Source: Chthoniobacterales bacterium (GTDB lineage: Bacteria > Verrucomicrobiota > Verrucomicrobiia > Chthoniobacterales > Chthoniobacteraceae). From it: 64,000 bases of DNA. Below are positions 1 through 64,000 of this stretch, in pieces; the stretch's first letter is position 1; each line of letters opens with the position of its first letter. A program made the translations under genes and the position numbers. The notes below the pieces were generated by a model that was not told the origin of the DNA, did not search any database, and was given only the letters and a program-made list of their open reading frames with translations. Where the stretch lies: contig JBBQZX010000004.1 of the NCBI GenBank assembly GCA_038207335.1, forward strand, positions 170,064-234,063. Reading direction: 5' to 3'.

Positions 1-1858
1 AAAGCCCCCACGCATCCGACCCCGCCGGCGGCAGACGTACGCTCGAGATTTTCCCCGACGGCGCAGTGATCTGCGCGATCACCGTCCCATCGCGCAACGG
101 CTCGCCCGTCAGCCCGATCACGTTGGCATTCAGCGTCAGCACCGCCCCGGCGATCGGCCGATCCGGCGAGTAGAAAAGCCGCATCTTTTCCCCCTGCGAC
201 ATATTCCGCTGATACGCCATCCACCGCACGACCTGTCCCCAGAAACGGTAGTGGTAGCGATCCTCCACGCCCTTTCGCCAGCGCCACGCGCCATCCGTCC
301 CCATGAAGAGAATCTTCCCCGCCCCGTGCGTCTTCGTCACCAGCAGCGGCACGCGGCCAAAGCGATTCGTCTCCGTCCCGTGCGTCGCCAGGATTTCCGA
401 CCCGGCCTTCGCGCGCGCCACCGGCGCATACCATTGGAAGCCCGGCAGCGTCTGCCACACCCGCGCGCTCGCCTCGTCCGTGTCGTCGAGCTTCGTTAAA
501 AGCGAGCGCGTCCCGGCCTCCGTCAGCGCAAAGCGCCCCGGCGACGAAGTCCCAAATCCGCGCGGCTGCGCGTCGTCCCACACGATCGGATTCAGCTCCC
601 CGAGCGCCGTCTCCTGCAGCGTCAGCTCCGACCCGCGCATCCCCGGCAGCAGCACCAGCCCCGCCGCCTGATCCCGCACCAGCTTCTGCACAGCCTCGCA
701 CTGCTCCGCCGTCAACTCCCCCTTTTCCACCCCCACATCGCCCAGGAAAACCACGTCGTATTTCGACAGCTCCTCCACCTTTGGAAACCCCGCCAGATAC
801 CCGCGCCCCACCCCCGGCTTCCCGAGATCGGGATGAAAAAGCACACAATTCACCTCCACCCCCGGGTCCCGCTCCAGCGCATTCCGCAGATACCGATACT
901 CCCAGCGCGGCGTCGATTCCACGATCAGCACCCGCAGTTGCTCCTTCCTGATCGAGAGCGGCGCCTCCATCGCATTATTCTCCACAAACCGCTCCGCCCC
1001 CGTCTTCGGCACCGTCAGCGTCACCGTCATCTCGCCCGGCCGCTCCGGCTTCCACACCATCACATCCTGCAGCCGACCCATCGCCGGGATCACCACCGAC
1101 TTCGTCATCACCTCACCCGTCGAAGTCTTCATCTCCACCGTCGCCGCCTCATCCCGCGGCAGCGAGCTCTGGATCGTGAAAGGCACGCGCAGCGGCTTCC
1201 CCGCGATCGCAAAAGTCGGCACGTCAAAGCTCGTCAGCTCCACATCCGGCAGCCGCGTCTCCGATCCCAGCGGCACCGCAAAGACCGGCACCTCCCGCAT
1301 CCGCAGCCGCGTCGCCGCCTGCGCCGGAGCCTCCCCCGTGTTCCAGTCCCCATCGCTCAGCAGCGCCACCGCGCTCAGCCGCGGATACTTCTCCGCCGCC
1401 CGCAGCAGCGCCGCGTTGAGGTCCGTCCCCTCCTCCGCCGGCTGCTGGCTCGAGGAGAAAGGCTCCACCACCACATCCATCCGCCCCGCGATCTCCCGCC
1501 ACGCCGCCTGCTCCGTCAGCGGCTTTGCCAGCTCCGCGCGCGACCTCGGCTCCGCCGCCGGACTCGCCGCATCCACCACATCGCGCGTCTCCATCGAGCG
1601 CGACACATCCTCCAGCACCACCAGCGTCGGCTTATTCTCCGGTTTGAAAATCTCGCGCCACTCCGGCTGATTCAGCGTCACCGCGATCACCACCGCGATC
1701 AGCAGCCGCAGCGCCTCCAGCAGCCCCGTCGAACGCCGATACCCACTACGTCTCCACGCGATCACCCCCAGCACCGCCACCACCAAAACGAACCCCACCG
1801 ACACCGCGACCGAAGTCGGACTCGGCGTAAAAATGAGTGATTTGCTGGCAGCGTTCAT
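1..1858 (-). CDS. vWA-domain membrane protein with glutamine-amidotransferase-like (DUF1355-type) domain; partial, runs off the left edge
   Basis: Absent from the ORF track, presumably because there is no stop in the window. Manual translation from ATG 1858: MNAASKSLIFTPSPTSVAVSVGFVLVVAVLGVIAW... with N-terminal TM helices, MIDAS-like VVLEDVSRSM, LLSDGDWN, and LRVLIVESTPRWEYRYLRNALERDP, typical of PVC vWA/GATase-like proteins. Confidence 0.75.
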   Translation of the reverse strand, partial: MNAASKSLIFTPSPTSVAVSVGFVLVVAVLGVIAWRRSGYRRSTGLLEALRLLIAVVIAVTLNQPEWREIFKPENKPTLVVLEDVSRSMETRDVVDAASPAAEPRSRAELAKPLTEQAAWREIAGRMDVVVEPFSSSQQPAEEGTDLNAALLRAAEKYPRLSAVALLSDGDWNTGEAPAQAATRLRMREVPVFAVPLGSETRLPDVELTSFDVPTFAIAGKPLRVPFTIQSSLPRDEAATVEMKTSTGEVMTKSVVIPAMGRLQDVMVWKPERPGEMTVTLTVPKTGAERFVENNAMEAPLSIRKEQLRVLIVESTPRWEYRYLRNALERDPGVEVNCVLFHPDLGKPGVGRGYLAGFPKVEELSKYDVVFLGDVGVEKGELTAEQCEAVQKLVRDQAAGLVLLPGMRGSELTLQETALGELNPIVWDDAQPRGFGTSSPGRFALTEAGTRSLLTKLDDTDEASARVWQTLPGFQWYAPVARAKAGSEILATHGTETNRFGRVPLLVTKTHGAGKILFMGTDGAWRWRKGVEDRYHYRFWGQVVRWMAYQRNMSQGEKMRLFYSPDRPIAGAVLTLNANVIGLTGEPLRDGTVIAQITAPSGKISSVRLPPAGSDAWGL

Positions 1859-1962
1859 CGGCGTGAAATCATTCTCTACCCTAAAATCCTAAAACTGCCC
1901 GCCCTCATCCGCGCTCATTTCCAGAGCCGAATTCACGCTATTCGGCCAAACCCGCGATTGCC

Positions 1963-2164
1963 TCACAAGTCTCCGCAACGCCCCTCGCGAAAGTCACGGA
2001 TGGCTCTCGTCTGTGAGAGCGTCCAGAGGTCCGGCTGCGACATCCTCCTCAAACTGTTTGTCCCACGCGACGGCGTCGAACTCTGAAAACCAATCACGGA
2101 AAGACAAAAGCTCCTGACGGGAGAGCTTGCTGACGGCAGTTTCGATTTCGAGGACGGTGCTCAT
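1963..2164 (-). pseudogene. Small type II antitoxin-like protein, frameshifted near the C-terminus; no intact toxin seen
   Basis: ATG 2164: MSTVLEIETAVSKLSRQELLSFRDWFSEFDAVAWDKQFEEDVAAGPLDALTDE, then stop at 1994 (56 aa). Removing one base at about 2005 restores the tail AIRDFREGRCGDL* ending at 1963. Confidence 0.6.
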
Positions 2165-2175
2165 GGCGGGTGGGG

Positions 2176-2405
2176 CGGGTGAGCCAGACGGTGTAGCCTT
2201 GGAAGACGCCCTTTTGACACGTCAGTTCCGGGTGGCCGCTGGTGAAGAGGTCGCCGGTGAGCACGGGGATGGTGGTCTGCGCGTCGGGCGGGACGATCTC
2301 AGCGCCTTCGATCCCGAGCAGGATGCCGTCGGCGGGGTCGTAATTGGCGGCGGCCTTGATCCCCGCGACCACGGTGGTGAAGAACCCGAGGAACCCTGGC
2401 TCCAG
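2176..2405 (-). pseudogene. Internal fragment of a hypothetical-protein gene
   Basis: Strong GC3 codon bias in frame GFLGFFTTVVAGIKAAANYDPADGILLGIEGAEIVPPDAQTTIPVLTGDLFTSGHPELTCQKGVFQGYTVWLTR, with no convincing own start. Wedged between the imuA promoter and the antitoxin. Confidence 0.45.
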
Positions 2406-2447
2406 CAGAACCGGCGCAGAACTGGACTTTGCAGATGCCGGACATAG

Positions 2448-2461
2448 TGTTCGTGAGAACA
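2448..2461. promoter_or_regulatory. LexA (SOS) box, Verrucomicrobia type TGTTC-N4-GAACA
   Basis: Perfect palindrome TGTTC-GTGA-GAACA ending 2 nt before the imuA ATG (2464) and overlapping a -10-like TAGTGT. Confidence 0.9.
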
Positions 2462-2463
2462 CC

Positions 2464-3180
2464 ATGTTTTCTGTCGTCACAGCTTCATCCAGTCTCTCGG
2501 CTTTTCCCGGCGATCGTGCGGGGAAGGTCGCACAGTTGCGGGCGATCCTCGCGGAAAAATTTCCGATGGTGCAGCCGAGGGCGAATGGGGTGCTGGCCAC
2601 TGGGGTGCCGGAGATCGATGAGGTGGAAGGTGGGTTGCGGCGGGCTGCGCTCACGGAGTTTTCGGCGAGTTCGGGGGCGGGGGCGCTTTTTATTCGTGCG
2701 CTGTTGCGGACGATTTGTCGGGAGCGTTGTCTCGCGGCTTTGGTCGATGCAGGGCGCTCTTTCGATGCGGAGGGAGCTGGGGCGGCGGGGCTGGCGAGGC
2801 TGCTCGTCGTCTTTTCCGCGGATGGGATGCAGGCGGTGAAGGCCACGGATTTGCTGCTCCGCGATGGCAATCTTTCGCTCGTGCTGCTCGACATGCAGGC
2901 CATGCCGCCGCGCGAGTTGCAGCGCATCCCGGCGAACACTTGGCACCGGCTCCAGCGGCTCGCGGAGCAAACGTCGGCGGCGCTCGTGGCGCTCACGTCG
3001 CAGCCGATGATCGAGGCCGCGCAGGTGCGCATCGGCACAGGGAAAAGCTGGACGCTCGACACGCAGCGCCGCTGGCAGCGCGATGTTGTCGCGTCCACAG
3101 CCTGGCGGGTCTTTCCGCGACGAGTGGGGGGGCGGCGGATGCCGGTTTGGGAAGATGGGCACGCGTCCGCCATCGCATGA
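2464..3180 (+). CDS. imuA: ImuA-like RecA/SulA-family mutagenesis protein
   Basis: RecA-like N-terminus (LATGVPEIDE..GGL) with a degenerate Walker A. First gene of the imuA-imuB-dnaE2 cassette. Start moved to ATG 2464, just after the LexA box. Confidence 0.8.
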   Translation: MFSVVTASSSLSAFPGDRAGKVAQLRAILAEKFPMVQPRANGVLATGVPEIDEVEGGLRRAALTEFSASSGAGALFIRALLRTICRERCLAALVDAGRSFDAEGAGAAGLARLLVVFSADGMQAVKATDLLLRDGNLSLVLLDMQAMPPRELQRIPANTWHRLQRLAEQTSAALVALTSQPMIEAAQVRIGTGKSWTLDTQRRWQRDVVASTAWRVFPRRVGGRRMPVWEDGHASAIA

Positions 3181-3189
3181 GGAGGAGCC

Positions 3190-4716
3190 ATGTTCGCGGT
3201 CATTCTTTTGCCAAATTTCCGGCTGCAGGCGGCGCTTCGTTTTCGCGAGGAAATGGATGCGCTGCCGGTCGCGCTCGTGGATGAGCAGGCTCCGAAAATG
3301 GGCGTGCTCGAAGCCAGCTCCGCGGCGGCGGACGCTGGCGTGACGGCGGGGCAGACGACGCCACAGGCGCTCGCGCGATGCGAGTCGCTCGTCATCCTCA
3401 CGCGTTCCCGCGCGCAGGAGCGGAGCGCGCAATCCGCGCTGCTCGAAATGGCCGCGGCGCTCTCGCCGGAAGTCGAGGCGACGGCGGATGGATTTTGCAC
3501 GATCGGCCTGCAAAGCTCGCGGACAAAGGATTGGCAGGCGATGGGCACTTGCGCCATCGCCGGGCTCGCAGCGCTGAGACTCCGCGCGCAGATCGGCTTT
3601 GGCCCAAATCCCGACCTCGCATTTCTCGCCGCGCGCCGCGCCCGTCCCGTGCTCGTGGTGCAGTCGCCCACGACTTTTCTCGCCGACCTCGCGGTGCAGG
3701 AACTCGACCCCGCGCCCGAGTTGCTCGCGCTGCTACGCGACTGGGGGATCCACAATCTCGCGCAACTCACGAGCCTTCCGCGCGGCGACCTGATGGACCG
3801 GCTCGGCCCCGAAGCCGGGCGCCTGTGGGAGCGCGCGGCGGGGCGCGCGGAGCGTCCGCTGCGGCTCGTGAGAGAGGTCGAGGAATTCATCGAGGAATTC
3901 GATTTCGAGCGCGAAATCGACACGATCGAGCCGCTGCTTTTTCTGCTGCGCCGCTTCCTCGACCAGCTCGCGCTGCGGCTCAGGCAGGCGTATCGCGTGG
4001 CCGGGCAGATGGCGTTCGCGCTCCCGCTGGCGGATGGCAGCGCGCACGAGCGCATCTTCACCGTGCCGTCGCCGACCGCGGATGTGGACGTGCTTTTTCG
4101 CATCCTGCACACGCATCTCGAGGGCCTGCAGCTCCATCACGGCGCGACCGGGATGCGGCTGCACATCGTGCCGACGCGCGCGGAGCGGCAGCAGTTCCAG
4201 CTCTTCGAGACGCCGCTGCGCGACCCGAATCGTTTTGGCGAAACGCTCGGCCGGCTCGCGGCTCTGGTCGGGAGTGAAAATGTCGGCGTCGTGCATGCGC
4301 TCGACACGCATCGGCCCGATTGCATCGAGCTGCGGCCGCCGCGTTTTCACGAACTCGATCCCGCAGCCGCGCCCGGCGAAGACCTCGCGATCGGACTGCC
4401 GCTGCGGCGCTTTCGTCCGCCGATCGCGGCGACGGTGCGCGTGATGGCGCATCATCCGGTGTGGCTCGATTCGGAGCGCGTCCGCGGCGAAATCTGCGCC
4501 TCGCTCGGGCCGTATCGCGCATCGGGCGGATGGTGGGAGAGCGATCGCTGGAGCACGGAGGAGTGGGACGTGGAGATGGAAAGCAGCGGGCTCTACCGAC
4601 TCGCGCGCGTGCGGGACGAGTGGCGCGTGGAAGGCAGCTACGATGAGCCTTCGCGAGGAAATCGCCGCGGCGCCGGGGCGGTCGTGGCGATGCAAAATGG
4701 GGAACTCGCGCGATGA
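3190..4716 (+). CDS. imuB: ImuB, catalytically inactive Y-family polymerase
   Basis: Y-family fold lacking the catalytic acidic motifs, clamp-binding-like QFQLF, C-terminal GPYRASGGWW. ATGA overlap with dnaE2. Confidence 0.9.
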   Translation: MFAVILLPNFRLQAALRFREEMDALPVALVDEQAPKMGVLEASSAAADAGVTAGQTTPQALARCESLVILTRSRAQERSAQSALLEMAAALSPEVEATADGFCTIGLQSSRTKDWQAMGTCAIAGLAALRLRAQIGFGPNPDLAFLAARRARPVLVVQSPTTFLADLAVQELDPAPELLALLRDWGIHNLAQLTSLPRGDLMDRLGPEAGRLWERAAGRAERPLRLVREVEEFIEEFDFEREIDTIEPLLFLLRRFLDQLALRLRQAYRVAGQMAFALPLADGSAHERIFTVPSPTADVDVLFRILHTHLEGLQLHHGATGMRLHIVPTRAERQQFQLFETPLRDPNRFGETLGRLAALVGSENVGVVHALDTHRPDCIELRPPRFHELDPAAAPGEDLAIGLPLRRFRPPIAATVRVMAHHPVWLDSERVRGEICASLGPYRASGGWWESDRWSTEEWDVEMESSGLYRLARVRDEWRVEGSYDEPSRGNRRGAGAVVAMQNGELAR

Positions 4717-7700
4717 ATTACGTCGAGCTCCATGCCCGCAGCGCGTGCAGTTTTTTGCGAGGTGCTTCTCACCCGGAGCATCTCGCCGAGCGCGCCTCGG
4801 AACTCGAGTTGCCCGCCGTGGCGGTGTGTGATCGCGATGGTTTGTATGGCGCTGCGCGCTTTTTTTCCGCAGCGAAAGAGCACGGCATTCGTGCGATCGT
4901 CGGCGCGGAGTTGACGCTCGAATGCGACTCCGTGCTGCCGGTGCTAGTGCAGTCGCGCACTGGATATCGCAATCTCTGCCAGCTCATCACGCAGGCGAAA
5001 TTGCGCGGCACGAAGACCGACGCGCCGGTGCGCATCGGCGAGCTCGCGGAATTCGCCGAGGGGCTCGTCGCGCTGACCGGCGACGAGGAGGGACCCGTGC
5101 GCCGAGCACTCGCGCGGAACGATGCCGCAGCCGCGCTTTCATGCGTGGAGCAGCTCACAGCGAGCTTCGGAAGCGGGAATGTCTTCATCGAAATCCAGCG
5201 CCATCTCCGCCGCGGCGAGGCGCGCGAAAATGACGCGCTGCGCGATCTCGCCGCCGCGGCGAAACTCCCGCTGCTCGCGACGAACGGCGTGCTCCACGCG
5301 ACCCCTGCCGAGCGCGCCGTGCTCGACGTTTTCACCTGCGCGCGCCAGCACACGCATCTCGACGCCGCAGGCCGCTTTCTCGCGCTGAACGACGAGCGCC
5401 ACCTCAAGCCCGCAGCCCGCATGACGCGGCTTTTTGCCGACACGCCGGACGCGATCGCAAACACGCTCCGGCTCGCCGACCGGCTCGATTTTTCGCTGCA
5501 AAACCTCGGCTACGAATTCCCGAAATATCGCGTGCCGGAAGGCGAGTCGATGGACTCCTTTCTGCGCAAAATGACGCTCGATGGTGCGCGCGGCCGCTAC
5601 GGAAAACCCGACGCAAAAGTCCTCGCTCAAATCGACCACGAGCTTGATCTGATCGCGCGGCTCGGCTTCAGCGGCTACTTTCTCATCGTCTGGGATCTGG
5701 TGAATTTCGCGAAGAGCGAAAACATTCTCGTGCAGGGCCGCGGCAGCGCTGCGAACAGCGTCGTCTGCTATTCGATCGGCATCACTGCGTGCGATCCGAT
5801 CGCGTGCAAGCTGCTCTTTGAGCGCTTCCTTTCCGAAGGCCGCACCTCCTGGCCCGACATTGATCTCGACCTGCCGAGCGGCGACCGGCGCGAGCGCGTC
5901 ATTCAGGAAGTCTATCGCCGCTACGGCCAGCACGGCGCGGCGATGACGGCGAATGTCATCTCGTTTCGCGGCAAAAGCGCGATGCGCGAAATCGGCAAGG
6001 CGCTCAATTTTCCGCCCGATGTGCTCACGCGATTTTCGCACCTTTTCGGCAGCGGCGATTTTCCGCACACGCTAGACATCGAGGCGCAGGTCGCGCAGTC
6101 GGGCATCGCCGACACGCACCCGCGCGCCGCCGCCGCGGTCGCGCTTTATGCGCGCATTTACGGCCTTCCGCGGCACCTCGGGCAGCACAGCGGCGGCATG
6201 ATTATTTGCGAGGGCAAGCTGAGCGGGATCGTGCCGCTGGAGAATGCGTCGATGCCCGGCCGCGTCGTCGCGCAGTGGGACAAGGACGACTGCGAAGACC
6301 TCGGAATCATCAAGGTCGATCTGCTCGGCCTCGGAATGATGGCTGCCATGCAGGACTCGCTGGAAATGTGCGCGGCGCGCGGACATCCCGTCGCTCTGGC
6401 GACGATTCCGAAAGACGATACCGCCACCTTCGACCTGCTCTGCCGCGCCGACACGATCGGCACTTTCCAAGTCGAAAGCCGCGCGCAAATCGCGACGCTC
6501 CCGCGCCTCCAGCCGCGCGAATTTTACGACGTCGTCGTCGAGGTCGCACTCATCCGGCCGGGGCCGATCCAAGGCAATATGGTGCATCCGTATCTCAAGC
6601 GGCGGCGCGGAGAGGAGCGTGTGGAGTTCATGGACGAGCGGCTGCGACCGGTGCTGGAGCGCACGCTCGGCATCCCACTTTTCCAAGAGCAGCTTTTGAA
6701 AATCGCGATGGTCATGGCGGGATTCACCGGCAGCGAAGCGGAGGAGCTGCGGCGCGCACTGAGCTTTCACCGCTCGCAGGAGCGGATGGAAAAAGTATGC
6801 GTAAAGTTGCGCGCCGGACTGGCCCGGAATGCTGTGCCAGCGGGCACCGCCGAGCGCATCGTGCAGTCCGTGCAGTCGTTCGCGGTCTATGGATTTCCCG
6901 AGTCGCACGCCATTTCATTCGCGCTCATCGCGTATGCGAGCTGCTGGATGAAAGTGCATCGCGCACCGGAATTTTACGCCGGACTCTTCAACAATCAGCC
7001 GATGGGATTCTACTCCGCGGCGACGCTCGCAAAGGACGCGAAGCGGCGCGGCGTGCGCATCCGGCCGGTGAATGTTTTGGAAAGCGACTGGCTCTGCACG
7101 GTCGGCGCGGACGACTCGCTACGCCTCGGTCTCTGCTACGTGCGCGGGCTCTCGCACGCGGATGGGGAGCGCATCCTCGCCGAGCGAAAAGCCGTGCCGT
7201 TTGCATCGCTCGTCGATTTTCAACTTCGCACGCTGCTGCCAAAAACCGCGTCGCGCGCGCTCGCGAAAGTCGGCGCGCTCAACGGCCTTAGCGCGCACCG
7301 GCGCACCGCGCAGTGGCAGGTCGAAGTCTCGCGCGCCGACGACGATTTATTTGCCACGGCGGAGTCGAGCCTCACGCCGCCGCTGCGCCCGATGAATGCG
7401 ACCGAGCGGCTGAATGCCGACTACACCGGCACGACGCTGACGACCGGCCCGCATCCGATGGCGATTATCCGCGCGCGTGTGCCACACCTCTGGCGCGCGA
7501 TCGATTTGGAGTCCGCGGCGAACGGCGCTCACCTCGCCATCGGCGGCATGGTCATCTGCCGGCAGCGTCCGGGCACCGCGCACGGCGTCGTCTTTATCAG
7601 CCTCGAAGATGAAACCGGCATCGCCAACGCCATCGTCTCCGCGCTGCTTTTTGAGAAAATGCGGCTACGAATCTCCGAAGAGCCTTACCTCGAAATTCGC

Positions 7701-7805
7701 GGCGACCTTCAAAAAGTCGAAGGCGTGATCCACGTCAAAGCCCGCGGGATTTTGCCCCTCTTCATGGAGGAAATTGCAGCCGTACCCTCACACGATTTTC
7801 ACTAG
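4713..7805 (+). CDS. dnaE2: Error-prone DNA polymerase DnaE2 (ImuC)
   Basis: PHP domain (YVELHARS), GRGSAANS, PDIDLD catalytic motif, C-terminal SHDFH signature of DnaE2. Confidence 0.96.
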   Translation: MNYVELHARSACSFLRGASHPEHLAERASELELPAVAVCDRDGLYGAARFFSAAKEHGIRAIVGAELTLECDSVLPVLVQSRTGYRNLCQLITQAKLRGTKTDAPVRIGELAEFAEGLVALTGDEEGPVRRALARNDAAAALSCVEQLTASFGSGNVFIEIQRHLRRGEARENDALRDLAAAAKLPLLATNGVLHATPAERAVLDVFTCARQHTHLDAAGRFLALNDERHLKPAARMTRLFADTPDAIANTLRLADRLDFSLQNLGYEFPKYRVPEGESMDSFLRKMTLDGARGRYGKPDAKVLAQIDHELDLIARLGFSGYFLIVWDLVNFAKSENILVQGRGSAANSVVCYSIGITACDPIACKLLFERFLSEGRTSWPDIDLDLPSGDRRERVIQEVYRRYGQHGAAMTANVISFRGKSAMREIGKALNFPPDVLTRFSHLFGSGDFPHTLDIEAQVAQSGIADTHPRAAAAVALYARIYGLPRHLGQHSGGMIICEGKLSGIVPLENASMPGRVVAQWDKDDCEDLGIIKVDLLGLGMMAAMQDSLEMCAARGHPVALATIPKDDTATFDLLCRADTIGTFQVESRAQIATLPRLQPREFYDVVVEVALIRPGPIQGNMVHPYLKRRRGEERVEFMDERLRPVLERTLGIPLFQEQLLKIAMVMAGFTGSEAEELRRALSFHRSQERMEKVCVKLRAGLARNAVPAGTAERIVQSVQSFAVYGFPESHAISFALIAYASCWMKVHRAPEFYAGLFNNQPMGFYSAATLAKDAKRRGVRIRPVNVLESDWLCTVGADDSLRLGLCYVRGLSHADGERILAERKAVPFASLVDFQLRTLLPKTASRALAKVGALNGLSAHRRTAQWQVEVSRADDDLFATAESSLTPPLRPMNATERLNADYTGTTLTTGPHPMAIIRARVPHLWRAIDLESAANGAHLAIGGMVICRQRPGTAHGVVFISLEDETGIANAIVSALLFEKMRLRISEEPYLEIRGDLQKVEGVIHVKARGILPLFMEEIAAVPSHDFH

Positions 7806-7867
7806 GTGCTGGTCGGTGCAGCTTCCACCGCGGCCATCGTCAGCATTCACGAAACCTGACGGATGTG

Positions 7868-8638
7868 TCAGTCCACCCAGATTCCGCGATACACTTTGGG
7901 CGCGGCTTTTTCCCGCCGGTCGCCGTAGAAAGGCTGGAGGGGTGGGCCTCCACGGCCGGGGAGGAGGCGCATACGGCTTAGCGTTTCGAGGTCGAGGCGA
8001 CCGGTGAGCGGGAGGCGGTTGCGCTGCTGGTAGCCGAGGAGAGCTTGCTCCAAATCGCCGCTCGGTGCGCCGTCGATGCGCTCGCGGAAGATGCCGTCGC
8101 GAGCGAGTAGTCGCTGTGCGTCGCTCACGGTTTTTCGCTGAACCTGCTCGGGCGCAGTGGCGAAAGGCGTGCGTGAAAAAAGCGCGGCATAATTCCCGCC
8201 AGGTGCCATCGGTGGAGGTGCGGACGGGGAAGTGCGCGACTCGTCCGGAGGCGCGGGCGGGGCTGAGGCTGGTGGCTCCGCTTGCTCCTCGCGACGGAGA
8301 AATTGCCGATCGCTTTCGGTGACCGTTTCGCCGCGGCGCAGATTCACGGGAGGCTCCGCGGAGACAGGCGGCGGCTGTCCTGCGGGAGGCGATGTTTTCC
8401 CGGCGAGGCCAAGCGATTCGAGGGTTTGCCGGGTCAGAGTTCCGGTGACTTCGAGGCCGTTGCGAATCTGGTATCGCTTGAGCGAGGCGGAGGTTTCGGT
8501 GGTTAGGTTGCCGTCCACTTCACCATAGAAAAAGCCCTCGTTCTTGAGTTCAGCCTGCGCGTTTTTTGTGAGGCTGTCAGCATGCGCGAGTGTGGTGGCG
8601 AGCAGGAGGAGGCCAGGGAGGACGAAGATTTTTTTCAT
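7868..8638 (-). CDS. Secreted protein with two peptidoglycan-binding (PG_binding_1-like) domains
   Basis: Signal peptide. Two repeats (AQAELKNEGFFYGEVDG..YQIRNGLEVTG and AQRLLARDG..IDG..YQQRNRLPLTG) separated by a Pro-rich linker. Confidence 0.85.
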   Translation of the reverse strand: MKKIFVLPGLLLLATTLAHADSLTKNAQAELKNEGFFYGEVDGNLTTETSASLKRYQIRNGLEVTGTLTRQTLESLGLAGKTSPPAGQPPPVSAEPPVNLRRGETVTESDRQFLRREEQAEPPASAPPAPPDESRTSPSAPPPMAPGGNYAALFSRTPFATAPEQVQRKTVSDAQRLLARDGIFRERIDGAPSGDLEQALLGYQQRNRLPLTGRLDLETLSRMRLLPGRGGPPLQPFYGDRREKAAPKVYRGIWVD

Positions 8639-8689
8639 GCGAATCCAGGCGCTTTGACGCCGCGCGGTCGCGGGATATTCACGCCGAAA

Positions 8690-9508
8690 TCAAGGCGAGA
8701 CGCGGGCGAGACGGGTAGGCCGGTCGTCGCGAGGTTTCGCTTTTTCAAAACGCATGATGCCCTCCGCAATGGCGGACGCGAGGCGATCGCGATAGGCGGG
8801 AGCGGAGAGAAGCCGTGCGTCGAAAACATTGCTCAAAAATCCACCCTCGACGAGCACCGCCGGCGCGCGGACGTGCCGCACGACGTAGAGGGCTCGGCTG
8901 CCAATGCCGCGGTTTGTCGAACTGGTGCGATCAACGAGCGCGGTCTGGATGAAGGCGGCGAGTTCCTCGCCGTTGTCGAGCGCGGGCGGCTCGGGCGAGC
9001 TGAAGAATCCGACCCACGTCCATGCGTTTTCAGGGAGCACTTTTTCGCGAGCGTAGAATGTCTCCACGCCACTGGCTTCCGAGGCTGAGCTTTGATTGAA
9101 GTGGATGCTGACGAAGATCGAATGGTCGATGCGGTTCGCCAGGTCGGCGCGCTCTTCGAGGCTGACGTGCGTGTCGTCGGTGCGCGTCATTTTTGTCGGG
9201 AAGCCGAAGCTTTTGAGCACTTCGGCGAGACGCTTCGCGACATCGAGCGTGAGGTTTTTCTCGACGAACCCATTGGCCTGCGCACCGTCGTCGCGACCAC
9301 CGTGGCCGGCATCGATGACGATGGTCGGGAGCCTGCCGAGCGCCTCGGAAATTCGGCCCGGCGCCGGTTCGTCATCGGGCGCGATGACGAAGGTCAGGCA
9401 CCCGGCGAGAACGACGAGCCCGACGCATGGCATCGAGTTTTTCACGGAAAAAAAGTGCCATATCCGCCGCGAGAAGCGAGGCCAGAAATGAGGGCGGCTG
9501 TGGGACAT
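8690..9508 (-). CDS. N-acetylmuramoyl-L-alanine amidase (Amidase_3)
   Basis: IVIDAGHGGRD, EKNLTL, SIHFN and PAVLVEGGF zinc-ligand motifs; N-terminal membrane anchor. Confidence 0.92.
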   Translation of the reverse strand: MSHSRPHFWPRFSRRIWHFFSVKNSMPCVGLVVLAGCLTFVIAPDDEPAPGRISEALGRLPTIVIDAGHGGRDDGAQANGFVEKNLTLDVAKRLAEVLKSFGFPTKMTRTDDTHVSLEERADLANRIDHSIFVSIHFNQSSASEASGVETFYAREKVLPENAWTWVGFFSSPEPPALDNGEELAAFIQTALVDRTSSTNRGIGSRALYVVRHVRAPAVLVEGGFLSNVFDARLLSAPAYRDRLASAIAEGIMRFEKAKPRDDRPTRLARVSP

Positions 9509-9512
9509 ACGC

Positions 9513-10295
9513 TTATTCCTCGTATAGCAGGGCGCGAATGGCCGTATCGGTGAGCGGACGCCAAGTCATGGGCGTGGGGGATGCGCGCTCGAGGATGGCG
9601 GCTTCGAGCGTGGCGGACGCGAGTTGCTCTTCGCGATGGCGGGCGAGTTCGGTGTGAGTCGGGAGGTCTTCGCGCGAGTCGTCGGTGAGCGTGAGGTGGC
9701 CGATGAGCCAGGCGTGCAGGGCGACTCCGATGGCGTGTTTCAGCGTCGTGTCTTCCAGCTTTTGCTCGCGCAAATATCGCTCCATGAGCGACGTCGAAAG
9801 CGCCGTACCTGAGACGACGCCGAACTGCTCGAACTCACGCGCGAACGGTCCGCCATTCGTGTGGATCGAGCCGTCGTATTCGAGGCGGAGGAAAAGATTC
9901 GGCGCGTCGCCGCGGCCGACTTCGGCGAAGAGGAGACGCGTGAGATACGGCGGCCCATAGATCTGCTCGAACGCGGCCTTAAGCGCGGGGCTGAGGGAGT
10001 AATTCGCGAGGCGACGCAGCGAGACATCGTGGGGCGAGCGCGCGAAGCCCTCGGTGCTCGTGAGTTCGATCGAGGACATGCGCAGCCGTTCGAGATCGCC
10101 CGGATGCCCGATGCCGCCCATCGCGATACGATCGTAGATTTCAAACAGCTTCTGCCGCTCGCGCCCGAGTGTGAAAAGCAGCACGCCGTCGCGATACGTG
10201 ACCGCCGCGATGGGACTGCCGCCCGCGAGCTGATGCTCGATGTATTCGCGGCGATTCGCGATCGCCTCGACCCAGCGATATGGCTCCTCGGTCAC
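9513..10295 (-). CDS. prcA: 20S proteasome alpha subunit
   Basis: Ntn-hydrolase non-catalytic subunit (GGSPIAAV..KLFEIYDRIAMGGIG..DLERLR), overlapping prcB by 4 nt. Confidence 0.88.
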   Translation of the reverse strand: MTEEPYRWVEAIANRREYIEHQLAGGSPIAAVTYRDGVLLFTLGRERQKLFEIYDRIAMGGIGHPGDLERLRMSSIELTSTEGFARSPHDVSLRRLANYSLSPALKAAFEQIYGPPYLTRLLFAEVGRGDAPNLFLRLEYDGSIHTNGGPFAREFEQFGVVSGTALSTSLMERYLREQKLEDTTLKHAIGVALHAWLIGHLTLTDDSREDLPTHTELARHREEQLASATLEAAILERASPTPMTWRPLTDTAIRALLYEE

Positions 10296-11095
10296 GAGAC
10301 TTTCTCCTTGAACATCCGCGCGAGCTGCTTCTCCGACAAAGTTGCGATGCCGCGGCGCGTCACCGTTTTCACGATCGGATACACGCGTCCGCGCCGATCG
10401 ACGCCGCCGGTGGCGGTGTCAGTCTCCGCCGCGGTGTCGAGCGTGCGTAGCGCGAGCAGCACGGCTTCGGGCTCCTTCATTTTGCGCAGCGGTTTTTTCC
10501 CCCACGTATTTTCGTAGTGGAGAATGCTGCGCACCGAGCCGGAGCCGGAGCCGCTCGCGGCGTAATCGGCGGCCTCGAATTGCGCGCCCATCGCGTCGTA
10601 AAAATAAAGACGCGCCGCATCGGCATCCGTGTCGAAAGTCGCGAACAGGGGCACCACGACGCCGACGCCTTGCATCACAAATCCGAGATTGTCGCGGAGC
10701 AGCTTCGAAAGCGCGCGCACCTTTCCCTCGTGGCTCATTTCCTGGAGCTGGCTGCGGCGGTAAAATTGAAACGAATGCTCGAGCACACGCGCCATTTCCC
10801 AAGCAGTCGCCGGCACGCCCGCGATGGCCATGAGCGAGTGGCTGTCGATTTCGAGCACTTTGTCCGCGCGATCATACACGACGAGATTTCCCGCCGTCGC
10901 GCGCCGGTCGCCCGCGACGAGAACGCCGTCGGCAAATTTAAACGCCAAAATCGTGGTCGCCTGCGTTTGCTCAGGCGCGGGAGTATGGGCTGCAAAACCT
11001 GTGGCAGCGGGGCTCGGCGGGTAGAGGCCGTGCCGCCGGAGCATCCCAGCGAAGTCTTCCGACGCGGCGGCTCCAGCCACGGGCGAGGCGTCCAT
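10292..11095 (-). CDS. prcB: 20S proteasome beta subunit with about 46-aa propeptide
   Basis: TTILAFKFADGVLVAGDRRATAGN with N-terminal nucleophile Thr, DKV (Lys33 equivalent), ASGSGS, DTATGG. Confidence 0.92.
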   Translation of the reverse strand: MDASPVAGAAASEDFAGMLRRHGLYPPSPAATGFAAHTPAPEQTQATTILAFKFADGVLVAGDRRATAGNLVVYDRADKVLEIDSHSLMAIAGVPATAWEMARVLEHSFQFYRRSQLQEMSHEGKVRALSKLLRDNLGFVMQGVGVVVPLFATFDTDADAARLYFYDAMGAQFEAADYAASGSGSGSVRSILHYENTWGKKPLRKMKEPEAVLLALRTLDTAAETDTATGGVDRRGRVYPIVKTVTRRGIATLSEKQLARMFKEKVS

Positions 11096-11271
11096 TACTG
11101 TCCCGTCCGCTGGCGGTATCGCTGCGATTGATTCGGGTCCACACGGCGCATTCGCTGGAGCAAATCTTTCGTGTCAGGCTTTGAAACGTCGGGGCTTTTC
11201 GGCCCGTCGCCTTCGCCCTTCTTCGGCTCCCAAGGCGCGGGCCCAGTCGGTCGTTGCGTCCGTTCAGGCAT
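11095..11271 (-). CDS. ubact: UBact, prokaryotic ubiquitin-like modifier (58 aa; missed by the ORF track)
   Basis: MPERTQRPTGPAPWEPKKGEGDGPKSPDVSKPDTKDLLQRMRRVDPNQSQRYRQRTGQ*. C-terminal R[TS]G[EQ] signature, disordered composition, TAATG stop/start overlap with prcB. Confidence 0.9.
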   Translation of the reverse strand: MPERTQRPTGPAPWEPKKGEGDGPKSPDVSKPDTKDLLQRMRRVDPNQSQRYRQRTGQ

Positions 11272-11389
11272 GGCTGGAACTTTATGAACCGCGACTCAAA
11301 ACGCAAGGCCCGCCCGCGCCGACGCCGCGGCGCGATATGTAGATAATCGTGCGGCTGCACTTGCCAGTTTCCCCAGAAAATGAGAACCA

Positions 11390-11836
11390 ATGAACATGAG
11401 GCGATTGATCCCGATTTTACTACTCCTCTCTCTGCTCCCGCTCGTGCGCGGCGCGGACGAGGCGGAATCCGTCGAGCTCCGCGAAATCCGCGAACTGCTC
11501 GTCCAGCAAGCCAAAAAGATCGAAACGCTCGCGGGACAGGTCGCGAAATTGACTCAAACGATCGAAGCTCAAAAAGAAACCGCCGCGGCACAAGCCCCCG
11601 CCGCAGCCGAGCCCGCTCCGGAAGCGCCGGTGCCGCGCGCCGAGGCCGTGGAGCCCGCCCCGCGACATGTGGTGGAGAAAGGCGAGACATTGACCTCCAT
11701 CGCAAAGCACTACAACATCACTATTTCCGAGCTGCAGAACTTGAATAAAATCACCGACGGGCGGAAATTGCAGATCGGACAGTCTCTCATCATCCCCGCG
11801 CCAAAAGCGCCTGAACCCCCCGCCGATAAAAAGTAA
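11390..11836 (+). CDS. Secreted LysM peptidoglycan-binding protein
   Basis: Signal peptide, coiled coil, C-terminal HVVEKGETLTSIAKHYNITISELQNLN..LQIGQSLIIP. Confidence 0.9.
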   Translation: MNMRRLIPILLLLSLLPLVRGADEAESVELREIRELLVQQAKKIETLAGQVAKLTQTIEAQKETAAAQAPAAAEPAPEAPVPRAEAVEPAPRHVVEKGETLTSIAKHYNITISELQNLNKITDGRKLQIGQSLIIPAPKAPEPPADKK

Positions 11837-11846
11837 TTTTCTGAAC

Positions 11847-12365
11847 ATGGACGAGTCGCAACGCTGGTATCTTTTGAAACATGACGACGGGTCGCTTTTC
11901 GGTCCCATCGGCTTCGAGCAGTTGAAACAATGGGCGGTCGAGGCGCAGATTTCGCCGTTGGATAAGGTCTCCAACGACGAGAAAAACTGGGTGAAATCGC
12001 CGATGATCCCCGACCTCGAAATGGACTATTTGGTCGAGGTGAGCCCCGATCAATTTTACGGACCGACGACCATCGGGGCGGTGCGCGAGTTTCTGCAGAT
12101 GGGCGAAATCGGAAGCGAAACGCGCATCACGAATTGTCGCGACGGTAGCGAGCGGCTCGTGAATGAAATCCCGGAACTCGCCACGCAGGCGACTGAGGAA
12201 GAGCAGCCAATCCGTACAAGCAGCATCCGGCGCAATTTGCAACAGCGCATTCGCGAACTCGAAGAGGCGTTGCTCGACGAGCGCCGCGGACGCGAATCCG
12301 CGGAATCAATGGTGGACAAGCTCGAGGCGAAACTCGCGAGCGTGAGCCGCGCCGCTTCGCTGTAA
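11847..12365 (+). CDS. Tandem GYF_2-like domain protein with C-terminal coiled coil
   Basis: Two repeats (WYLLKHDDGSLFGPIGFEQLKQWA and YLVEVSPDQFYGPTTIGAVREFL) followed by a heptad tail. Confidence 0.6.
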   Translation: MDESQRWYLLKHDDGSLFGPIGFEQLKQWAVEAQISPLDKVSNDEKNWVKSPMIPDLEMDYLVEVSPDQFYGPTTIGAVREFLQMGEIGSETRITNCRDGSERLVNEIPELATQATEEEQPIRTSSIRRNLQQRIRELEEALLDERRGRESAESMVDKLEAKLASVSRAASL

Positions 12366-12386
12366 ACGGTCGCAATCTTTTCAGAC

Positions 12387-12423
12387 AGCCCGCCATTTCG
12401 CGAGGAATGGCGGGCTTTTTCTT
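12387..12423 (+). terminator. Rho-independent terminator
   Basis: AGCCCGCCATT-TCGCGAGG-AATGGCGGGCT followed by a T-run, between convergent genes. Confidence 0.85.
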
Positions 12424-12498
12424 GCTTGTCGGATTCTGATTTCCGCTGGGCGAGATCGGCGCGCGTTTTGGAGGCGCGACGACTCCCAATCGATGGAG

Positions 12499-13140
12499 TT
12501 ATTTCGCCGGGGCTGCGGGCGGCGGCTCCGGCGCGGGCGTGGAGGGCTCGGGAGTTGCCGGTTTTGGCTCGGCAGCAGGTGCAGGAGCCGCAGCAGGCTC
12601 GGCGACAGGCGGCTTTGGCTCGACCGGCGCGGCGTTTGCGGGCTTTTCCAGCGCAGGTGCAGACGGTGCCGGATCTTCAGGTTTCGGCTGGCTCGCAGGC
12701 GCCGGTGCAGCGGGCATTTTCTCGGGCGCGACAGGCGCGGGGTTTTCCGCTGGAGCAGCGGGCTGAACGGGCGGCGTTGTAGCCTCGGGTGTCGTCGGAA
12801 TCGCAGCGGGCACCGGAACCACTGGTGCAGGCGTCGCGGGAGCTGGCGGGATGACCGTCGGCGCGGTGAGCTTTTGGTGAATCGCGCTCTGGATACGCGT
12901 CTGTTTCACGTAGAGGCTCGAGAGCAAAAGCGTGAGGACGAAGAAAATCCCGGCGAGCCAGCGGGTGATCGTCTGGAGCACATTCGTCGTCTGCGCGCCG
13001 AACAAATTGTCCGTCATCCCGCCGCCGAATGCCGCGCCGAGACCTTCATTTTTCGGGCGCTGCATGAGCACCAGCAGGACGATGAGCAGCGAGACTAAAA
13101 TGTGAATCGCGAGCAAAAAATTGATAACAATCGGCAACAT
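12499..13140 (-). CDS. secG: Preprotein translocase subunit SecG with long Pro/Ala-rich C-terminal extension
   Basis: LLVLMQRPKNEGLGAAFGGG..LFG..TNVLQTITRWLA two-TM SecG core, then about 120 aa of low-complexity tail. Confidence 0.92.
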   Translation of the reverse strand: MLPIVINFLLAIHILVSLLIVLLVLMQRPKNEGLGAAFGGGMTDNLFGAQTTNVLQTITRWLAGIFFVLTLLLSSLYVKQTRIQSAIHQKLTAPTVIPPAPATPAPVVPVPAAIPTTPEATTPPVQPAAPAENPAPVAPEKMPAAPAPASQPKPEDPAPSAPALEKPANAAPVEPKPPVAEPAAAPAPAAEPKPATPEPSTPAPEPPPAAPAK

Positions 13141-13294
13141 GGGGCGCGGAATATGGGGGAAACACCCCGACCTGTAAAATGAAGTTTGTGCGTTTCAAGC
13201 GGCCCCTCATTCTGCCTGCAACTGCGGCAAATTTTCCGCACCCGCACCACAAAACTAAGACTCACTCTCTTCGTAGATTGACCGCCAGACACCC

Positions 13295-14614
13295 ATGAAA
13301 TCGCCCCTCCCGTTCCTCGCCCTCTCAATTCTCTGCACCCTCGCCGCGCGCGCGGAAAACTGGGCGCAATGGCGCGGTCCCGCCTTTAACGGCTCTTCGC
13401 CCGAAACCAATCTGCCCTCAAGCTGGAGTGCAACGGACGGCGTCAAATGGAGCGCGCCCCTGCCCGGTCCGAGCGGTGCGACGCCCGCAATTTGGGGCGA
13501 TTCGATTTTCGTCTCCAGCACCGATGCAAGCAAAAATCTGCTCCTCCTCTGCCTTGATCGGAAAGACGGGAAGGTGCGTTGGCAAAAGAATATCGTCGAA
13601 GGCGGGAACATCGACAAAGGCCGCGGCAACATGGCATCGCCGTCACCGGTCACCGATGGCAAAACGGTCTTCGCGCTTTACGGCACAAGCCACCTCGCCG
13701 CGTTCGATTTCGACGGGCAGGAGTTGTGGCGGCGCGACCTCGGAGCCGATTACGGGAAGTTCGCCATCATGTGGACCTACGGCTCCAGTCCGCTGCTTTT
13801 CGGAGGAAAACTCTACGTCCAAGTGCTCCAGCGATCACCCGCCCCGGCTGATTATCCCGGCCTCGCCGGTGCCGCAGGCGACAGGGAGAGCTACCTCCTC
13901 GCGCTCGATCCCGCGACCGGAAAAAGCCTCTGGAAGCAAGTCCGTGCCACCGACGCAAAACTCGAATCTTCCGAGAGCTACGCCTCGCCAATTCCACATG
14001 TCGTCCCCGGTGCGAAACCGCAAATCCTGCTCGTCGGCGGCGACTGCCTCACCGGCCACGACGCGGAAACCGGTGCGGAGTTGTGGCGCGGATTCGGGAT
14101 CAACCGCAAGCGCGGCGAATGGATGCGCGTCGTCTCGAGCCCCGTCAGCGCCGCTGGATTTGCCATAGCGTGCGGGCCGAAAAAAGAGCAGCTCCTCGCC
14201 TTTCGCACCGACATGAAAGGCGACATCACAGAAAGCGGAATCGCGTGGGCTTTCGACGAAAAAAAGACGCCGGACGTCTGCACGCCCGCCATCTACGATG
14301 GAAAGCTGCTCGTGCTGGACGGCGACTCGCAGACGCTCACCTGCCTCGATCCGAAGACCGGCGTAAAGAAGTGGCAGGGCAACCTCGGCGACCGCACAGT
14401 CGTCCGCAGTTCGCCGACAGCGGCGGACGGCAAACTCTACGTGATCAACGAAAAAGGGACGGTCTTCGTCTGCGGCATCGGCGATGAATTCAAACTCCTC
14501 GCAACCATCCCAATGGGCGGCGCGGAAGGTACGCGCTCCTCGATCGCCGTTTCCGACGGCGAGCTTTTCATCCGCACCACCGACGCGCTGCACTGCATCG
14601 GAAAATCGAAATAG
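13295..14614 (+). CDS. PQQ-like beta-propeller repeat protein (BamB-like family)
   Basis: Signal peptide, ENWAQWRGP start, repeated LD..TGK..W and SSP motifs. Confidence 0.85.
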   Translation: MKSPLPFLALSILCTLAARAENWAQWRGPAFNGSSPETNLPSSWSATDGVKWSAPLPGPSGATPAIWGDSIFVSSTDASKNLLLLCLDRKDGKVRWQKNIVEGGNIDKGRGNMASPSPVTDGKTVFALYGTSHLAAFDFDGQELWRRDLGADYGKFAIMWTYGSSPLLFGGKLYVQVLQRSPAPADYPGLAGAAGDRESYLLALDPATGKSLWKQVRATDAKLESSESYASPIPHVVPGAKPQILLVGGDCLTGHDAETGAELWRGFGINRKRGEWMRVVSSPVSAAGFAIACGPKKEQLLAFRTDMKGDITESGIAWAFDEKKTPDVCTPAIYDGKLLVLDGDSQTLTCLDPKTGVKKWQGNLGDRTVVRSSPTAADGKLYVINEKGTVFVCGIGDEFKLLATIPMGGAEGTRSSIAVSDGELFIRTTDALHCIGKSK

Positions 14615-14645
14615 CGAAGTCGGGCTCCAGCCGCGCTATCACGCG

Positions 14646-15569
14646 TTACTCCTTTTCGGATTTCTCGTGCGCCGCGTGATTGGTCTCCCAGCGGGCGAGC
14701 GATTCATCGTGAAGATGGCGCCGGCGGGAGAGCTTTGAGATGAGGCCGTAGCGGGGGCTGAAAAAGTAGGCGCAGAGAAAAATGAAACCCAGCACGAGCA
14801 CGATACACGCGCCTGAGGGGAGATTGAGCCAGTAGGAGACGAAGAGGCCGGCTGAGGAGCCCAGCATTCCGACGAGCGCGCCGCCCCAAAACATGGCGGC
14901 AAAGGAGTCGGAGAAAAGGTAGATGGAGGCCGCAGGCGCAATGAGCATCCCCAGCGCGAGGATGACCCCCACGGCTTGCAGCGAGGAGATCATGGAAAGG
15001 ACGAGCAGGCCGATGAGCAGGTAGTTCAGGAGCCGAGTGCGAACACCCTGGCTTGCGGCGACCGAGGGCTCGAACATCATCAAAAGCAACGGGCGCTGGA
15101 AGGCGACGAGCAGCGGCAGGACGATGAGGCTGATGAAGTAGATGATCCATAGGTCTGCATCGGCGAGACCCAGGATATTTCCGAAGAGGTAATGGGTGAC
15201 ATTGACCTGCGACGGGGAGTAGTTCAGCAGCACGAGACCCAGCGAGAAGGAGCACGCAAAGAGCAGGCCGAGCGAGGTGTCTTCCTTGATCCGCGAGCTA
15301 CCGGAGATGATCTGCACACCCGCGGCGACTAGCAGAGCGGCGACCAGCGCACCGGCGAAAAGGGTTCCCGGCGTGAGGCCGAAAAGGATGAGTGCCACGG
15401 CAACTCCTGGGAGGAGCGAGTGGGCGATGGCATCGGCCATGAGCGCCAGTCGGCGCAGGACGATGAAGGCGCTGAGCGCGCCATTCACAAAGCCGATGAG
15501 CGCGCATCCGAAGAGCGCGCGCAGCATGAATTCGTGCTGGAAAGGTTCAAGCAGCCACGCCGTGGTCAT
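14646..15569 (-). CDS. Zn/Mn ABC transporter permease
   Basis: LRRLALMADAIAHSLLPG, YLFGNILG, VGVILALGMLIAPA motifs. Confidence 0.92.
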   Translation of the reverse strand: MTTAWLLEPFQHEFMLRALFGCALIGFVNGALSAFIVLRRLALMADAIAHSLLPGVAVALILFGLTPGTLFAGALVAALLVAAGVQIISGSSRIKEDTSLGLLFACSFSLGLVLLNYSPSQVNVTHYLFGNILGLADADLWIIYFISLIVLPLLVAFQRPLLLMMFEPSVAASQGVRTRLLNYLLIGLLVLSMISSLQAVGVILALGMLIAPAASIYLFSDSFAAMFWGGALVGMLGSSAGLFVSYWLNLPSGACIVLVLGFIFLCAYFFSPRYGLISKLSRRRHLHDESLARWETNHAAHEKSEKE

Positions 15570-16299
15570 GAGTGCCTCCTGAGAAGATGTGAGTGTGAAA
15601 GGTCTTCGTGATGTTCGTCTCGTGGAAGACCTCCGTGGTGTCTCCGAAGGCGATGAGTTCGCCGTTGAGGAAGATGACTTGGTCGAAAAGTTCGGGGACG
15701 GACTTGAGGTCGTGGTGGGAGCCGATCACGAGGTTTCCAGCATCCGCGAGTTTATGGATGGTCTGTCCGAGCAGCTCTTGCGCGGGCTTGTCGAGGCCGG
15801 TGAAAGGTTCATCGAGCAGGAAGACGTGGGCGTTTTGGGCGAGTGCGCGTGCGATGAATGCGCGCTGCTGCTGACCACCCGAAAGCGCGCTGATTTGGCG
15901 GTCCGCGAGGTCTTCGAGTTCCATGAGGTGCATGGCTTCATCGACTGCTTCGGCGTCTTTCTTTGCAAAGGTGCGCCACCAGCCGAGCCGGACGTAGCGG
16001 CCCATCTCGACGAGGCCGCGGACGGTCGTGGGAAAATCCCAGTCGATCATGCTGCGCTGTGGGAGGTAGGCGATGTCGCCGTTCTTCGCGGCGTTGCCGT
16101 GGCCTCCGAATTCGATGGAGCCTGTTTCCAGCGGCACGAGACCTACAAGCGCCTTGAGCAGGGAAGTCTTGCCCGCGCCGTTCGGTCCGAGCAGGGCGAT
16201 GCGGTGGCCGCAGTGGAGTTCGAGGTTCAGATGGTGAACCGCAGGCACGCGCTTGTAGCTCACGGTCAGATCGCGGATGTCGAGTTGGTGCGAAGACAC
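15547..16299 (-). CDS. Zn/Mn ABC transporter ATP-binding protein
   Basis: GPNGAGKT, LSGGQQQR, LLDEPFTGLD. Confidence 0.93.
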   Translation of the reverse strand: MSSHQLDIRDLTVSYKRVPAVHHLNLELHCGHRIALLGPNGAGKTSLLKALVGLVPLETGSIEFGGHGNAAKNGDIAYLPQRSMIDWDFPTTVRGLVEMGRYVRLGWWRTFAKKDAEAVDEAMHLMELEDLADRQISALSGGQQQRAFIARALAQNAHVFLLDEPFTGLDKPAQELLGQTIHKLADAGNLVIGSHHDLKSVPELFDQVIFLNGELIAFGDTTEVFHETNITKTFHTHIFSGGTHDHGVAA

Positions 16300-16308
16300 G
16301 GCGCTAGT

Positions 16309-16725
16309 TCAGTTGAAGGTCAGCACGTCGCTCACGCTGCCTTTTCCCCACAGCGTTTGCGTTTTGGTCTCGATGCCGTCGGGAGTGACATCGAGTTTGA
16401 CCGCCGCGGGATCGGGGAAGTCCCATGTGACATCGACAAGAAGGTCGATTCCCTCTTTCGGGAAGATCAGCGCCAGTTCGGTCTGCGCTTCAAAATCGTT
16501 TGAGTTCCCTTGCCACACGATCTTACCGAGATGACTGACCTCGTAGTGAAACGGCACCTTTGTCGAACTTATCGTGAGGTGGACTGCGGCAGGCGCTTCG
16601 GATGTTACTTTAGCTGCCTGTCCGAGCTGCGAAACCCGATGCGTGGTAAGGCTGCACAGCGGCACGATGAGCGCGAGCATCGCGACGAAGACTAGGATGA
16701 GCCGAATGAGTGGCGATCCTTTCAC
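16309..16725 (-). CDS. Membrane-anchored hypothetical protein inside the metal ABC operon
   Basis: N-terminal TM segment and beta-rich body; 3-nt and 9-nt gaps to neighbours. Confidence 0.7.
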   Translation of the reverse strand: MKGSPLIRLILVFVAMLALIVPLCSLTTHRVSQLGQAAKVTSEAPAAVHLTISSTKVPFHYEVSHLGKIVWQGNSNDFEAQTELALIFPKEGIDLLVDVTWDFPDPAAVKLDVTPDGIETKTQTLWGKGSVSDVLTFN

Positions 16726-16728
16726 GGG

Positions 16729-17601
16729 TTACTTCAGTGCGTCCACGATGGTGGAGACGTTGTGCTTCATCATCCCGGAGTAAGTTCCCGTCTCCCCGGT
16801 GCCGAGCCCGTCGGCGTAGAGCGTACCGCCGATCTTTGCGCCTGTCTCGCGGGTGATCTCGGTGACGACTTTTGGGTTCAGGGTGCTTTCGAGAAAGATC
16901 GCTTTGACTCCTTGCGCTTTTACTTCGTCGATGAGCTTTGCCACCGCGCGGTTCGACGGTTCCGTCTCGGTGTTCACGCCTTCGATCGCGAGGATGGTAA
17001 AGCCGTAGTCGTGGGCAAAGTATTGCAAGGCGTCGTGCGAGGTCACCAGCTTGCGCTTGTCGCGAGGCAGCTCGGCGACCTTTCGCTTTGCCCAGCTCTG
17101 CAAGTCATCCAGTCCTTTGGAATACTTTGCGGCGTTTGTGGTGAAGGTGTCCTTGTCCGCGGGGTCGACCTCGATGAGTTCGTCGCGGACGATCGCCGTG
17201 GCTTTCTTCACATTCTCCACGCTATGCCACCAGTGCGGGTCTTCGCTTGCTGCGCCGTCGATTCCTTTTGTTTTCAAAGATGGGATCTTGTCTCCGACCT
17301 TCACCAGCTTCGCGTGCCCGCCGGTGGCTTCCTGCAGCTTGTCGATGTAGCTGCCGAGATGTTTGCCTGAGGTGAAGATCAACTCCGAGGCACCGACTTC
17401 TTTCAGGTCGGCAGGCGTAGGCTGATACTCATGCGGGTCGGTGTCCGGCTTCACGAGACCCGCGACTTTCACATGGCTCCCACCGACCTCCTGCGCGATC
17501 TCCGTAAGGATCGTGGAAAAGCACGAGACCTTTACCGGGTCGGCGGCGGACGCGGAAAGCGCGGCGACCAGGATGGCGATGGCGAAGGCCGCAAATTTCA
17601 T
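16729..17601 (-). CDS. Zn/Mn ABC transporter substrate-binding protein (TroA/ZnuA family)
   Basis: Start at MKFAAFAIAILV (signal peptide). DPHEY, DPHWWHS, SHDA and ADG metal ligands. Confidence 0.92.
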   Translation of the reverse strand: MKFAAFAIAILVAALSASAADPVKVSCFSTILTEIAQEVGGSHVKVAGLVKPDTDPHEYQPTPADLKEVGASELIFTSGKHLGSYIDKLQEATGGHAKLVKVGDKIPSLKTKGIDGAASEDPHWWHSVENVKKATAIVRDELIEVDPADKDTFTTNAAKYSKGLDDLQSWAKRKVAELPRDKRKLVTSHDALQYFAHDYGFTILAIEGVNTETEPSNRAVAKLIDEVKAQGVKAIFLESTLNPKVVTEITRETGAKIGGTLYADGLGTGETGTYSGMMKHNVSTIVDALK

Positions 17602-17667
17602 GGCGGCGGAGCGTAGGAAGGCAGTCGGCGGGTTGCAACTACTCGCGCTTTTTCTGCAAACGACCCG

Positions 17668-17690
17668 CCGGGATCGGCGATCCCGGCTAT
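17668..17690 (-). repeat. REP-like palindrome (TAGCCGGGATCGCCGATCCCGG), copy 1
   Basis: Same sequence as 25931-25952; its TAG is the stop codon of the PEP-CTERM gene. Confidence 0.6.
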
Positions 17691-19498
17691 AGCGCGCGGC
17701 GGTGGCGGCGGAGGCCGACGAGCATTCCCATGCCACTGAGGAGCGCGAGGAATGCGGAAGGCTCAGGCACGACGGTCAGCGTCAGGTCGTTTCCGGTGCC
17801 GCCGGTGTAGCTGGCGTGAAACGTATTTGTGCCGAAAGCAAAAGTGCTGTTGTTCGCGAGGTTTGCGAATGTGCCGGCGATCGGAGCCGCGCCGGTGTTG
17901 TCGATGACCGTGAAACTCAGGCCCGGAGTCAGCGTGCCGCTGCCGATGTCGCTGAAGGTGAACATTGCGCCCGAACTGAGGCTCACCGAGGGAGCTATGA
18001 GCGTGTCCGCAGTCCCCGCCGCGGAGTCGATGTTTAAAGTATAAGCCGCATCCGAGGCGAGACTCAGTGCGCCGGTGGTGAGCGTGCCGACCGTTGTCGC
18101 GGTGCCGGGCGCGATGCGCGCGCTCGAGCTTGCGCCGCTGCCGTCGCCGATGTTCACGGCATTCGCGAGCGAGCCGCCGCCGGCGAGCGTGGCGTTTTTC
18201 ACCGCGGTGCCGACGCTTGCGGAGATCGAGCCATTCACCACGAGCGTCCCCCCGTCCACGAACGTCGGGCCCGAATAGGTGCTCGTGCTCCCGACTGGGA
18301 GGGTCAGCGCGCCTGCGCCGAGTTTTCTCAGGCCGTCGTCCACCGGGCTGTCGCCGCCGATACCGGAATGCACGAGCGGTGCTGCTACCGTCACGTCGAA
18401 GCCATTCGTATCGATCCGCGCGCCGGAGTCGCGAACGTTGGCAGTCACGCCGGTCAGGGCGAGCGCCGTCCCGTTCGCACGCAGCGTTCCGCCGTTGAAA
18501 TTCACCACGCTCGCCTGGGTCTTCCCCACCTCGGTAATGGCATACGCCCCCGGGCCGACTGCCGTATTCGTCGCGAAAGTGCCACCATTCAGATTCAGCG
18601 TGCCGGAACCGCTTCCCAGATTGCCAAGCCGGAAACTCCCCGTTGCCACGCCGGTCGTGAGCAGCCCGGTTCCCGAGATCGTGATCGTCCCCACCGTGTT
18701 GGCTGTCGCCTGGTAGCCCGTCCCGACATTCACGTTACTCGTGGTCGTCAGCGTGCCGCCGGAGACATTCACAACTCCGCTATCGGCGCCTGCGGCTCCC
18801 ATAAAGAGCGTTTGCGTCGTATTGAACGTCCCAGCCGTCACGTTCAGCGTCGCCGATCCACCGTCGCCCACACCCGTGTAGCTCCCACCGGTAAAACTCG
18901 CCGCCCCGCTGCTGTTGAAGACCACGCCCCCTCTGAGCTGCAGCTTCGCCACCATCGTCGATGTCCCTGTGTAGTTCACCGTGCCACCGTTCACGATCAC
19001 CGCCAAGCCGCTACCGCCAGAAACTCCGCTTCCGATATTCAGCACGTTCCCCCGTCCCGATGTTCCAAGTCTGACTCGCACTGATCGTAAGCGTCTGGTT
19101 GATCGTCGTCGTCCCCGCCGAGAGCGCCGTCGTCGTGATCCCGCTGCCAAAGAGGAAGAAGTTATTCGTCGTCCCGCCAGCCAGCGTGTAGCCGCTCGCG
19201 GTGAAAATCAGCCCCAGCGCATTGTTGGCGTCGTCACCGTTACCGTCCCTGCCGTGCCGGCGAAAGTCGCGGTATTACTTTTCACGTTTGGCCAGACCAC
19301 ATCCCCCGCCACACCGGCGAGATGCCAAAAGCTCGAGGTCGTATTCCAATCCGCCGTCCCACCCGAGCCAGGATCGGTCCCGAGCTGAGTCGGATCCCAG
19401 AAGTAATTCGCCGCGCTGGCAAAAGGCGCGAGTGCAGGCAGAGCGACGGCGGCGAGGATGGACGTGGCGAGGATTGGGAGGCGGTTTTTGCGGGTCAT
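17687..19498 (-). pseudogene. PEP-CTERM surface protein with autotransporter-associated beta-strand repeats; two apparent frameshifts
   Basis: Signal peptide MTRKNRLPILATS..ANYFWD. A 1-nt deletion near 19230 leads to ANNALGLIFTASGYTL..SQTWNIGTG. An extra base in the C5 run at 19049-19053 leads to NVLNIGSG..LRKLGAGALTL..YSGPTFVDGGTL, ending VPEPS-TM-RRHRR. Confidence 0.8.
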
Positions 19499-19688
19499 AA
19501 TCAGGAGCTTAGAAGGGGATTCAAAAAACGGGGGAAAAGGACTTACTCGAACACTCGCGGCATTCAAGCAGCGGTTCCTGTAAAAAATTTAGTTCCCGGC
19601 TAGCGGTGGAGCAGTAACGCCCTTCCCCCCAATAGCGAAGAGAACGGCAAAGCGTTCACCTCAAGCGGTTAAGATAAACCGCCGGCAA

Positions 19689-22127
19689 CTAGGTGGCAGA
19701 GGAAGGCGAGAGATCTAGTTCGCGGATGGTGACGCTGTTTTCGGCGGGGCCGATGGGGAGGATTTGAGCGTCGGCGAGGTTGTTCAGAGCGTATCTCGTG
19801 GGGCCGATTGTCACGCTGCGGATGAGTTGGGCGACGATGCCGGTGCTTTCTCCGGGGGCGCCGGTAACGGTGCCGCGGATAGTGATGCTCGCGATTTTGG
19901 AGACGATGCCGGGGTCGTCGAAGCCGGGGGCGATTTCGTCGAGGGCGTTGCCAAAGCCCGCGTCGGCTCCGACAGCAACGCCTGCGACGATGCTGGATGC
20001 GGTCCAGTTGCCGTTCACTTTTATGCTGCCGATTTGGGCGTCGGGATTGGACGGTGTGCCGGTGAGGTCGTATCCGGCGAGAATGTTCGTGGCGCTCGCG
20101 TTTCCACGGACGGTGAGGCGCGCGAGCTTGATACCGACGGTGAGTTCCGAGTCGGTGAGGTCGTGGGTAAAGGTGAGCGCGTTGGCGGTATCGGCGACGC
20201 GTAAGGTGGTGCCGTTGGCGTTGCCGCCCACGGTGAATGTCTTGAGTTTCCCTCCGATGAGAATCGTGGAGCCGATGCTGGCGTCGCCGAGGATGCGGAG
20301 GGTGCCTGCGTCGCCGTCGCTGAGGAGTCCGTCGCCAGTGCGGATGGTTCCGCCGCTGAGCGCGCCGAGTGTGAGTTTCGCGATGCCGCCGTCGGCGGTG
20401 ATCGCGCCGCTGCCGATGCCCGCCCCTGCGCCGAGATGGCCGGAGATGCTGATGTTTCCAAGGTCCCCGACGAATTCGCCCGTCTCGTCGATGCGGTCGA
20501 AGGCCGAGACCGTGCCGCCCCGGTTGCCGTCGCCGCCCTGAACGTTGCCGGTGATTTCCACCTTTCCGATCTTCCCGAGCGCGGAGACTGCGCCGCTGAA
20601 AAGTCCGCCGCCGCCCGCGAGCGCATCGAGCGCCGTGGTGGCACTGCCGCCGATCGTGACGCTGCCGAGCGAGCCGCCGGAAATCACTGCGCCGGAGTTG
20701 CCGCCCATACCGCCCTCGACGTGGCCGAGCACGGTGATCGAGCCGAAGCCGCCGGCTTGCAACGGATCGAGTCCGCTCCGAACGAGGCCGCTCTGCTGAC
20801 CATCGGAGCCGGTGAGGTCGCCGCGAATAAGGACGCTTTTCACCGCTCCTTGCGCGAGGATCGAGCCGGAGCCATCCCCCACCCCGCCCTCGACGCTGCC
20901 GATGATCTCGATCTTACCGATGTCGCGCCCGCTTTCGATCGAACCGGTCTGGGCGAAAGAGCCGCCGAAGATGTTTCCCAGCACCTTCACATCGGGCAGG
21001 CCATCCGCGAAAATCCCGCCGGAGCGCGCACCCGCGTTTGGAGTGGTGCCGTCGATATCACCGGTCAGGCGCACTTTTGCGATCGATCCGATCGCGCTCA
21101 CGAAGCCGCTCCGCGGCCCCACACCAGCCACGATGTCCTCGCCGACTGTCAGCGACGAAATGTTTCCGAATGCCCGGAGCGTCCCCGAGTTTTCCCCGAT
21201 GCCGCCCGCGACGTCGCCGCCGATCTTCACGGCGCCGACATTTCCGCGGCTCATGATGGTACCGCTGTTCGTACCATCGGCGCCAGCGAGCCCGCCGGAA
21301 ATATCCACGCTCGCGATTCCCGCAGCCGCGCTGATCCTCCCGGAATTCGCGCCGCCGCCGCCCATCACGCTTCCGCCAATCACGATCGCGCCGATGCCGC
21401 GTTCGCTGGTGATTTCTCCCGTGTCGTCACTCGCCGCCTCCACCGCCGTGCGGCCGACGAGCGAGCCGCCGATTGCGAGCGAGCCGAGCTTTGCGGCGGT
21501 CGTCACCTGGCCTTGGCTATTCTTACCGTCGATGACCCGGACGCGCGCGTCCTTCACGTCCGCGATCACTTTCAAAAAACTCAATTCCCCAGTGATCGTG
21601 CTTACGAGATCCGGAGCGGGATTCGTGGCGGTCGGCTCAGCCACTTGGATTTGTGTGGAAGTCCCGAGTTGCCCGATAGATTGCACCGTAAGCCCTGCAA
21701 GCCCGATTTTCAGCGCCGCACCGCCTGCATCGACCTGCCCGAGGTCGCCGTCGATTACGATCTTCCCGAGCGAAACTCCCACGCCGGAAATCGCGCCGAC
21801 ATTTGCGAAACCATTGGCCATGCCCACTTGCTCCGCGATGATCGTAAGCCCCACGCCATCCACCGTGCTGCCTTTGCTCGCGATCACCGGGAATTTCGTG
21901 AAGTCGATCAACTGCAACTGCTGCGGTGTCGTCGAGTCAGTCCCCACATCGCCCATGTCGAATTTGAACACTTCGTTCGCCTTCGCGAGCTGCGCCGCCG
22001 CGTCGCCGGTGAAGACGTTCTTTGAAAATGTGACTGTCACGAGGTCGCCGTCCGTGTCGGTATAGATGAGCTTTCCCGCGCCGATGAGAGCCGCCGGGGC
22101 AATGCGATGCTCGAGGATTTCGATCAT
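19689..22127 (-). CDS. Large Gly-rich beta-helical extracellular protein with N-terminal LEPR-XLL-like (Planctomycete extracellular) motif
   Basis: Begins MIEILEHRIAPA; about 30-aa Gly-rich repeats (I.G...GG.G..SG.I); no classical signal peptide. Confidence 0.75.
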   Translation of the reverse strand: MIEILEHRIAPAALIGAGKLIYTDTDGDLVTVTFSKNVFTGDAAAQLAKANEVFKFDMGDVGTDSTTPQQLQLIDFTKFPVIASKGSTVDGVGLTIIAEQVGMANGFANVGAISGVGVSLGKIVIDGDLGQVDAGGAALKIGLAGLTVQSIGQLGTSTQIQVAEPTATNPAPDLVSTITGELSFLKVIADVKDARVRVIDGKNSQGQVTTAAKLGSLAIGGSLVGRTAVEAASDDTGEITSERGIGAIVIGGSVMGGGGANSGRISAAAGIASVDISGGLAGADGTNSGTIMSRGNVGAVKIGGDVAGGIGENSGTLRAFGNISSLTVGEDIVAGVGPRSGFVSAIGSIAKVRLTGDIDGTTPNAGARSGGIFADGLPDVKVLGNIFGGSFAQTGSIESGRDIGKIEIIGSVEGGVGDGSGSILAQGAVKSVLIRGDLTGSDGQQSGLVRSGLDPLQAGGFGSITVLGHVEGGMGGNSGAVISGGSLGSVTIGGSATTALDALAGGGGLFSGAVSALGKIGKVEITGNVQGGDGNRGGTVSAFDRIDETGEFVGDLGNISISGHLGAGAGIGSGAITADGGIAKLTLGALSGGTIRTGDGLLSDGDAGTLRILGDASIGSTILIGGKLKTFTVGGNANGTTLRVADTANALTFTHDLTDSELTVGIKLARLTVRGNASATNILAGYDLTGTPSNPDAQIGSIKVNGNWTASSIVAGVAVGADAGFGNALDEIAPGFDDPGIVSKIASITIRGTVTGAPGESTGIVAQLIRSVTIGPTRYALNNLADAQILPIGPAENSVTIRELDLSPSSAT

Positions 22128-24832
22128 GGCGCGGCTTGGATGTCGTCGTTCACCACGCTGACCTCGCCGCCGACGAGTCCGTTGAAAAGCGGGTCGGCGC
22201 TCACTGCGGCTTTTAGCGTGATTTTGTAGTTCTTGTTGCCGTCGGCCACGTTGTCGTCCACGCCGGTCACGGTCACTGTTTGCGGCACGTTCCAGTTCGC
22301 CGCCGTGAAGACCAGCGAGGCTGGCGACACCGTCCCCTCGGTCGTCAGCGTGCTCTCGAGAGGGATCGTCACCGAGTCGTTCGCGGGCTCGCCGTCGGCC
22401 GCAGTGCTCACTGGTGGCGTGTCGAGCACCACGGTGAAAGTCGCGGTTCCGCCGGCTTCAGTGGTGTGCAGTCCGCTCGTCGCCGAGAGCACAATCGAGG
22501 GCGGCAGCGGGCCCGTAGCGAGCACCTTCGCAGTGCCATCCGCATCTGCGATCGGGTCGCTGTAAACGGCTTCGCTCAGCAGGTATTTGCGTCCGCCGCT
22601 CTGGCCTTTCGGGAGCGTGATCGCGAAGTTTCCGTTGCCGCCTGCGCCCGCCGGAAATGGGATGATATTCAACTCCGGCCCGCCATTGATCAGCAGCGGC
22701 ACATCCTTGCCTGGCCCGGTCGTATTTAAGATCGGATCGGTTGACAGCCAGAACCGCAGCTTCGAGGTCGGGAGCTGCACGTTCCCCGAATTGATGATCA
22801 CGAAAACCCCGTTGTAGATAACTTTGTAATTCGGGCCCGGCACCCCAACCGCCGATTTCGCCGGGCCGCTATTCCACGCGATCGTCAGCTTCGGGTGCGG
22901 GAACGGCGGCAGATGCGGCGCCGCCTTGAACTCCGGCGTCACCGTCGCCCACGCCACCGCCTCGTTGGTCACCGCTTCGTTCTTCTTGCGAATGTGAACC
23001 CGCATCGAAAACCGCTCGCTATCCTTGTATCCGTGCGTCCCACGCACCACAAATTTCCCGCTAACCCGGTCGCGTTTGATCGTTCCTGCCGACACGCCAC
23101 CATCGCCCCAGTCGATCTGCACTGCGTATCCCGACGCAGTCGCCGGTGGCGTATCGGTAAAAGTCGCGACCATCCGGTTCACGACTCGTGAGTTGTTCAC
23201 CGCTAGCGTCTCGCCCACCGCGTGAATCGCCGCCGCCGTCACCGTCGCCGTACTGTGCGCCGTCGCCCGCGCGCCATTGTTCCCGAGAAAATCCACCACC
23301 ACAGGATACGTCCCCGCCCGCACATAAGTGTGCCCACCCACCGCCACGTAGCTGTTCGAGCCCGGCTTCGTCTGGTCGCGTCCCACCGGTGCCGCGTCGA
23401 TCGGCGTCCCGTCGCCCCAGTTGATCTTCGCTGTAAAATTCCCCGGCGCGCCCCCCGCGTCCACGTCCGCGACCTTCCCCACCACCGTCGCCGAAAACGC
23501 CACGCCCGGCTCCGCCACAATCGCCACCGGCTCCGCTCGGGCCGCGCGATCCCCCGCCGCGATATACGCATTCGTGTAATCCGAAATCGCCTCGAACCCG
23601 CCCCGCGACACATCGAACTGCCGGATGCTGAACCCCTCATTGATGAGCCCTGCATACCCCGGATTCGGCTGCACCTGCGCCACCCGCCCGTTCTGCGCCA
23701 GCAGCGATCCCTTTGGGCCGAGCGACGCCGAGAGCGGCAGCAGCGAGTGCTGAATATCAAGATAATCGAACTCCAAATCCACCGCCTCCAGCCCGAACAC
23801 CGCAGGAGTATCCGTCAGCGTCGTGTGTGTCTCCATCCGGCGCAGGAAAGGGTTGCAGTTCGACTCATCCGGCGCCGCCGTCACCAGAAACCGCTTCACC
23901 GCGCTCGCCCCCGTCGAATCCGTCACTTTCACCGTGATCGTTGACGCCCCCACCCCTTTCGCGCTCAGCACCAGCACCGCATCCGTCTCATTCGGCAGCA
24001 GCGTCGCCGACGTGATTTTCACCTGCGAGTTCGGTGCCGAATTCGTCGTTGGTGTCGTCCGCAGCTTCGGCAGCAAATCCCACCCGCGCAGCAGTTGCCC
24101 GAAGATATTGTGCTTAAAATCGAGATGCCGCGGCTTCCCATCCGTGATGAAAAACTGCGACCCATTCGTATCCAGATAATCCGGCACGATCAGTGTCCCA
24201 CCGCCGCCCAGCGCATACCCTGTCTGAGTTCCCGCATTCGCCATCGCGAGCTGCCCGCGTCCTGAGAAAATCGTCCCATTGCTGAACTCATTCTGAAACT
24301 TCCACGACGTGGACGAATCGCCATCCACTATCCCCGGCCCGCCGCCACCCGTCCCCAGCGGATCGCCGCCTTGGAAAATAAACCCGGTCGTCCCCAACCC
24401 GCCTCCGAGGTCCGTGATCCGGTGAAAAATCACATTATCGTAAAACCCCGACTGCGCCATCCCGCCCACGAATCCTGCCGTGATCGGCAGCCAGTCGCGA
24501 AACAGCATAAAATCCATCGTCCCCGAATAAGCCGCGTCCGTATCCCCGTTGCCCGCGTGCGTCACCACCAGACGCAGCGTCGGATTCCCCGTCTTCGCCC
24601 GCACGAGGATTTTCGGATTCGAGCTGCTCACTTTATAGGAAAGCGCCCCGCCATCCGGGTCCGATGCCGTGAGCGGCATCAAGAGCGTCTTCCCCACCGG
24701 GATCACCGGCGCGACTTTAGGAATCTGCGTCGGCCCCTCTGAAAGCGGATCATCCAGAACAGGTGGCGCGCCGAACACTCCCAGCGGGAGCGCGCAGCAG
24801 AGTAAAAAGCTGATTTTCACGAGAAATCGCAT
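22124..24832 (-). CDS. Secreted cyclophilin-type peptidyl-prolyl isomerase with Ig/PKD-like and Calx-beta-like domains
   Basis: FHRI, FIFQGGDP, LAMANAG, TNGSQFFIT and HNIFGQ cyclophilin motifs; INWGDG/IDWGDG PKD-like repeats; FT..NWNVPQTVTVTGVDD tail. Start at MRFLVKISFLL. Confidence 0.85.
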   Translation of the reverse strand: MRFLVKISFLLCCALPLGVFGAPPVLDDPLSEGPTQIPKVAPVIPVGKTLLMPLTASDPDGGALSYKVSSSNPKILVRAKTGNPTLRLVVTHAGNGDTDAAYSGTMDFMLFRDWLPITAGFVGGMAQSGFYDNVIFHRITDLGGGLGTTGFIFQGGDPLGTGGGGPGIVDGDSSTSWKFQNEFSNGTIFSGRGQLAMANAGTQTGYALGGGGTLIVPDYLDTNGSQFFITDGKPRHLDFKHNIFGQLLRGWDLLPKLRTTPTTNSAPNSQVKITSATLLPNETDAVLVLSAKGVGASTITVKVTDSTGASAVKRFLVTAAPDESNCNPFLRRMETHTTLTDTPAVFGLEAVDLEFDYLDIQHSLLPLSASLGPKGSLLAQNGRVAQVQPNPGYAGLINEGFSIRQFDVSRGGFEAISDYTNAYIAAGDRAARAEPVAIVAEPGVAFSATVVGKVADVDAGGAPGNFTAKINWGDGTPIDAAPVGRDQTKPGSNSYVAVGGHTYVRAGTYPVVVDFLGNNGARATAHSTATVTAAAIHAVGETLAVNNSRVVNRMVATFTDTPPATASGYAVQIDWGDGGVSAGTIKRDRVSGKFVVRGTHGYKDSERFSMRVHIRKKNEAVTNEAVAWATVTPEFKAAPHLPPFPHPKLTIAWNSGPAKSAVGVPGPNYKVIYNGVFVIINSGNVQLPTSKLRFWLSTDPILNTTGPGKDVPLLINGGPELNIIPFPAGAGGNGNFAITLPKGQSGGRKYLLSEAVYSDPIADADGTAKVLATGPLPPSIVLSATSGLHTTEAGGTATFTVVLDTPPVSTAADGEPANDSVTIPLESTLTTEGTVSPASLVFTAANWNVPQTVTVTGVDDNVADGNKNYKITLKAAVSADPLFNGLVGGEVSVVNDDIQAAP

Positions 24833-24985
24833 GAGGAAAACCGCTGCAACCGCCCAATAGCGACCAGCGGCGCGCAATCTTCCCCGACTCTGTAATCGTG
24901 CAAGCCAAAAACCAAAATTACCCTAAACTTTGGCCTGCAAACGCGCTCGGCAACGCGCCACCCGCCGCTATCCTCGACGCCACGC

Positions 24986-25924
24986 ATGAAACTCATTCCC
25001 GCCGCCCTCCTCTGCGCTTTTTTCATCACGCCCGCACTCCGCGCCGAACAAACCGGCACTCCGCGCCGCGTTCTCGCCGCCGACGACTCCACCCATCACC
25101 TCGCCATCATTGCCGCCGACGGCACCGTCGAATGGGAAACCAAAACCGGCCCCATCCACGACGCGCAACTCCTTCTCGGAGGCAACATCCTCCTCCAGCA
25201 AGACTGGACGCACGTCGTCGAACTCACCCCCAGCCACACCGTCGCGTGGGAATATGACGCCGCAAAAAACAACGGCAACGAAGGCAAAAAGGTCGAGGTC
25301 CACTCCTTCCAGCGCCTCGAAGACGGTACCACGCTCATCGCCGAATCCGGCCCCGCACGTCTGATCGAAGTCGAAAAGGACGGCAGTCTCCTTCGCGAAA
25401 TTCCCCTCCATATCGATCACCCCAGCACTCACAGCGGCACGCGTCTCGTTCGCAAACTTCCCAGTGGCAATTACCTCGTCGCCCACGAGAGCGACGGCTG
25501 CGTCCGCGAATACGACCCCACCGGAGCCATCGTCTGGCAATACGACGTCCCGCTTTTCGACCGCGAACCGAAACCTGGCCACGGCCCCGAAGCCTTTGGC
25601 AACGCCGTCTTCAGCGCGATTCGCCTCCCCGGCGGCAATACCCTCATCGGCACCGGCAACGGCCACTCCGTGCTCGAAGTCACCCCCGACAAGCAGATCG
25701 TCTGGAAAGTGGCGCAAAACGATCTCCCCGGCATCACTCTCGCATGGGTCACTCGCGTCGCCCGCCTTCCCAACGGCAACACGCTGATCGGCAACTGCCA
25801 CGCCGGCCCCGGACAGCCGCAATTCCTCGAAATTACTCCAGACAAAAAAGTCGTCTGGACTTTCAAAGACTTCACCCACTTCGGAGACTCCACCCCCGTC
25901 CAAATCGCACTCGGCGAAAAGTAG
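24986..25924 (+). CDS. Secreted beta-propeller repeat protein
   Basis: Signal peptide; repeated RL.NGNTLI and V.E..P.K.IVW blades. Confidence 0.8.
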   Translation: MKLIPAALLCAFFITPALRAEQTGTPRRVLAADDSTHHLAIIAADGTVEWETKTGPIHDAQLLLGGNILLQQDWTHVVELTPSHTVAWEYDAAKNNGNEGKKVEVHSFQRLEDGTTLIAESGPARLIEVEKDGSLLREIPLHIDHPSTHSGTRLVRKLPSGNYLVAHESDGCVREYDPTGAIVWQYDVPLFDREPKPGHGPEAFGNAVFSAIRLPGGNTLIGTGNGHSVLEVTPDKQIVWKVAQNDLPGITLAWVTRVARLPNGNTLIGNCHAGPGQPQFLEITPDKKVVWTFKDFTHFGDSTPVQIALGEK

Positions 25925-25930
25925 CACGCT

Positions 25931-25952
25931 GTAGCCGGGATCGCCGATCCCG
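25931..25952 (+). repeat. REP-like palindrome (GTAGCCGGGATCGCCGATCCCG), copy 2
   Basis: GTAG followed by a GC hairpin just after a stop codon; matches 17668-17690. Confidence 0.6.
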
Positions 25953-26021
25953 TCTGCCGGGTCGTCCGGAGCGCGGGGTTCGACCACAGTCGTCACGCGA
26001 GAAACGCACCCCCGCCGAATC

Positions 26022-26050
26022 TTGCTCCGCGGAAAGCCGGATGGTAACCT
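26022..26050 (+). promoter_or_regulatory. Putative sigma70 promoter of the kinase gene
   Basis: TTGCTC-N17-TAACCT with extended TG, 9 nt before ATG 26060. Confidence 0.4.
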
Positions 26051-26059
26051 CCCCGCCGC

Positions 26060-28462
26060 ATGTCCGATCCCACCGATCCCCTCCTCCAAACCTGCCCGAG
26101 TTGCGGCTCGCTCATCGACGTTTCCGACGAAGAGCCCTTTGCCCTCATGCACTGCCCGACTTGCGGCACCGGGATGCGGGTGCGGCGTTCGTTCGATCAC
26201 TTCGAACTTCAGGAAGTGCTCGGCGCAGGCGGAATGGGCGCGGTTTATCGCGCCCTCGACACGAATCTGAACCGGATGGTCGCGCTGAAATTGCTTCGCA
26301 AGGAATTCTCGGCAGACCCGGATTTCGTTGCACAATTTCAGACCGAGGCGGCGACGACGGCGTCGATCAATCACCCGAATATTGTGAAGGTTTATTCGAG
26401 CGGCGAAGATCACGGACTGCTCTACATCGCGATGGAACTCGTGGACAAAGGCTCGCTCGACGATTTGATGGAACTGCAAAAACGCGTGCCGGAGACGCAG
26501 GTGCTGGAGGTGGGAATCCAGATCGCGCGCGGGCTGAATGCGGCGCTACAAGCAGGGCTGATTCATCGCGACATCAAGCCCGGCAACATTCTTTTCTCCG
26601 GGCCGCACGCGGCGAAGATCGTGGATTTCGGCCTCGCGGCGCTGGTCGCGGAAGCCGGGACGGTCGGCGGCGAGGTGTGGGGCACGCCCTATTACGTGGC
26701 GCCGGAGAAGCTGGACAATCAGCCCGAGGATGCGCGGAGCGATATTTACTCTCTCGGCGCGACGCTTTTTCACGCACTCGCGGGACGTCCGCCTTTCGAG
26801 GCGGAGACGGCCTCGATGGTGGCGCTGAAGCATGTGAAGAGCCAGGTAGTCAGCCTCCAGGCATTCGCGCCGGACGTGTCGAGCACGACGGCTTACGTCA
26901 TCAACAAGACGCTGCTGAAAGACCCGGAAGCGCGCTACCAGAGCTACGAAGAGCTGATCGAACATCTGGAATTCGCGCGCAATGAACTCGCGGCGAAAAC
27001 CGCCGTTCCGCAACTGCAACGAAAGCCAGTGCGCGTAGTGATGCAGACGGAGAGCCAGGGGACGGCGATGACGTGGATCACGCTCGTTCTGCTGGCGGCC
27101 ATCGCCTTCGCGGGATACGCCTTTTATAAATGGCGCCCGAAGCCGCACGTGGCGGAAGAAGGCGGCAGCGCGACGGTGGAGCAGACGATCGCCGCGGTGG
27201 CTGCGGCCAAGCCGGGCTTCGAGGATGCGCGGACGAAAATCCTGACCGGCAAATACAAGGAAGCCGCCGAGGAACTCGGGAAGCTCGAGGAGACACCGAA
27301 CCTCCCGCAGCCGCTCAAGAACTGGATCACGATGCACCAGGGGCTCGCATATCTTTTCACCGGAAAAGATCTGCTTGCTCGGAAGGCGTTCGCGCGAATC
27401 GAAGAGCGCGGGCCTTTCACGAAAGATCCGAACGAGGTGAAACTCGCGGACTTTTTCATGCGCTCCGCGAAGCTGCTGCGGAGCGAGGAGCTCGTCGATC
27501 CGTCGGAAGCCGCGAACTTCGAGAAGAAGAATTATCAAGCCTTTGCGCTGCTGCTGATGGGGCTGAAAGACTGGAACCTGGAGAAGCCCGAAGAGGCTGG
27601 GCAACTCTTCCGGCAGTTCACGTCCTCGTGGCCGGATGCGCCCCCGCTTTGGATCGGAAGCGAAAAACAGATCGAGCGGCTGAAGGAAGTCGCGAACAGT
27701 TACGTGCGCGATTCCAGCGCGTATCGCATGGCGAATGAGGCCATCAAATCGGCGTCCACTATGGAGGAGAAGGTCGCGGCGCTGAAGTCGGCGAAGGAGG
27801 CACGCAAGGAGATGAAACTGGTGACGAAGTTTTCCAACGAGCTGGACGAGAGCATCGCGGAGTTCGAACCGACGGTCACCGCGCTGCTCGATGCGAAGGC
27901 AAAGATGGATGCTGAGAACGCCGCGGCCGATGCGAAGAACATGCCGGAGGCGAAAAAGAAGCGCGCTGACTTGATAGCGCAATATCGGTTCAACGAGGCG
28001 AAATTTGCGATGATGTCGGTAAGCATCAACAGCGAGGAGGGCAAGGACGCGCAGGAGATTCTCGGCAAGAAAACGGCGTGGCTTGCGAACTTCAAATCGC
28101 AACTCATCGGCGACATCAACACGCTCGGATACCCGAATCCGCTCACGAAGCGGGCTGGGCCGCCGGTCGCGGGCGGGGTAGTGCGCGCGGATGAGGAGAA
28201 GCTTTACGTGAAGTCGCAGTTCGGCTTCCTGCCGACGGCGTGGACGGACCTCGCGCCGGAGGAGGTCGTGAAAATCGCGGAGTTTTACATCCGGCCATCG
28301 CTCACGCCGGAACTCGCAGCGACGAAGAAGTGGCATCTCGGCGTCTTCGAGTTAGAATTCGGAAAGCCCGACGAAGGCCGCAAGCTGCTCGCCGAGGCTG
28401 CGCAACTGAACGGCATCTATAACGACGAACTGCCGCTCTTCGCGAAAGACGCCGGCAAATGA
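26060..28462 (+). CDS. Membrane Ser/Thr protein kinase with N-terminal zinc ribbon and helical/TPR-like ectodomain
   Basis: CPSC..CPTC; LGAGGMG, VALK, HRDIKPGN, DFG, GTPYYVAPE; TM WITLVLLAAIAFAGYAFY. Confidence 0.9.
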   Translation: MSDPTDPLLQTCPSCGSLIDVSDEEPFALMHCPTCGTGMRVRRSFDHFELQEVLGAGGMGAVYRALDTNLNRMVALKLLRKEFSADPDFVAQFQTEAATTASINHPNIVKVYSSGEDHGLLYIAMELVDKGSLDDLMELQKRVPETQVLEVGIQIARGLNAALQAGLIHRDIKPGNILFSGPHAAKIVDFGLAALVAEAGTVGGEVWGTPYYVAPEKLDNQPEDARSDIYSLGATLFHALAGRPPFEAETASMVALKHVKSQVVSLQAFAPDVSSTTAYVINKTLLKDPEARYQSYEELIEHLEFARNELAAKTAVPQLQRKPVRVVMQTESQGTAMTWITLVLLAAIAFAGYAFYKWRPKPHVAEEGGSATVEQTIAAVAAAKPGFEDARTKILTGKYKEAAEELGKLEETPNLPQPLKNWITMHQGLAYLFTGKDLLARKAFARIEERGPFTKDPNEVKLADFFMRSAKLLRSEELVDPSEAANFEKKNYQAFALLLMGLKDWNLEKPEEAGQLFRQFTSSWPDAPPLWIGSEKQIERLKEVANSYVRDSSAYRMANEAIKSASTMEEKVAALKSAKEARKEMKLVTKFSNELDESIAEFEPTVTALLDAKAKMDAENAAADAKNMPEAKKKRADLIAQYRFNEAKFAMMSVSINSEEGKDAQEILGKKTAWLANFKSQLIGDINTLGYPNPLTKRAGPPVAGGVVRADEEKLYVKSQFGFLPTAWTDLAPEEVVKIAEFYIRPSLTPELAATKKWHLGVFELEFGKPDEGRKLLAEAAQLNGIYNDELPLFAKDAGK

Positions 28463-30297
28463 GCCGCGGTCTCGCACTGCTCGCACTCGCGATATTCACT
28501 CTCGCCGCGCATGGGGAAAATATCGTCTTCCCGGCAGGCGCTGTGACGGACATCACCCAGCCGCCATACGGCGCGAAAGGCGACGGCACGACCGACGACA
28601 CCGCCGCGATCCAGAAGGCTCTCGATGCGCGCGTGAACCTCCTCTATTTCCCAGACGGCACGTATCTCGTCTCGAAATCGCTGCGCTGGGGCCGCGCCGA
28701 AAGGCGACAAGTCGTGCAGGGCCAGAGCGTCGAAAAGACGATCATCAGGCTCAAGAACGCGTGCTCAGGCTTCGACATCGCGGAGCGTCCGCTGCCGGTG
28801 ATGTGGACCGGGAAACAGCCTGCACAAAGGTTTCGCAACGGAATCCACAATCTGACGATCGACACGGGCACGGGAAATCCCGGCGCGATCGGCGTCCAAT
28901 TCATCGCGAACAACCAGGGGACGATCGACACCGTCCATCTCATCTGCGGCGAGCGCGGCCCGATCGGCCTCGACCTCGGCTACACGAAAGACCAAGGCCC
29001 GTGCCTCATCACGCATTTGCAGGTCACAGGCTTCGACGTGGGAATCTCGACGAAGGGCGCTATGCACAGTGTGACGTTCGAGGACATCGCGCTCAGCGGG
29101 CAGAAAGTCGTGGCCTTCAAGAATGAGGGGGAACCCGTTTTCATCCGCGATCTGCACAGCTCGAATGAAGTCCCGGCATTCATCAACGCAGACCGCGACG
29201 GGCTCGCGACGCTGATCGACTGCACGCTCACAGGCACCGGCACGGCTGCGGATGTGGCGGCGATTTCCAACGGCGACAACTGCGCGCTCTACGTCCACAG
29301 CCTCAGCACGGTCGGATATAAAAGCGCGATCGCGAACGCTGGCGGGCACCGGCAAAGTCCGGATGGCGCGACGGTCACCGAGTGGTTTTCGCACCCGCCG
29401 GTCGCAGCATGGGAAGGCTCGCCGCCGCACGCCCTCGGCCTGCAGATCAAGGAAACACCGGAGGTCCCGTGGGATGAACCGGCGGACTGGATCAACGTCG
29501 CGCAGTTCAAACCGACGAAGAGCACGATCGCCGACTCCCGCGGACGCAACCGAAAAGTCGAGGACTGGACCGACGCGATTCAGCAGGCGATCGACTCCGG
29601 CAAGACCACGATTTATTTCCCCTCGGAGAAGATTCAATTCGTCGGCGACGTCCATGTGCGCGGAAAAGCGCGGCGCTTCATCGGGCTCGAAAACGCGTTC
29701 GGGAAATTGAGCCAGGGGACATGGATCATCGAAGCCGGCGAGTCTCCCACCGTGTTCTTCGAGCGCTTCGACTGGACCGGATGTCCGCTGAAAATCCGCC
29801 ACACTTCCGACCGCACGCTCGTCGTAAAAAACGTGATCGGCGGTACATGGGAATTCGAGCGCGGCGCGGGCGAAGTTTTCCTCAGCGACGTCTCACCTGA
29901 GCAAATCCGCATGACGGGAAACCACGTCTGGGCGCGGCAGCTCGATATCGAGGACACCAAGGAAACGAAGATCGTCAACGACGGCGGCACGCTCTGGATT
30001 CTCGGCCTAAAAACCGAAGGCGACTCAACGCAAATCGACTCGCGTGGCGGAGCCAAAACCGAGGTGCTCGGAGCGTTCGTTTATGCAAACACGGCGCACG
30101 AAAAACAGCCGTGCTTCGTGGTCACTGACTCCTCCTTCAGCGTCACGATGGGCGAGACCGCACTCCGTCGCGGACCATTCCAGAACCTCGTCGTCGAAAC
30201 CCGCGGCGGTGAAACAAAAGAGCTGGTCCACGGCCAAACGCCGTCGCGCGGCACGGGCTCGCTGCTAACGCTCTACTCCGGCTTTTCCGGCAACTAA
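28459..30297 (+). CDS. Secreted pectate-lyase-3/GH55-like beta-helix glycoside hydrolase
   Basis: YGAKGDGTTDDTAAIQKAL..YFPDGTYLVS and a second DWTDAIQQAID..TIYFP repeat. Confidence 0.8.
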   Translation: MSRGLALLALAIFTLAAHGENIVFPAGAVTDITQPPYGAKGDGTTDDTAAIQKALDARVNLLYFPDGTYLVSKSLRWGRAERRQVVQGQSVEKTIIRLKNACSGFDIAERPLPVMWTGKQPAQRFRNGIHNLTIDTGTGNPGAIGVQFIANNQGTIDTVHLICGERGPIGLDLGYTKDQGPCLITHLQVTGFDVGISTKGAMHSVTFEDIALSGQKVVAFKNEGEPVFIRDLHSSNEVPAFINADRDGLATLIDCTLTGTGTAADVAAISNGDNCALYVHSLSTVGYKSAIANAGGHRQSPDGATVTEWFSHPPVAAWEGSPPHALGLQIKETPEVPWDEPADWINVAQFKPTKSTIADSRGRNRKVEDWTDAIQQAIDSGKTTIYFPSEKIQFVGDVHVRGKARRFIGLENAFGKLSQGTWIIEAGESPTVFFERFDWTGCPLKIRHTSDRTLVVKNVIGGTWEFERGAGEVFLSDVSPEQIRMTGNHVWARQLDIEDTKETKIVNDGGTLWILGLKTEGDSTQIDSRGGAKTEVLGAFVYANTAHEKQPCFVVTDSSFSVTMGETALRRGPFQNLVVETRGGETKELVHGQTPSRGTGSLLTLYSGFSGN

Positions 30298-30602
30298 ACG
30301 ATCGCCGAATTCCGCATCTCCCGCGGGAGGGAGGATGCAGCTCGATCGTCACCCGCCGGACGGTTCCCCCCGGTCCGCCCAGCGCACCACACGATCGAGC
30401 TGCTTCCCTGTTTTTGTATCCCCATGTCCGCTTTCGCAGACGGAAAAGCCTTTAGCAACGGCCGTGCCCACCCGCGTTTCGTTCGGAAATATTTCGCATT
30501 CACAGAGGGGAAAAACGCGATCTTAACGGCGACGAGTGCACCACGAATCGCGACCGGCTGCGCACATTTCACCACGCTGCGCAATGCCGTGCACCGCTTT
30601 GC

Positions 30603-32351
30603 TCACTCCAGACACGCGCGCACATTCCACGACGCCTGCTCCAGCCGTACCCGCGCCTCGTCGTAGGAAATCTGCAACGCGTTGCTGACCAGTCGCACGC
30701 CGCGGTCACGGAGTTTTGCGTTGGAAATGTGGAGATCGATCATTGCATTCCCACGCACTTTCCCGAGGCGGATCATCGCGCACGTCGAGAGTATATTGAG
30801 CGCGACCTTCGTTGCAGTGCCCGCCTTCAGTCGCGTCGATCCGGTCACGATTTCCGGCCCGGTCGGCAGATCGATTTCCACATCCCAAGCAGTCGCCGTG
30901 CGCTGCCGCGCCGGGTTGCAACTCACCAGCATCGTCCGTGCGCCCAACTTCCGCGCACGCGCCAGCGCGCCCAGCACGAACGGCGTCCGCCCGCTCGCCG
31001 TCAGCCCGCACACGACATCCCCTGCCCGCACGCCGCGCTCACGCACCGCCAGTGCGCCACTTTCCACCTGATCCTCCGCACCCTCTACCGCGCGATGCAG
31101 CGCCGTCACGCCGCCCGCCATGATCGCCTGAACCAACTCCGGCGGCGCGCCGAATGTCGGTGTAATCTCGCTCGCATCCAGCACCCCGAGCCGCCCGCTC
31201 GTCCCAGCTCCCACATGGAAAAGCCGCCCGCCCGCGCGCAGCGCCGCGCTCACGAGATCGATGCCGGCCGCGAGCGATTCCGCGCACGCGCCCAGCGCCT
31301 GCGCGACGCAATTTTCCTCGCTCACAAAAAGCTCCACGAGCTGCGCCGAACTCATCAAGTCTAGGGCCGCCGACCGCGGATTACTCTGCTCCGTCGCCGC
31401 CCCCGCGAGCGCCGCCGCATCGTGAACGACCTCCCCTGCCCGCTCGACCGTCTGCAAATTCCCATCCGTCCCCTCCCCCGCCAGCCACGCCGCGCCGAGC
31501 GCCCCCGACTCCTCGCACACCTCCGCGTGCGCCTTCGGCAGCAGGATGCTCAGGCGGTAATTGAACAGTGCCGCATACTCCGGGTGATGCGAGAAAAGCC
31601 CGCCCACCAGCCGCACGGGCGTGTCCGCAAAATCAAGCCGCTGCGCCACCGCACGCGTGAATTCCGCCAGGATCGTGGCGCCGTCCTGCACCACATTCAG
31701 CATCTCCGGCTCGCCAAATCGCGCCGCCTCGAAAATGCACGGCGCGAGCCGCGCCACCGACATCTTGTCGGCCTGCGAAGCCCATTCGACCAAGTCCTGC
31801 AGCCGAGTCAGCGCCAGCGTCCGCAGGATGTTTTCCGCGAGCGGCGTGATCTTGTGATTCAAATCGTAGTGGCTCAGCACGATCCGCAGCCCCTGCATCG
31901 CGATGTGAAATCCGCTCCCGCGATCCCCGAGTAGTTGCCCCCACCCGCCCGCCTTTTCCTCGCGCCCGCCCTTTCGCCCCGTCACAGCCGCGCCAGTCCC
32001 CGAGATCACCGCGATCCCATCGCGCGCTCCAAAAGCCACCGCCATCGCCGAGTCCCGATCGCTCCCCACGCTGACACGCGCCGTCGGCCAGGTCGTCTCC
32101 ACCAGCCCGCGCAGACGCCGCCGATCCTCCTCCGTTCCGCACCCCGCGAGATACACGCCGACGTGCGTCACCTCACGCGCCAGCACGCTGAAGATGCCCG
32201 CCAGTGCTTGATCTCCGGTCAGCCGCAGATTCGAGGCCGGCAACGCGCCGCGCTCCAAAATCGTCTGCCCATCGTCGCGCATCTCCACCATCACCCACTC
32301 CGTCTTCGTCCCGCCGCCTTCGATTCCGAGCACGCGTTTTGGACTTTGCAT
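30603..32351 (-). CDS. murQ: Fusion of BadF/BadG-type sugar kinase (GlcNAc/MurNAc kinase-like) and MurNAc-6-phosphate etherase MurQ
   Basis: N-half: LGIEGGGTKT, ISGTG, GGWGQLLGDRGSG. C-half: TEQSNP, GAGTSGRLGVLDASE, GPEIVTGSTRLKAGTATK, N.KLRDR. Start at MQSPKRVLG. Confidence 0.88.
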   Translation of the reverse strand: MQSPKRVLGIEGGGTKTEWVMVEMRDDGQTILERGALPASNLRLTGDQALAGIFSVLAREVTHVGVYLAGCGTEEDRRRLRGLVETTWPTARVSVGSDRDSAMAVAFGARDGIAVISGTGAAVTGRKGGREEKAGGWGQLLGDRGSGFHIAMQGLRIVLSHYDLNHKITPLAENILRTLALTRLQDLVEWASQADKMSVARLAPCIFEAARFGEPEMLNVVQDGATILAEFTRAVAQRLDFADTPVRLVGGLFSHHPEYAALFNYRLSILLPKAHAEVCEESGALGAAWLAGEGTDGNLQTVERAGEVVHDAAALAGAATEQSNPRSAALDLMSSAQLVELFVSEENCVAQALGACAESLAAGIDLVSAALRAGGRLFHVGAGTSGRLGVLDASEITPTFGAPPELVQAIMAGGVTALHRAVEGAEDQVESGALAVRERGVRAGDVVCGLTASGRTPFVLGALARARKLGARTMLVSCNPARQRTATAWDVEIDLPTGPEIVTGSTRLKAGTATKVALNILSTCAMIRLGKVRGNAMIDLHISNAKLRDRGVRLVSNALQISYDEARVRLEQASWNVRACLE

Positions 32352-32399
32352 CGTGGCATTATGCTTAAACATCCCGCCCTCCTTCAATCCGCGCGCTCC

Positions 32400-35031
<2,632 letters not shown>

Positions 35032-35040
35032 CTAGCGCGC

Positions 35041-36417
35041 CTATTTCTTCCGCTTCTTCATCACACCCTCGATCGTCGGCGGGCCTTGCATTTCGGGTGT
35101 GTTGATCGTTGGCAGGGACTTTGCAAGCTCGGCTTTGGCGGCAGCAAATTGCGGGTCGTTTGCGACATTTTTCCATTCCAGCGGATCGGCTTTTTCGTCG
35201 TAGAGCTCCTCACTGCCGTCGGCGTAATGAATGTATCGCCAGTCGTCGGAGCGGACGGCGTGATTCTGAAAACCCCATGTCATGATCGCCGGATGCGTCC
35301 ACGGCGCAGCAGGATCGGTGAGCAGCGGGGCGACGCTTGCGCCTTCGATATGATGCGGGATATCGGCGTGCACGAGCTCGGCGAGCGTCGGGTAGATGCA
35401 ATTCAAATCGACCGCGTGATCGCAGACTGTGTTGGGCTTGGTGACGCCGGGCGCGACGAAAATCAACGCGGTACGCGTCGCCTCTTCCCATAGCGCGTGT
35501 TTTCCCCAGTGCTGCTTTTCACCGAGATGAAAACCGTGGTCGCCCCAGAGCACGATGATCGTCTTTTCCTTTGCTGGACTGCGATCGAGGGCGTCGAGCA
35601 GCCGGCCGACATTCATGTCGGCGTAAGCCATCGTCGCCAGATACGCCTGCACTGCCTCCTTCCATTGACCGGATTTTACGATCTCGGCGTGGTCGCCATT
35701 CGGATCGGCGAGCTTTATGCCGGGCGGCGGGATATCGTCGAGATCGGTCGCCAGGACTTTGGGCAGCTCGATTTTATCGAGTGGAAATTGATCGAAATAT
35801 TTCTGCGGCACCTCCCACGGCGGATGCGGCTTGTGCAGGCCGCACGCGAGGAAGAACGGGCGGTCGTGCGGCATCGCGAGTTGGGCGATGATCCAGTCCG
35901 TCGTCTGGTAGTCCTCAAGCGTGGCGTCCCCTTTTTTCAGCGCGCCGTATTTGATGTCGCCCGCCTCCTCCGCGCCTTTGAGCTTCGCGTTTCCACTTCC
36001 CGCGGGCCGATAATTGTCCCACTCACGCGGGCGTCGAAAGCTGTCGTGGTAGATTTTCCCAGCGCCGGCGGTCCAGTATCCATGCGCGTGGAGGAAGGTC
36101 GGCAGCGTGAACGCGTCGGCGATCCGGTCGCGCCAGTCGTCCTCGTTAAAATAAATGCCGCTCGTCGAAGGGCGGTATCCGGTCATCAGCGCGGTGCGGC
36201 AGGGGTTGCAAGTCGGCGCGGTGCAATAGGCTCGTGTGAAACGCATTCCGCGCGCGGCGAGACGGTCGATATTCGGCGTGCGCGCCTGCGGATTGTCGCC
36301 CGAATATCCGACCCAGTGATTCAAATCATCGACTGCGATGAACAAGATATTCGGCCGCTCGGCGCGTGAAGCAGAGGCACATGTGAGGAGGAAAATTGCG
36401 GTGGCGATGAAGCGCAT
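35041..36417 (-). CDS. Secreted sulfatase (choline/iduronate-sulfatase-like)
   Basis: RPNILFIAVDDLN, CNPCRTALMTG (CxPxR), GKIYH, GDHGFHLGEK. Start at MRFIATAIFLL. Confidence 0.92.
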   Translation of the reverse strand: MRFIATAIFLLTCASASRAERPNILFIAVDDLNHWVGYSGDNPQARTPNIDRLAARGMRFTRAYCTAPTCNPCRTALMTGYRPSTSGIYFNEDDWRDRIADAFTLPTFLHAHGYWTAGAGKIYHDSFRRPREWDNYRPAGSGNAKLKGAEEAGDIKYGALKKGDATLEDYQTTDWIIAQLAMPHDRPFFLACGLHKPHPPWEVPQKYFDQFPLDKIELPKVLATDLDDIPPPGIKLADPNGDHAEIVKSGQWKEAVQAYLATMAYADMNVGRLLDALDRSPAKEKTIIVLWGDHGFHLGEKQHWGKHALWEEATRTALIFVAPGVTKPNTVCDHAVDLNCIYPTLAELVHADIPHHIEGASVAPLLTDPAAPWTHPAIMTWGFQNHAVRSDDWRYIHYADGSEELYDEKADPLEWKNVANDPQFAAAKAELAKSLPTINTPEMQGPPTIEGVMKKRKK

Positions 36418-36543
36418 GAGCGTCTGCGATTCGTAACGCTCTCGCCGTGCGCCGTCCACATTCTGTGAGCTGCGTCCACTCGCGAAAACGTTCCCATATC
36501 GGATTGGCGCGCCACCGCATCTCCGTTCATCCTCTGGGCAGAC

Positions 36544-37335
36544 ATGTCGTCGTTTCACATCACCATCCTCGGCAGCGGCAGCTCGGGAAATAGCGCGCTC
36601 GTGGAGACGATGGGCACGCGGCTGTTGATCGACGGCGGCTTGAGCTGCCGGCAGACCGTCGCGCGGCTCGCGCAGTGCGGCGTGAATCCGCTCGAGATCG
36701 ACGGAATTTTGCTCACGCACGAGCACGGCGACCACGCGGCGTGCCTCGATGTCTGGTGCAAACAATTCGCGACGCCGATCTTCTGCAACCGCCTTACCGC
36801 CGAAGCCCTTCAGCACAGCCGTCCCGATTTAAAAAAAGATTGGCGACTCTTTGTCACCGGCAGCGAATTTCAAATCCGCGACATCACGGTGCAAACTTTT
36901 CCCGTGCCCCACGACGCGGCGGAACCCGCGGGATTCGTTCTCCATCACGGCCAGGAGGCTGTCGGATTTCTCACCGATCTCGGTTTCGCGACGAAGCTCG
37001 TCTATGAGCGCGTCCGGCAAGTGCAGACGCTCGTCATCGAGACAAACCACGACGAAAAGCTGCTGCAAAATTGCACCAAGCGCCCGTGGTCGGTGAAGCA
37101 GCGGATCATGTCGCGCCACGGCCATCTCTCGAATTCCGCAGCCGCCGGAGTGCTCGCGGAATTGCTCGACGCAAACCTCCGACGCGCCGTGCTCGGCCAC
37201 CTAAGCCGCGACTGCAATAGCCCCGAACTCGCGATCGCCGCAGTCCGCTCCGCGCTCGACGCGCGCGGCGAAAACGCGGTCGCGATCGTGTGCGCCGGCC
37301 CGAGGGAAATCAGCGCGCGTTTCGCGATCGGATAG
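36544..37335 (+). CDS. MBL-fold metallo-hydrolase (YycJ/WalJ-like)
   Basis: LGSGSSGN, THEHGDH, HDAAEP, TDLG, ETNHD, GHLSN, HLS. Confidence 0.88.
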   Translation: MSSFHITILGSGSSGNSALVETMGTRLLIDGGLSCRQTVARLAQCGVNPLEIDGILLTHEHGDHAACLDVWCKQFATPIFCNRLTAEALQHSRPDLKKDWRLFVTGSEFQIRDITVQTFPVPHDAAEPAGFVLHHGQEAVGFLTDLGFATKLVYERVRQVQTLVIETNHDEKLLQNCTKRPWSVKQRIMSRHGHLSNSAAAGVLAELLDANLRRAVLGHLSRDCNSPELAIAAVRSALDARGENAVAIVCAGPREISARFAIG

Positions 37336-37386
37336 CCCAGCGGCTTGGCGCAATTCGCGAAAACGCGCTCCCCATGCGCACGCCGT

Positions 37387-37860
37387 TCAATCCTTCCCGC
37401 CGATCGGAAAGAGCAGCGAATCGACGTATCGGCGGTTCGAGCGGCGAAGCCGATCGACGAGAAGGCGTCCGAGCGCGATGAGCAGCTTGAAGGCGGCGGT
37501 GGGATACACTCCGGCGAGCGCGGAGAGCGCGGCGTGCGTGATTTTCAAAAGCACGCACGGCTCGAGAGCGCGGACATCCGCGGAGCGCGGACCGTCATCA
37601 ACGAGCGCGAGTTCACCGAAGAAATCGCCGGGCTGGAGCACGGCGAGGTCGATGTTGTGAGCCTCGGCGTGATGCACTACTTTCGCCTGCCCACTGACGA
37701 GGATGAACATGCAATCTCCCGCGTCATCCTGCCGCACGATGAGTTCGTCTTCGGCCACCTCGACTCGATCCAGCAGGTCAATGAACGCGTCCATTTCGTC
37801 GTCCGAAAATTCGGCGAAGAGCACTTTGTTTCGGAGGTTCTCGCGCATCTCGGCGGTCAT
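37387..37860 (-). CDS. Cyclic nucleotide-binding domain protein
   Basis: GDFFGELALVDDGPRSADV phosphate-binding cassette. Start moved to ATG 37860, 4 nt after the ABC gene stop. Confidence 0.85.
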   Translation of the reverse strand: MTAEMRENLRNKVLFAEFSDDEMDAFIDLLDRVEVAEDELIVRQDDAGDCMFILVSGQAKVVHHAEAHNIDLAVLQPGDFFGELALVDDGPRSADVRALEPCVLLKITHAALSALAGVYPTAAFKLLIALGRLLVDRLRRSNRRYVDSLLFPIGGKD

Positions 37861-37864
37861 GGGA

Positions 37865-38527
37865 TCAAGGCTGGTGAAGGATTTGGCCGTCTCGCATCGC
37901 GACGCTGCGCGAGGCGCGGCGGGCGATATCGGCACTGTGAGTGACGAGTAGCAGGGTGGTGCCGGACTGAGAAGCGATAGTTTCCAGCAGCGACATCACC
38001 TGCTCCGCGTTTTCCGAATCAAGGTTACCTGTCGGCTCGTCCGCAAGCAGCAGCGGCGGCTGGTGGACGAGCGCGCGCGCGATTGCCGTACGCTGCATCT
38101 GGCCACCGCTGAGCTGATGCGTGAAATGTTGCGCGCGATCGGTAAGCCCGACGCGTTCGATGACGCGCGAAGCTTGCTCCCGTGCGGCTCGAAGCGGTGT
38201 TCCGTGCAGCAACAGCGGCACGCAGACGTTCTCCAGCACGGTCATCGTCGGCAGCAGATTGAAGAACTGAAACACGATGCCGACCTTTCTGCGGCGATAA
38301 GCGGTCAGCTCTTTTTCGCCGGCGGAATGAAGCGGCAGCGCATCGACGAAGATCTCACCTCGCGTGGTAGAATCGAGCCCGCCAATGAGGTGCATGAGCG
38401 TGCTTTTCCCGCATCCGCTTGGCCCCGTAATCGCGATGAATTCACCCGCCGCGATATCGAGCGACACATCGTCGAGCGCCGCCCCGGAGTTCGGATAGAC
38501 GCGACTGACGTGGCGCAGCGAGATCAC
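37865..38527 (-). CDS. ABC transporter ATP-binding protein (LolD/MacB-like)
   Basis: [26 protein letters not shown]; overlaps the smc stop. Confidence 0.92.
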
Positions 38528-41500
38528 GCGGACGCGACCGTTTCGCTGTGCAAGTCGCCGCGTTTCCCGAACGTCTCTGCGACGCTTGGCACCGCGTCGG
38601 GATTGTTCGTCCCGAGCACGTCTTTGCCTTCGTGCGAATCCTCGCGGCGCGAAAACTTCACCCCGACCAAACGCGAGACGCCGTGCTCCTCCATCGTCAC
38701 GCCATAGAGTGCATCGGCGCGCGCGATCGTGCGTTTGTGGTGCGAGATCACGATGAACTGCGACTGTCCGACGAAGCGGTCAAGGATCTTGATGAAGCGG
38801 TTGATATTCGACTCGTCGAGCGGCGCATCCATCTCGTCGAGCACGCAGAACGGCGACGGCTTCACCATGTAGATCGAGAACAGAAGCGCTACGGCGGTCA
38901 TCGTCCGCTCCCCGCCCGAGAGCAGCGTGATCGTCTGAAGTTGCTTGCCGGGCGGCTTCGCGATGATGTCGATGCCGCTCTCCAGCGGGTCGCTTTCGTC
39001 GGTCAAAAGCAGGTTCGCTTTTCCACCGCCAAACAGCTCCACAAACATCTCCGAAAAGTTCACGCGAATCTTCTCGAATGTCTCCGCGAACAGCACCTTC
39101 GTCGTGTTGTTGATCTTCGCGATCACGTCGATCAGCTCCGACTTCGAGTTCGTCAGGTCGGTGTTTTGCTTTTCGAGGAAAGTGTAGCGCTCTTCGAGTT
39201 CATCGTATTCCTGAATTGCGTCGAGATTCACCGGCCCCATCGAGTCGATGCGCTGATCGAGTTCGCGCACCATCGATTCGATCCGCTCCCAATCGAGCTC
39301 GAAGCCCTCGACCACCGGCTCATCCGGCACCTCGCCGTCCAAGGCTGCTGGCTGATCCGAAGCCGGTACGCCATCCGCATCAACGACCGCATTCAAACCG
39401 CGTTGCGCGCGTTTCACCTGATCCCGATACGCCACCCGCAACCCGTGCAAATCCCGCTGAAACTCCCGCAACTCAATCTGATACCGCTTCAAAATGTGCT
39501 CCGTCAGCGCCGCGATTTTCATCTCGAGCTGGCTTTGCTTCACCTCCACACGGCTCCGCAAATCGTGCGATTCGCTGAGCCGATGCCGCAGCACTCTGAG
39601 TCCATTGCTCATCTCCTCCACGCCCGCCGCCATCGCGCTCCGCTGCTCCACCAACGCGCTCACCGCCGCCTCGGATTCACCAACCTGTTCGCGCAGACGC
39701 TCGAGATTCGACTCGATCTCCGCATTCTCCGCGAGCATCGCCTCGGCGCGTTGCGCGTAGCTGTCGATGTCCCGATGCCGCTGCTCGATCAGCTCGTGCA
39801 GTTCCGCAAGGCGCGCCTCCATCGGCTGACGCTGATGATGCAGCGACGTGTGCCGCTGCCGCTCTGTCGCCACCTTAATCCGCAACTCATTTAGCTCCGC
39901 CGCAACCTCGGTCTCGCGCGCCCGGAGGTCCTCCAACTGGCTCTGCGCCTCACTTCGCCGCGCATTCATCGCATCCAAATGCTGCAAATTTTCCAGCACC
40001 TCCGCCTCGAACATCTCCAGTCGCGACGCCGCCTCGTGCTGCCGCGCCTCGCTGCTCGCGCGCTCCCCGTCGAGCGTCTGCTGTTTTCGCTCCGTCTCCC
40101 GCATATCGCGCTCAAAAACCGCGAGCTGCCCGCGCAGCGTCGAGACCGTAAGTGTCCCGTTTTGCTTCTCCTCGCGCGCCTCGTCGAGACGCGTCTGCGC
40201 CTCTTCGATGTCCATCACGAGCCCATCGCGCCGCGTCGTGATCGCCTGCAAGGCTCCTCGCATGTCGTGCGCTTCCATCTCCAATTCCGCGATCTGATTC
40301 TTCCGCTGCAGCACCGAATTCACCGCTTCATTCGTCGCCCCGCCGTGCAAAATCCCGTCGCGCGTCAGCACCTCGCCCGCAAGCGTCACGATCAGCGAAC
40401 CGCTCTGCGGGAACAGCCGAATCGCCGTCTCCAAATCCGGCACGAGCACCGTGTGATTCACCAGCCGCTCGATCAACCGCCGCAGTTCCGGCGCCGGTTT
40501 CACCTTGTTGATGAGCCAGTCGATCGCCCCCTCCGGCAGCATCATTTCCTTATCCTCGACGTGCGCGAACACCTTTTCAAATTCGCGCAATGCCAGCGAC
40601 GCCTTCCCCATTTTCCTCGCCGTCAGCGTCTTGATCACCGCCTCCGCAACCATCGTGTCTTTCATCACGATCGTCTGAAGATGAGCCCCCAGCGTGGCTT
40701 CCACGGCCGCGACATACTCCGCCGGCACGTCGATAAATTGCGCCACCGCGCCCAAAATCGCTGGCTTGAAGAACTCCGGATTGTCCAACCCGCGCAGGAT
40801 CGCCTGCGTCCCTTCGGAAAAGCCCTCCCCACCTTCATTGAGCTGACGCAGCACATCCAGCTTCGCCTCTTTGTCCGACAAAAGCCGCTGCGCCCCGCGC
40901 AAATCCTGCTCCACCGCCGCCAGCGCAGCCTGCCCCTCGCGCACCTGCTGCTCCGCCTCCGTGAGCTGCGCCGTCGCTCGCGCCAGATCGATCTGTGCCC
41001 CCTCAAGCTCCGCTTGCGCCGTCGTCTGCTGCTCAGTCACCCGCGCAAATCCAAACTCCAACTGCTCCAGTTCGCTCGACAAAATCCCCAACCGCGCCTC
41101 CGCCCCATCCCGCTGCTGCGTCGCCATCGCGATCTGCCCGCGCAGCCCGCTCACGCGGCTCTCGATCTTCCCCGCGTCGCTCGCCGCCGACGCGATCACG
41201 CGCTCCCCCTCCTGCCGCTGCGCCACCAGCGCCGCCGTCGCCGCCTGCTTTTCCTCCAGCACTCGCAACTCACCCGCAAGCATCGTCGTGATCTGCGCCA
41301 ACTCCGCATCCGTATCGCGAAGCTGCGTCTCCGCGATACGCAGCTTTTCCTCCGCCCCAGCCACATCCGCGCGATACCGCTCCACGAGTCCGCCAAATTC
41401 CTGTGACCGCTCCGCATTGAAAACGATCCGGTTCTCGTGATTCGAAATCCGCGACCGCAAATCGTTCACCACCTGCCGCGCCGCGTTGAGCTGAGCCTCC

Positions 41501-42336
41501 ATTTCCGCCAGCTCCCCGCGCCGCGCCGCGATCTCGCTCTCCTGCCGCTCGATTTCTTCCTCGCAGTCCGCCTGCACCTCGCCGAGCCGCACCAGTTCAG
41601 CATTCGCGGCCGACTGCTGATCCTCCAGCCCGTCGAGTTGCCGCTTCGCCGAGTGAGTCTCCATCAGCTTCAAATCGCCGACGAGCGCCTGATACCGCTT
41701 CGCCTTTCCCGCCTGCCGCTGCAGCGAGCCAATCTGCCGCTTCACCTCCTTGATGATGTCCGTTAGCCGCAGCAAATTCGCATCCGTCGCCTCCAGTTTT
41801 CGCAGCGCCTCCTTCTTCTGCGACTTGTATTTCGTGATCCCCGCAGCCTCCTCGAAAATCGCACGCCGATCCTCCGGGCGCGACGACAGTATCATGTCGA
41901 TCTTCCCCTGCTCCATGATCGAGTAGGCCGACCGCCCGATCCCGGTGTCCATGAAAAGCTGATGAATATCCTTCAGCCTGCACGGCGTTTTGTTCAGCAA
42001 ATACTCCGACCCGCCGTCGCGGAAAACGCGCCGCGTGATCGTCACCTCATGCCAGTCGAGCCCGAGATGCTCCTCGCACTCCGCGAAAGTCATCGACACC
42101 TCCGCCATCCCCACCGCCGCGCGCGAATCCGTCCCCGAGAAGATCACATCCGCCATCTCCCCGCCGCGCAGCGCCTTCGCCGATTGCTCCCCGAGCACCC
42201 AACGCATCGCATCGAGCACATTGGATTTCCCGCATCCATTCGGCCCCACCACCGCCGTCACGCCGCGATGAAATTCCATCTTCGTCTTCGGGGCAAAAGA
42301 CTTAAATCCGAACAGCTCGAGCGATTGGAGATACAT
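38524..42336 (-). CDS. smc: Chromosome segregation protein SMC
   Basis: MYLQSLELFGFKSF, GPNGCGKSN, coiled coils with hinge, LSGGE, LDEMDAPLD. Confidence 0.97.
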   Translation of the reverse strand: MYLQSLELFGFKSFAPKTKMEFHRGVTAVVGPNGCGKSNVLDAMRWVLGEQSAKALRGGEMADVIFSGTDSRAAVGMAEVSMTFAECEEHLGLDWHEVTITRRVFRDGGSEYLLNKTPCRLKDIHQLFMDTGIGRSAYSIMEQGKIDMILSSRPEDRRAIFEEAAGITKYKSQKKEALRKLEATDANLLRLTDIIKEVKRQIGSLQRQAGKAKRYQALVGDLKLMETHSAKRQLDGLEDQQSAANAELVRLGEVQADCEEEIERQESEIAARRGELAEMEAQLNAARQVVNDLRSRISNHENRIVFNAERSQEFGGLVERYRADVAGAEEKLRIAETQLRDTDAELAQITTMLAGELRVLEEKQAATAALVAQRQEGERVIASAASDAGKIESRVSGLRGQIAMATQQRDGAEARLGILSSELEQLEFGFARVTEQQTTAQAELEGAQIDLARATAQLTEAEQQVREGQAALAAVEQDLRGAQRLLSDKEAKLDVLRQLNEGGEGFSEGTQAILRGLDNPEFFKPAILGAVAQFIDVPAEYVAAVEATLGAHLQTIVMKDTMVAEAVIKTLTARKMGKASLALREFEKVFAHVEDKEMMLPEGAIDWLINKVKPAPELRRLIERLVNHTVLVPDLETAIRLFPQSGSLIVTLAGEVLTRDGILHGGATNEAVNSVLQRKNQIAELEMEAHDMRGALQAITTRRDGLVMDIEEAQTRLDEAREEKQNGTLTVSTLRGQLAVFERDMRETERKQQTLDGERASSEARQHEAASRLEMFEAEVLENLQHLDAMNARRSEAQSQLEDLRARETEVAAELNELRIKVATERQRHTSLHHQRQPMEARLAELHELIEQRHRDIDSYAQRAEAMLAENAEIESNLERLREQVGESEAAVSALVEQRSAMAAGVEEMSNGLRVLRHRLSESHDLRSRVEVKQSQLEMKIAALTEHILKRYQIELREFQRDLHGLRVAYRDQVKRAQRGLNAVVDADGVPASDQPAALDGEVPDEPVVEGFELDWERIESMVRELDQRIDSMGPVNLDAIQEYDELEERYTFLEKQNTDLTNSKSELIDVIAKINNTTKVLFAETFEKIRVNFSEMFVELFGGGKANLLLTDESDPLESGIDIIAKPPGKQLQTITLLSGGERTMTAVALLFSIYMVKPSPFCVLDEMDAPLDESNINRFIKILDRFVGQSQFIVISHHKRTIARADALYGVTMEEHGVSRLVGVKFSRREDSHEGKDVLGTNNPDAVPSVAETFGKRGDLHSETVASA

Positions 42337-42400
42337 GGGTTTCTTTGGGGAAAAGGTGGCGTCTGGCCGCGACCGTAGGCATCTCCAAAATCGACCGCAA

Positions 42401-42448
42401 GCACAACATATTGTGCCCACGTAAGTTTTCCATCCCTACAGAGTGTGT
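42401..42448. promoter_or_regulatory. Tandem NrdR-like boxes upstream of smc
   Basis: GCACAACATATTGTGC (42401-42416) closely matches acaCwAtATaTwGtgt; a weaker TCCCTACAGAGTGTGT starts 32 bp later. Confidence 0.65.
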
Positions 42449-42504
42449 TCCTGCGGGCAGACACAACCTCGCTACCCACCTCAGCGTTCAGCCCCCGCCG
42501 CGCC

Positions 42505-43629
42505 TCACTCCTTCGCGTGAAACGGAAAGTCCGTGTATCCCTCCGCGGTCGGCGCCGACCAATCCTTGAGCGCCGCCGGGGGATTCAGCTCCCACCCATT
42601 TTCAAACCGCTCCACCAGATCCGGATTGCTCAGAAACGGCCTCCCAAACGCCACCAAATCCGCGTTGACCGACGCGATCGCCTCCTCAGCCGACGCCTCC
42701 GTGTAGCCGCAGTTCCCCATCAGCGGCCCCGAATACACCGACCGGAACTCCCCCAGCGTCATCGCTTTTCCCTGCTCGTGAAAACCGAACGACAGCCCAT
42801 CCACCACATGCAGGTACGCCAGCCCATACGCGTTCAACTGCGCCGCCACATGCGAGTAAGTCTCCCGGAAATCCGGCGATCCCATGTCGTTGAAATTCCC
42901 ATTCGGCGACAGTCGCACGGCCACCCTCGACACCGGCCACACCGTCAGCACCGCCTCCACGATCTCCTCCAGAAAGCGATACCGATTCTCCACACTCCCG
43001 CCGTACTGATCCGTGCGGTGGTTCGTCTTCGAGTCCAGGAACTGATTGATCAGATACCCATTGGCGGCATGGATCTCCACGCCGTCGAACCCCGCATCCT
43101 TCGCCCGCATCGCCGCGCGCCGGTAATCCTCCACCACGTCCGCCACCTCCGCCGTCCCCAGCGCACGCGGCACTTCATGCGGCACTTTCCCCACCGGCGT
43201 ATGGATCATGCCAGAGCCGATCTTGATCGCCGATGCCGACACCGCCGGAGCGCCCCCGTGGAAGCTGCTGTGCGACGCCCGCCCGCAGTGCCACATCTGC
43301 AGGAAAAACGGCGTCCCCTCCTCTCGAAGTCCCGATGCGATCTTCCGCCAACCCTCCACCTGCGCCGCGTTGTAAATCCCCGGCGAATCCACCCACCCGA
43401 TACCCTGCTCCGAAATTACCGTCGCCTCCGACACGATCATCCCCGCCGACGCGCGCTGCGTGTAGTACGTCAGCATCAAATCATTCGGCACGCGCTGCGC
43501 CCCCGCACGGCCCCTCGTCAGCGGCGCCATCACCACTCGGTTTTTCAGCAGAAGCCCCTTCAGATCGTAGGGTGAAAGTAAACGGGGCGACTGCGACACG
43601 GAGTGAGTGGGATTCATAAGAGGCGTCAT
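42505..43629 (-). CDS. Old yellow enzyme family alkene reductase (NemA-like)
   Basis: NRVVMAPLTRGRA, GFDGVEIHAANGYL, N.RTDQYGGS, AFGRPFLSNPDL. Confidence 0.92.
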   Translation of the reverse strand: MTPLMNPTHSVSQSPRLLSPYDLKGLLLKNRVVMAPLTRGRAGAQRVPNDLMLTYYTQRASAGMIVSEATVISEQGIGWVDSPGIYNAAQVEGWRKIASGLREEGTPFFLQMWHCGRASHSSFHGGAPAVSASAIKIGSGMIHTPVGKVPHEVPRALGTAEVADVVEDYRRAAMRAKDAGFDGVEIHAANGYLINQFLDSKTNHRTDQYGGSVENRYRFLEEIVEAVLTVWPVSRVAVRLSPNGNFNDMGSPDFRETYSHVAAQLNAYGLAYLHVVDGLSFGFHEQGKAMTLGEFRSVYSGPLMGNCGYTEASAEEAIASVNADLVAFGRPFLSNPDLVERFENGWELNPPAALKDWSAPTAEGYTDFPFHAKE

Positions 43630-43680
43630 TTAGACAGGTCGCAAATCGCGTGTCCGCCGAAAAGCGGTCGCTCGCCTTTA

Positions 43681-44388
43681 TCAACAGATCACCATCAACC
43701 GCGCCCCCTCACTCTCCGGCGCGCGGTGAATACACGACGGCACCGCGCAACCCGGCCACTCCACGGCGATCTTCCACAAATTCCCCATCCCAAACGAGAA
43801 CGCCTGCCCATCTGCCACCGCCTCGTAGTGCAGATCGTAACTGCATTCCGCCAGATACTCCCTGAACTCCTCCCCATCCTCCCCGCCAAACTCCACCAGC
43901 AGCGCCGCCCGCGTCTCCGGCACATCCACTCGACGCCGCGCCTCTTCATTCCGCAGCCCCTCGCTCGGCGCGCCAAAATACGTGCAAAGCCACGTCTCCG
44001 CCTCCACCGGCGCGCGATCCGCGTGAAACGAAAACACATCCGTCCGCACCACCTCCGCATCGAAATCGCGCGGGTACCCGCGGACACAATTCAAAACGGG
44101 TTCCCGCCGGCACTCCTGCAGAAGTCGCAAATCCTCAAGCATCACCGCTACTGCCACCTTCCCGGCTGCGCTCAGTTCCAGGCCGCGCAACCGACTTTCA
44201 TCGAGCACCTCCACCCCATCGCCCGCTCCCAGCGCTACAGCCACCTCCTCAAAATCGCCCTCTAAAACGCGCGGCCAACAAACCGCGTTCACCTCATCCA
44301 CAAAATTTGCCCGAAGCAGTTCTGCGAAACTTCCCACATCTCGAACCCGCTCGCAGCGATCGCTCGGAGAAAAAGGCGACATTTTCAT
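43681..44388 (-). CDS. DUF1826-like hypothetical protein
   Basis: VNAVCWPRVLEGDF, SFHADRA..WLCTYFG..SEGL, CIHRAP. The true gene is the 3' part of the 458-aa track ORF. Confidence 0.65.
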   Translation of the reverse strand: MKMSPFSPSDRCERVRDVGSFAELLRANFVDEVNAVCWPRVLEGDFEEVAVALGAGDGVEVLDESRLRGLELSAAGKVAVAVMLEDLRLLQECRREPVLNCVRGYPRDFDAEVVRTDVFSFHADRAPVEAETWLCTYFGAPSEGLRNEEARRRVDVPETRAALLVEFGGEDGEEFREYLAECSYDLHYEAVADGQAFSFGMGNLWKIAVEWPGCAVPSCIHRAPESEGARLMVIC

Positions 44389-44514
44389 AAACAGAAAAGC
44401 TGGACGGATGACACGACTCGCAGAGCATCGAATGCCGAACTGCAACTGTTCAAGACTTCGAGTGCCGCAGCCGTTGCTTTTTACTCCGACCTCGCTACCG
44501 TCCCCGCCAGCGCC

Positions 44515-45255
44515 ATGAAATTCCTCCTCGCTCTCCTGCTCCTCGCGGGGTCTCTCGCCGCGCGCGCTGCGGATTATCCGCAGCCCACCGGTGCCGATTT
44601 CGCACACACCGCGCCCTACTCCCTCATCGGCCAGCTTCTCTTCTCCAGCGGCGATGGCTATTACAGCGGCACCGGGACCGTCATTCGCCCGAGTTCCGTC
44701 CTCACCGCCGGCCACATCGTCTATGATTTCGATGGCGGATGGTCCACCGACGTCCTTTTCCGCCGCGGGCAATACGGCAGGACCGATCTCTCCGAGCAAT
44801 ACGCCACGCGCCTCTACATCCTCGGCGGATACCGCCGCAGCGTCGTCGCCCACGGTGCCGATGACGTCCGCGCCTTTGCAAACGACATCGGCGGACTCCG
44901 CTTCGCCTCTCCCGTCGCGGATGGAGCCGCTGCTGGGTGGGCCACCGATCGCTCCCTCCTCACCGGGGCCGCCTACAACATCGCACTCGGATACGGCGGC
45001 GAATATCACAGCGGCGACGACCTCCTCGCTGTCGAGCCAAAGGCCGCATTCACCCAAAGCTACGGCCCGTTTTTGGAAAATGAATCCGTCTATTTCGAAT
45101 CCGGCATGAGCGGCGGCCCCGTCTTTGCCCGCGATGCAAAAGGCAACTTCTACATCGCCGGCATCGTCGTTTCCGGCTCAGTCGATCCTGTCGCCGGCGG
45201 CATTCGCGCACTGAATGCGACCGCCTCCGACTTCATCAAACGCTACCTGCGCTAA
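44515..45255 (+). CDS. Secreted trypsin-like (V8-type) serine protease
   Basis: Signal peptide; TAGH, DIG and GMSGGP catalytic triad motifs. Confidence 0.85.
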   Translation: MKFLLALLLLAGSLAARAADYPQPTGADFAHTAPYSLIGQLLFSSGDGYYSGTGTVIRPSSVLTAGHIVYDFDGGWSTDVLFRRGQYGRTDLSEQYATRLYILGGYRRSVVAHGADDVRAFANDIGGLRFASPVADGAAAGWATDRSLLTGAAYNIALGYGGEYHSGDDLLAVEPKAAFTQSYGPFLENESVYFESGMSGGPVFARDAKGNFYIAGIVVSGSVDPVAGGIRALNATASDFIKRYLR

Positions 45256-45272
45256 GTGACGCAAATCTGGTC

Positions 45273-46409
45273 GTGAAAGCTCGCACGGCGGCGCTCCTCG
45301 TCCTCGCGATCCTCACCGGGCTCACCATTGAGCTCATAGTCGCAGGTCTCCGCTCCGCTCCGGAGCAGGTGAAAATCACTCCTCCTGCAAGCCCGCTGCC
45401 CTCCTCTGCCGCTCCCAGCGCGAATTTCTCCACCGTTCGCCCGCCAGTCCAAACGCCCGACAAACCCACCTCCGCGCTGCGCTCCCGGATCGACTCTCTC
45501 CTCGCACGTCTCCAAAAAGGCGAAGCCGGTGCCGCCGACCTTGCCCAACTCGAACGCGAACTTTTCGCCGCCGATCCCGGCTTCGCGATTCGCGCGATCT
45601 TACAATTTCTTGCCACCGGCCAGGACTCCCCGACCAGCGAAATTTTCACGCTTGGCGAAGGCGGAAAACTCACGGGCGCACCGACCCTCCGCGTCGCTCT
45701 CATGGACTGGCTCGGCCGCCTCTCGAAACGAAGCGGCAGCGCCGACGCCGCGCAATTCGCCCGCACCGTTCTCGACGCCAAAACCGCACCTGACGAATGG
45801 GCCGTCTCGCTCCGCAACGTCGCATGGCACGACCCACGCGACTCCGCATACCTCGGAGGCAAATTCCGCGAAATGCTCGGCTACCAGCCGTGGAACGCCC
45901 AGCCCAGTGACGGCATGTTGGAGGCATTCGACGTCGCCGTTTTCACCAAAGACCCCGCGCTCATCCCCGTCCTCGACGCCGCCGCTCGCTCCGGCAAGAG
46001 CGACCTCCAACGCGCTGCCGCAGTCGCGCTCGACCGCCTCGCGGAAGAAGCAGCGCTGCCCGTAATGAATTACCTCAATGCCAACCCGGCGCTCCTCTCC
46101 GACCGCCCTTTCGTCCGCGCCGATTACTTTGCCAAAGCCGACCTCGGACAAACCGGAGAACGGCAGGCGGTGGAAAACTATCTCGAACGCCCGGACATTT
46201 CAGTCGCGGAAAAGGCGAAGATGCTGAAGAGCATCACGACGCCCGCCAGTTTCGTCTCAGACAATCTGCTGACCGCAGCACCCGAGCCCGCCGACGACAC
46301 GGCACGCCTCACCGCCCTCGGAAAAACAACGAAGGAATGGCTGACCACTGGACGCTTTCCCGAACTCACGACGGAACTTCAGCGCCTGCAATACCGCATC
46401 CCGCGCTGA
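45273..46409 (+). CDS. Membrane-anchored alpha-helical hypothetical protein
   Basis: N-terminal TM segment, Pro-rich linker, good codon bias; 17 nt after the protease gene. Confidence 0.7.
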   Translation: MKARTAALLVLAILTGLTIELIVAGLRSAPEQVKITPPASPLPSSAAPSANFSTVRPPVQTPDKPTSALRSRIDSLLARLQKGEAGAADLAQLERELFAADPGFAIRAILQFLATGQDSPTSEIFTLGEGGKLTGAPTLRVALMDWLGRLSKRSGSADAAQFARTVLDAKTAPDEWAVSLRNVAWHDPRDSAYLGGKFREMLGYQPWNAQPSDGMLEAFDVAVFTKDPALIPVLDAAARSGKSDLQRAAAVALDRLAEEAALPVMNYLNANPALLSDRPFVRADYFAKADLGQTGERQAVENYLERPDISVAEKAKMLKSITTPASFVSDNLLTAAPEPADDTARLTALGKTTKEWLTTGRFPELTTELQRLQYRIPR

Positions 46410-46431
46410 CTCTATCAGCCGGTAACGGAGG

Positions 46432-47640
46432 TCACTTCACCACTTGCTGAATCGCGGCACCCAAATCGGCGCGCGCATCCAGCGCCTGCGCCGCCGCCGC
46501 CGAAAACGACGTCACCAAATCCTGCGTCTCCGCCGGATTGTGCGCGGGCTTCGACAGCCAAATCTGCGCCGTCTCGCCGTACTTGATAATCGCCTGCGCA
46601 TACCGTTTCGCCAACGGATCAAGCCGTTCCAGCGCCAGCCGCAACCGCTGCAATTCGCTCACCACCCCCGCCGTCGTCAGGCCCTTCACCTCGTAAGGCC
46701 GAGCCGACTGAATGTTCTTCAACAGCGTCGTCGCAATCCGGTCCACAGCCTCGATCGAGCTTGGCAGACTGAACGTCCTGTAACGCCCCGCGACATGCCC
46801 AAGCAGAAGCCGCGCGGTCATGTGGCTCGGCCATTTCCGCAACGTGAAGCGCAACTGTTCCTGCGTGTCCACCTTCTTCAAAATCGCCTCAGCATCCGCC
46901 CCGGAAGCCGAGAGCGTTTTCTGTACACCGTCGAAAAGCTCGATCGATTTCGCCATGTCCGGGTCGGGCTGCAGCGCCGCCATTTGCAGCACCTCATCGA
47001 AATCTTTCACCGCAAACATCTGCACCCGCCCCGCCCCGACCACCCCTTCATTCACGAGACAATCCGCCGCCTGCGTCACATTTTTCTCCGGCATCAAAAT
47101 GCGCGACGCCGTTCCTCGCGTCGCCGTCGTAAGCCTCATCAGCGCACTCGTCGCCGCCTGCACTTTCCCATCCGGCTGCAAGCCGCCGATGATCGAGCAC
47201 GCGGGATCCGCATTCCATCCCGCGATCATCGAGTCCAGTAGCAACGCCACCGCCAGCGACGCCGCGGGCGCATCGTCCGGCGCGATCTCCGGCTGAAAGC
47301 TCACCTCCACGCGCTGCCCAACCGGCCAGCCATTATGCACGGTCATCATCAGCTTCGTCACCGCGCCGAGCACCGCCTTCCCGCCATCACCGAGCGGCGG
47401 CACGAGCAATATCCCCGCTTGATCCGGTGTCGCCGGCGTCGCCTTTGCCGTGATCGTCACATTCGCGAGAACGTTCACCCCAGCCGCCTGCTTGATATAC
47501 AGCGGCGAGGTCACAACCGCCTTCGGATTCTTGATGGTCGGCGCAGCCGTCTTCTCATCCCCCTCTTTTTCTGGCAAAGCACCTCGGCAAACGAGACCTA
47601 GCCCGATCAGGCAGATGGAGGCAAAAGTGAAAATCTTCAT
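46432..47640 (-). CDS. Secreted protein with degenerate Lon-protease C-terminal (S16)-like domain
   Basis: DDAPAASLAVALLLDSMIAG..SIIGGLQPDGKVQA..ILMPEKN resembles the Lon_C motifs DGPSAG..TGEI...G.V..GG..K. Confidence 0.55.
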   Translation of the reverse strand: MKIFTFASICLIGLGLVCRGALPEKEGDEKTAAPTIKNPKAVVTSPLYIKQAAGVNVLANVTITAKATPATPDQAGILLVPPLGDGGKAVLGAVTKLMMTVHNGWPVGQRVEVSFQPEIAPDDAPAASLAVALLLDSMIAGWNADPACSIIGGLQPDGKVQAATSALMRLTTATRGTASRILMPEKNVTQAADCLVNEGVVGAGRVQMFAVKDFDEVLQMAALQPDPDMAKSIELFDGVQKTLSASGADAEAILKKVDTQEQLRFTLRKWPSHMTARLLLGHVAGRYRTFSLPSSIEAVDRIATTLLKNIQSARPYEVKGLTTAGVVSELQRLRLALERLDPLAKRYAQAIIKYGETAQIWLSKPAHNPAETQDLVTSFSAAAAQALDARADLGAAIQQVVK

Positions 47641-47706
47641 GGCGGCGTTCTCGTTACTTCAAAAACGACACTCTCACAAGCCAGCAGCGCGCTCCGGCTC
47701 GCAAAT

Positions 47707-47742
47707 GAAACAGCCGCGCCAGTTTCCCGGAGCGGCTGTTTC
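47707..47742 (-). terminator. Hairpin terminator downstream of ahcY
   Basis: GAAACAGCCGC..GCGGCTGTTTC 11-bp inverted repeat, 17 nt after the ahcY stop. Confidence 0.7.
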
Positions 47743-47759
47743 GATGAAGTTTCGCGGCG

Positions 47760-49190
47760 TTAGTAACGGTAGTGTTCAGGCTTGTAAGGCCCTTCCACAG
47801 GCACCCCAATGTAATCCGCCTGTCGCTTACTCAGCACCGTGAGTTTCACGCCGATCTTCTCGAGATGAAGTCTCGCGACTTCCTCGTCGAGCTTCTTGGG
47901 CAGGATGTAAACGCCGGGCTTCAAAGTCTCGCGGTTCTTCCAGAGATCGAGCTGCGCGAGCGTCTGATTGCTAAAGGAGTTCGACATCACGAATGAAGGA
48001 TGTCCAGTAGCGCAGCCGAGGTTCACCAAGCGGCCTTCCGCCAGCAGGAAAATCTCGCGCCCATCCGCGAACTGATACTTATCCACCTGTGGCTTGATGT
48101 TGATCCGCTTGACCCCCGGATAGTTGTTCAACTTGTCCACCTGAATCTCATTGTCGAAGTGCCCGATGTTCGCAATGACCGCCTGATTCTTCATCTTGGT
48201 CATGTGCTCGATCGTGATCACATCGACGTTTCCAGTCGTAGTGATGTAGATGTCGCCGCGCCCGAGAGTATCTTCGGTAGTCGTCACTTCGTAGCCTTCC
48301 ATCGCCGCTTGCAGCGCATTGATCGGATCGACTTCCGTCACGATGACCCGCGCACCTTGTCCCCGCAGCGACTGCGCGCAGCCCTTGCCGACATCGCCAT
48401 AGCCAATGACCACCGCGACTTTGCCGGAAATCATGACATCGAGCGCGCGGTTGAGACCATCCACGAGCGAGTGACGGCAGCCGTAAAGGTTGTCAAACTT
48501 CGACTTGGTTACCGAGTCATTCACATTGAACGCTGGCACGAGAAGCTTGCCCGCCTCGTGGAGCTTGTAAAGCCGATGAACGCCGGTTGTCGTCTCCTCC
48601 GACACTCCGCGCCAGTCCTTCACGATCTCATGAAAGATGAATGGATTCTCCGCATGGATCTTCTTGAGCAAGTCCTTGATCACTTGCTCTTCATGAGTCT
48701 CGCTCTCGCCGTTGACCCAGTCGTCTCCTTCTTCCAGCTCGTAGCCTTTGTGCAGGAAGAGAGTCACGTCGCCACCATCATCGACCACCAACTCCGGGCC
48801 CTTGCCATCGCCGCCGACGATCGCATTCCAGGTGCAATCCCAATACTCCTCCAGGCTCTCGCCTTTCCAGGCAAACACCGGCACACCCGCAGCAGCGATC
48901 GCCGCCGCCGCATGATCCTGCGTCGAGAAAATGTTGCAGCTCGCCCAGCGCACCGTCGCGCCGAGGTCCACCAGCGTCTCGATCAGGACAGCCGTCTGAA
49001 TCGTCATGTGCAGCGACCCAGTGATCCGCACGCCTTCGAGCGGCTTGCCATCGGCATACTTGCCGCGGATTGACATGAGACCGGGCATCTCCTGCTCGGC
49101 GATCTCGATTTCCTTGCGGCCCCAGTCGGCGAGGTTGATGTCGGCGACTTTGAAGTCGGTGTTTTTGGCGGTCAGGGTGTTGGTGCTCAT
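47760..49190 (-). CDS. ahcY: S-adenosylhomocysteine hydrolase
   Basis: [54 protein letters not shown]. Confidence 0.98.
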
Positions 49191-49256
49191 AAAAGTGAAG
49201 GTTGTCAGGTTCGTGAAAGCTCAACGCCGCTGCTCAGCAAACGGACGCATCTTCCA

Positions 49257-49272
49257 ATCGTGATGGCATGAT
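49257..49272. promoter_or_regulatory. Palindromic operator upstream of ahcY (SahR/ArsR-like)
   Basis: ATCGTG-ATGG-CATGAT (ATC-N10-GAT), about 67 nt upstream of the ahcY start. Confidence 0.45.
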
Positions 49273-49324
49273 GCGTTAAGAATTCGCTCCGTCAACCCGA
49301 AAGATCACTCGCGAGGAAAGCCGA

Positions 49325-49352
49325 TGATCCTTTTCATCGCGGAATCTCGCAT
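49325..49352 (+). promoter_or_regulatory. Putative ECF-sigma promoter, copy 1
   Basis: TGATCC-ttttca-N11-CGCAT-N11-ATG; identical geometry at 57357. Confidence 0.55.
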
Positions 49353-49363
49353 GAACGGATGAT

Positions 49364-52300
49364 ATGAACCCGCACGTGCCGCCCCCACCGCCACCCCAGC
49401 GTCCCTCCGGTCCGCCCAGACTGCCGATGCGTCTGCCGGTAGATGTCCGCGTTGAGGCCACCTTCAACTCCGCGCTGCAGCGACCGGTCGCGGAGCGCGA
49501 GGCTTTCATCGCGGAGGCTTGTGGGGAGGAAGGCGAGATGCTCATCGAAGTGCGGGCATTGCTCGCGGCGCACGATGCCGCAGGTGATTTCCTCGAGGAA
49601 CCGCGGATGACGCCCGAGATCGAGGAGCAGATGGCGCGGCTGAAGCCGGAGGAGGCAGGCGAGATGATCGGGCCTTACAAATTGCTGGAGCCGCTCGGCG
49701 AGGGTGGCTTTGGCACCGTGTGGATGGCGGAGCAGGAGGTGCCGGTGCGGCGGCGCGTGGCGTTGAAGATCATCAAGATGGGCATGGATACGAAGGAGGT
49801 CATCGCGCGCTTTCAGCAGGAGGAGCAGGCGCTCGCGATGATGGATCATCCGAACATCGCGAAGGTTTTCGATGCGGGGGCGACGCAGTTTGGACGGCCG
49901 TATTTCGTGATGGAATTGGTGCGCGGCATCCCGATCACGCACTACTGCGACCAGCACAAGCTGCCGACGGTGGAGCGGCTGCGGCTGTTCATCGCGGTCT
50001 GCCATGCGCTCCAGCACGCGCACCAAAAGGGGATCATCCACCGCGACATCAAGCCCAACAACGTCCTCGTCACGATGCACGATGGCGGCGCGGTGCCGAA
50101 GGTCATCGACTTCGGCGTGGCGAAGGCGACGCAGCAGCGGCTCACGGACCTGACGGTGTTCACGCAGTTTGAGCAGATGATCGGGACGCCGCTCTACATG
50201 TCGCCCGAGCAGGCGGAAATGAGCGGGCTGGATGTGGATACGCGCAGCGACATTTATTCGCTCGGTGTCGTGCTCTACGAACTGCTCACGGGCCGCACGC
50301 CGTTCGACGCGGAGGAGCTGATGCGGCGCGGCTACGATGAAATCCGAAAGATGATCCGCGAGCAGGAGCCGCCGAAGCCTTCGACGGCGCTCTCGACGAT
50401 GGCGCGCGACGCGGCGACGGATGTGGCGCAGCACCGGCAATCCGAGCCACCGAAGCTGGCCAGGCTGATCCGCGGCGATCTCGACTGGATCGTGATGAAG
50501 GCGCTCGAAAAAGATCGCAGCCGCCGCTACGAGACGGCGAACGGCTTCGCGCTGGACATCGAGCGGCATCTCGCTGGCGAACCGATCATCGCGCGTCCGC
50601 CAACCACGCTCTACCGGCTGGACCGGATGGTGCGGCGCAACAAGCTCGCCTTCAGCGCGGCGGCGGGCGTGCTGCTGGCGCTGATCGCCGGCGCGGGGTT
50701 CAGCCTGTGGCAGGCGCGCGAGGCGGAGCGTGAAGCAGCACGAGCCAGCGAGGCGCTCCTTGATTTGCAAAAGACGGCGCCGGCGTTCGCCGAGCAGGCG
50801 CGGACGATGGCGGCGCGCGAGGAGTTCGCCGAGGCGCTGGAGAAGCTCGATACCGCGGCGAAGCTGCGGCCCGACGAGGCGGAGTATCGCGTCGCGCGCG
50901 GCGATCTTTTGCAGTGCCAGCTCCGGCTCGCGGAAGCGGTGGCGGAGTATCGCGGGGCGCTGGCGATCGCGCCGGAGCATCCGCGGGCGAAGACGAATGC
51001 CGAGCTGTGCGACCGCTTGCTCGCGACGAATGCCGATCCGACGAAGCTCACACCGGAGAGCCTGCGCGAACTCGCCGATTCGCTGGAGCGCGAGCATCGC
51101 CCCGCGGCGCAGCGGCTCGCGGTGGCGCGCCGGCTCGGCGAGGAAAAGAAGGTGCTGCTCGACTACTGGATCGAGCGGCTCGCGGACCTGCCGCTGCCGC
51201 CGGAGCGTCCGCTCGCCGAGCGCCTGACGCTGCGCGCGGACGGTCTGCTCGCGCTCGATTTGCAAGGCACCCGCCTCACCGATCTCTCCGCGCTGGAAGG
51301 CGTGCCGCTCGGCGAGATCAACGCCACCGGCTGCACGGAACTCCAGGACTTGCAGCCGCTCCGCGCGCTGCCGCTCACCGAATTGCGTCTCGCCAGTTCC
51401 GGTGTCACCGATCTCGCGCCGCTCAGCGGCCTGCGCACACTGAAGACACTCGATCTCGGCAGCACCGCCGTGCGCGATCTCACCGGGCTTCAAGGGCTGC
51501 CGCTCGCGCACCTATCGCTGAATGATGCGAGGTCCGTCAGCGATCTCACGCCGCTGCGCGGGATGCCGCTGCAAGATATTTACCTCAACTACACCGGCGT
51601 CACCGATCTCGCGCCGCTGGCGGGAATGCCGCTCACGCACTTCTGGGCCACCAACCTCTCCGCCACCGACTGCTCGCCACTCACCGGATGCCCGCTGGAG
51701 GCCTGCGCGCTCAATGGGACGAAAGTGACCGACCTCGGGTTCCTGAAAAATGCGCCGTTGCGCAAACTCGATCTCACCGACAGCCCGGACGCCCGAAATT
51801 TCGCGGCCATCGCCGGCTGCCAGACGCTCGAAAGCATCAAGCTGCCCGCGACCGCGCTCAATCTCCCGGTCGCGGACCTCGATGCCATCACCGCGCTGCG
51901 CGATCTCCCGGCGCTGAAGACCGTCGTGGCTGGTCAAAGCGCGCAGAAGGGGCCGATCGCGGCAGATTCGAGCGCGGAGTTTTGGAAAAAGTGGGACTTG
52001 CTCATCACCGTCGCGAGGCCACTGCGCGCGGCGGGCTGCACCGTGAACGCGCGCGTGCTCGATGACGGCACGTTGTCCGTGGGCCTCCTCAACCAACCGA
52101 TTAGCGATCTTTCAATTCTCGAAGGCACGCCGATCAGCCGACTCGCCGTGCAGTCCACCAAGGTCAGCGACCTCCGCCCCGTGCGGACGATGAAGCTCAC
52201 CTTTTTGGACCTGTGGGACACACCGGTCACGGACCTTAGCCCGCTCCGCGGCTTGCCCCTGACTTCCCTCAACCTTGGCGCGACGAACGTGACCGACCTT

Positions 52301-54289
52301 TCGCCGCTGGAAGGCATGCCTCTGGCCGACTTCTTTGCGGACCGTGCCCCGTTCACGGACTATGCGCCGCTCGCCAAAAGCCCGACGCTCAAAAACATTC
52401 ACCTGCCGCGGCCGATGCCAGGCGCGCCTCCGCTGAACCTCGAACCGCTGCGCAGCCTGCCGAACCTCGAACGAATCTCGTTTCAATATGACTGGAGCAC
52501 CGGCCCGATCTGCACGGCGAAAGTTTTCTGGGCGCACTGGGATGGCCTCGGCTGGATGCGCGCGTTGCAGGATGGGCAGTTCAATTTCACCGCGGAGCAA
52601 CTGGCCGACGGACGGTGGAAGGTGCTGACGGGCGGCCGGTTCAGCGATTGCTCGATTTTCAAAGGCGCAGCCATCGCTATTTTACTGGTTGGTCCAAGCG
52701 TCGTGGACCTCAGCCCACTGCGCGATCTGCCGCTTGAGGAGCTCGATGCCGGGCGGTCGCAGGTGGCGGACATATCCACCTTGCGAGGATCGACGCTCCT
52801 CCGTTCTCTGAAATCGTTTTCCCTTTATGGGACGAAGGTCACCGATTTCTCGCCATTGGCGGAATGTGTGAATGTGAAATGGCTCAACCTCTGCCGGACG
52901 GCAGTGCGGGACGTCGGCTTTCTCCGCGGACTCAAAGTCTGCACGGGGGTGGGCCTCACTGGCACTGAGGTTTCCGACATCTCGCCGCTCAGCGAAATGC
53001 CGGAACTGCGCAGGATCTACCTTCCGCAAGGAGCGCGGGAGGTGGAAAAGCTCCGCCAATTGTCCAACCTGCGCGTGCTCTCCTACGACTACGAAGGGCA
53101 GCCGAAGCAAACCGCGGAGGAATTCTGGCAGATGCACGACGAAGTGCCGTGGGTGGCAAAACTGAAGGCCGAGGGGATCAACCCGACCGTCGAGCGCCGC
53201 GAGGACGGGCTTTGGAGCGTGGACCTGGAAAAACAGCCCATCACCGACCTCACTCCGCTGCGCGGTTCACGCATCTGGTATCTGGACCTCCGGGACACGC
53301 CGGTTGCCGACCTCGAACCGCTGCGCGGGATGCCGCTGGAGATTTTGTGGGTGGGCGGAACAAAGGTCACCGACCTCGCGCCGCTCGCCGGAATGCGGCT
53401 CAAGTGGCTGCATGCGGCGAACACAAAGGTGGCGGATATCAGCGTCCTGCGCGGGATGCCGCTGGAGCAAATCGCCATGGGCGGCGGCGTGCCGGTGGAC
53501 CTCGCGCCGCTGCACGAAATGGACACGCTCGAGCTCGTGAATTTCGCGCGGGGTTCGACCAACATCGAGGGCCTGCGCCGACTGCCGAAGGTCAGGACAA
53601 TCAGCTACGACTATGACAACGAGAACAAACGCTTCAAAACGACCGCCGCCGAATTCTGGCAGTTGCACGACGAAGTGCCGTGGGTGGCGGAACTGAAGGC
53701 CAAGGGGATCACCGCGACCGTCAAGCGCCGCGAAGATGGGCTTTGGAGCGTGGATCTCCAAAAGCAGCCCATCACCGACCTCACTCCGCTGCGCGGTTCA
53801 CGCATCCGGTATCTGGACCTCCGGGACACGCCGGTTGCCGACCTCGAACCCCTGCGCGGGATGCCGCTCACTTACATCAACGTCAACAACACCCCCGTCA
53901 CCGATCTCTCTCCGTTGCGCGGAATGCCGCTTAAGGCCGTCGACATGATCGGATCGAAAGTCACGGACATCACGCCGCTGGCGGGGATGAAACTCAATGT
54001 CCTGAACATCAGCAGCACGCCCGTTAAAGACATCAGCGTCGTGCGCGACATGCCGCTGAAGTGGTTTTACATGCGCGACGGCAGCCCGGACACCGACATT
54101 ACGCCGCTTGCGAATATCAGTTCTCTCACAGAGGTGAACATTCCTCGAGGCGTAAAAGACGTCGAGGTGCTGAGAAGCCTCCCGAAGGTAAGGCGATTCG
54201 GCTACAGTTGGGTCGGCGGCGGCGACGGCCAGATCGACACCAGTTGGGAGGAATTCTGGGCGGAGTTTGACCGCAAGAAGAAGCCATGA
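49364..54289 (+). CDS. Membrane Ser/Thr kinase K1: polyPro leader, kinase, TM, TPR-like region, five LRR modules
   Basis: [55 protein letters not shown]; about 21-aa repeats [20 protein letters not shown]. Confidence 0.93.
53120..53868 (+). repeat. Near-identical intragenic direct repeat (53120-53337 and 53651-53868; offset 531 bp)
   Basis: Both copies encode EFWQ(M/L)[61 protein letters not shown]; roughly 90% nucleotide identity by eye. Confidence 0.9.
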
Positions 54290-57117
54290 CGCCGCCACCA
54301 CCACCACCGCCGCCCGGCTTGCCGCGTCCACCTTCGCCACCACCGCGTCCGCCGATCCTGCGGGTCGATTCGCCGATGCTCAAACAGGAGGAGGCGGGCG
54401 ACCGCATCGGGCGTTACAAATTGCTCCAGCAGATCGGCGAAGGTGGCTTCGGCGTGGTCTGGATGGCCGAGCAGGAGAAGCCGGTGCGGCGGCGCGTGGC
54501 GCTGAAGGTGATCAAGCTCGGCATGGATACGAAGCAGGTCATCGCGCGCTTCGAGGCCGAGCGACAGGCGCTGGCGATGATGGATCACCCGAACATCGCG
54601 AAGGTGCTCGATGCCGGCGCGACGCAGACCGGGCGGCCCTTTTTCGTCATGGAACTCGTGCGCGGCATCCGCATCACGGACTTCTGCGACCAGAGCAAAC
54701 TGTCCGCGGCGGACCGGCTCGGGCTTTTCGTCAGCGTCTGCCATGCGGTGCAGCACGCGCATCAAAAAGGGATCATCCACCGCGACCTCAAGCCCTCGAA
54801 CATCCTCGTGACGCTGCACGACGGCGTGCCGGTGCCGAAGGTCATCGACTTCGGCGTGGCCAAGGCGACGCAGCAGCGGCTCACCGACCTCACGCTCTTC
54901 ACGCAGTTCGATCAAATGATCGGCACGCCGCTCTACATGTCGCCCGAGCAGGCCGAGATGAGCGGGCTGGATGTCGATACGCGCACGGACATCTATTCGC
55001 TCGGCGTGCTGCTCTACGAATTGCTCACCGGGCGCACGCCGTTCGATGCGACGGAATTGACGCGCCGCGGCATCGACGAAATGCGCCGGGCCATCCGCGA
55101 GACGGACCCGCCGAAGCCTTCGACGCGCTTCGGCACGCTCGCCGCCGAGGCGCGTTCGACCGTGGCCAATCAACGCCAGGCCGAGCCGGCGAAACTCGCG
55201 GGACTGCTGCGCGGCGACCTCGACTGGGTGGTGATGAAGGCGCTCGAAAAAGACCGCACGCGCCGCTACGAGACGGCGAACGGGATGGCGATGGACGTGC
55301 AGCGTTTCCTGAGCAACGAGCCAGTCGTCGCGCGTCCGCCGAGCAGTGCGTATCGGCTGCAAAAGTTCATGCGCCGCAACAAGCTCGCCGTCGCCGCCGC
55401 AGCCGCCGTGGCGCTCGCGCTCATCGCCGCGATCACGGCAGGCGTGTGGCAGGGAATGCGCGCCGGGCGCGAAAAGGCAAAGGCCACCGCCGCGGTCGCC
55501 AAGCTCCGCGACACCGCGCCGGCCTTCGCGGACCAGGCGCGCGCGCTGGCGGCGCGAGGGCAGTTCGACGAGGCGATCGACAAGCTCGCCTTCGCCGCGC
55601 GCCTGCGGCCCGACGTGGCGGATTACGTCGCGCGGCAGGGTGACCTCCGCGAGAGCCAGCTCCGCCTCGCGGAAGCCGGCGAGGCCTATCGTGTCGCGCT
55701 GAAGATTGCGTCCGATCATCCGCGGGCCAAAGCGAACGCCGCGCTCTGCGAACGCCTGCTTGCGCTGAAGCCCGACATTGCGAAGCCCTCGCTCGAAGTG
55801 CTCGCGCGGCTTTTCGCCACGATGCAACGAGAACAGCGTTCCGCTGGCGAGCAGGCGCCCGTGGCGAAGCGTTTCGCCGAGGAAAAGCAGCGCGTGCTCG
55901 ATGAGTGGCTTCCGCGTTTCGCCGGCATGCCGGTCCCTGCGAACAAGCCGATCGCAGAGCGGGTGGGCTTCGGCGAAGATGGGAGCCTCACGCTCGACCT
56001 CAACGGCAGCACCACCACCGACCTCGCCCCGCTCCGGGGTGCGCCGCTCAGCAGCCTGAACCTCACTTGGTGCGCGAACGTCACCGACCTTGCCCCGCTC
56101 GCCGGCACGCGCCTCCGTGAACTCAATATGTTTGGAACTCCCGCGCAGGACTACACGCCGCTGACGGGGGCGCCGCTGGAGACTTTCACCGCCGGCGCGA
56201 AGCTGGACGATCTGTCGTTCCTGCGCGGTGCGCCGCTGCGCACGCTGCGGATCAGCGGGGGGCCGCTCCCGCGGAATCTCGCCGTGCTGGCGGAGATCAA
56301 AACGCTCGAGACCCTGTTCCTGCCGCCCAATCTCCGCAAGCTGCCCGCCGCCGAACTCGCGGCGTTCGAGAGGCTGCGCACGCATCCCGCGCTGCGGGAA
56401 ATCCGGATCGCTTCGGCTCCCGGCGAAAGAACTGACCTTGCGCTGCCTAAAGAGCAGTTCTGGCGCGAGTGGGACGCCAGCCAAACCGCCGCCGCGCTGC
56501 CCCGGCCGGCCAAAGAGTCGGTGAGCCAGCCCGCAGAGAGCATCCCGGCGTTGAAAGTGGCCGCGTTGCAGGTTTGGTTCAGCAAGGACACCGAGCATGT
56601 CGCCACCCGTCAGCGCATGCTCGCGTGGGCCGAGGGCTCCGAGAAACCCGACGATCTCGAGCGCGCCGCCAAGATCTGCTGCCTGCGCCCGATCGACGAT
56701 GCTTCCCTTCGAGAAGCCGCCCTCAACCTTGCCCGCAAGGCGGTGACGCTCGGCAAAGAGAAACCGGAAAGTTTGGCCTGGTATCACATGACTCTGGGCA
56801 TGGCCGAATACCGCAGTGGACGTTACGCGGAAGCCATCGAGACGCTGACCGCCGCCGAAGCAGTGACGGCAGAAACCTGGCACCCGGAGATCGTGCGCAG
56901 CACCGCCAGCTTCTACCGAGCCATGAGCCTCTTCCAGCAGGGCAAGCCCGACGACGCCCGCGCACTCCTGACGGCCACCGAGGCCGCGATGAAACCCCTC
57001 CCCACCGACGAAAAAAACCCGCTCACCAACGGTGCCGACCACGACGACCTCATCCTCTGGCTGGCCTGCAAGGAGGCCCGCACGCTGCTCGCGGCGCCGG
57101 GCGAGGCGGGGAAGTAG
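54286..57117 (+). CDS. Membrane Ser/Thr kinase K2: polyPro leader, kinase, TM, one LRR module, C-terminal TPR-like domain
   Basis: [31 protein letters not shown] overlap with K1; tail [30 protein letters not shown]. Confidence 0.93.
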
Positions 57118-57180
57118 CGCCAGCGTCCATCCATTTCACCACTCCGAGCACGGCGGCGCGGCGCCGCAAAGGAGGGTCGC

Positions 57181-57294
57181 TATGATTGCGCCCCTCTCAA
57201 CGCCGCCAACTGGCTTCAAGGCGGTGAAGGAGCCTGGTATGCCTGGTTCATCGCCGACCTGCTCACGAAAGAAGCCGCGGCATCGATCAAGTGA
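57181..57294 (+). pseudogene. Orphan fragment resembling a kinase C-terminal tip
   Basis: ..PLNAANWLQGGEGAWYAWFIADLLTKEAAASIK* parallels the K2 end ([21 protein letters not shown]); no in-frame start codon. Confidence 0.45.
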
Positions 57295-57356
57295 CCGCCT
57301 CGGCTGCGGAGCGCGCGTTCGTTTCCGGGATTTTCTGGCGGCGAGCGAAAATTCGG

Positions 57357-57384
57357 TGATCCTTTTCAACGCCGGATTGCGCAT
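57357..57384 (+). promoter_or_regulatory. Putative ECF-sigma promoter, copy 2
   Basis: TGATCC-ttttca-N11-CGCAT-N11-ATG upstream of K3. Confidence 0.55.
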
Positions 57385-57395
57385 GGGCAGTTGAG

Positions 57396-60300
57396 ATGAA
57401 TACTCCGCCCATGGTTCCGCCGCAGCCGCCGCAGCCGCCGCAACGGCCAGGAACACCGCCGGGGCCTCCGCGGCCACCTTCGGTCGCGCGCGCGACGAAG
57501 GCGGAGGCGACGTTCAATTCCGCGCTCGCGCGGCCCGCCGAACAGCGCGCGGCCTTTGTCGCCGAAGCCTGTGCGGGGGACTCGGCGCTAGATGCGGAGG
57601 TGCAGGCATTGCTCGCGGCGCACGATGGCGCCGGCGGTTTCATGACGGATGACGTGCCGCTTTCGCCGGAGATCGAGGAGCAACTGGCGCGGCTCAAGCC
57701 GGAGGAAGCAGGCGAGAGCATAGGGCCGTACAAGCTGCGCGAGCAGATTGGCGAGGGTGGCTTTGGTACGGTGTGGGTGGCGGATCAGGAGCGGCCGGTG
57801 CGGCGGCGGGTGGCGTTGAAGATCATCAAGCTGGGGATGGACACGAAGGAGGTGATCGCGCGCTTCGAGCAGGAGCGGCAGGCGCTGGCGATGATGGATC
57901 ACCCGAACATCGCCAAGGTGCTCGATGCCGGCGCGACGCAGTATGGGCGGCCGTTCTTCGTCATGGAGCTGGTGCGCGGGGTGAGGATCACGGACTACTG
58001 CGACGACCAGCAGCTCTCGACGGTGGAGCGCATCGGGCTGTTCATCACCGTCTGCCAGGCGGTGCAACACGCGCATCAAAAAGGGATCATCCATCGCGAT
58101 CTGAAGCCGTCGAACATCCTCGTGACGATCAACGACGGCGAGGCGGTGCCGAAGGTGATCGACTTCGGTGTGGCGAAGGCGACGCAGGGACGGCTCACCG
58201 ACGCGACGGTCTATACGCAGTTCCAGCAGATGATCGGCACGCCGCTCTACATGTCTCCGGAGCAGGCGGAGCTGACTTCGCTGGACATCGACACGCGCAG
58301 CGACATCTACGCGCTCGGCGTGCTGCTTTACGAACTGCTCACCGGCCACACGCCGATCGAGCAGGACACGATGGCCCGCGTCGGCATGGATGAAATGCGG
58401 CGCATGATCCGCGAGGTCGATCCGCCGCGGCCCTCGATGCGCGTGAAGACGCTCGACGGCGCGGAACTCACGACCGCCGCGAAGCGCCGCCACACCGATC
58501 CCGCGCGACTGCCCGGCGCGCTGCGGGGGGACATTGATTGGATCGTGATGAAGTGCCTGGAGAAGGATCGCAAGCGCCGCTACGACACGGCCAACGGCCT
58601 CGCGCTCGATCTCCAGCGGCATCTCAAAAACGAAGTGGTCGTCGCGCGCCCGCCGACCGCCGGCTATCTGCTCAGCAAGCTCATCAAGCGTAATAAGTCG
58701 GCGGTGGCCGCCGCTTCCGCGGTGGTGCTCGCGTTGATCGTCGGCTTTGCCGTCGCCGTCTGGCAGGCCAAGCGTGCGCAGAATGAGGCGGCGCGAGCGC
58801 AGACGGCGGAGCAGCGCTCGGCGGCGGCGCTGGAGGAACTCCGCGAGACCGCCCCGGCCTTTGCCTCGCAGGCGCGCTCGCTCGCGGCGAAGGACCGCTT
58901 CGACGAGGCCATCGAGAAGCTCGACTACGCCATCAAGCTGCGGCCCGAAGTGGCGGAGTATCTCGTGGTGAAAGCGGACCTGCTCCAGTGCCAGCCGAAG
59001 CTCGCCAAAGCCGCCGAGGTTTATCGCGAAGCCTTGCGCGTGAAGCCCGGCGTCGCCCGCGCCGAGGCGTCCGCGAAGCTCTGCGACGAACTGCTCGCCG
59101 CGCCAACCACCGATCAGGGCAAACTCACCCGCGAGACCCTCGCGAAGCTTCATCTCGCGATGCAAAAGCAGCAGCGGCCCGCAGCGGAGTTGATGCCCGT
59201 GGCGCGGTTGCTCGGCGAGGAGAAGAAGCTCGTCGTCGAATACTGGCTCGCGCGCTTCAAAGACCTGCCCGTCTCCGCCGAGAAGCCGCTCAAGGATCGC
59301 CTCACCGTCCGCGACGACGGCCGACTCGCGCTCGATCTCAGCGGCACGAAGGTCACCGATCTCTCGCCGCTGGCGGGTGCACCGCTGGCGGTGCTGAATG
59401 TGTCGGGCACGAAAGAGCAGAGTGAGTTGGCCGATCTCTCCCCATTGCGCGGGATCGATCTGGTCGAGTTGGACATCAGAAGCACGAGCGTCGCAGACCT
59501 CACGCCTTTGCGCGAAATGCGCGGGCTCAGGAAGCTCGACGTGGGTGCCACCAAGGTGACCGACCTCGCACCGCTGAGCGATCTGCGGCTGGAGGAGCTC
59601 GACCTCACGGAAACGCGGATCTTCGACCTCGCGGCGTTGCGCGGGATGAAGTTGAAAGAACTCAGCCTCCGGGAGACTCGCGTGGCAGACCTTTCGCCGC
59701 TCGCCGGCATGCCGCTGACCGCTTTCGATGCCTCGACGATTCCCGCCACCGACTACTCGCCACGACGGGCGCTCCGCTGGAGAAGTGCTATATCCTAAAC
59801 TCGCCGGTGCGCGACCTTTCCTTCCTTCGGGACTCATCGGTGAAGGAATTGATTCTCTACGAGTGCAACGAGCTGCGCGGATACTCCGTGCTGGCCGGGT
59901 TGAAGTCACTCGACCTCCTCGTTCTCCCGCAGAGCTTTCGCAGTCTGCCCGAGGAGGATCTGGCGGCCATCGGCGCGCTCCGCAGCCATCCGACGCTTAG
60001 GAATATCCAGACGGAATACCGGAGCGGCAATTGGTTCTTCAACACCACCCAGCCGAAGGAGACTTTCTGGCAGGATTGGGATCGCGAGCAGAGCTTCGTC
60101 CCCGCGCTGCGCAAGAGCGGGATCAAGTTCTCGCTCAAAAAGCTCCCGGTCGGGACTTATTCCTTTCGATTCAGAACCAGCCGTTGAGCGATCTCTCGAT
60201 GCTGAAAGGCGCGCCGATCAGCGAGCTTTACCTCAGCAAATGCAAGTTCGCCGACCTGGCGCCGATCCACGACCTGAAGCTCGAAATCCTGCACCTCACC

Positions 60301-62085
60301 AGCGATCTCGTCACCGATCTCAGTCCGCTGCGCGGGATGCCGCTCAACACCTTGTTTTTGAGTGGCACGAAGATCAGCGATCTCTCCCCGCTGCCCGGTC
60401 TGCCGCTCCGGGAACTCTACCTCGAAGCCTGCCCCGGCGTCGCCGACCTCACCCTGCTCGCGCAGATTCCCACGCTGGAAAAACTCACCGTGCCCGTGCA
60501 GGCCGCGAACATCAACGCCCTGCGCAAGCTGCCCGCCCTCCAGATGCTCGACGTCCGTCGCAACGACACCACCCTCCAGCCCGCCTCCACCGCCGCAGCG
60601 TTTTGGAAGCTGCGCGACGCGAATCCATGGATCGCCCTGCTCCGAGACTCCGGCATCAAGACAAAGGCACTGCGAGCCGCGGATGACGGCACTTTTGAGT
60701 TGGACCTCAGCAACACACCCATCACCGACCTCACGCCGCTCAAAGGCGCGCCGATCAGCAAGCTGTGGATCAACGACACCGCCGTGTCCGATCTGGAACC
60801 GCTGCGTGGCCTGCCGCTCAAGAGGCTCTTCGCCGGCAACACCCGCGTCACCGATCTCGCGCCGCTGCGCGGAATGCCGATCATCGAGCTTACCCTCAAC
60901 GGAACCCGCATCAGCGACCTCAGTCCGCTGCACGGGATGCCCCTGGAATCTCTCATTATCGGCGGCACCGACGTCGCCGATTTGGAACCGCTGCGCGGCA
61001 TGGCGATCAAGCGCCTCATCTTCTACGATACGAAGATCACCGACCTCCGTCCGCTCCAGGGAATGCCGCTCGAAGAACTGTCATTGGGCAAAGTAAGCGA
61101 CCTCTCCATCTTGCGCGGTATGCCGCTGCGGAGCCTGCGACTCCATGAGTGCCCCGAAGAGACAGACCTCTCGCCGCTCGCCGAATCAAAGGAACTCACC
61201 AGCCTCACGCTGCCGGCTGGCGCGAAGCGCCTCGAAGTCCTCCGCACTTTGCCCAAGCTCAGCCGCATCGGCTTCAAGGAAGATTGGAAAAACGGCGGCC
61301 GCCCCGACCAGACCGCCGAGGAGTTTTGGAAGGAATACGATGCGAAGTCGTGGTTGGAGCCGCTGCGTGCGGCAGGCGTCACGATCAAGAGCAGCAAGCA
61401 ACTGCCCGACGGCACCTGGGAGCTGGACCTGACCGCGGCGAAGCTCAGCGACCTCGCGCTCCTGAAAGGCACGCGGGTCAGCAAACTGAACCTCAGCAAA
61501 ACCGCCGTCACCGACCTGGCACCGCTGCGCGGCCTGCCACTCAAGACGTTGAACCTCGAGGAGACGCCGGTTTCCGACCTTCGCCCGCTCGCAGGCATGC
61601 CGTTGGAAGATTTGAACCTGATGAAGACAAGAGTCTCCGACGTGTCGCCCTTGAAGGGGTTGCTCCTCAGGAATCTCCAGCTCAACAACACCGCCGTCGC
61701 CAATCTGGAACCGCTGCGCGGCATGCCGCTGAAAGACCTCGCCATCCCCAATACGAAGGTAATTGCCCTGCAGCCGCTCAAGGACACGCCGTTGGAGGTC
61801 CTGACCCTGAGTTACACCGATGTGACCGACATTTCCGTCCTGCATGGAATGCCCCTGAGAACACTGAAGCTGATTGATTGCTCCAAACTAATCGACCTTA
61901 CGCCCCTCGCTACGGCCAAAGGACTCACCGAACTCGGCCTGCCGCCGAACGCCAAGGACATCGAATTCCTGCGGGACTTCCCCAAGCTCAAGCGCCTGAG
62001 CTACGCGGTGGATCCGAACAACGGCTGGCGCGCCGACAAGACCGCCACGGAGTTTTGGAAGGAATACGACGCGAAGAAGAAATAG
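57396..62085 (+). CDS. Membrane Ser/Thr kinase K3 with four LRR modules (about 1560 aa); split by two 1-nt deletions
   Basis: Track ORFs 57396-59798, 59807-60187 and 60031-62085 join seamlessly if one base is added at about 59763 ([26 protein letters not shown]) and one at about 60163 (GTYS-L-SIQNQPLSDLS). Confidence 0.85.
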
Positions 62086-62220
62086 GCGTGGCTCCTCGAA
62101 GCAATCCAGCGGGGCGAAAAATAGTCTGTGTGGGCGTGTGGGATTTGGTCGCCGCGGGCTGCGCGAGCATCAGGAATGAACACGGTGTGATTGAATGCGC
62201 GCCCAGTCACGCTGGCGCGA

Positions 62221-62351
62221 GGTAGGGACGGCTGTCCCAGCCGTTCGTCGACGAGCGGTTCGAGGCCATCCTCTACAGTACGATCGAAGAACGACGTCGG
62301 ACCGGTTTGCCGAGGCTCGCCGGGCGGACGGCTCGGAGAGCCGTCCCTACC
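62221..62351. repeat. REPIN-like inverted pair of GTAG-type REP palindromes
   Basis: GGTAGGGACGGCT-GTCCC-AGCCGTTCG and, on the opposite strand, GGTAGGGACGGCT-CTCCG-AGCCGTCCG, about 75 nt apart. Confidence 0.75.
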
Positions 62352-62488
62352 GCGCTGGCGCGCCAACGCGGACCCGACTTCAACCACACCCGAATGAACA
62401 CGCCGGCCGCCGGGCTGCTTGACCCACCTGCCTCGATTTTGTTGTCATCGAAGCCGCAGTCATTGCAGCCGCAAATTTACCCTGTCTG

Positions 62489-64000
62489 ATGGACAACAAT
62501 CAGGATCGCGAATCGACCGAGCCTGTGCAGTCCAACAGCCGCTGGGGACGGGCGACATCTGATGCCGGTGACGACCGCCGCGAGGCGCTGAGCGAACTGG
62601 CGGCGAGTTACTACTACTGCGTTTATGCCTGGTGGCGGCGTTCGGGGCGCGAAGCGGAAGCCGCAGCTACGGCGACGCTCGCCTTTTTCGACCGTTGGCT
62701 CAGCGAGTCGCCGCCGCAGCGAACGGACTCGGGCGTCGAGCGGATGCGCACTTGGCTCTTGGAGCGGCTGGCCGAGCTTTCGGGGGAAACGCTGGAGACT
62801 CCCGTCGAGCCGCCGCTTGCGTTGGACCCAGCTTGGGCGGAAGCGCGGTACGCGGATGAACCGCCCGGCGAAGCGGACGCCATCTTTCAGCGCCGCTGGG
62901 CGCTCACGGTGCTGGAGTTCACCGTGGCGACGATGCGCGCGGAATACACGGCGCGCGGCGAAGAGGCGCTCTTTCCCGAACTCGTGCCCTTCGCCGGATA
63001 CGACTCGGGCGAAGAGGATCGCTACCTCGGCGCCGCGGATCGCACCGGGCTCACCGTCGGCGCGATGCACAAGGAGGTCTTCGATTTCCGCCACCGGCAG
63101 CGCGAGCTGCTGCTCTATTTTGCCGGCGATACGCTGCTCGATCCGGCGGAGGCGACGAGCGAGATCACCGCGCTGCTCTGCGCCTGCGATGCTCCGGGAC
63201 CGGAGGCGGCAACGGCGCGACTCCCGACGGAGATTGCCAATGTGCATCCGGATGAAATGCTCGCGCGCGCCATGCAGAGCGTGCGCATGACCGGCGGCGG
63301 CGCGGCGGGCTGGCACCCGCCCACGGTCGCGGAAGCGGCGCGCCTTTTTCCCCAGTATGAAGTGAGTGCGCTGCTCGGGCGCGGCGGCATGGGCGCCGTT
63401 TACCGGGGGCGCCAGGTGGAGCTCGACCGCCCGGTCGCGATCAAGCTCCTGCCGCTGGAGGTGAGCGTGGATCGCGACTTCGCCGACCGTTTCCGCCGCG
63501 AGGCCCGCGCCATGGCCCGGCTCCAGCATCCGAACATCATCGACGTTTACGACTTCGGCACGACCTCCGAGGGGCATCTCTTTTTCGTCATGGAGTATGT
63601 CGAGGGGACGAACCTCGACGCGCTGATCCGCGGGCCGGGCCTCGCGCCGGCGCAGGCGCTCCAGATCGTGAGCAGCGTCTGCGAGGCGCTCGCCTACGCG
63701 CACGCGGAGGGCGTGGTGCATCGCGACATCAAGCCGGCCAATGTGATGGTGAGCACGAAGGGCAAGGTGAAGGTCGCCGACTTCGGGCTCGCGCAGCTCA
63801 GCGATGCCACCGCCGAACAGCTCGGCCACACCGTCACCGGCACGGTCATGGGCACGCCGGATTACATGGCACCGGAGCAAAAGCGCGGGATGCACGTCGA
63901 TCACCGCGCGGACATCTACAGCCTCGGCGTGATGCTCTACGAAATGCTCTGCCGCGAAGTGCCGCAGGGCATCTTCGATCCGCCGAGCCACCGCGTGGCC
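62489..64000 (+). CDS. ECF sigma-factor-like domain fused to a Ser/Thr kinase; partial, runs off the right edge
   Basis: Not in the ORF track. Manual translation is open from ATG 62489: REALSELAASYYYCVYAWWRR (sigma2-like), IFQRRWALTVL..YLGAADRTGLTVGAMHKEVFDFRHR (sigma4-like), then LLGRGGMGAVY, VAIK, HRDIKPAN, DFG, GTPDYMAPE. Confidence 0.85.
   Translation, partial: MDNNQDRESTEPVQSNSRWGRATSDAGDDRREALSELAASYYYCVYAWWRRSGREAEAAATATLAFFDRWLSESPPQRTDSGVERMRTWLLERLAELSGETLETPVEPPLALDPAWAEARYADEPPGEADAIFQRRWALTVLEFTVATMRAEYTARGEEALFPELVPFAGYDSGEEDRYLGAADRTGLTVGAMHKEVFDFRHRQRELLLYFAGDTLLDPAEATSEITALLCACDAPGPEAATARLPTEIANVHPDEMLARAMQSVRMTGGGAAGWHPPTVAEAARLFPQYEVSALLGRGGMGAVYRGRQVELDRPVAIKLLPLEVSVDRDFADRFRREARAMARLQHPNIIDVYDFGTTSEGHLFFVMEYVEGTNLDALIRGPGLAPAQALQIVSSVCEALAYAHAEGVVHRDIKPANVMVSTKGKVKVADFGLAQLSDATAEQLGHTVTGTVMGTPDYMAPEQKRGMHVDHRADIYSLGVMLYEMLCREVPQGIFDPPSHRVA

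Follow-up and report, generated by a model that had tools for sequence, protein, structure and literature searches.

LRR-bearing receptor-type Ser/Thr kinases of a Chthoniobacterales bacterium and their likely link to an ECF43-type sigma factor

The closest described systems are the ECF43 modules PknS-EcfK of Xanthomonas citri and PknT-EcfP of Vibrio parahaemolyticus, of which PknS-EcfK turns on anti-amoeba defence; the 2021 ECF classification placed ECF43 in Proteobacteria only (PMC13147305, PMC8999054, PMC7826278). Varied ectodomains on ECF43-linked kinases are already in print, in the passages of PMC13147305 that cite Iyer 2020, and the input sensed by such kinases is described as open even for PknS in the Discussion of that paper. 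Single-pass Ser/Thr kinases of PVC bacteria with periplasmic TPR or WD40 arrays, forming lineage-specific paralogues and swapping domains, are the subject of PMC11032199, whose main text makes no mention of LRRs.

Here we analysed a 64-kb window that ends with contig C4 and carries an array of LRR kinases. Like PknS-EcfK and PknT-EcfP, the array combines a kinase clade bearing an N-terminal helical extension with one transmembrane (TM) helix and TPRs predicted to be extracytoplasmic, and most related loci have a neighbouring Sigma70_ECF-type sigma in which Thr replaces DAED. Unlike PknS and PknT, the array-type ectodomain is extended by 1-7 separately capped LRR modules, the hosts are Verrucomicrobiota and Planctomycetota, several kinases share a locus, the sigma is missing from this assembly, and the predicted targets of the array family are exported surface proteins and the kinases themselves. 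The PVC TPR/WD40 kinases of PMC11032199 share with the array the cytoplasmic kinase, single TM helix, a repeat array on the periplasmic side, as predicted for the array kinases, lineage-specific paralogues and domain swapping; unlike the array kinases, they were given no sigma partner or promoter there. The features of the locus are as follows.

47760..49190, minus strand: ahcY, left flank of the array
49325..49354, plus strand: bipartite promoter-like motif of the TGATCCTTTT-N13-CGCATG type, upstream of gene 1, best site genome-wide (22.2)
49364..54289, plus strand: gene 1, 1641 aa, PknS-type Ser/Thr kinase with five capped LRR modules
49445-49648, plus strand: gene 1, N-terminal helical extension
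49658-50608, plus strand: gene 1, PknS-type Ser/Thr kinase domain
50645-50710, plus strand: gene 1, TM helix
50726-51199, plus strand: gene 1, TPR-like stalk
51200-52003, 52004-52549, 52550-53146, 53147-53677 and 53678-54286, plus strand: gene 1, LRR modules 1-5
54286..57117, plus strand: gene 2, 943 aa, start overlapping the gene 1 stop
54397-55347 and 55384-55449, plus strand: gene 2, kinase (no N-terminal extension) and TM helix, followed by the stalk
55942-56481 and 56518-57114, plus strand: gene 2, single LRR module and C-terminal TPR module
57357..57386, plus strand: the promoter-like motif again, upstream of gene 3, ranking second genome-wide (20.6)
57396..62085, plus strand: gene 3, in three frames with changes near 59763 and 60170
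57711-58658 and 58698-58763, plus strand: gene 3, kinase and TM helix; the gene also has the extension, the stalk and four LRR modules
62086..62124, plus strand: probable 3' relic of a sigma gene (39 nt, 12 codons and stop), directly after gene 3
62217..62355, no strand: inverted repeat with 31-nt arms, flanked by 11-nt direct repeat copies at 62174 and 62392
62489..64000, plus strand: gene 4, 504 aa, cut by the contig end
62531-63190, plus strand: gene 4, degenerate ECF-like domain, with AAAT at 62660-62671 in place of the DAQD of canonical relatives
from 63356, plus strand: gene 4, kinase of another clade than genes 1-3

Genes 1-3 are same-strand paralogues whose kinase domains are 71-76% identical to each other, the next kinase in the genome reaching 45%. 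One hydrophobic helix follows each of these kinase domains (KD 2.1-2.7), and a second, weak hydropathy peak of gene 1 (1.92) falls within an LRR strand. The TM helix is present in 113 of 114 relatives and is preceded by 4-5 and followed by 3-4 Lys/Arg residues; with topology assigned from hydropathy and charge rather than by a topology predictor, the LRR modules are predicted to lie outside the cytoplasm, in the periplasm. The stalk (51-52% identity among the paralogues) is all-helical in the structure model, with TPR matches near or under the cut-off in profile searches, and an 'FW' cap helix closes the LRR modules, whose number is about 1 to 7 among relatives. The N-terminal extension is found in genes 1 and 3 and absent from gene 2, and all six kinase catalytic motifs are intact in genes 1-4 (PF00069, 148-178 bits). 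The preliminary description of three paralogues with a common kinase, a single predicted TM helix, a TPR-like stalk and differing LRR parts (five modules; one plus TPR; four) is thereby confirmed, except that gene 3 had wrongly been taken as one open reading frame and the truncation of gene 4 by the contig end had been overlooked. Its first frame stops after 800 aa, and the three frames are collinear with the intact 1554-aa orthologue P0062 (79%, 87% and 71% identity); gene 3 is either a pseudogene or an assembly error.

Compared with the PDB, the cytoplasmic part of gene 1 matched PknS best (9EED; 204 bits across residues 29-402, extension included), PknB scoring 149. On sequence grounds we place the kinases of genes 1-3 in the PknS clade, which is partnered by a free ECF43-type sigma. 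A sigma matching our local ECF43-type profile was found in 63 of 79 related loci; 4 of 4 tested were above the TIGR02999 cut-off, 4 of 4 scored 168-187 bits on PF07638, and Thr occupied motif position 3 in 74/74 parsed ECF43-type sigmas. Among 150 genomes of the family, the sigma was present in 37 of the 43 with the kinase, six having the kinase alone, versus 8 of the 107 without it. A profile search of this genome assembly returned no TIGR02999 or ECF43-type sigma, so that the proposed substrate is hypothetical for this genome. When the sigma of another genome was used as a stand-in, its predicted complex with the gene 1 kinase scored 0.51 versus 0.22 for the best control, a weak pass: the mark was met by 51/78 solved versus 2/108 mismatched pairs, but scores of at most 0.60 comprised 5/78 solved pairs and all four passing mismatches; contact agreement between runs was at least 40% and the partner had a pLDDT of 53-61.

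The bipartite motif is a predicted ECF43-type promoter. Its matrix, trained on 93 upstream regions with those of the present genome left out, reached a log-likelihood of 490 versus 106-110 in three shuffles; the motif was present in 57 of the training regions and upstream of 8/9 truly held-out kinases. Most of the non-kinase genes behind it encode exported beta-propeller, FG-GAP, PEP-CTERM, TPR or pilin-like proteins. The motif precedes just 1 of 69 sigma genes; its ownership is inferred from co-location, and another factor could recognize it. The present genome has one further strong site (contig C12, 18.5), with no open reading frame behind it.

Taken together, we consider it fairly likely that genes 1-3 encode PknS-clade receptor Ser/Thr kinases with one membrane pass and predicted periplasmic LRRs, and that these activate an ECF43-type sigma by phosphorylation. 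The concave LRR faces would bind a ligand, most likely some protein or peptide that gets into the periplasm, and binding would trigger autophosphorylation of the kinase, which would then phosphorylate the Thr in the Q-x-T-A motif of the sigma. The phosphorylated sigma would transcribe the kinase genes themselves, giving positive feedback via the motif, and also nearby exported surface proteins. The output of genes 1-3 is thus likely to be an ECF43-type sigma and not the domain fused to the gene 4 kinase; the link to an ECF output drawn in the preliminary description stands as phosphorylation-activated ECF43-type signalling and is not supported for the fused domain. This genome probably has an incomplete circuit, with no sigma assembled, a relic after gene 3 and gene 3 frameshifted.

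The comparison across relatives suggested in the preliminary description revealed variation concentrated on the concave LRR face. Among orthologues, 199/455 concave positions (44%) versus 268/366 convex positions (73%) were identical, and after background correction the values were 36% for concave, 62% for convex and 41% for core positions. The concave face is the least conserved surface among the orthologues. Gene 2 is outside this count because the repeat pattern scored none of its repeats. The idea of a variable receptor repertoire on a constant chassis agrees with the constant kinase, TM helix and stalk and with the varying concave face, but the tree shows no recent local expansion: each of genes 1, 2 and 3 clusters with orthologues from elsewhere, gene 3 falling in a distinct clade with 100/100 support, and close orthologues of the same architecture exist elsewhere for each paralogue. 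A recent tandem triplication was rejected on this tree, in which the three kinases are older lineages. The metagenome scans gave no DNA from close orthologues of gene 1 or of gene 3, and genomes of the family reached at most 75-84% on parts. The stalk-LRR ectodomain also occurs on unrelated FHA-type kinases without an ECF43 link and is therefore not bound to an ECF43 output.

Plant LRR receptor kinases likewise have a variable concave surface. FLS2, RGFR1 and GSO1 were among the fold matches and share with the array the LRR ectodomain, single TM helix and Ser/Thr kinase. In contrast to the plant receptors, the order here is kinase-TM-LRR without an N-terminal signal peptide or ectodomain, the kinase is bacterial, and several short capped solenoids replace the plant superhelix, with LRRs nearer to the internalin and Roco types (InlF, 4fmz: Z 22.6, rmsd 4.3, 267 aligned). 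The proposed analogue with inverted domain order holds as an analogy, not as homology.

The sequence directly after gene 3 is the probable leftover 3' end of an ECF43-type sigma gene, matching 29/35 nt at the 3' end of the sigma gene that occupies the syntenic position in locus L140; this level was reached by 1/2000 shuffles and 2/3000 random stretches, and the relic was found after the fact. The inverted repeat behind it is presumably REP-like, and no Rfam family matched in the window. Contig C4 ends 1.9 kb past the relic, and no contig continuing it was found in the assembly. Since metK and its ArsR neighbour are missing too, part of the genome's DNA is unassembled, plausibly just past the contig end, where genomes G128 and G100 place the sigma, and an intact sigma copy could lie there.

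An alternative output for genes 1-3 would be gene 4 itself, incomplete at 504 aa because the window ends with the contig; in that reading, phosphorylation of a Thr makes up for the lost acidic motif, and the domain, once freed from the membrane, acts as a sigma. Its sigma-like part had no Pfam, NCBIfam or PDB sequence match, and fold searches with its model gave match lists taken up by the kinase. ECF homology is clear nonetheless (216 columns at a probability of 99.4% in hhalign; 32% identity, E 6e-22, to the sigma of locus L014 in pairwise alignment; Sigma70_r2 in 12-41% of the members of Atlas neighbours), the model has two helical lobes with a pLDDT of about 90, and Ser/Thr stands at motif position 4 in 31/62 sequences. 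Orthologues of gene 4 adjoin an LRR kinase in G128 and an ECF43 sigma in G108, G128 and G100, and two fusions in G108 are preceded by the promoter motif. However, the acidic DxxD contact motif for RNA polymerase is lost, with Asp/Glu at position 4 in 3/62 sequences versus 7/7 canonical relatives and at position 1 in 13/62; the Thr at position 4 is only half conserved, the first lobe ends in a deletion, and HRLR of the second lobe has become FDFR. An assignment to ECF43 was rejected, as PF07638 and TIGR02999 gave no match and Ser/Thr is found at position 3, the ECF43 site, in 4/62. In complete relatives a hydrophobic helix follows the kinase, which makes tethering of the domain to the membrane likely, and the domain has its own kinase and ectodomain. 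Most fusions are remote from LRR kinases and have no promoter motif (22 of 24). Signalling through gene 4 thus seems decidedly unlikely, and most likely its sigma-like domain does not drive transcription but serves its own kinase in regulation or docking. The ECF sigma-kinase fusion noted after the array is hence a true ECF homologue joined to a kinase, but a degenerate one on a kinase of another clade.

The present state of the locus may also be read as decay of a recently inserted accessory island, with the sigma deleted, gene 3 a true pseudogene and genes 1-2 orphan or silent, a reading we hold to be quite possible, if somewhat short of an even chance. The syntenic sigma relic points this way, as do the two frame changes in gene 3 (0 in 69 control matches), breaks in at least 6 of 28 related genes that carry the stalk, and the position before gene 4 equivalent to the G108 promoter, which no longer scores (-3.5) and is followed by the inverted repeat. 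In addition, the ahcY site lacks the array in 8/8 same-genus genomes, where metK occupies its place, and only 1/10 genus relatives has this kinase type. Against decay, the unassembled DNA could account for the sigma, the breaks in gene 3 could be assembly errors, and both promoters are intact, as is every catalytic motif. The ectodomains might instead be structural spacers or envelope-stress sensors without a specific ligand, their concave variation reflecting relaxed constraint. The range of module numbers would suit a length-tuned spacer, and the core is conserved nearly as little as the concave face; but the exposed convex face was better conserved than the concave one in 7/7 orthologue comparisons (six of gene 1, one of gene 3; p<0.01 in six), Trp, Tyr and Phe occur on the concave face, and the nearest folds in the fold search were ligand-binding LRRs, which makes this improbable. 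That the kinases are anti-phage abortive-infection effectors is very hard to credit: the PADLOC profiles PD-T4-6 and MAD6 matched, but across the generic kinase domain only, and these matches were discarded; NCBIfam MAD6 was far under its cut-off, and receptor architecture and sigma linkage fit signalling.

The decay reading concerns present function and is compatible with an ancestral ECF43-kinase mechanism.

With the receptor mechanism through ECF43 as the preferred reading, the family is open to tests of input, switch and output alike: its modular ectodomains are modelled with confidence and show a marked variable face, the substrate residue is named, and a promoter is predicted. If the ligands are biotic, this would be an independent bacterial invention of LRR receptor-kinase surveillance. 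In its widest and rather doubtful form, PVC bacteria would have a large family of LRR receptor kinases serving as pattern-recognition receptors, whose strings of independently evolving LRR modules with diversifying concave faces detect periplasmic proteins of predators, competitors or phages. Phosphorylation of an ECF43 sigma, reinforced by positive feedback, would lead to surface remodelling; the family would undergo birth-and-death turnover, be tuned by pseudo-sigma-kinase fusions and form a counterpart of plant surface immunity. Our literature search returned nothing on PVC LRR-ectodomain kinases, though the ectodomain survey of Iyer 2020 may list LRRs, and nothing on sigma-like-kinase fusions. 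The arrangement had been thought to be without functional description, which agrees with this search for the LRR kinases but has to be narrowed by the ectodomain variety already printed in the cited passages of PMC13147305. The degenerate fusions, of which we found 48 proteins, represent a second architecture without a description in the literature searched. Their canonical relatives are long ECFs encoded beside TM kinases and thus resemble, by description only, the kinase-associated groups ECF59 and ECF217 in the PMC7826278 supplement, which also lists the membrane-tethered ECF57; no such sigma-kinase fusion occurs among the group descriptions consulted. Unlike all three groups, the gene 4 domain is fused to the kinase N-terminus and its acidic motif is lost. 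Within the array, the sole recent duplicate is the pair of modules 4 and 5 of gene 1, 92% identical over 227 nt.

The window forms the final 64 kb of contig C4 in a source assembly of 5.17 Mb and 94.7% completeness, and it carries three paralogous kinase genes:

Start 49364, same strand as genes 2 and 3: gene 1, five LRR modules
Start 54286, same strand as genes 1 and 3: gene 2, one LRR module and a TPR module
Start 57396, same strand as genes 1 and 2: gene 3, four LRR modules

These counts agree with the preliminary description, as does the shared chassis of a similar kinase, one transmembrane helix and a stalk. The kinase domains, whose catalytic motifs are complete on motif inspection, are mutually 71-76% identical (nearest other kinase of the genome, 45%); behind each lies a single hydrophobic helix, preceded by a basic R-R-N-K stretch and followed by a stalk of about 160 aa with 51-52% identity among the paralogues. 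Every LRR module starts with a helix and a hairpin, continues through a short run of 21-22-residue repeats and ends in an 'FW' helix, or cap. The gene 1 stalk with three modules was modelled by AlphaFold2 at a mean pLDDT of 94; InlF was the top structural match, for the first module only (Z 22.6, rmsd 4.3, 267 aligned), and whole-length matches to the ectodomain model had an rmsd of 12-18. The starts of gene 1 modules 4 and 5 share a recent internal duplicate (window 53111-53337 and 53642-53868, 92% over 227 nt).

The order of three genes and a following sigma-kinase fusion (gene 4) had been recognized correctly, but two defects had been overlooked: two frame changes interrupt gene 3, one near 59763 and one near 60170, and gene 4 is truncated to 504 aa by the end of the contig. 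An intact 1554-aa orthologue is collinear with gene 3 across all three frames. Given that 0/69 control matches within the source genome change frame and that at least 6/28 related stalk-bearing genes are likewise broken, the sequence comparison favours true decay. Stops were present in 12 of the 69 control matches, nine of them opposite a long ORF and three without such an explanation.

Among solved structures, the cytoplasmic part of gene 1 matches Xanthomonas PknS best (9EED, 204 bits, residues 29-402, N-terminal extension included), with PknB well behind at 149 bits. According to PMC13147305, PknS phosphorylates EcfK, an ECF43 sigma that induces anti-amoeba defence; in ECF43 sigmas the acidic DAED motif is missing, and a Thr at its place activates the protein once phosphorylated (PMC8999054, PMC7826278). 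A free ECF43-type sigma, recognized by a local profile, lies within the fetched flanks of 63 of the 79 related loci obtained by a genome scan over 10/64 parts of the collection; 4/4 sigmas tested from these loci passed the TIGR02999 cut-off, and Thr occupies motif position 3 in 74/74 parsed copies. Among 150 family genomes, many incomplete and, where kin, not independent, the sigma occurs in 37/43 with this kinase type and in 8/107 without it. When the gene 1 kinase was modelled in complex with the sigma of a relative, the prediction passed weakly (0.51 vs 0.22 for the best control, partner pLDDT 53-61); calibration shows that most predictions at such a score are wrong, unless the pairing is likely beforehand. 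Elsewhere in the genome, a protein at C18:55558-56826(-) has a PknS-type N-terminal helical extension without a kinase, and a hydrophobic helix and a coiled-coil-like part come next; it is a possible decoy or anti-sigma-like partner.

Motif discovery in 93 upstream regions, those of the source genome excluded, yielded a bipartite motif, TGATCCTTTT - spacer - CGCATG, in 57/93 regions (log-likelihood 490 vs 106-110 for shuffles). The two top sites of the source genome, 49325 and 57357, precede genes 1 and 3 by about 9 nt. After removal of 4 duplicates from 13 later-fetched kinases, 8/9 were preceded by the motif at a score of >=12, compared with 4/56 other kinase ORFs (two fragments of a single disrupted same-type kinase and two gene 4-type fusions of the relative G108), 1/69 sigma genes and 15/3000 random stretches from the same loci. 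The 17-nt spacing would fit an ECF promoter, and from the co-location we infer that the motif is read by the ECF43-type sigma. For ECF43 of proteobacteria, PMC7826278 predicts a different motif, GTC/CAG. Kinases follow 43/72 motif sites in related loci; 12 of 16 scanned non-kinase products had Pfam matches, mostly to beta-propeller, FG-GAP, PEP-CTERM, Ig-like, TPR or pilin-type exported proteins. No ORF >60 aa begins behind the third-ranking site of the genome (C12:73265(-), score 18.5).

At least 885 relatives of the stalk-LRR ectodomain were found among 7999 scored candidates, the named ones in Verrucomicrobiota and Planctomycetota, with kinase/LRR proteins as the JGI label. In the best 120 of these, 83 have a kinase >=60% identical to that of gene 1, 34 a remoter or partial kinase, and cap number ranges from about 1 to 7. 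The ectodomain also occurs on FHA-type kinases, another kinase clade; a second cluster of the source genome (C4:62920-65790(-), C25:39928-42720(-), C4:65667-69200(-)) combines stalk and LRR on such kinases with a kinase-less LRR-module protein. The proposed comparison of kinase and LRR parts across relatives bore out a difference, with close gene 1 orthologues 88-94% identical in the kinase and 53-84% in their four or five modules; three close relatives (P0053, P0057, P0059) have a PDZ domain inserted into the first module. At exposed positions, orthologue identity is 44% (199/455) on the concave and 73% (268/366) on the convex face, or 36% and 62%, with 41% in the core, after correction for unrelated-repeat identity. 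Concave identity is the lower in 7/7 comparisons (six of gene 1, one of gene 3; p<0.01 in six), which have gene 1 in common and hence are not independent. Judged from these alignments, a ligand-binding face would be expected to vary in this way; relaxed constraint on the concave side would be an alternative. As to the polymorphic repertoire that had been suggested, variation is concentrated on the concave face, but two results speak against fast shuffling: gene 2 architecture is retained in two orthologues (kinase 98%, LRR 82%, TPR 80-82%), and in a kinase tree of 41 rows genes 1-3 each join orthologues from elsewhere, with gene 3 in a distinct clade (support 100/100). Same-type kinases stand in tandem at 8/79 loci.

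Beside the observed architecture, clade, neighbourhood, motif and conservation pattern, we propose a pathway in which a ligand would bind the concave LRR faces in the periplasm and activate the kinase, which would phosphorylate an ECF43-type sigma and so induce transcription of the kinases and of exported surface proteins. By the PknS precedent alone, a biotic signal is suggested as input.

A whole-assembly search found no TIGR02999 gene in the source assembly. G108 has the sigma immediately before an 84% identical orthologue of gene 4. In G128 an LRR kinase is followed by the gene 4 orthologue and then by the sigma, and in G100 the sigma comes after the orthologue. Within 39 nt behind the gene 3 stop, 29/35 positions agree with the G108 sigma gene at its 3' end, a score equalled by 1/2000 shuffles and 2/3000 random stretches. 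Because this match was noticed post hoc and these nucleotides also bear a weak likeness to the 5' end of other such sigma genes, we regard them only as a probable relic of an ECF43-type sigma gene. The array sits beside ahcY, where metK stands in relatives (<=1 kb upstream of ahcY in 8/8 same-genus loci, L173-L180), and is missing there in 8/8 same-genus genomes. Neither metK nor its adjoining ArsR-methyltransferase gene was found in the source assembly; therefore, some DNA is unassembled, plausibly beyond the end of contig C4, and an intact sigma copy may still be somewhere in the genome. Left of ahcY (window 44515-47640) lie genes for a secreted trypsin-like protease, a 378-aa protein without Pfam match and a Lon_C-like protein. 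Window 62174-62402 holds an inverted repeat, which we take to be REP-like, flanked by two 11-nt direct repeats, each with an ATG; one partial copy lies elsewhere (C2:38102).

The first 234 residues of gene 4 had no match in domain or profile libraries or PDB sequences, but align with canonical ECF sigmas (hhalign 99.4%; Atlas neighbours with Sigma70_r2). Its kinase is just ~41% identical to those of genes 1-3, and complete relatives have a hydrophobic helix behind it. Among longer relatives, 48/49 match at E <1e-42; almost all of them include a kinase domain, and their C-termini vary (FGE-sulfatase, lectin, DUF1080, LRR). At E 1e-20 the sigma-like domain occurs in 60/151 family genomes, a count that takes in stand-alone and canonical forms. 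A sigma-like domain is fused to a kinase, as described before, but most of the 62 degenerate copies aligned have lost the acidic motif (position 4 is Asp/Glu in 3, Ser/Thr in 31). Also missing is a segment that closes the first lobe, and the second lobe has an altered basic helix; we assume both parts to serve promoter recognition. We rank a pseudo-sigma regulatory domain, a somewhat probable reading, above a phospho-activated sigma, which seems rather unlikely.

The kinase-to-ECF43 signalling logic is already known, as are PVC kinases bearing periplasmic repeat arrays (PMC11032199); varied ectodomains on ECF43 kinases are stated in PMC13147305, citing Iyer 2020. The preliminary claim that no functional description exists holds in part: in the mostly non-subscription literature searched, neither the modular LRR family nor the promoter motif nor the fusions of degenerate sigma domains were found to be described, and the Iyer 2020 supplement may list LRRs.

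The source genome has two further degenerate sigma-like domains (C1:245446-248163(+) and C15:94109-94804(+)), one fused to a kinase with an FGE-sulfatase-like C-terminus and the other stand-alone directly before a kinase. A stand-alone subfamily (10 sequences, loci L130-L138) keeps the first acidic residue and has lost the second. In other family genomes, sigma-like-kinase fusions form tandem arrays with differing C-termini (loci L144, L145, L148, L140).
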